Positions 1-24,000 of a DNA stretch of 24,000 nucleotides are shown in pieces. Location: positions 1,273,585-1,297,584 of the forward strand of contig NZ_CP010951.1 in the NCBI RefSeq assembly GCF_001580455.1, written 5' to 3'. This DNA is from Ramlibacter tataouinensis. GTDB lineage: Bacteria > Pseudomonadota > Gammaproteobacteria > Burkholderiales > Burkholderiaceae_C. Every line of letters starts with the position of its first letter. The first letter of the stretch is position 1. The position numbers and the translations under genes are program-made. A model generated the notes under the pieces. That model was given only the letters and a program-made list of their open reading frames with translations, did not search any database and had not been told where the DNA came from.

Positions 1-105
1 ATCGCCTGCTGGCGCACGTCTTTGGCTAGTTCGATCATTCAGGCATTCTGCGCGAGGGCCGCTGTCGACCCACGGCAGAACCTGCACAGACGACGCTCGC
101 AGCGG

Positions 106-1137
106 CTAGACCGATGCGTCGCCCAGCACTTGCGGCTCGTACGCGTGCAGCGAAGGCAAGCCGCCGGTGTGGAGGAACAGCACGCGCTCACCCGCAGCCA
201 ACTCGCCCTTGCGCGCGAGCCCGATCAGGCCCGCCATGATCTTTCCGGTGTAGACCGGGTCCAGCGGAATGCCTTCGGTCCGCGCGAGCATCTGCACTGC
301 TTCCACCATGGCGGCGTTGGGCACCGAGTACTTCGGCTGCCAGTAGCCGCCGACGCTCCTGACGGCCTCGCGCGGCACCCGAATGCCGGTTTGCAACAGG
401 TCCATGACCGCTTGCGCCTCCTGATGGACCAGCGGCTCCTGGTCCGCCGGATCGCGGCTGACCCCGATACCGGTGATCGGGATGCGGATGTTGTTCCCCA
501 GGAATCCGGCCAGCAGCCCTCCATGCGTGCCCGAACTGCCGGAGCCCACCACGATACGGTCGAAGGACAGCCCCTGGTCGAACAACTGCTGCTGCAGTTC
601 CTGGGCGCAGGCCACGTAGCCGAGCCCGCCGAGCGCGTTGGAACCACCGCCGGGAATGACATAACCCTTGCGGCCTTGTTCGCGCAGTTCGGCCTCGACG
701 CGCGCCATCGCGGCGCCCATGTCACTGCCGCCGGGGACGACCGTGATGGCCTCGACCCCGAGCAGCCGGAACATGAAGTTGTTGCCGCTCGCGTCGGCCT
801 TGTAGCTGTCCGGCACGCGCTCCTCGATCACGAAGCGGCAGCGCAGGCCTTCCTTCACGGCGGCGGCGAGCGTGATGCGGCAATGGTTGGACTGCGGCGC
901 CCCGCAGGTGATCAGCGTGTCCGCACCTTGCTGCAGCGCGTCGGCCACCAGGAATTCGAGTTTTCGTGTCTTGTTGCCGCCGGGAAACAGGCCGAGCATG
1001 TCGTCGCGCTTGATCCAGACATCCGGTCCGCGCCCGCCGGGACAGCCCGCGGCCAGCGCCGCCGAAAACCGCGGCAACTGCTCGATGGGAGTGGCGAAAG
1101 GCGTGTAGCGCCGGCGGGGAAAGCGGGAGAGATCCAT
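106..1137 (-). CDS. dcyD: D-cysteine desulfhydrase / ACC deaminase family PLP-dependent enzyme (343 aa)
   Basis: The translation is collinear, from memory, with E. coli DcyD: N-terminal 'LSRFPR...TPIEQLPRFS', PLP-lysine motif 'GGNKTRKLEFL', 'ITCGAPQSNH', 'GGSNALG', 'DPVYTGK' and 'HTGG'. I placed the start at the internal ATG (complement of 1135-1137, 'MDLSRF') where homology begins. The 64 upstream codons of the tracked ORF are Arg/Pro-rich and look non-coding. Confidence 0.85.
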   Translation of the reverse strand: MDLSRFPRRRYTPFATPIEQLPRFSAALAAGCPGGRGPDVWIKRDDMLGLFPGGNKTRKLEFLVADALQQGADTLITCGAPQSNHCRITLAAAVKEGLRCRFVIEERVPDSYKADASGNNFMFRLLGVEAITVVPGGSDMGAAMARVEAELREQGRKGYVIPGGGSNALGGLGYVACAQELQQQLFDQGLSFDRIVVGSGSSGTHGGLLAGFLGNNIRIPITGIGVSRDPADQEPLVHQEAQAVMDLLQTGIRVPREAVRSVGGYWQPKYSVPNAAMVEAVQMLARTEGIPLDPVYTGKIMAGLIGLARKGELAAGERVLFLHTGGLPSLHAYEPQVLGDASV

Positions 1138-1428
1138 GGGGCCATTGTGCTGGGTAACGCGTGAACCTTCCCGCGAAGGGTTGTTGTGCGCGGCGGAACA
1201 TGCGCGCGGGTGCGGGATAACCCGGGAGGCCGGCGGACGACCTGGAAGGAACGAACGGGTAAATTCGGCGCTGACGCGGCCAGCCGGCCGGTATATTGGA
1301 TGAATGCACAGGGACAACCGGGCTGCCAAGAATCAATGCGCCTTTTCCGACTGCCTCCACGACCCGTCTCGGGAGAGCTGGTGATCCGGATCGCCGGCAT
1401 CGCCTTGCGCTGAGGCCGCACGCACCCC

Positions 1429-2376
1429 ATGAGAATCGCGTTCATCGGGCAGCAGGAATTCGGCAAGGCCGTCCTCGAAGCCTTCCTGGCGCGCGGCGAC
1501 ACCATCGCCGGCGTATTCTGCGTGCCGGACAAGCCCGGCGCCAGGCCGGACGCGCTGAAAGCCGACGCACTGGCGCTGGGCCTGCCGGTCTTTGCGTTCG
1601 CCAGCCTGCGCAGCCCCGAGGCCGAGGCCGCGATGCGCTCGCTCGACGCCGACCTGGGCGTGATGGCTTACGTGCTGCAGTTCGCGCCGCGATCCTTCGT
1701 GGACATCCCGCGCCACGGCACCATCCAGTTCCACCCTTCGCTGCTGCCCAGGCATCGCGGGCCGTCTTCCATCAGCTGGCCCATCGCGCTGGGTGCGCGC
1801 GAGACCGGCATCACCATCTTCCGCCCCACCGACGGCCTCGACGAAGGTCCGGTGGTGCTGCAGAAAACCTGCCCCATTGGCCCCGACGAGACGCTGGGCG
1901 AGGTCTACTTCAACAAGCTCTTCCCCCTGGGCGTGAGCGCGCTGCTCGAAGCCGCCGACCTGGTGGTGAACGGCCGGCATGGTGAACGAGTGCAGGACGA
2001 GCGCCACGCCACGTACGAAGGCTGGATGCACGACGAAGAGGCGCGCATCCACTGGAACGGGCACGTCGACGTCGCCTACAACCTGATCCGCGCCTGCAAC
2101 CCGGCGCCGGGCGCCTGGACCCTCCTCGATGGCCTGAAGGTGCGCTTCTTCGATTGCCGCAAGCACGTGGTGGGCCGCTTCGTGGCCGCGGGCCACAAGC
2201 CCGGCGACATCGCCGGCGTGACTGAACGCTCCATCGTGATCTGGGCCCACGGCGGCCTCATCGAGGTGTTCCGGCTGCGCCCCGAAGGCGGCGCCAAGAT
2301 GGACGCCGGCGAATTCGCGCGCCAGCGCGGGCTGGCGGTCTCGACGGCCTGGCAGTCCTACCTGCGGCCGGCTTGA
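1429..2376 (+). CDS. Formyltransferase-family protein (Fmt-like paralog; resembles the 10-formyl-THF dehydrogenase N-terminal hydrolase domain), 315 aa
   Basis: N-terminal 'MRIAFIGQQEFG' nucleotide-fold start. Catalytic 'HPSLLPRHRG' (SLLP) motif. 'ATYEG' and 'PGAWT' mark the C-terminal formyl-transferase domain. GC3 bias is strong. Confidence 0.85.
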   Translation: MRIAFIGQQEFGKAVLEAFLARGDTIAGVFCVPDKPGARPDALKADALALGLPVFAFASLRSPEAEAAMRSLDADLGVMAYVLQFAPRSFVDIPRHGTIQFHPSLLPRHRGPSSISWPIALGARETGITIFRPTDGLDEGPVVLQKTCPIGPDETLGEVYFNKLFPLGVSALLEAADLVVNGRHGERVQDERHATYEGWMHDEEARIHWNGHVDVAYNLIRACNPAPGAWTLLDGLKVRFFDCRKHVVGRFVAAGHKPGDIAGVTERSIVIWAHGGLIEVFRLRPEGGAKMDAGEFARQRGLAVSTAWQSYLRPA

Positions 2377-2404
2377 GCCGCCGGGCGCATGGAAGCCCCT
2401 GCGC

Positions 2405-3196
2405 TCACCACTTGTTGCGCAGCTCGCGCAACTTGGTGAACACGGTCTTGGCGTCCGGCTGCGCCGGCAGCTCCGGGAAGTCTTCGCGCAGGCGTGCGAC
2501 CACGCCGGGGCTGTCCAGACGCATGAAGGTGTTGATGCGCTGTTCGTCGGCCAGGGTCGTGACGATGGACTTGGCCGGATCGTGGCCCGTCACCTTCGGC
2601 AGCAGGTCCTGCGCCGCCGCGTTGTCCGGCTCGCGCGCCAGGGTGAAGCGCAGGTTGTTCTCGATGTAGTCGTGGCCCGGATAGATCTTCGTGTTCGCGG
2701 GCAGCCTTCCGAGCTGGTTGACGAAGGTGGCGAACAACTCGTTCACGTCGCCGCCGTTGTGCACGTTGCCCGCCCCGGCGTTGAACAGCGTATCGCCCGA
2801 AAACAGCGCCGGCTCGTCGGTGTGCGAACGCAGGCAGATGTGGCACATCGTGTGGCCCGGCGTATCCATGCACTCCAGCTCGACGCGCTTGCCGACCTTG
2901 ATGACATCCCCCGCCTGCACGCCGCGATCGACACCGGGAATGAGCCTGGCGGCGCGATGGTGCGCGATCACCTTGGCCCCGGTGACGGCGACCACGGCCG
3001 CGTTGCCGCCGATATGGTCGTGGTGCTCGTGCGTGTTGAGGATCTGCGTGATCTGCCAGCCCTTGACCTTCGCGGTGGCGAGGGTCTTTTCATGGTCGAG
3101 CGGATCGATCGCGAGCGCCTCCCCCGTGTCGGGGCAGGCCACCAGGTAGTTGAAGTTGCGCAGCGAGTTGCCGGTCCAGATTCGCTCGACGATCAT
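2405..3196 (-). CDS. MBL-fold metallo-hydrolase, hydroxyacylglutathione hydrolase (GloB)-like, 263 aa
   Basis: Metal motif 'THEHHDHIGG', 'TPGHT', 'GDTLF', 'YPGHDY' and the GloB-type C-terminal 'INTFMRL'. The tracked ORF begins at a GTG (3226). The ATG at 3194-3196 ('MIVERIW') is preceded by 'AAGGTGGA' and fits family length better. Confidence 0.85.
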   Translation of the reverse strand: MIVERIWTGNSLRNFNYLVACPDTGEALAIDPLDHEKTLATAKVKGWQITQILNTHEHHDHIGGNAAVVAVTGAKVIAHHRAARLIPGVDRGVQAGDVIKVGKRVELECMDTPGHTMCHICLRSHTDEPALFSGDTLFNAGAGNVHNGGDVNELFATFVNQLGRLPANTKIYPGHDYIENNLRFTLAREPDNAAAQDLLPKVTGHDPAKSIVTTLADEQRINTFMRLDSPGVVARLREDFPELPAQPDAKTVFTKLRELRNKW

Positions 3197-3306
3197 GCGG
3201 TCCACCTTTGGCTTGAGCCAAGGCACTTTACCGTATGGGCGGGAAACAGCTGAGTCGTCGTGCGGGGCCCTTGGCGGAACAAGATGCCGCTTGCCGCGCC
3301 TGTCGC

Positions 3307-3531
3307 CTAGTCGGCCTCGACCAGGCTGCCCATGGCAAACACGGACACCGGGACACGGCTGACGAGTTGCTCGGCGGACTGGCGCATCCAGCTCAGCTTC
3401 TTGAGCTCCTCCAGCTTAGCCTTGCGCTCGATTTCCAGTTCCTTGGGCGTCAGAAGTTCCATCTCTTGTGAAGTGAGAAGGTTCTCCAGGTTCTGGAGCG
3501 GGAGATCGTGGGAGGTCGTCGCAATCGTCAT
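3307..3531 (-). CDS. Small hypothetical protein (74 aa), acidic with a predicted helical central segment
   Basis: The ORF has mostly G/C third positions despite locally lower GC. It lies co-directionally downstream of the CMD-family gene. No family recognised and no clear Shine-Dalgarno. Confidence 0.45.
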   Translation of the reverse strand: MTIATTSHDLPLQNLENLLTSQEMELLTPKELEIERKAKLEELKKLSWMRQSAEQLVSRVPVSVFAMGSLVEAD

Positions 3532-3627
3532 GCCGATATTGTCGGGCAGAAGGGCTGGGATTTCCCCTATAACCCGCGCCCGCTCCCTGCCGCGCTTGAC
3601 AGACCGGCCCTCCGCAGGCTTGCTTGT

Positions 3628-4179
3628 TCACGGGCCTTGGCCGGGAAACCGGGCGCCGTCGCTTTCCAAGGGTATTCGCAGCGCGTTGGTCAGATAACTG
3701 ACCGTCCGGTAGAAGCCGGCCAGCATCAGCAACTCGAGGATGGCGTTCTCGCTGAACGCCCCGCGCACGGAAAGCCAGAGCTCGTCGTCGATATCGCAAT
3801 GCCGGTGCAGCGCGTCGCACAGGCGAATCAGCAGCCGGTCCTCTTCGGTCCAGCACGGGTCGTCGGCCGAACCCCTCGCAAGCGATCGGATCTGTTCTTC
3901 GGTCAGGCCCGCCTTCGCCGCGTACACCGTGACATGCACACCCCACTCGTACTCGGACCCGCAGAGCGCCGTGGTCCGGTCGATGACGATCTCCCGCTGC
4001 CGGAGGGTCAGGTTTCCCTTGTCCAGCAGCCCGCCCGCGAAGAACTTCTTGCTGAGCCGCGGGTCCCGGGCGACGGTCGCGAACAGGTGCAGGGGCGGCT
4101 TCCCCTTCATCGTCCGGTCGATGATCTCGGCAACCTCCTGGTCGAAGGGAGGACTGGCGGGTGCGATGCGTGCGGACAT
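3628..4179 (-). CDS. Carboxymuconolactone decarboxylase (AhpD-like) family protein, 183 aa
   Basis: Typical CMD-family pattern: 'LRQREIVIDRTTALCGSEYEWGVH' and a C-terminal 'ELLMLAGFYRTVSYLTNAL' helix. Good codon bias. Confidence 0.8.
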   Translation of the reverse strand: MSARIAPASPPFDQEVAEIIDRTMKGKPPLHLFATVARDPRLSKKFFAGGLLDKGNLTLRQREIVIDRTTALCGSEYEWGVHVTVYAAKAGLTEEQIRSLARGSADDPCWTEEDRLLIRLCDALHRHCDIDDELWLSVRGAFSENAILELLMLAGFYRTVSYLTNALRIPLESDGARFPGQGP

Positions 4180-4382
4180 GGCTTCTCTCCGGTGACTTCA
4201 GCGCCAGACATGCTATGCCGATGCGCCTAAGGGGCAGTCACCCGGGTGTCAGGCGGCACGGCCCCTTGTCGGCCGCACGCCGGGCCGCAGCAGCCTTCGA
4301 ACCCGCTACACAAGGTTGCGTCAGCACGCGCGCAGGTCGTGTACAAGGGTAGCATCACGGCCCTGCCGTGAATGGAGGCAGC

Positions 4383-5816
4383 ATGAGCAGCGACGCGTCG
4401 TCCGCCGTTGCAGCGCCCCGTGCGCTGAGCACCGTGCCCGGCCCGCGCGGCTGGCCGGTTGTCGGGGTCGCGCCGCAAGTGCGGCCTGAGAGCTTCCACC
4501 GGCAACTGGAGGCCTGGTCCGGGCGCTACGGGAGCGTGTTCGCCTTCCGCATCGGCGGCCGGCATTTCCTGGCGGTCAGCGATCCCGAGACCGTGGCCGG
4601 CGTTTTGCGGCGGCGTCCGGCTGTCTTCCGCCGGACGACGCGCCTGGAACAAGCCTCGCGCGAGCTTGGTTTCCTGGGGCTGTTTTCCGCCAGCGGCGAT
4701 ACCTGGCGCCGGCAGCGGCCCATGGTGCTGGCTGGGCTGGACCCGGCGCACATCCGCACTTACCTGCCGGCACTGACCGCCATCACCGACCGCCTGCGGC
4801 GGCGCTGGCTGGACGCAGCCGCGGCAGGGCGCGAGATCGACCTCACGGCCGACCTGATGCGCTATACGGTCGACGTGACGACCAGCCTGGCCTTCGGCCA
4901 CAACCTCAACACGCTGGAGGCGAGCACCGAGACCGCAATCCAGCAGCACCTCAACGTCATCCTGCCGGCGCTGTTCAAGCGCCTGATGTCGCCCCTGCCG
5001 CGGTGGCCGGACAAGGCGCTGGCCGGGCACGTCATTGCGCTGCGCGCGGCCGTGCAGGAGTTCATCGCCCAGGCGCGGCGCGACCTGGCGGAACAGCCCG
5101 CGCTGCGGCAGCAGCCGGCCAACCTGATCCAGGCCCTGGTGGCTGCGAGCGAGGATGCCGCGCACGGCATCACCGAGGAGGACGTGTCGGGCAATGTGCT
5201 CACCATGCTTCTGGCCGGTGAGGACACGACGGCGCACACGCTGGCGTGGCTGTTCTGGCTGCTGTATCGCAACCCGCAGGCCCTGGCAACGGCGCGCGCC
5301 GAGGTCGATGCGGTGCTGGGAGCCGGCGGGCAGGTGCGGGCCATCGACGACCTCGCGCGCCTGGACTACGTGGAGGCCTGCGCCAACGAGGCCATGCGGC
5401 TGAAGCCGGTGGCGCCCATGATCATGAACGAGGCGTGCGAAGAGACCGTGGTCGCCGATGTCCTGGTGCCCCGCGGCGGCATCGTCATCTGCCTGCTGCG
5501 TCCGGCCAACCTCGACGATGCGCATTTCCCGAGACCGATGCAGTTCGATCCGGGGCGCTGGCGCGGCGGCCCCGGCGCCGCCGCGTCGCTGTCTTCCGCC
5601 AAGCGCGTTGCCATGCCCTTCGGCGCCGGTCCGCGCATGTGCCCGGGCCGCTACCTGGCCATCGCGGAGATCAAGATGGTCGCTGCGATGCTGCTGGCGC
5701 AGTTCGACGTCGTGGACGTCTCGGCGGCCGGCGTGGACGAACCGCGCGAGCGGCTGGCGCTCACCATGGCGCCGGTCGGCTTGAGAATGAGCCTGCGAAA
5801 GCGCCCGGCGGCCTAG
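4383..5816 (+). CDS. Cytochrome P450 monooxygenase (477 aa), E-class-like heme motif
   Basis: I-helix 'LLAGEDTTAHTL', ExxR 'NEAMRLKP', 'FDPGRW' (PERF-type) and Cys-ligand loop 'FGAGPRMCPGRYLA'. I moved the start to ATG 4383, which has GGAGG at 4374-4378. The tracked ORF begins at GTG 4368. Confidence 0.9.
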   Translation: MSSDASSAVAAPRALSTVPGPRGWPVVGVAPQVRPESFHRQLEAWSGRYGSVFAFRIGGRHFLAVSDPETVAGVLRRRPAVFRRTTRLEQASRELGFLGLFSASGDTWRRQRPMVLAGLDPAHIRTYLPALTAITDRLRRRWLDAAAAGREIDLTADLMRYTVDVTTSLAFGHNLNTLEASTETAIQQHLNVILPALFKRLMSPLPRWPDKALAGHVIALRAAVQEFIAQARRDLAEQPALRQQPANLIQALVAASEDAAHGITEEDVSGNVLTMLLAGEDTTAHTLAWLFWLLYRNPQALATARAEVDAVLGAGGQVRAIDDLARLDYVEACANEAMRLKPVAPMIMNEACEETVVADVLVPRGGIVICLLRPANLDDAHFPRPMQFDPGRWRGGPGAAASLSSAKRVAMPFGAGPRMCPGRYLAIAEIKMVAAMLLAQFDVVDVSAAGVDEPRERLALTMAPVGLRMSLRKRPAA

Positions 5817-5859
5817 ACGGCAGGCGGGCGCATTCGTTGGATGGGCCGGCGGCCAGGCC

Positions 5860-7245
5860 TCAGGTGGCCGGCTTGATGTTCTGGTTGACGCGGAAGAGAT
5901 TCTTCGGGTCGTACTTCGCCTTGATGGCCGCGAGGCGGGCGTAGTTGTCGCCGTAAGTGGCCTGCACGCGGCCATCCGCCTCGTCGTCCATCATGAAGTT
6001 GACGTAGGCGCCTTCCATGTTGTAGGGGTGGACGGCCTTCCAATAGGCGCGTCCCCAGGTCTTGAGCGCCTCCGCCTTCTTCGGGTCCGGATCGATCCCC
6101 GCGATCACCATCGACCAGGTCGCATCGCGGGTGCTCCACGCCGTCGCGTCCTTCGCCACGCGCCGCGCGGCGCCGTCGATCGGGTACAGGTGCATCAGGC
6201 ACAGGTCGCTGGGCGCATTGGCGGCCTGTGCGATGTGCGCCTCGATCGCGGCGTCAGGCAGCGACTTGACGAAGTCGCCCTTCCAATACCATTGCAGGCC
6301 CTTCGGGAAGAACGGATCGAACATCGAATTGATCGCCGTGAACGGCATCTCGCCCATCCAGTTGAAGAACGGTGCCGGCAAGCCGCCGAGCAGCTTCGCC
6401 ATGATCTTCTCGCCCTCGGCCGCGCTGCCGTTGAAGGCGCCAATGATGGCGCAGGCGCGCTTTCCCCAGTGCTCCTTCGGGAACGGATCCATAGGCGGCA
6501 CCGTCTTCAGCCCGACGAATATGCCGAGTTCTTCCGGCGCCGAGGGCAGGAAGTCGCGATAGGCGCTCATCACGGCTTTCCCGTGCGCGGCAGCATCCCA
6601 GAAGATCGGCCCTGCATAGACCATGCGGACTGGATGCGCCTGGAACAGGAAGCTCGTCACGACGCCGAAGTTGCCGCCGCCGCCGCGCACGGCCCAGAAC
6701 AGGTCGGGATGCTGGCGCTCGTTGGCCGTCACGAAGCTGCCGTCGGCAAGCACCATGTCGACTTCGAGCAGGTTGTCGATCGTCAAGCCATGCTTGCGCG
6801 TGAGGTAGCCGGTGCCGCCGCCGAGCGTCAGCCCGGCCACGCCGGTGCTGGAGACGATGCCGAAGGGCACCGCGAGGCCGAACGCGTGTGTGGCATGGTC
6901 CACGTCACCCCCCGTGCAACCCGGGTCCACCCGCACGGTCTTCGCCTGCGGATCCACCCGCACACTCTTCATCAGGGACAGGTCGATCATCAGGCCGTCG
7001 TCGCAGCTGCCGAGCCCCGGGCCGTTGTGTGCACCGCCGCGGATCGCGATCAACAGGCCCTGGTCGCGGCCGTAGTTGACGGCGGCGATGACGTCCGCCG
7101 CATCAACGCAGCGGGCGATGACGCGCGGCTTCTTGTCGATCATGCCGTTGTAGAGGGCGCGAACAGCGTCGTAGTCGGCGTCGTCTCGCCCGATGACGCG
7201 CCCGCGCATGCCTTGCTGCAGTGCGGAGACGATCTGGTCTGTCAT
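5860..7245 (-). CDS. FAD-binding oxidoreductase, PCMH-type with berberine-bridge-enzyme-like C-terminus (461 aa)
   Basis: N-terminal FAD-binding PCMH pattern ('PRVIARCVDAADVIAAVNYGRDQGLLIAIRGGAHN', 'GLTLGGGTGYL'). C-terminal BBE signature ('YVNFM...YGDNYARLAAIKAKYDPKNLFRVNQNIKP'). GGAGA SD lies 5 nt upstream of the ATG. Confidence 0.9.
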   Translation of the reverse strand: MTDQIVSALQQGMRGRVIGRDDADYDAVRALYNGMIDKKPRVIARCVDAADVIAAVNYGRDQGLLIAIRGGAHNGPGLGSCDDGLMIDLSLMKSVRVDPQAKTVRVDPGCTGGDVDHATHAFGLAVPFGIVSSTGVAGLTLGGGTGYLTRKHGLTIDNLLEVDMVLADGSFVTANERQHPDLFWAVRGGGGNFGVVTSFLFQAHPVRMVYAGPIFWDAAAHGKAVMSAYRDFLPSAPEELGIFVGLKTVPPMDPFPKEHWGKRACAIIGAFNGSAAEGEKIMAKLLGGLPAPFFNWMGEMPFTAINSMFDPFFPKGLQWYWKGDFVKSLPDAAIEAHIAQAANAPSDLCLMHLYPIDGAARRVAKDATAWSTRDATWSMVIAGIDPDPKKAEALKTWGRAYWKAVHPYNMEGAYVNFMMDDEADGRVQATYGDNYARLAAIKAKYDPKNLFRVNQNIKPAT

Positions 7246-7521
7246 GGTGTTCTCCTTCGTCGATGGAGGGTCAAGGGGGTCGGCTGGCGCGATGGGACGC
7301 GTCAGGGCAACAATCTGCCGGAACGCTGTATCCGCGCTGTTTCTGAGACGGACGGCTGCGTATCAGCCGTGTAACGCTCCCCCTGTCGTGCAGGCCGGGG
7401 TCGCGCGACGCTCTGCGCGCGAAGGACTTGCTTGTCTGGGGGCGCGGGGGAGGCCCGTCGCGAGCCAGAACCGCACGAGGACTTCAGTGTGTCGCTCGCA
7501 CCACAGGATCGCATTGAAGAG

Positions 7522-7541
7522 GCAGCGGCGGCTGCCGCTGC
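7522..7541. other. GC-rich hairpin GCAGCGGC-GGCT-GCCGCTGC (8-bp stem, 4-nt loop)
   Basis: Read directly. On the minus strand it is followed by CTCTTCAAT, a weak U-tract. It may be a terminator for the PAS gene or part of an untranslated RNA. Confidence 0.4.
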
Positions 7542-7605
7542 TCACGGAAGCAGCACCGGGCTGCGCGCCGCGCCAGGACTGGCGGCTCAGCACTTGGGCC
7601 ACGGT

Positions 7606-7638
7606 TTTCCACAGCCTTCTCCACGCGATCTGTGGAAA
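7606..7638. repeat. Perfect 9-bp inverted repeat TTTCCACAG-N15-CTGTGGAAA
   Basis: Read directly. It lies in the non-coding gap about 50 nt downstream of the PAS gene stop. No adjoining T/A tract, so it is not a canonical intrinsic terminator. Confidence 0.7.
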
Positions 7639-7686
7639 TCGACCCTGCCCGACCTGTGCTAGGGCCGTGTCGACCGAAGTCGCAGC

Positions 7687-8103
7687 TCAGCTGGCCGAGG
7701 GCGGCGCGGCGGCCGCGCGCTCCTTCTGCACCCGTTCCGTCACGTCGCGCGCGATCGCGACCGAACCGGCCACGCCACCCGCGTCGTCTTTCACCACGGC
7801 GAAGGTCATCTCGACGTAGAGTTTGTCCCCGTTCTTGCGCTCGGCCCGCGTCAAGGACGGCCGGCCGGCCAGCCGGGTCTGGCCGGTCGTCATCGCTTTG
7901 CCGAAGCCGGTCCAATGGGCTGCGCGCAAGCGTTCCGGAATGATCAGGTCGAGGTTCTGGCCCAGGGCCTCCGCGGCGCTGTAGCCGAACAGCCTGCCGG
8001 CAGCCTCGTTCCAGCGGACGATGTTGCCGGCGGGATCAGCAAAGATGAGGGCATCCGTTGTTTGCTCGAGGATCCATTCCGCCAGCTGTGGAGATTCGTT
8101 CAT
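7687..8103 (-). CDS. Single-domain PAS sensor protein (138 aa), no output domain
   Basis: PAS S-box pattern: 'DALIFADPAGNIVRWNEAAGRLFGYSAAEALGQNLDLIIPE...GDKLYVEMTFAVVKDD.G...GSVAIARDVTERV'. Start placed at ATG 8101-8103 ('MNESPQ'), which has GGAG upstream. Confidence 0.8.
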   Translation of the reverse strand: MNESPQLAEWILEQTTDALIFADPAGNIVRWNEAAGRLFGYSAAEALGQNLDLIIPERLRAAHWTGFGKAMTTGQTRLAGRPSLTRAERKNGDKLYVEMTFAVVKDDAGGVAGSVAIARDVTERVQKERAAAAPPSAS

Positions 8104-8358
8104 GGTTGGGGCTCCAGGATGCACCCAAGGGGCCGCAAGGTCTGGTCTTGCGTGACACGTTCGGTGGGTGCTCGCCACATCCTACCGAAGCTGCCATGAC
8201 GCCGCTCTTGACCCAGGGCAGACATTGCTCGGGCGCGGGGGCAATCTGCGCGGGGTGCATCAGGCATTGCTGGCGAATCGGCTCCCTGCCATTTGCTCGA
8301 ACGAATGATTAGTGCGCCGGCGATCCCGCGAGGCCCGGAGTTCAGCAGAGGCGCGCGC

Positions 8359-8721
8359 TCAGGCCCGCCGCACTTCCATCACGCCGTGCTCGGTGGCCTG
8401 CTCGTAGGCCGATGCCTGGTGCGAAGCCAGGTGCAGCAGGATGCGCGGCGCCTGGGTCTTGATGACGCGGCGCAGCAGGATGCCTGCGGCCACCAGCAGC
8501 GCGCCGATCCACGGATAGCCGACCAGGGCCGCGGCAATGCCCGGGCCGATGATGGCGAGCGCCAGGGGCGTGGCGTGCGTGCGGTGAGCCACGAAGGGCG
8601 CCGCCAGCGCGGGATTGACGATGACGCGAAAGCGCCCGTGGGGCAGCCCGTTCCGGAATTCTTCGAAAGGGATGTATTCGGCAGTCTCCTGCACTGCGTT
8701 CTGGTCGTTCTGGCCGCTCAT
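8359..8721 (-). CDS. Small hypothetical membrane protein (120 aa, about 2 predicted TM helices)
   Basis: Strong GC3 bias. Hydrophobic stretch 'PLALAIIGPGIAAALVGYPWIGALLVAAGILL' flanked by charged residues. Co-directional, 72 nt downstream of the TAXI gene. No family recognised. Confidence 0.6.
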   Translation of the reverse strand: MSGQNDQNAVQETAEYIPFEEFRNGLPHGRFRVIVNPALAAPFVAHRTHATPLALAIIGPGIAAALVGYPWIGALLVAAGILLRRVIKTQAPRILLHLASHQASAYEQATEHGVMEVRRA

Positions 8722-8793
8722 GGCCGCATTCTGACATCGACGGCGGAGGCCTTCGGCGCTGCCCCTGACTCCACCGTCAGGTCGACGCGGATA

Positions 8794-10299
8794 TCAGCGC
8801 GGCGCGCTGGCAGCCGGCTGGGCTGTCGGCGCCAGCACCCGCGCGGCCGCCGTGTGCAAGGGCACCGTGAGGCCCTGGCGCGCCGTCGCGGCCGACACCT
8901 GCAGGCCTTGCGCGCTGCCGCGGGCGGCGAAGTCGCGCCCCTTGCGGAACACGAAGCTGGTGAGCGCGCCCACCTCGGCTTCGGACAGGTCCGCCCCCAC
9001 CAGCAACACGGCCGCGGTGGCCACGGTGTTCACGCCCGCGCCCTGCCTGGGATAGCTGCCGGCCGGGATGGCGTAGGCAAACAGGCCGGTGCGGCCAGCC
9101 GTCAGTTGCGCAATGGCGCTATCCGACAGCGGCAGCAGCTTGAGCGGCACGTTGGTCAGCGCGTCGCGCACGCTGTCGGCGGGAATGCCGATCACCTGCA
9201 GCACCGCATCCACTTCCTTGCGCCCCAGCGCCACCAGCGCGTCGGCCAGCCCGATCTCGCGCGCCTGGATGTCGCGCGGCGTCAGCCCATGCGCCTCCAG
9301 CACCCGCAGCACGGTGGTGCGCGAGGCGGCGCCGGGTTGCCCGATGGCGACGACCCGCCCGCGCAGGCTGGCCACCGCGGCCAAGCCGCTGTCGGCGCGC
9401 ACGATCACGTGCACCGCTTCCGGGTACAGGCTGCCGAGGGCGCGCAGCGCCGGTGCCGCACCGCGCGCCTGGAACGGGCCGGTGCCTTCGTAGGCGGCCA
9501 GCGCCGAGTCGGCCTGGGCCAGCGCGACCTGCACCTTGCCCTCGCGCAGCAGATCCAGGTTCTCCTCGCCACCGAAGGTCACCAGAGGCAGCGTGCGCGG
9601 TCCGCCGGGCTCGTCCAGGGCGCGCGCGAAGCGAAGGTACTGGCCATGTTCCGGGCCGGCGGCGATCGCATAGCCCGCGCTGGCGCGGGCCAGCCGCGCC
9701 CGGATGGATGCCTGCGCGGCGGTCAGTTCCTCCTCGATGATGGCCATCTGCGCCGGGGAGGTCTCCTTGGACACCGAATCGATCACCTTGCGCATCGCGT
9801 CCAGAATAGCGGCCGGACCGGTGGCGGTGTTGGTGGCATAGGCCGGCGCCTCCTTGGGCCGGAAGCCGGCGCCGGCCACCGCCACCCAATGGTCGGCCTC
9901 GCGCTTGTACAGCGCCGTGCCGTGCGCCCGCACGATGTCGCCTGCCTTGTTGCCGCCCGACTGCACGCCGCCCACCCCCTTGGGCCCCGCGCCCAAGGCC
10001 GAGACGAGGCCGGCCATGCCGGGGGCGTCCCAGGCGCCGAAGTCCATGTCCTTCTGCACGCGGAAGCTGGCGTCGTAGTAAACGATGCGGCGGCTCTCCC
10101 CCTCCGGCGCCTTCTGGTCGCGTTGCGAACCGCGCCGCTGCAAGTCCTGCAGCACCAGCGCCTCGCCGGGCAGCGCCTGCGCCACGCGCACCTCCACATC
10201 GCGCCGCAGGGCTTGCGTGTCGGGGCCGCCGCTGCAGCCGGCGAGCAGCATGAGCAGGCTCAACAGGAATCCAAGGTGGCGCATCTCAGGCTGCTTCAT
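8794..10299 (-). CDS. TAXI-family (TRAP-associated) solute-binding lipoprotein with an N-terminal extension of about 200 aa (501 aa)
   Basis: Lipobox signal 'LLSLLMLLAGC'. Residues ~205-480 match the TAXI/TIGR02122-type consensus by eye ('AAYEGTGPF', 'LRALGSLYPEAVHVIVRADSG', 'LRGRVVAIGQPGAASRTT', 'IPAGSYP...V.TVA'). GGAGG SD lies 5 nt upstream of ATG 10297-10299, embedded in the end of gltS. Confidence 0.85.
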   Translation of the reverse strand: MKQPEMRHLGFLLSLLMLLAGCSGGPDTQALRRDVEVRVAQALPGEALVLQDLQRRGSQRDQKAPEGESRRIVYYDASFRVQKDMDFGAWDAPGMAGLVSALGAGPKGVGGVQSGGNKAGDIVRAHGTALYKREADHWVAVAGAGFRPKEAPAYATNTATGPAAILDAMRKVIDSVSKETSPAQMAIIEEELTAAQASIRARLARASAGYAIAAGPEHGQYLRFARALDEPGGPRTLPLVTFGGEENLDLLREGKVQVALAQADSALAAYEGTGPFQARGAAPALRALGSLYPEAVHVIVRADSGLAAVASLRGRVVAIGQPGAASRTTVLRVLEAHGLTPRDIQAREIGLADALVALGRKEVDAVLQVIGIPADSVRDALTNVPLKLLPLSDSAIAQLTAGRTGLFAYAIPAGSYPRQGAGVNTVATAAVLLVGADLSEAEVGALTSFVFRKGRDFAARGSAQGLQVSAATARQGLTVPLHTAAARVLAPTAQPAASAPR

Positions 10300-10300
10300 C

Positions 10301-11491
10301 TCAGCCTCCCATGAAAGGCAGGGCCAGGATCAAAGTGAGCAGGAAGGCGTTCATCAGGTCGACGAAGAACGCTCCCGCCAGCGGGACGATCAGGTAGCTC
10401 TGCGGCGCCGGCCCGTAGCGCGCGGTAATGGCTTGCATGTTGGCCATGGCGGTGGCGGTCGATCCCATGCAGAAGCCGATGAAAGCCGAGCAGGTCACCG
10501 CGGCCTCGTAGTCGCGGCCCATGAAGCGGAAGCACACGAACACGGCGTACAGCGCGATGAACACCACCTGCAGCGCCAGGATCAGCAGCAGCGGACCCGC
10601 CGCCAGCACCACCTCGACCAGGTTCAGCGCCATCATGGTCATCACCAGGAACAGCGACAGGCACACGCCCGAGGTCAGGTCCGACGCCCGGTCGTCGAAG
10701 CGCAGGCGCAGGAAGGGGCCCAGGTTGCGGATGGCCACGCCCAGCAGCATGCACCACAGGAAGGCCGGGATGGTGATGGAGCCGCCGGAGAACCTGGCGG
10801 CCAGCCATTGGCCGGCGAGTACGGCCGCCAGCATGCCGGCCAGCGCGCCAATGACCCCCACGGTGGTGATCGCGCCGCGCTCGACGCGGTCGCCCTCGGC
10901 CACCGCCTCCTGCGCCGCCTCGGAGCGCAGGTGGTGGTGCGCGATCAGGTACTGCGCCACCGGACCGGCGATGATGCCGCCCAGGATCAGGCCCACGGTG
11001 GCCACCGTCATCGAGAGGTCCATCACCGATTGCAGGTTGTTGACGTCGGCGAAGCGCTCGGCATAGGCCGCGCCGGTGCCATGGCCGCCCACCAGGGTGA
11101 TCGAGCCCGACACCAGGCCGAAGATCGGGTGCAGGTCCAGCCCCCAGGAGCCGGCGATGCCCACCGCGTTCTGCACCAGGATGTAGGGAAACAGGATGAT
11201 CAGGAAGATCACGAGCGCCTTGCCGCCGCGCTTGAGCTGCCGCAGGTCCGCGCCCATGCCCACGCCGGCGAAGAACAGCAGCAGCAGCACCGGCTTGATG
11301 GTCTGGTCGATCTGCAGCCGGAAGCCGCTCGCCGTCGCCACGCCCGAGGCCAGCGCGGCGAACAGCAGTCCGCCGGTGATGGGGTCCGGGATGTTGTAGC
11401 GCGCCAGCAGGCCGATGCGCCGGTTCAACAAGGTCCCCACCAGCAGCACCACCAGCGCCGCCAGCAGCGATGTGAGCGAATCCAGTCGCAT
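10301..11491 (-). CDS. gltS: Sodium/glutamate symporter GltS (ESS family), 396 aa
   Basis: Collinear from memory with E. coli GltS: 'RYNIPDPITGGLL', 'GSITLVGGHGTGAAY', 'GPVAQYL', 'ANMQAITARYGP', 'VPLAGAFFVDLMNA'. Start set at ATG 11489-11491 ('MRLDSLTSLL'), where the first TM helix and the homology begin. Confidence 0.9.
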   Translation of the reverse strand: MRLDSLTSLLAALVVLLVGTLLNRRIGLLARYNIPDPITGGLLFAALASGVATASGFRLQIDQTIKPVLLLLFFAGVGMGADLRQLKRGGKALVIFLIILFPYILVQNAVGIAGSWGLDLHPIFGLVSGSITLVGGHGTGAAYAERFADVNNLQSVMDLSMTVATVGLILGGIIAGPVAQYLIAHHHLRSEAAQEAVAEGDRVERGAITTVGVIGALAGMLAAVLAGQWLAARFSGGSITIPAFLWCMLLGVAIRNLGPFLRLRFDDRASDLTSGVCLSLFLVMTMMALNLVEVVLAAGPLLLILALQVVFIALYAVFVCFRFMGRDYEAAVTCSAFIGFCMGSTATAMANMQAITARYGPAPQSYLIVPLAGAFFVDLMNAFLLTLILALPFMGG

Positions 11492-11620
11492 GGCGTTTTC
11501 CCCCGGCCCATTGCGGCCGAGTTCGATTCTGGACAGCAAGCCGCCGCCCCGGCAACTTGGACTTTGGGCGCATAAGCGCCTGCCGCCATGCACAATCGGT
11601 GGCCAGCAGGAGACGTTCAC

Positions 11621-12472
11621 ATGATCGAACTGCGCGCCGGCGCACTCAGGTGCCAGCTGCTCCCGCAGCTCGGGGGCTGCATCGCCGGTTTGTGGCTACA
11701 GGACCAGCCGGTGCTGCGTTCCATGCCGGTGGCTGAGCTGTCCTCGGCCCGCCAGTCCGGCTGCTATCCGCTGGTGCCCTACTCCAACCGGATCGGCCAT
11801 GCCAGGCTGGTGTGGCAGGGCACGTTGCATCCCCTGGTGCGCAACGACAGCGCCGAGCCGCACGCCATCCATGGCATTGGCTGGCAGCGTCCCTGGTCGG
11901 TGCTGGAGCAGGACGAAGCTTCGATCATGCTGGCCTGCGAGCACCGGCCGGACCCCACCTGGCCCTTCGGCTTCGACTGCTCGCACATGCTGCGCCTCAC
12001 CCCTGCCGGGCTGGAGATGACGCTGGCGGCGACCAACCAGTCGGCGCAGCCGGCGCCCATGGGGCTGGGCTGGCATCCCAATTTCGTGAAACGCCCGGGC
12101 GCCCGCATCGCCTTCCATGCGACCGGCCGCTGGGAGATGGGCACGGACATGTTGCCCACCCGGCGCGAGCCCGCCGGCGGGCTGGATCAGCCCTGCGAGA
12201 CGCTGGCGGTGGACCACTGCTTCGATGGCTGGGATGGCCAGGCCAAGCTTACCGATCCGGTGATGCGCGTGACCGTGCAGTCGGAGCTCACCCGGGCGGT
12301 GGTGTTCTGCTCGCCGGTGCGCGACTACCTCGCCATCGAGCCGGTCACCCACGTCAACAATGCCTTGCAGCTCCATGCCGCCGGCCTGCCCGCCAGCGAG
12401 CTGGGCGTGGTGGTGCTGCCGCCGGGCGAATCGATGCTGGCGCAGATGCGCATCCTGGTGGAGCCGGCATGA
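11621..12472 (+). CDS. Aldose 1-epimerase family protein (283 aa)
   Basis: Mutarotase-family pattern: 'YPLVPYSNRI', 'HGIGW', 'GWHPNF', 'AIEPVTH'. Start at ATG 11621, with AGGAG at 11608-11612. Confidence 0.8.
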   Translation: MIELRAGALRCQLLPQLGGCIAGLWLQDQPVLRSMPVAELSSARQSGCYPLVPYSNRIGHARLVWQGTLHPLVRNDSAEPHAIHGIGWQRPWSVLEQDEASIMLACEHRPDPTWPFGFDCSHMLRLTPAGLEMTLAATNQSAQPAPMGLGWHPNFVKRPGARIAFHATGRWEMGTDMLPTRREPAGGLDQPCETLAVDHCFDGWDGQAKLTDPVMRVTVQSELTRAVVFCSPVRDYLAIEPVTHVNNALQLHAAGLPASELGVVVLPPGESMLAQMRILVEPA

Positions 12473-12532
12473 CGCCGTACCGCTGAAGCACGCTGCCGGT
12501 CCATCGGATGCCAATGGCCTTGGCTGACGGAG

Positions 12533-13159
12533 TTACCTGGGACCGGCGGGCTCGCCACGGGCGCCGGCGAGTTCGTTGACCAGCACCAGTGCCCGTTCGC
12601 TGCCACCCGGGCTGAGCACGCCGGATTCAATCTTCTGCCGCATGGCAAGTTCCATGACGCGGGCGACCCCGAGCAGCAGGCTGCGACCCGATGCCAGCCA
12701 CTGGCTTGACGCAGGTGCGCTGGACGAGTCTGCGCCCGGGCCTTGCACGGCGACGTTCGCCAGCGCACGCTTGGTGATCTGCACCGACCAGAATTGCACG
12801 TCCAGGTATTCGTTCTCGTACTCGACGGGCCATTGGTCGAAGGCTTTCAGGTACCGGCTCGCCATGGGCCTCATCTGCACGCCCAGGTCGGGCACGGAGT
12901 CGCCCCGGAGGATGGCGGCCACCATGTCGTCCAGCACCTGCGCCGCGCGCGACGGATCGAGCAAGCGCTGCAGCCGCGCCCCGGCCTCGCCGTCGACATA
13001 GCGGACCGGCTTGTCGGCATGAAGCACCTGCTGGCTTTCGTGCAGTTGCAGCTCGGCGGCGAACTGGCGCACCGCATCCTGGGCGCTGGCCGCGAACGGC
13101 ATGGCCAGAAGCCAGGCCGCAGCCAACCAGCAGCGGGCCCACCTCGGTCCACCGAACAC
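12533..13159 (-). CDS. Secreted hypothetical protein (about 208 aa), Sec-type signal peptide
   Basis: The ORF has good GC3 bias and an N-terminal signal 'RWARCWLAAAWLLAMPFAASA/QD'. The start is uncertain. The tracked ATG (13279) would overlap the glutaredoxin gene by 62 nt, and there is no other in-frame ATG before the signal peptide. I therefore propose GTG at 13157-13159. No family recognised. Confidence 0.5.
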   Translation of the reverse strand: MFGGPRWARCWLAAAWLLAMPFAASAQDAVRQFAAELQLHESQQVLHADKPVRYVDGEAGARLQRLLDPSRAAQVLDDMVAAILRGDSVPDLGVQMRPMASRYLKAFDQWPVEYENEYLDVQFWSVQITKRALANVAVQGPGADSSSAPASSQWLASGRSLLLGVARVMELAMRQKIESGVLSPGGSERALVLVNELAGARGEPAGPR

Positions 13160-13217
13160 CGGGATGAGCGCGATCGTTCCCCGACAGCGCGCCAACCGGT
13201 CGATCGGGGCTCCCAGG

Positions 13218-13460
13218 CTAGCCACCCAGCTGGGAAAGCGCCGCCTGCAGGCCGGCCAGGCCTCCCACGCGCTGGTCATTGATGAAGATCTGGGGCATCT
13301 GGCGAACCGAAGGCCCGCACTTGGCGTAGAAAGCCAGCCGCTCCGCCTCGTCGTCGATCTTGATTTCCTCGAACGCCAGGGCGCGGGATTTGAGAATCAT
13401 CTTGGCCGAGTCACACTGAGGACAGGCCGATTTGGAATAGACGACGATCTTCAGTTGCAT
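13218..13460 (-). CDS. Glutaredoxin-family protein (80 aa), CPQC active site
   Basis: 'VVYSKSACPQCDSAK' active-site motif and 'MPQIFINDQRVGG' glutaredoxin fold signature. Start at ATG 13458-13460 ('MQLKIVVY'). Confidence 0.8.
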   Translation of the reverse strand: MQLKIVVYSKSACPQCDSAKMILKSRALAFEEIKIDDEAERLAFYAKCGPSVRQMPQIFINDQRVGGLAGLQAALSQLGG

Positions 13461-13526
13461 GGCGCCAGTGTAGCTCTGCCATGTCGGGAATCGAGGCACG
13501 GTGCGGACGTCCTCGGCGGCGCGCGC

Positions 13527-14507
13527 TTAGCGGCGCGAGGCGGCCGCCCGGCCACCGGCCTTGGCTCGCGCCGGCACGGATGCTTCGATGATGTCCAGCA
13601 GCCAAGCGACGCCCAAATCCATCATCGCCTGTTCCGGCACGACCGCATGCAGCCGGTATCGCGGCAGCGGCACGGGCGACTCGATGCTCACCACGCCAAG
13701 CCTTGCCGCATGGACTTCGGCAAAACGCCTCGGCACCACGCACGCCAGGTCGCTGTCGGCCACGGCCATGAGCGCAAAAGTGAAGTCCGGGACGGTCATC
13801 GCGATGCGCCTGGCCCGGCCATGGCTGGCGAGAACGTCGTCGACGAAGCCATGGGGGTCGCCACTCTGGGAAACGACCAGGTGCTGCATCGCGCAGTAGC
13901 GGTCCAGCGTGAACCTGCGCGCATGCGGGTGCCCCGCGCGCAGCGCCACCACGAAGTCCTCGCGGTACAGGAGCCGTTTGTGGAATCGGGGCGGCACGCG
14001 GTCCGAGGGCACGATCGCCACGTCCAGCGCCCGGGTCTCGAGCTCGGCGAAGGCAAGGCCCCACGCGGCATCGGCGGATGCCCCGGGCATGGGCAGGAGC
14101 TGCCGCAGGCCGATGCCGATGCCCGGCGCTGACTGGCGCAGGCGCTCCAGCAAGGACGGCACGAGAACGGCCGAGGCGCCATCGGGCGCGCCGATCGTGA
14201 AGCGGCGCGTGGAGCTCCCCGGCTGGAAGGGCTCGGCCGACGCGATGAGGCTCCTGGCGCGCGCGAGCACGTCCCCGACCGCCGCGGCCAACTCCAGGGC
14301 GCGCGCAGTGGGAACCACGCCCTTGGGGGTCTTCAGGAACAAGGGATCGCCCAGCAGCCGTCGCAGCCGGCCCAGGCCATGGCTGACCGCCGAAGGCGTC
14401 AGGTTCATCCGGCGGGCCGCCCGCCCGACATGACGCTCCTCCAGCACGACCTCGAACAGCACGAGCAGGTTCAGGTCGGTGCGCGAGAGATGAACCGGAT
14501 TCATCAC
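13527..14507 (-). CDS. LysR-family transcriptional regulator (326 aa)
   Basis: N-terminal wHTH 'DLNLLVLFEVVLEERHVGRAARRMNLTPSAVSHGLGRLRRLLGDPLF' followed by a LysR substrate-binding domain. Divergent from the NTF2-like gene. Confidence 0.9.
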   Translation of the reverse strand: MMNPVHLSRTDLNLLVLFEVVLEERHVGRAARRMNLTPSAVSHGLGRLRRLLGDPLFLKTPKGVVPTARALELAAAVGDVLARARSLIASAEPFQPGSSTRRFTIGAPDGASAVLVPSLLERLRQSAPGIGIGLRQLLPMPGASADAAWGLAFAELETRALDVAIVPSDRVPPRFHKRLLYREDFVVALRAGHPHARRFTLDRYCAMQHLVVSQSGDPHGFVDDVLASHGRARRIAMTVPDFTFALMAVADSDLACVVPRRFAEVHAARLGVVSIESPVPLPRYRLHAVVPEQAMMDLGVAWLLDIIEASVPARAKAGGRAAASRR

Positions 14508-14605
14508 CTTCCTGAAATCATATCGCTGGACTCAGTAGGTCCCGGCGCCCATCCTTCGCCGGCCTTGGCATCCCTTGCCCTTGCTTCCGATTCACTGGAG
14601 AGACC

Positions 14606-15118
14606 ATGTCAACTGCTAGACCTTCCATGATGGCGTCCACTGCCGCTGGCTATGCGGCGGCTACAGCTGGCTTGCCGGCGAACGGCGATGTCGCCGAGCT
14701 GCTGCAGCTTTCCGAGGAGTCCAATGCGGCCCTGCTGCGCGGCGATGCCGATCGCTATTTCGCGCTGGCGCCGTTGGCGGATGACTTCACCCTGATGTCG
14801 CCTTTCGGCGGCAAGCCATCACGCGCCAAGCAGGTTGCTGAGGCGCGGCAATCGCTGCGGCAGTTCTTCAAGGACGGGACCCTGTCGGTGGAGCTGGTCC
14901 AGGCGTACAGCGCGAAGGACCTGGTGGTGCTCGCGCTGATCGAATGGGTGCGCTGCGCTGTCGGCGGACTGCCCGCGCAAGACTGGCAACTGCGCGTCAC
15001 GCTGGTGTACCGGCGCGAGCACTTTGCATGGCGGCTGGCGCACCGCCACGCCGACGCGCTCGGGCCCGGCATCACCCTGGAGCACGCGGCCGCAATCGCC
15101 CGGGGCGAGTACGCCTGA
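14606..15118 (+). CDS. NTF2/SnoaL-like (DUF4440-type) protein, 170 aa
   Basis: Size and pattern of the NTF2-like fold: 'NAALLRGDADRYFALA.DDFTLMSPFGG', then a C-terminal 'W.LRVTLVYRRE...WRLAHRHAD'. The start could instead be one of the downstream in-frame ATGs ('MMAST'). Confidence 0.6.
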   Translation: MSTARPSMMASTAAGYAAATAGLPANGDVAELLQLSEESNAALLRGDADRYFALAPLADDFTLMSPFGGKPSRAKQVAEARQSLRQFFKDGTLSVELVQAYSAKDLVVLALIEWVRCAVGGLPAQDWQLRVTLVYRREHFAWRLAHRHADALGPGITLEHAAAIARGEYA

Positions 15119-15393
15119 CAAGAAGCCGGTGGCGCGGTGCGGGGCCTGCTTGCAACTCCCAACGGACGCGGGCCGGGCGCTACTCCGGCGAACGGTTGTT
15201 AGGCCGCCCTTATCCGCGGTGCGCACGCAGGTCCTTGAGCCCTGCGCTTGTTCGGAGTGGCTTGCGCCGCCGTCGGCTTCGGTGCGTGTCTGGCTTTCCA
15301 CGCCGCCGCGTCCGAAGCCCATTGTGCGACCGCCCGGGCCGGAAGCAGACCCCTGGCTCCCGAGCGGCCCGGGTCTGTGGCACGCTTGCGGAA

Positions 15394-16299
15394 ATGAACA
15401 CGCTGCATCCGCTCAAGCACGTCGAGGCCGGCGTGCTCGCCGTCGCCTTTCACGAAGCCGGGCCGCCGGACGGGCCACCCGTGTTCCTGATGCACGGCTT
15501 CCCCTACGACATCCACGCCTATGCCGAGGTCGTGCCGCAACTGGCCGCGTCGGGCTGCCGGGTGCTCGTTCCCTACCTGCGCGGCTATGGTTCCACGCGC
15601 TTCCTGCGCACGGACACCCCGCGCTCGGGCGAGCAGGCGGCACTCGGCGCGGACCTGCTGGCGCTGATGGATGCGCTGGCCATTCGGCGCGCCGTGCTGG
15701 CCGGCTACGACTGGGGCGGCCGCGCCTGCTGCGTCGTCGCCGCGCTCTGGCCGCAGCGCTGCCGCGGCCTGGTTTCGCTCAACAGCTACAACATCTTCGA
15801 TCACGCACGCGCGCTGGAGCCGGACACGCCGGAGAACGAGCGCAAGCTCTGGTACCAGTACTACTTCCATTCGGAACGCGGACGCGAGGGCCTGCGCCGC
15901 GACCGGCGCGGCATCGCTCGCCTGCTCTGGCGCACCTGGTCGCCCTGCTGGAACTTCGACGAGGCGACCTTCGAGCGCTCGGCCGCGGCCTTCGACAACC
16001 CCGACTTCGTCGACGTGGTGATCCACTCGTACCGCCACCGCTATCGGCTGGTCGATGGCGATCCGGCCTATGCCGCGATCGAGCAGGCGCTCGCGGCCCA
16101 GCCACCCATCACGGTGCCCGCGATCACCTTCGATGGCGCGGACGACGGCGTGCGGCCGGCCTCGCCCGCATCGGCACATGCCGGTCGCTTCACCGGCAGC
16201 CGCGAGCACCGCGTCCTGCCGAAGGTGGGCCACAACCTGCCCCAGGAGGCGCCCGTGGCTTTCGCGGAAGCGGTGCTGCAGCTGGTGCGCGCGGCCTGA
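15394..16299 (+). CDS. Alpha/beta hydrolase, epoxide-hydrolase/dehalogenase-like subclass with Asp nucleophile (301 aa)
   Basis: Oxyanion 'HGFP' motif. Nucleophile elbow 'GYDWGG'. Cap region 'YQYYF'. C-terminal 'GHNLPQEAP' holds the catalytic His. Start at ATG 15394 ('MNTLHPL'), about 30 aa before HGFP as usual for the family. The upstream 150 codons of the tracked ORF look non-coding. Confidence 0.85.
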   Translation: MNTLHPLKHVEAGVLAVAFHEAGPPDGPPVFLMHGFPYDIHAYAEVVPQLAASGCRVLVPYLRGYGSTRFLRTDTPRSGEQAALGADLLALMDALAIRRAVLAGYDWGGRACCVVAALWPQRCRGLVSLNSYNIFDHARALEPDTPENERKLWYQYYFHSERGREGLRRDRRGIARLLWRTWSPCWNFDEATFERSAAAFDNPDFVDVVIHSYRHRYRLVDGDPAYAAIEQALAAQPPITVPAITFDGADDGVRPASPASAHAGRFTGSREHRVLPKVGHNLPQEAPVAFAEAVLQLVRAA

Positions 16300-16327
16300 G
16301 AGACCCCTGCCCGACCTACACTCGCGC

Positions 16328-16693
16328 ATGGCCGCCAAGGATGCGTTCGCACTCTACTGCGCCGAGCTGCTCTCGGCCGTCGGGCCGGCGCGCGTCAAGC
16401 GCATGTTCGGCGGCCACGGCCTGTACGTCGACGAGCTCTTCATCGCGATCGTCACCGGCGACGCGCTCTTCCTGAAGGCAGATCCAACCACGGAGCCTGC
16501 GTTCGCGGCGGCCGGCTGCCGCATGTTCGAGTACGAGGCGCGTGGCAAGACCATGAGGCTGCACTACTGGTCGGTGCCGGCCGAGGCGATGGACTCCCCG
16601 GCCCTGATGGCACCCTGGGCCCAGCGCGCCGTGGAGGCGGCACTCCGGGCGCGGGCCCCGGTGCGGCGAGGAAAGCGCACGCTGAAAATCTGA
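16328..16693 (+). CDS. TfoX/Sxy N-terminal-domain-only protein (121 aa)
   Basis: 'RMFGGHGLYVDELFIAIVTGDALFLKAD' is the typical TfoX_N core. Start at ATG 16328, 28 nt after the hydrolase stop. Confidence 0.7.
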   Translation: MAAKDAFALYCAELLSAVGPARVKRMFGGHGLYVDELFIAIVTGDALFLKADPTTEPAFAAAGCRMFEYEARGKTMRLHYWSVPAEAMDSPALMAPWAQRAVEAALRARAPVRRGKRTLKI

Positions 16694-16702
16694 CGCCAGC
16701 AG

Positions 16703-16742
16703 TCAGTCCGCCTCAGTCCGCCTCGGTCCTCCTCAGTCCTTC
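16703..16742. repeat. Four tandem copies of a 10-nt unit (TCAGTCCGCC, TCAGTCCGCC, TCGGTCCTCC, TCAGTCCTTC)
   Basis: Read directly from the sequence between the convergent TfoX-N and LysR genes. The last unit contains the LysR stop codon (complement of 16733-16735). Confidence 0.85.
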
Positions 16743-17665
16743 TTCGCGACCTTGCGGACGCATTCCATGAACTGCGCGGTCGCCGCGGTCGGCCGCTGGC
16801 CGCGCAGGGTGATCATGCCCACCGGCGGCAGGTCCACCGCCACATCCAGGCGCAGGGCCTTGACCACGCCGAGCTGCTCGCCATGCCGGGCCACCGAATC
16901 CGCCATGAAGGCGACCGCGTCCCGTTCGTGGATGAACGCCAGCTGCGCCAGGAAGGAGGCGCTCTCCACCAGGTCGACCGGCGGGGGCAGCCCATAGCGG
17001 AAGAACTGCTGCTCCAGCTTGACCCGCAGTGACGCCCAGGGCGGCGGCAGCACGCAGGGCAGCGATGCGAGGTCGGACCAGGCGACCCGCCGCTTGCCGG
17101 CCAGCGCGTGCTGCGGGCGCACCACCGCCCGCATGGGTTCGTTGTACAGCGCCTCCGTCACCAGGTCGGGCGAGGCATAGCCGGGCTCCAGCCGCCCGAC
17201 GAACAGGTCCAGCTCGCCGATGCGCAGCTTGGGCAGCAGCTGCGTGAGGTCGCCTTCTTCCACCAGCACGGTGGCCTGCGCCGCCCGGCGCTTGAGCAGT
17301 TCCACCGCCGGCCCGACCACGGTCGGCAGTGCCACCACCATGGAGCCGATGCGGACGCGGCCGCTGGCGCCGCTTTCCTCCGCCGCGATCTCCTCGCGCG
17401 TGCGCTCGTACTCCGCCAGCACCTGGCGGGCAAAGCGGACGATGGAGGCGCCCGCCGGCGTCGGCTCGGTGCCGCGGGTGGAGCGCAGGAACAGGCTCAG
17501 GCCCAGCATGCTTTCCACCTCGCCCAGCATGCGCGAGACGGCCGGCTGGCTGACCGCGAGGAACTCGGCCGTGCGGCCCAGGTGGCGGAACTGGTCGAGC
17601 GCCACCACCAGCTGCAGGTGGCGCAGCTTGAGGTTGGAACGCAGGGCGCGGTCGATTCGGCTCAT
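16733..17665 (-). CDS. LysR-family transcriptional regulator (310 aa)
   Basis: N-terminal wHTH 'LRHLQLVVALDQFRHLGRTAEFLAVSQPAVSRMLGEVESMLGLSLF' plus a LysR effector domain. Divergently transcribed from the Bug/UxaA operon. Confidence 0.9.
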   Translation of the reverse strand: MSRIDRALRSNLKLRHLQLVVALDQFRHLGRTAEFLAVSQPAVSRMLGEVESMLGLSLFLRSTRGTEPTPAGASIVRFARQVLAEYERTREEIAAEESGASGRVRIGSMVVALPTVVGPAVELLKRRAAQATVLVEEGDLTQLLPKLRIGELDLFVGRLEPGYASPDLVTEALYNEPMRAVVRPQHALAGKRRVAWSDLASLPCVLPPPWASLRVKLEQQFFRYGLPPPVDLVESASFLAQLAFIHERDAVAFMADSVARHGEQLGVVKALRLDVAVDLPPVGMITLRGQRPTAATAQFMECVRKVAKKD

Positions 17666-17814
17666 GGCGCGATCATAGTTAACGTGGTCTGCATGAAGCG
17701 ATGATGATTATCGATTTGTCTGTTATGAAGCCGCCGGGAACAATCCGCTGCTCCAGCCCGTCTTTCCGAATGGGCCGCACGCGATTCGTCCACCGACCTC
17801 ATGAGGAGACATGC
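17666..17814. promoter_or_regulatory. Divergent LysR/Bug-operon control region with an AT-rich patch and small dyads
   Basis: This 149-bp gap between divergent genes contains the most AT-rich stretch I noticed (17671-17730). Within it are GTTAAC, a CGAT-N7-ATCG dyad (17699-17713, containing a T-N11-A arrangement typical of LysR sites) and a direct repeat TCTG..ATGAAGC x2. Promoter elements are not mapped. Confidence 0.35.
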
Positions 17815-18810
17815 ATGAATGAACTGAACATCCGCCGCCGCAGCGTGCTGCTGGGCGCCGCCGCCGGCGCGGCCGGCCTGGCCCTGCCGCAGCTGGCGCT
17901 GGCGGCCGACACCTACCCCGAGCGGCCGATCACCTTCATCTGCCCCTGGCCGGCCGGCGGCACCGCCGACGCGTCGATGCGCGCCATCTGCCAGACGGCC
18001 GCGCGCGTGCTCAAGCAGCCGATCGCGGTGGAGAATCGCGCCGGCGCCGCCGGCATGATCGGCGCCAAGGCGATCGCCTCGGCCAAGGCGGACGGCTACA
18101 CCATCGGCCAGATCCCGATTTCGGTGACGCGCTTTTCGCAGCTGGGCACGCTGCAGGCCGACCCGCGCAAGGATTTCACCTACCTCGCCCGCACCTCGGG
18201 CCAGACCTTCGGCATCGCCGTGCAGCCCGGCTCGCGCTTCAAGACGCTGCAGGAGATGGTGGCCCACGCCAAGGCCAACCCCGGCAAGGTCACCTATGCG
18301 CACGCGGGCGTCGGTGGCGCCACGCACGTCGGCATGGAAGAGTTCGCGCTGGCCGCGGGCATCCAGCTCAACGCCATTGCGTACAAGGGCGGCGCCGCCG
18401 CGCTGCAGGATACGCTGGGCGGGCAGGTCGACATGCTGGCCGACTCCAGCTCCTGGGCGCCGCACGTGGAAGCTGGCAAGCTGCGCCTGCTGGCCACCTG
18501 GGGCGAACAGCGCACGCCGCGCTTCAAGGACACGCCCACGCTCAAGGAGCTGGGCTTCAAGGTGGTGGTCGATGCGCCCAACGGCATCGGCGCGCCGGCC
18601 GGCCTGCCGCCGGAGGTCGAGAAGAAGCTGCGCGAGGCGCTGCGCGTCGCTGTCCTGAGCGAGGAGTTCAAGGCTGTGGCCGACCGCATCGATGCACCGG
18701 TGATGTATTTGGACGGTCCCGACTACCGCAAGTACGTGGGGCAGGTGTACGAGCACGAGACCCAGTTGATCGAGCGCCTCAAGCTGAAGGAGTTGCTGGC
18801 CAAGGGTTGA
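17815..18810 (+). CDS. Bug-family (TctC-like) tripartite tricarboxylate transporter substrate-binding protein (331 aa)
   Basis: Tat-like signal 'RRRSVLLGAAAGAAGLALPQLALA/AD'. Bug signatures: 'YPERPITFICPWPAGGTAD', 'VENRAGAAG', 'YAHAGVGGATH', 'IAYKGGA'. GAGGAGA SD lies 5 nt upstream of ATG 17815. Confidence 0.9.
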   Translation: MNELNIRRRSVLLGAAAGAAGLALPQLALAADTYPERPITFICPWPAGGTADASMRAICQTAARVLKQPIAVENRAGAAGMIGAKAIASAKADGYTIGQIPISVTRFSQLGTLQADPRKDFTYLARTSGQTFGIAVQPGSRFKTLQEMVAHAKANPGKVTYAHAGVGGATHVGMEEFALAAGIQLNAIAYKGGAAALQDTLGGQVDMLADSSSWAPHVEAGKLRLLATWGEQRTPRFKDTPTLKELGFKVVVDAPNGIGAPAGLPPEVEKKLREALRVAVLSEEFKAVADRIDAPVMYLDGPDYRKYVGQVYEHETQLIERLKLKELLAKG

Positions 18811-18825
18811 GCGCTTACTAGCCTC

Positions 18826-18855
18826 GCCCTGCCCTGCCTGCCTGCCTGTCTGCCC
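18826..18855. repeat. GCC(C)T microsatellite-like polypyrimidine-rich tract (about 7 units: GCCCT GCCCT GCCT GCCT GCCT GTCT GCCC)
   Basis: Read directly in the 59-nt spacer between the Bug and UxaA-family genes. No Shine-Dalgarno is visible before ATG 18870. Confidence 0.8.
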
Positions 18856-18869
18856 ACCGCCCGAATCGC

Positions 18870-20387
18870 ATGAGTCCCCTGATCCGCCTGCATCCCGACG
18901 ACAACGTCCTGGTCGCCCGCGCGCCGCTGGCGCTGGGCCAGGTCCTGGACGACTTCGGCGTGAAGCTGCGCGCCCAGGTGCCGGCCGGCCACAAGGTCGC
19001 CGCGCGCCGCATCGCCCGCGGCGAACCGGTCTACAAGTACAACGCGGTGATCGGCGTGGCCGCGCGCGACATCGAGCCGGGCGACTACGTCCATTCGCAC
19101 AACCTGGCGCTGGCCGATTTCGAGCGCGACCCGGGCTTCGGCCTGGACGTGCGGCCGGTGGACTACGTCCCCGAGGACCAGCGCGCCCGCTTCCAGGGCT
19201 ATGTGCGCGAGGACGGCCGGGTCGGCACCCGCAATTTCATCGGCATCCTCAGTTCGGTCAACTGCTCGGCGACCGTCATCAGCCGCATCGCCGCGCACTT
19301 CACTCCCGAGCGGCTGCGCGACTTCCCGAACGTCGACGGCGTGGCGGCCTTCGCGCAGACCACCGGCTGCGGCATGTCCTCGCCCAGCGCGCACTTCGAC
19401 CTGCTGCGTCGCACGCTGGCCGGCTATGCGCGCCACCCGAACCTGGCCGGCGTGCTGATCGTCGGCCTGGGCTGCGAGCGCAACCAGGTGGCCGACCTGG
19501 TGGACTCGCAAGGCCTGGAACGCGGCCGCCTGCTGCGCACCATGGTCATGCAGGAGGTCGGCGGCACGCAGGAGACCATCGCCGCCGGCATCCGCGCGGT
19601 GGAGGAGATGCTGCCGCTGGCCAATGCCTACCGGCGCCAGCCGGTGCCGGCCAGCCACATCAAGGTGGGCCTGGAGTGCGGCGGCTCCGACGGCTTCTCC
19701 GGCATCACCGCCAACCCCGCGCTCGGCGCGGCCATGGACATCCTGGTGCGCCATGGCGGCACCGCCATCCTGTCGGAGACGCCCGAGATCCACGGCGTGG
19801 AATACATGCTCACGCGCCGCGCCGTGTCGCCCGAGGTCGGCCGCAAGCTGCTGCAGCGGCTGGACTGGTGGAAGGAATACACCCGCGGCCACAACGGGCA
19901 GTTCAACGGCGTGGTCGGCCCGGGCAACCAGGCCGGCGGCCTGGCCAACATCTTCGAGAAGTCGCTGGGTTCCGCCATGAAAGGCGGCACCACGCCGCTG
20001 CAGGGCGTGTACGAGTACGCAGAGCCCATCGACCGCAGCGGCTTCGTGTTCATGGACTCGCCGGGCTACGACCCGGTGGCCGTGACCGGCCAGATCGCCA
20101 GCGGCGCCAACCTGATCTGCTTCACCACCGGACGCGGCTCGATGTTCGGCTCCAAACCCGCGCCCACCATCAAGCTGGCCACCAACAGCGCGATGTACGA
20201 GAAGCTCAAGGGCGATATGGACGTCAACTGCGGCGCCATCCTCGACGGCGAGCTGGACGTGCCGGCGATGGGCCAGCGCATCTTCGAGGCGATCCTGCGC
20301 CATGCCTCCGGCGAGCCGACCAAGAGCGAGTCGCTGGGGCTGGGCGACCACGAGTTCGTGCCCTGGCACCTGGGCATCGTGAGCTGA
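18870..20387 (+). CDS. UxaA-family dehydratase (altronate/galactarate dehydratase-like, SAF N-domain), 505 aa
   Basis: N-terminal SAF domain 'LHPDDNVLVA...VPAGHKVA'. Collinear from memory with E. coli GarD: 'GTRNFIGILSSVNCSA', 'IVGLGCE', 'ECGGSDGFSGITANPALG', 'GGLANIFEKSLGS', 'FTTGRGS'. Confidence 0.9.
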   Translation: MSPLIRLHPDDNVLVARAPLALGQVLDDFGVKLRAQVPAGHKVAARRIARGEPVYKYNAVIGVAARDIEPGDYVHSHNLALADFERDPGFGLDVRPVDYVPEDQRARFQGYVREDGRVGTRNFIGILSSVNCSATVISRIAAHFTPERLRDFPNVDGVAAFAQTTGCGMSSPSAHFDLLRRTLAGYARHPNLAGVLIVGLGCERNQVADLVDSQGLERGRLLRTMVMQEVGGTQETIAAGIRAVEEMLPLANAYRRQPVPASHIKVGLECGGSDGFSGITANPALGAAMDILVRHGGTAILSETPEIHGVEYMLTRRAVSPEVGRKLLQRLDWWKEYTRGHNGQFNGVVGPGNQAGGLANIFEKSLGSAMKGGTTPLQGVYEYAEPIDRSGFVFMDSPGYDPVAVTGQIASGANLICFTTGRGSMFGSKPAPTIKLATNSAMYEKLKGDMDVNCGAILDGELDVPAMGQRIFEAILRHASGEPTKSESLGLGDHEFVPWHLGIVS

Positions 20388-20392
20388 GTCTT

Positions 20393-20406
20393 CCCCCCTT
20401 TTTTTT
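20393..20406. repeat. Homopolymer pair C6-T8 in the intercistronic spacer
   Basis: 'CCCCCCTTTTTTTT' read directly, immediately upstream of the GGAG SD of the ALDH gene. A T8 run is conspicuous in this GC-rich DNA. Confidence 0.85.
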
Positions 20407-20418
20407 CTGGAGCACCGC

Positions 20419-21894
20419 ATGCTGGGTCCCCTGGCGCGCCGCGAACTGCTGCGCGATCGCAACTTCATCGCCGGCCGTTGGCAAGGCGCGGCCGGCGGCG
20501 CCACGCTCGACGTGGCGGACCCGGCCACGCTGCAGGTCATCGCCCGCGTGGCCGACAGCGGCGCCGCCGATGCGCGGGCCGCGCTCGATTCGGCGCAGGC
20601 GGCCTTTCCCGCCTGGCGCGAGCGCACCGGCCGCGAGCGGGCCCAGCTGCTCAAGCAGTGGCACGCGCTGATCCTGGCGCACCAGGAGGACCTGGCGCGC
20701 ATCATCTCGGCCGAACAGGGCAAGCCGCTGGCCGAAGCGCGGGGCGAGGTGCTGTACGGCGCCTCGTACGTGGAGTGGTTCGCCGAAGAAGCCACCCGCG
20801 CCCACGGCGACATCATCCCGGAGCCGGTGCGCGGCAAGAAGCTGATGGCGGTGAAAGAGCCGGTGGGCGTGGTGGCGGCCATCACGCCCTGGAACTTCCC
20901 GCTGGCCATGATCGCGCGCAAGCTGGCGCCGGCGCTGGCTGCAGGGTGCTGCGTGGTGGCCAAGCCGGCCGAGGACACGCCACTCACCGCGCTGGCTTTG
21001 GTGGCGCTGGCCGAGGAAGCCGGCCTGCCCCCCGGGACGATCAACCTGGTCACCGCCTCGCGCGAGCGCACGCCCGAGGTGGTGGACCTGTGGCTGCGCG
21101 ATGCGCGGGTGCGCAAGATCACCTTCACCGGCTCCACGCCGGTGGGCAAGCAGCTGGCGCGCGCATCGGCCGACACGCTGAAGAAGCTCTCGCTGGAGCT
21201 GGGCGGCAACGCGCCCTTCATCGTGTTCGAGGATGCCGACCTCGACGCCGCCGTCGCTGGCCTGATGGCCGCCAAGTTCCGCAACGGCGGCCAGACCTGC
21301 GTCTGCCCCAACCGGGTTTACGTGCACGAGAGCGTGCACGAGCGCTTCGTCGACAAGCTGGCCGCGCGCGTGGGCGCGCTGACGGTGGGACCGGCCACAG
21401 ATGACGCTTCGCAGATCGGCCCCATGATCAACGCGCGCGCCGTGCAGAAGATCGAGCGCCATGTGCGCGACGCGCAGGCCCGCGGCGCGCGGGTGGTGGT
21501 GGGCGGCCGCGCGCTGCCGGACATCGGTGCCGGCCACTACTATGCGCCCACGGTGCTGATCGACGCCGATCCCGGCATGGAACTGGCGCAGGAAGAGACC
21601 TTCGGCCCGGTGGTTCCCGTGTTCCGCTTCGCCGACGAGGACGAGGCGGTGCGGCTGGCCAACGACACCCCCTTCGGCCTCGCGGCCTATTTCTACTCGC
21701 GCGATGCGGCGCGCATCTGGCGCGTGGCCGAACGGCTGGAGAGCGGCATCGTCGGCATCAACGAGGGCGCGCTGGCGGCCGAGGCGGCGCCCTTCGGCGG
21801 CATCAAGGAATCGGGCTACGGCCGCGAGGGCTCGCGCCACGGGCTGGACGACTACATGCACCTGAAATACCTGTGCCAGGGAGGACTTCGATGA
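20419..21894 (+). CDS. NAD(P)+-dependent aldehyde dehydrogenase, succinate-semialdehyde / 2,5-dioxovalerate dehydrogenase-like (491 aa)
   Basis: GabD-like ALDH motifs: 'ITPWNFP', 'KPAEDTPLTA', 'FTGST', 'LELGGNAP' and catalytic Cys 'FRNGGQTCVCPNR'. GGAG lies 6 nt upstream of the ATG. Confidence 0.9.
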   Translation: MLGPLARRELLRDRNFIAGRWQGAAGGATLDVADPATLQVIARVADSGAADARAALDSAQAAFPAWRERTGRERAQLLKQWHALILAHQEDLARIISAEQGKPLAEARGEVLYGASYVEWFAEEATRAHGDIIPEPVRGKKLMAVKEPVGVVAAITPWNFPLAMIARKLAPALAAGCCVVAKPAEDTPLTALALVALAEEAGLPPGTINLVTASRERTPEVVDLWLRDARVRKITFTGSTPVGKQLARASADTLKKLSLELGGNAPFIVFEDADLDAAVAGLMAAKFRNGGQTCVCPNRVYVHESVHERFVDKLAARVGALTVGPATDDASQIGPMINARAVQKIERHVRDAQARGARVVVGGRALPDIGAGHYYAPTVLIDADPGMELAQEETFGPVVPVFRFADEDEAVRLANDTPFGLAAYFYSRDAARIWRVAERLESGIVGINEGALAAEAAPFGGIKESGYGREGSRHGLDDYMHLKYLCQGGLR

Positions 21895-21917
21895 CCACGC
21901 TCTCAGCCGCATACTGA
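21891..21917 (+). other. 8-codon mini-ORF (MTTLSAAY*) bridging the ALDH and FAD-oxidase genes
   Basis: ATG 21891-21893 overlaps the ALDH stop TGA 21892-21894 (ATGA). It is preceded by AGGGAGGA (21878-21885) at a 5-6 nt spacing. Its stop TGA 21915-21917 overlaps the ATG 21917-21919 of the next gene (TGATG). Confidence 0.4.
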
Positions 21918-23353
21918 TGCTCTCCATGGACGTTTCCTCCCCCGCACCCCTGGCCGAGGCCCTGGCCGACATCGTCGGCGCCTCGGCCTGCCTCACCGCG
22001 CCCGCCGACGTCGCACCCTTCGTCACCGACTACCGCAAGATCTACACCGGCCGGGCCGCCGCCGTGGTCCTGCCCTCCAGCACGGATCAGGTGAGCCGCG
22101 TCATGGCCTGGTGCTATGCCCACGGCGTACCGGTGGTGCCGCAGGGCGGCAACACCTCGCTGATGGGGGGCGCCGTGCCGGACGCCCACGGCGGCGCGGT
22201 GGTGCTGGGCCTGTCGCGCATGAACCGCGTGCTGGAAGTGGACGAAACCAACGACACCCTGACCGTGCAGGCGGGCGTGACGCTGGCGGCCGCGCGCGCG
22301 GCCGCCGAGCAGGCCGGCCGCCTGTTTCCGCTGCGCATTGGCTCGGAGGGCTCGTGCCAGATCGGCGGCAACCTCTCCACCAACGCCGGCGGCACCGCGG
22401 TGCTGCGCTACGGCAACATGCGCGACCTGGTGCTGGGCATCGAGGCGGTGCTGCCCGACGGCCGCATCTACCGGGGCCTGCGCGGCCTGCGCAAGGACAA
22501 CACCGGCTACGACCTCAAGCAGCTGTTCGTCGGCTCGGAAGGCACACTGGGCATCATCACGGCCGCGGTGCTGAAACTCGCGCCCCTGCCGCGCGCCACC
22601 TCGGCGGCGTTCGTCGCGGTCACCGACGTCGAGGCCGCGGTGCAGCTGCTGGGCGAAGCCAAGCGGGTGGCCGGCCCGGCCGTGACCGCGTTCGAACTCA
22701 TTTCAGCCCCGGCGCTGGCGCTGGTGCGCCAGTACCTGGGCGGCGTGCCCTCGCCGCTGGCGCAGGAGCACGACTGGATGGTGCTGGTGGAGCTGAACTC
22801 GGGCGGCGCACAGCAGGCGTTGGACGAGACGCTGCAGCAGGTGCTGGAGACCGGCATGGAGCGCGGCTGGGTGCAGGACGCGGCCCTCGCGGCCAGCCTG
22901 GCCGACGTGCAGCATTTTTGGCGCCTGCGCGAGGAGATCTCGGATGCCCAGACCCGCACCGGCGGCAGCGTCCGCTGCGACGTCTCGGTGCCGCTGTCAC
23001 GCATCGCCGCCTTCGTGCGCAAGGCCTCGGCCGGCGTGCTGGCGCTGGTGCCCGAGTCGCGCATGGTCATCTACGGCCACATGGGCGATGGCAACGTGCA
23101 CTTCAACCCGCTGCGGCCCGCGCGGCAGACCGCCGCCGATTTCCTCGCGGCCCACCATGCGCGCGTGAGCCGCCTGGTGGACGACGTGGCGCACGGCATG
23201 GGCGGCTCCATCTCGGCCGAGCACGGCGTCGGCGTGGCCAAGCGTGATGAACTGGCCAACTACAAGGACCCGGTGGAACTGGAGCTGATGCGGCAGTTGA
23301 AGCAGGCGTTGGATCCGAAGGGCCTGTTGAATCCGGGCAAGGTGCTGCGCTGA
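21917..23353 (+). CDS. FAD-binding oxidoreductase, GlcD / D-2-hydroxyacid (D-2-hydroxyglutarate) dehydrogenase-like (478 aa)
   Basis: FAD_binding_4 pattern: 'VVPQGGNTSLMGGAVP', 'GNLSTNAGG', 'RYGNMRDLVLGIEAVLPDG', 'KDNTGYDLKQLFVGSEGTLGIIT'. C-terminal 'SAEHGVGVAKR...LDPKGLLNPGK'. The start may be ATG 21917 or ATG 21926, and neither has its own SD. Confidence 0.85.
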   Translation: MLSMDVSSPAPLAEALADIVGASACLTAPADVAPFVTDYRKIYTGRAAAVVLPSSTDQVSRVMAWCYAHGVPVVPQGGNTSLMGGAVPDAHGGAVVLGLSRMNRVLEVDETNDTLTVQAGVTLAAARAAAEQAGRLFPLRIGSEGSCQIGGNLSTNAGGTAVLRYGNMRDLVLGIEAVLPDGRIYRGLRGLRKDNTGYDLKQLFVGSEGTLGIITAAVLKLAPLPRATSAAFVAVTDVEAAVQLLGEAKRVAGPAVTAFELISAPALALVRQYLGGVPSPLAQEHDWMVLVELNSGGAQQALDETLQQVLETGMERGWVQDAALAASLADVQHFWRLREEISDAQTRTGGSVRCDVSVPLSRIAAFVRKASAGVLALVPESRMVIYGHMGDGNVHFNPLRPARQTAADFLAAHHARVSRLVDDVAHGMGGSISAEHGVGVAKRDELANYKDPVELELMRQLKQALDPKGLLNPGKVLR

Positions 23354-23375
23354 AGGCGTTCGTGGTCCTCTGGGG

Positions 23376-24000
23376 CTAGCTTTTGTGAGCACCGGGATCG
23401 AGCATCACCGGAGCGGTGGAAATGACATCCTGCGGCGGGGGTTTCGTGGTGCCCCAGAGCGCTTCCGCATCGAACTCGGACACCTGGGCAATCGCAGTTT
23501 CACGTTTGAAGTCCTGCCCCGGATTCCCCGCATTGCGCTGCCGCGACGTGATTGCGCCGGCGTAGTAAAGGCATGCCAGGTCGTTCTCGAGACGCAATCT
23601 CGGCAAAGTCGTCCTGCGCTCCAGTTCGTCCAGGCTGGCAGGGCCCGCGGACAGCTCGGACAGGATCAGCAGATGCGAGTCGCGCAGCAATCGCAAGGGC
23701 ACGCGTGGCGCGCCACGGTAGTAGAGGGTGAGTTGCTGGTATCTCGCGGGGATCAGCGAACGTCCAGTGTGCCGCGCGTAGGTCCAGGCCAGCACGGCAG
23801 GGGTCGTATTCACGAAACTCGCGGGCAGGGCGTTCGCAGCAGGCGGGCGCCGCTGCCAGCTCGCTTCCCACAGCGTCTCGGGATGCACTCGCGGCAAGAA
23901 CGCCGCCTTGTTCTGACTGAGATCGACCACCGCAAGCAAATGCCCCTGGTGGCTGACATGGTAGACAGCGCCACGCATCTGGTCGATGTTCTCCGCGATC
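23376..24000 (-). CDS. Hypothetical protein, probably 5'-truncated by the window edge (at least 207 aa visible)
   Basis: The reading frame stays open from stop 23376 to the window end. Codons upstream of the tracked ATG 23978 read '...IAENIDQ' with no stop. GC is visibly lower than in neighbouring genes. No family recognised. Confidence 0.5.
   Translation of the reverse strand, partial: IAENIDQMRGAVYHVSHQGHLLAVVDLSQNKAAFLPRVHPETLWEASWQRRPPAANALPASFVNTTPAVLAWTYARHTGRSLIPARYQQLTLYYRGAPRVPLRLLRDSHLLILSELSAGPASLDELERRTTLPRLRLENDLACLYYAGAITSRQRNAGNPGQDFKRETAIAQVSEFDAEALWGTTKPPPQDVISTAPVMLDPGAHKS

Follow-up and report, generated by a model that had tools for sequence, protein, structure and literature searches.

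The locus analysed here raises the question of whether a gltS gene and the gene for a TAXI-family lipoprotein that follows it encode one glutamate uptake system, and whether a small membrane protein gene located further downstream is part of it. The window, i.e. the whole 24-kb stretch of Ramlibacter DNA under study, was initially annotated as containing a candidate for a new class of SBP-dependent secondary transporter. This design, although soundly reasoned from the raw sequence, is not a new discovery, as the same system has been in the literature since 2024/2025 for BP0402/BP0403 of B. pertussis (Jaques et al. 2025, Commun Biol 8:1201; PMC12344293), where the BP0403 gene is translationally coupled to gltS and homologues in other bacteria are reported. 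The published claim is mostly qualitative, and the comparative analysis below adds numbers to it. It indicates that the Ramlibacter genes probably form a two-gene system of the BP0402/BP0403 type, devoid of a third subunit.

The gltS gene and its product

The gltS gene lies on the minus strand from coordinates 10301 to 11491, with its ATG at 11491, and codes for an ESS-family Na+/glutamate symporter of 396 amino acids. The product matches PF03616 with an E-value of 1.5e-103 and reaches 370 bits with the equivalog model TIGR00210, the cutoff of which is 310.75 bits. The GC content per codon position (0.66/0.44/0.94) is coding-like. The same criterion led to the dismissal of two long ORFs on the plus strand, from 8293 to 10314 and from 10085 to 11575, as shadow ORFs, the genome having a GC content of 69%. 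Compared to GltS of E. coli (b3653), which passes the same equivalog model, the window protein shows 39% identity over its full length and is collinear, the 399-column alignment containing 4 gap positions. No extra docking element was seen in this alignment with the stand-alone E. coli protein, and judged by sequence the window gltS product looks like an ordinary ESS-family Na+/glutamate carrier. As a counterpoint to a BP0402/BP0403-type model, this collinearity means that the window GltS may work alone.

A ribosome-binding site within the last gltS codons

The junction between the two genes was read directly from the sequence and extends from 10297 to 10309 on the minus strand. A GGAGG motif at 10309-10305 falls within the final two Gly codons of gltS and is followed by the TGA stop codon (10303-10301), a single nucleotide (10300) and the TAXI start codon ATG (10299-10297), so that both the 1-nt spacing and the embedded Shine-Dalgarno sequence of the initial annotation are correct. 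Among 66 related loci, 65 carry GGAG or GAGG within the final 12 nucleotides of gltS, and in 64 the TAXI start codon lies between -4 and +4 nucleotides from the gltS stop. The ribosome-binding site of the TAXI gene is thus built into the Gly-Gly codons of the GltS C-terminus, and the start-stop coupling is almost invariant. The NCBI annotation places the start of the TAXI protein at Met6, which gives a product of 496 amino acids and would leave a gap of 16 nucleotides. The ATG at 10299-10297 is the better supported start, given the spacing kept in 64/66 loci and the fact that gene callers likewise placed the TAXI start 1 nucleotide past the gltS stop in close relatives.

Conservation of the gltS-TAXI pair

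The initial annotation had paired GltS with a TAXI lipoprotein instead of the DctQM membrane subunits of TRAP transporters, and had suggested that a neighbourhood survey and a co-evolution test be carried out on the two genes. The survey set consisted of 67 genomes of Comamonadaceae, Burkholderiaceae and Alcaligenaceae coding for a long TAXI protein. In 66 of them gltS was found directly upstream of the long TAXI gene and on the same strand. The adjacency also extends beyond close relatives, since gltS lies immediately upstream in all four distant cluster representatives, which share 26-28% identity in the N-terminal part. Three relatives at 81-87% identity keep the gltS-TAXI pair but differ from the window on both flanks, and no other gene family was found to be conserved around the pair in the related loci. 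The pairing is therefore not due to chance, and gltS and the TAXI gene form a self-contained two-gene cassette spread through the Burkholderiales. The long TAXI protein is found in Alpha- and Gammaproteobacteria as well. One apparent GltS-TAXI fusion (P0247) was discarded as an assembly artefact, since it is frameshifted both where its GltS part ends and at the C-terminus of the whole protein.

The pairwise distances of GltS and TAXI proteins, compared by a mirror-tree approach in 54 loci and the window, were correlated with r = 0.945, a value that is consistent with co-inheritance but is expected of any two linked genes and is no proof of physical interaction.

The DctQ and DctM models (PF04290 and PF06808) matched none of the window's 19 remaining coding-like ORFs, in agreement with the initial annotation. 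The genes that characterize TAXI-TRAP systems are thus missing from the window, and the place of the TRAP membrane subunits is held by gltS in 66/67 loci.

These data bear on the possibility that the two proteins are co-expressed but functionally independent, GltS transporting glutamate alone while the TAXI protein feeds an unlinked DctQM, senses or buffers periplasmic glutamate, or plays a structural role. The likeness of the window GltS to its stand-alone E. coli counterpart is in line with this idea, as are the existence of "orphan" TRAP binding proteins (PMC12344293) and the reported connection of a glutamate-specific TAXI protein of V. cholerae with the biofilm matrix (PMC12718363); moreover, transport coupling of GltS and TAXI proteins is a proposal in PMC12344293. 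Shared regulation is nevertheless insufficient to account for a start-stop coupling that is maintained in nearly all loci and in distant lineages despite changing flanks. The N-terminal module described below, found in gltS-adjoining TAXI proteins of the sample examined, the single-chain TAXI-GltS fusions reported in PMC12344293 and the lack of a DctQ/DctM gene in the window also argue against independence, which we consider unlikely.

Domain organization of the TAXI lipoprotein

The TAXI gene (10299 to 8794, minus strand) codes for a lipoprotein of 501 amino acids, the C-terminal part of which is a TAXI binding domain. Its matches to PF16868 (E-value 2.4e-47) and TIGR02122 (183.8 bits for a cutoff of 84.35) are confined to residues 238 to 488, which leaves some 200 extra N-terminal residues. 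This extension, overlooked in the initial annotation, is the distinctive feature of the long TAXI family. The AlphaFold 2 model of the whole protein has a mean pLDDT of 86 and contains three domains, at about residues 28-140, 162-208 and 210-490.

A putative lipoprotein signal peptide covers residues 1 to 22 (10234 to 10299), with a lipobox L-A-G-C and Cys22 as the lipidation site according to the motif. Two alignments, of 19 and 72 homologues, show Cys22 without exception, and the signal-peptide region contains a helix (residues 6-20) in the model. The residue after the Cys is Ser or Gly among the homologues, Ser in the window protein, and never Asp; if the E. coli sorting rule is assumed to apply, the lipoprotein would be retained in the inner membrane.

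The following N-terminal alpha/beta domain (NTD; residues 23-142, coordinates 9874 to 10233), delimited from the AlphaFold 2 model, was predicted with a pLDDT of 89 when modelled alone. It matched no Pfam or NCBIfam family and had no significant fold match in the PDB, PilO (2RJZ) ranking fourth with an E-value of 0.17. A search with this N-terminal module retrieved 236 clusters, the full-length matches being of ~480-525 amino acids, and PF16868 was present in 9/9 full-length proteins sampled. In these, the NTD is located at the N-terminus of TAXI proteins of ~500 amino acids. The NTD and the binding domain are conserved to a similar degree, with mean distances of 0.34 and 0.375, respectively.

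A disordered linker (residues 143-160) separates the NTD from a helical hairpin domain (residues 161-208, coordinates 9676 to 9819), which is composed in the model of helices at residues 162-177 and 182-208. Within the hairpin, conservation in the homologue alignments is complete at E191, L192 and A195 and at least 90% at L203; L203 occupies the position expected for L201 of BP0403 from a numbering offset of +2. The BP0403 dimer forms via its helical domain (PMC12344293), and by analogy with these experiments the hairpin is predicted to be a dimerization module.

The TAXI substrate-binding domain itself spans residues 209 to 490 (8830 to 9675), is recognized by TIGR02122, PF16868 and fold match, and is a predicted L-glutamate binder. 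The remaining residues, 491 to 501, together with the stop codon (8794 to 8829), make up a variable tail that differs in length and sequence among the homologues and has a pLDDT below 65. The best PDB fold matches of the binding domain are the glutamate-bound TAXI structures 9IBO/8S4J, 1US4 and 8U79, with a target TM-score of 0.83. Y221 is invariant and Q262 at least 90% conserved in the homologue alignments, and both align to the GvY and alaQnD motifs of the glutamate-bound TAXI protein of T. thermophilus. Q262 also aligns with Gln65 of the VcGluP chain, which is taken, under an assumed offset, as Q93 of PMC12344293. The window domain thus appears to keep the glutamate-contacting Tyr and Gln and is predicted from its sequence to bind L-glutamate.

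The N-terminal module might suggest that the TAXI protein acts as a regulator of GltS and not as a substrate donor, for example with the NTD clamping the transport domain and gating or inhibiting uptake in response to periplasmic glutamate. The published AlphaFold 3 model of a 2:2 complex indeed sets the NTD on the GltS transport domain (PMC12344293), and the conservation of this domain and its lack of significant structural relatives would be compatible with such an activity. [quoted passage not shown] In addition, TAXI proteins of conventional size that lack the NTD have also been reported to adjoin gltS (PMC12344293). A purely regulatory function therefore appears quite improbable.

The downstream gene

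A conserved hypothetical membrane protein of 120 amino acids is encoded on the same strand from 8359 to 8721, starting 72 nucleotides past the TAXI stop codon. The gene is genuine, as indicated by its coding-like GC content per codon position (0.73/0.47/0.87) and by 365 homologues. The two transmembrane segments proposed in the initial annotation fit its single hydrophobic stretch of ~42 residues (residues 48-90), which offers room for two membrane helices. A simple scan for promoters and terminators between 8000 and 12000 found none, and thus none between the TAXI gene and this gene, which neither favours nor disfavours read-through. The initial annotation had gone further and assigned the small protein to a tripartite layout with GltS and the TAXI protein, analogous to TRAP (DctQ) and TTT (TctB) systems. 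This close, same-strand arrangement is not conserved. A homologue of the 120-amino-acid protein was found within 6 kb in none of the 67 related TAXI-gltS loci, nor is any small membrane protein family conserved near the pair. The small gene is also missing from the three closest relatives examined, at 81-87% identity, in which the gene downstream of TAXI codes for a dehydrogenase, an HTH protein or a DJ-1 protein, and the homologues of the small protein occur in three unrelated contexts, all devoid of gltS or TAXI genes. The comparative data effectively refute the tripartite model, which can be regarded as extremely improbable, and the small gene is best considered a neighbour outside the system.

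A probable two-component glutamate uptake system

In the two-gene TAXI-GltS system of the BP0402/BP0403 type that we favour, ribosomes ending the synthesis of GltS would restart at the TAXI gene, so that both products would be made together. The lipoprotein would be tethered at the periplasmic face, probably as a dimer held by its helical hairpin, where it would capture L-glutamate at sub-micromolar affinity and pass it to a dimeric, elevator-type GltS. A medium-affinity carrier would thereby be turned into a high-affinity scavenging system. By comparison, the Km of E. coli GltS is 13.5-30 uM (PMC12344293), which exceeds the Kd of the BP0403 domain ~100-fold.

More tentatively, GltS could depend obligately on the lipoprotein, with the family-specific N-terminal and helical modules serving as a dedicated clamp that docks, in a 2:2 complex, onto the mobile transport domain. 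The comparative data are compatible with this reading, given the near-universal coupling and the presence of the N-terminal module in the gltS-linked TAXI proteins of the sample examined, but we hold it to be somewhat doubtful. If it were true, TAXI-GltS would join TRAP and TTT as a third class of secondary transporters that depend on a binding protein, a class already proposed in the literature, where the coupling of TAXI and GltS in transport "needs to be experimentally verified" (PMC12344293). The Ramlibacter system, or that of Cupriavidus, if taken from a non-pathogenic strain, could be a convenient model to study the transfer of substrate from TAXI to GltS and the role of the NTD.

Comparison with known systems

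The closest counterpart is BP0402/BP0403, also from a member of the Betaproteobacteria, in which gltS likewise lies directly upstream of the TAXI gene, to which it is translationally coupled, and no TRAP membrane genes are found nearby. BP0403 has the same three-domain plan, its NTD (residues 20-139) and SBP domain (208-503) matching the boundaries of the window protein, and a lipoprotein signal peptide, which in the window protein is assigned from its motif. Its residues Y219 and Q263 (Y45 and Q93 of VcGluP) appear to correspond to Y221 and Q262, as judged from the near-identical numbering and from alignments with other TAXI proteins. The junctions differ, with a 3-bp overlap in B. pertussis and a 1-nt gap with GGAGG in the window, as do the hosts, a pathogen on the one hand and Ramlibacter, a soil member of the Comamonadaceae, on the other. 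No Bordetella entry was present among the best 120 matches to a profile of 18 Alcaligenaceae proteins or among ten cluster representatives of ~500 amino acids.

In E. coli, gltS differs from the window gene in having no adjoining binding-protein gene in the MG1655 region examined. The binding proteins of TAXI-TRAP systems, such as VcGluP (VC0430) of Vibrio cholerae and the Thermus thermophilus TAXI protein (8S4J, 9IBO, 1US4, 8U79), share the fold of the binding domain at 27-29% identity as well as the glutamate-contacting Tyr/Gln motif. They are, however, of 300-350 amino acids, are described as typically monomeric and function with DctQM-type membrane subunits, whereas the window protein has ~200 additional N-terminal residues, a motif-predicted lipid anchor and GltS as its probable membrane partner. 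The natural single-chain fusions of Lachnospiraceae (PMC12344293) also combine TAXI and GltS modules, but in these proteins GltS carries the binding domain at its N-terminus, and neither the N-terminal nor the helical module is present, whereas in the window the two proteins are encoded by separate, coupled genes.

Gene pair and junction

The gltS gene (ATG at 11491, TGA at 10303-10301, minus strand) encodes a 396-aa GltS sodium/glutamate symporter (PF03616, E 1.5e-103; TIGR00210, 370 bits for a cutoff of 310.75), collinear with the stand-alone GltS of E. coli at 39% identity. It is followed on the same strand by a TAXI gene of 501 codons (ATG at 10299-10297, end at 8794), the product of which matches TIGR02122 (183.8 bits) and PF16868 over residues 238-488 only. 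As read in the initial annotation, a single base (10300) separates the gltS stop from the TAXI ATG, a GGAGG motif (10309-10305, minus strand) is embedded in the final two glycine codons of gltS, and a 120-aa ORF (8721..8359, minus strand) lies 72 nt 3' of the TAXI gene. According to their GC content by codon position, these three minus-strand ORFs are coding frames, and the long plus-strand ORFs above them were discarded as shadows in this 69% GC genome.

An NCBI protein with 100% identity assigns the window to Ramlibacter solisilvae. In NCBI, the TAXI protein starts at a second ATG, Met6, which yields 496 aa (both ATGs are within 10282-10299, minus strand). The first ATG, and thus the 501-aa product, is favoured here on sequence grounds, because related loci keep a start codon 0-2 nt past the gltS stop. 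A double-ATG pattern like that of the window is also present in some Cupriavidus loci (TGA G ATG GGG GCT GAG ATG).

Conservation of the gltS-TAXI pairing

A scan using one genome per species yielded 67 loci encoding a full-length long TAXI protein, among them loci from Cupriavidus, Ralstonia, Caballeronia, Pararobbsia, Ramlibacter and Roseateles/Paucibacter, as well as many Alcaligenaceae and some metagenome bins. gltS was found directly upstream of the TAXI gene and on the same strand in 66 of the 67. At 64 of these 66 gltS-linked loci the TAXI start codon lies between -4 and +4 nt from the gltS stop, TGA-N-ATG and TGA-NN-ATG being the most frequent junction forms, and the 1-nt junction is kept in three relatives with 81-87% identity. 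GGAG or GAGG occurs within the final 12 nt of gltS in all but one of the gltS-linked loci (65/66); in effect, the codons for the conserved Gly-Gly at the GltS C-terminus provide the Shine-Dalgarno sequence of the TAXI gene.

A search with the N-terminal 183 residues of the TAXI protein among 1.84 billion cluster representatives retrieved 236 clusters; Pseudolabrys (Alphaproteobacteria) and Pseudomonas spp. are among the members with a name. The full-length matches are ~480-525 aa long with the module at the N-terminus, and PF16868 was present in all nine that were sampled. gltS lies immediately upstream in all four representatives looked up from among the most distant ones (26-28% identity). 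Because the pairing holds both in the long-TAXI loci and in these distant representatives, the adjacency reaches past close relatives; judged from these sequence comparisons, it is not due to chance.

Three loci are exceptions. At locus L020 (5700-7360), from Variovorax saccharolyticus, a TAXI gene of the long family has no gltS match in the locus; its product lacks the first ~50 residues and a recognisable signal peptide, and the gene is probably a decaying remnant. In Paucibacter sp. XJ19-41 (locus L036, 5000-5115), an insertion of ~110 nt separates the gltS stop from the TAXI start precisely at the junction, where its close relatives L035 and L044 have TGA-G-ATG; a short repeat or mobile element may thus have disrupted the coupling. 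Locus L067 (5450-7431), from a beta-proteobacterial metagenome bin, has a long TAXI gene that is divergent (35% identity) and an upstream gltS match fragmented into five pieces, and could represent a pseudogene or an assembly problem. The metagenome library protein P0247, a candidate single-chain GltS-TAXI fusion, was rejected as a frameshift artefact, its GltS C-terminus and TAXI end being out of frame.

The small membrane protein and other genes of the window

The 120-aa ORF is coding-like and belongs to a conserved family of small membrane proteins with 365 homologues (Variovorax, Methylibium and Rubrivivax among those named), the best 120 of which show ~70-85% identity; no Pfam or NCBIfam model was found for this family. 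The initial annotation had placed this protein as the small membrane subunit of a tripartite, TRAP/TTT-like layout. None of the 67 long-TAXI loci contains a homologue, and in the three 81-87% relatives the TAXI gene is followed by genes for a short-chain dehydrogenase, an HTH protein or a DJ-1 protein. When all flanking ORFs were clustered, gltS and TAXI were the sole conserved families; the next cluster, excluding antisense shadows, comprised at most 15 loci and apparently reflects lineage-specific synteny. Three homologues of the 120-aa protein that were examined lie in three differing neighbourhoods, all devoid of gltS or TAXI. The tripartite layout was rejected on these grounds, and a third small membrane subunit, which would have been the new element, is not supported. 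The gene 3' of the 120-aa one (7687-8178, minus strand) encodes a 163-aa protein consisting of a PAS domain without output domain.

In agreement with the initial annotation, neither DctQ nor DctM was detected when the remaining 19 coding-like ORFs in the 24-kb window were scanned with Pfam. A binding protein of the TctC family (tripartite tricarboxylate transporter) is encoded at 17701-18810 (plus strand), with no TctA or TctB within the window. It is flanked by a LysR regulator gene on one side (16733-17665, minus strand) and by genes for a galactarate/altronate-dehydratase-family enzyme, an aldehyde dehydrogenase and an FAD-linked oxidase on the other (18870-23353, plus strand). The region resembles a cluster for sugar-acid catabolism in which the binding protein is an orphan; nothing evident connects this binding protein with the gltS-TAXI pair.

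Domain organization of the TAXI protein

The AlphaFold2 model of the TAXI protein (mean pLDDT 86) shows a signal helix (residues 6-20), followed by a lipobox (LAGC) whose Cys22 is invariant in homologue alignments, and then a three-domain plan made of an alpha/beta domain (28-140), a helical hairpin (162-208) preceded by a disordered linker (143-159), and the binding domain (210-490). The top PDB matches of the binding domain are the glutamate-bound VcGluP (9IBO/8S4J) and the Thermus TAXI protein (1US4/8U79), with a target TM-score of 0.83. The glutamate-site residues are conserved: Y221 belongs to a GQY motif that is invariant, and the conservation of Q262 is at least 90%. Both have aligned counterparts, Tyr and Gln, in the Thermus protein, and Q262 aligns with Gln65 of the VcGluP chain, taken as the published Q93 on an assumed offset. 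No significant structural relative was found for the N-terminal domain modelled alone (pLDDT 89), PilO being retrieved only at E 0.17.

The residue following the lipidated Cys22 (residues 22-23, at 10231-10236, minus strand) is Ser in the window and Gly or Ser in the homologues, never Asp. According to the Lol rule of E. coli, which may not be that of the Burkholderiales, a residue other than Asp at this position directs a lipoprotein to the outer membrane. Retention of the TAXI lipoprotein in the inner membrane is therefore an assumption.

Proposed function and comparison with B. pertussis

GltS and the TAXI lipoprotein would be co-translated, and the lipid-anchored, probably dimeric binding protein would bind L-glutamate with sub-micromolar affinity and present it to the dimeric, elevator-type GltS for high-affinity scavenging, a scheme that draws partly on experiments and models for the B. 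pertussis TAXI protein BP0403. The two proteins might instead be co-expressed yet function independently, which the invariant start-stop coupling and the reported TAXI-GltS fusions make less likely. That the lipoprotein regulates or gates GltS is less probable still.

BP0403 is a 503-aa lipoprotein in which a helical domain lies between an N-terminal alpha/beta domain (20-139) and a TAXI domain (208-503); Y219 and Q263 mediate its binding of L-glutamate (Kd 180 nM), and it dimerizes via the helical domain, the L201R substitution rendering it monomeric (PMC12344293). Its gene is translationally coupled to the gltS gene BP0402, and the vicinity lacks genes for TRAP membrane subunits; other bacteria have homologous pairs, and Lachnospiraceae have TAXI-GltS fusions (PMC12344293). 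Functional coupling of TAXI and GltS was proposed by these authors, who called for experimental verification (PMC12344293). The new class of transporter put forward in the initial annotation had thus already been hypothesized in print (PMC12344293), since the window pair fits the description of BP0402/BP0403. The comparative counts strengthen this published hypothesis without extending it in kind. The gltS-TAXI feature is real, was read correctly and is biologically meaningful; compared with BP0402/BP0403 by published description, it agrees in every architectural and contextual feature, and thus represents an ordinary example of a type of system that has been described only recently.
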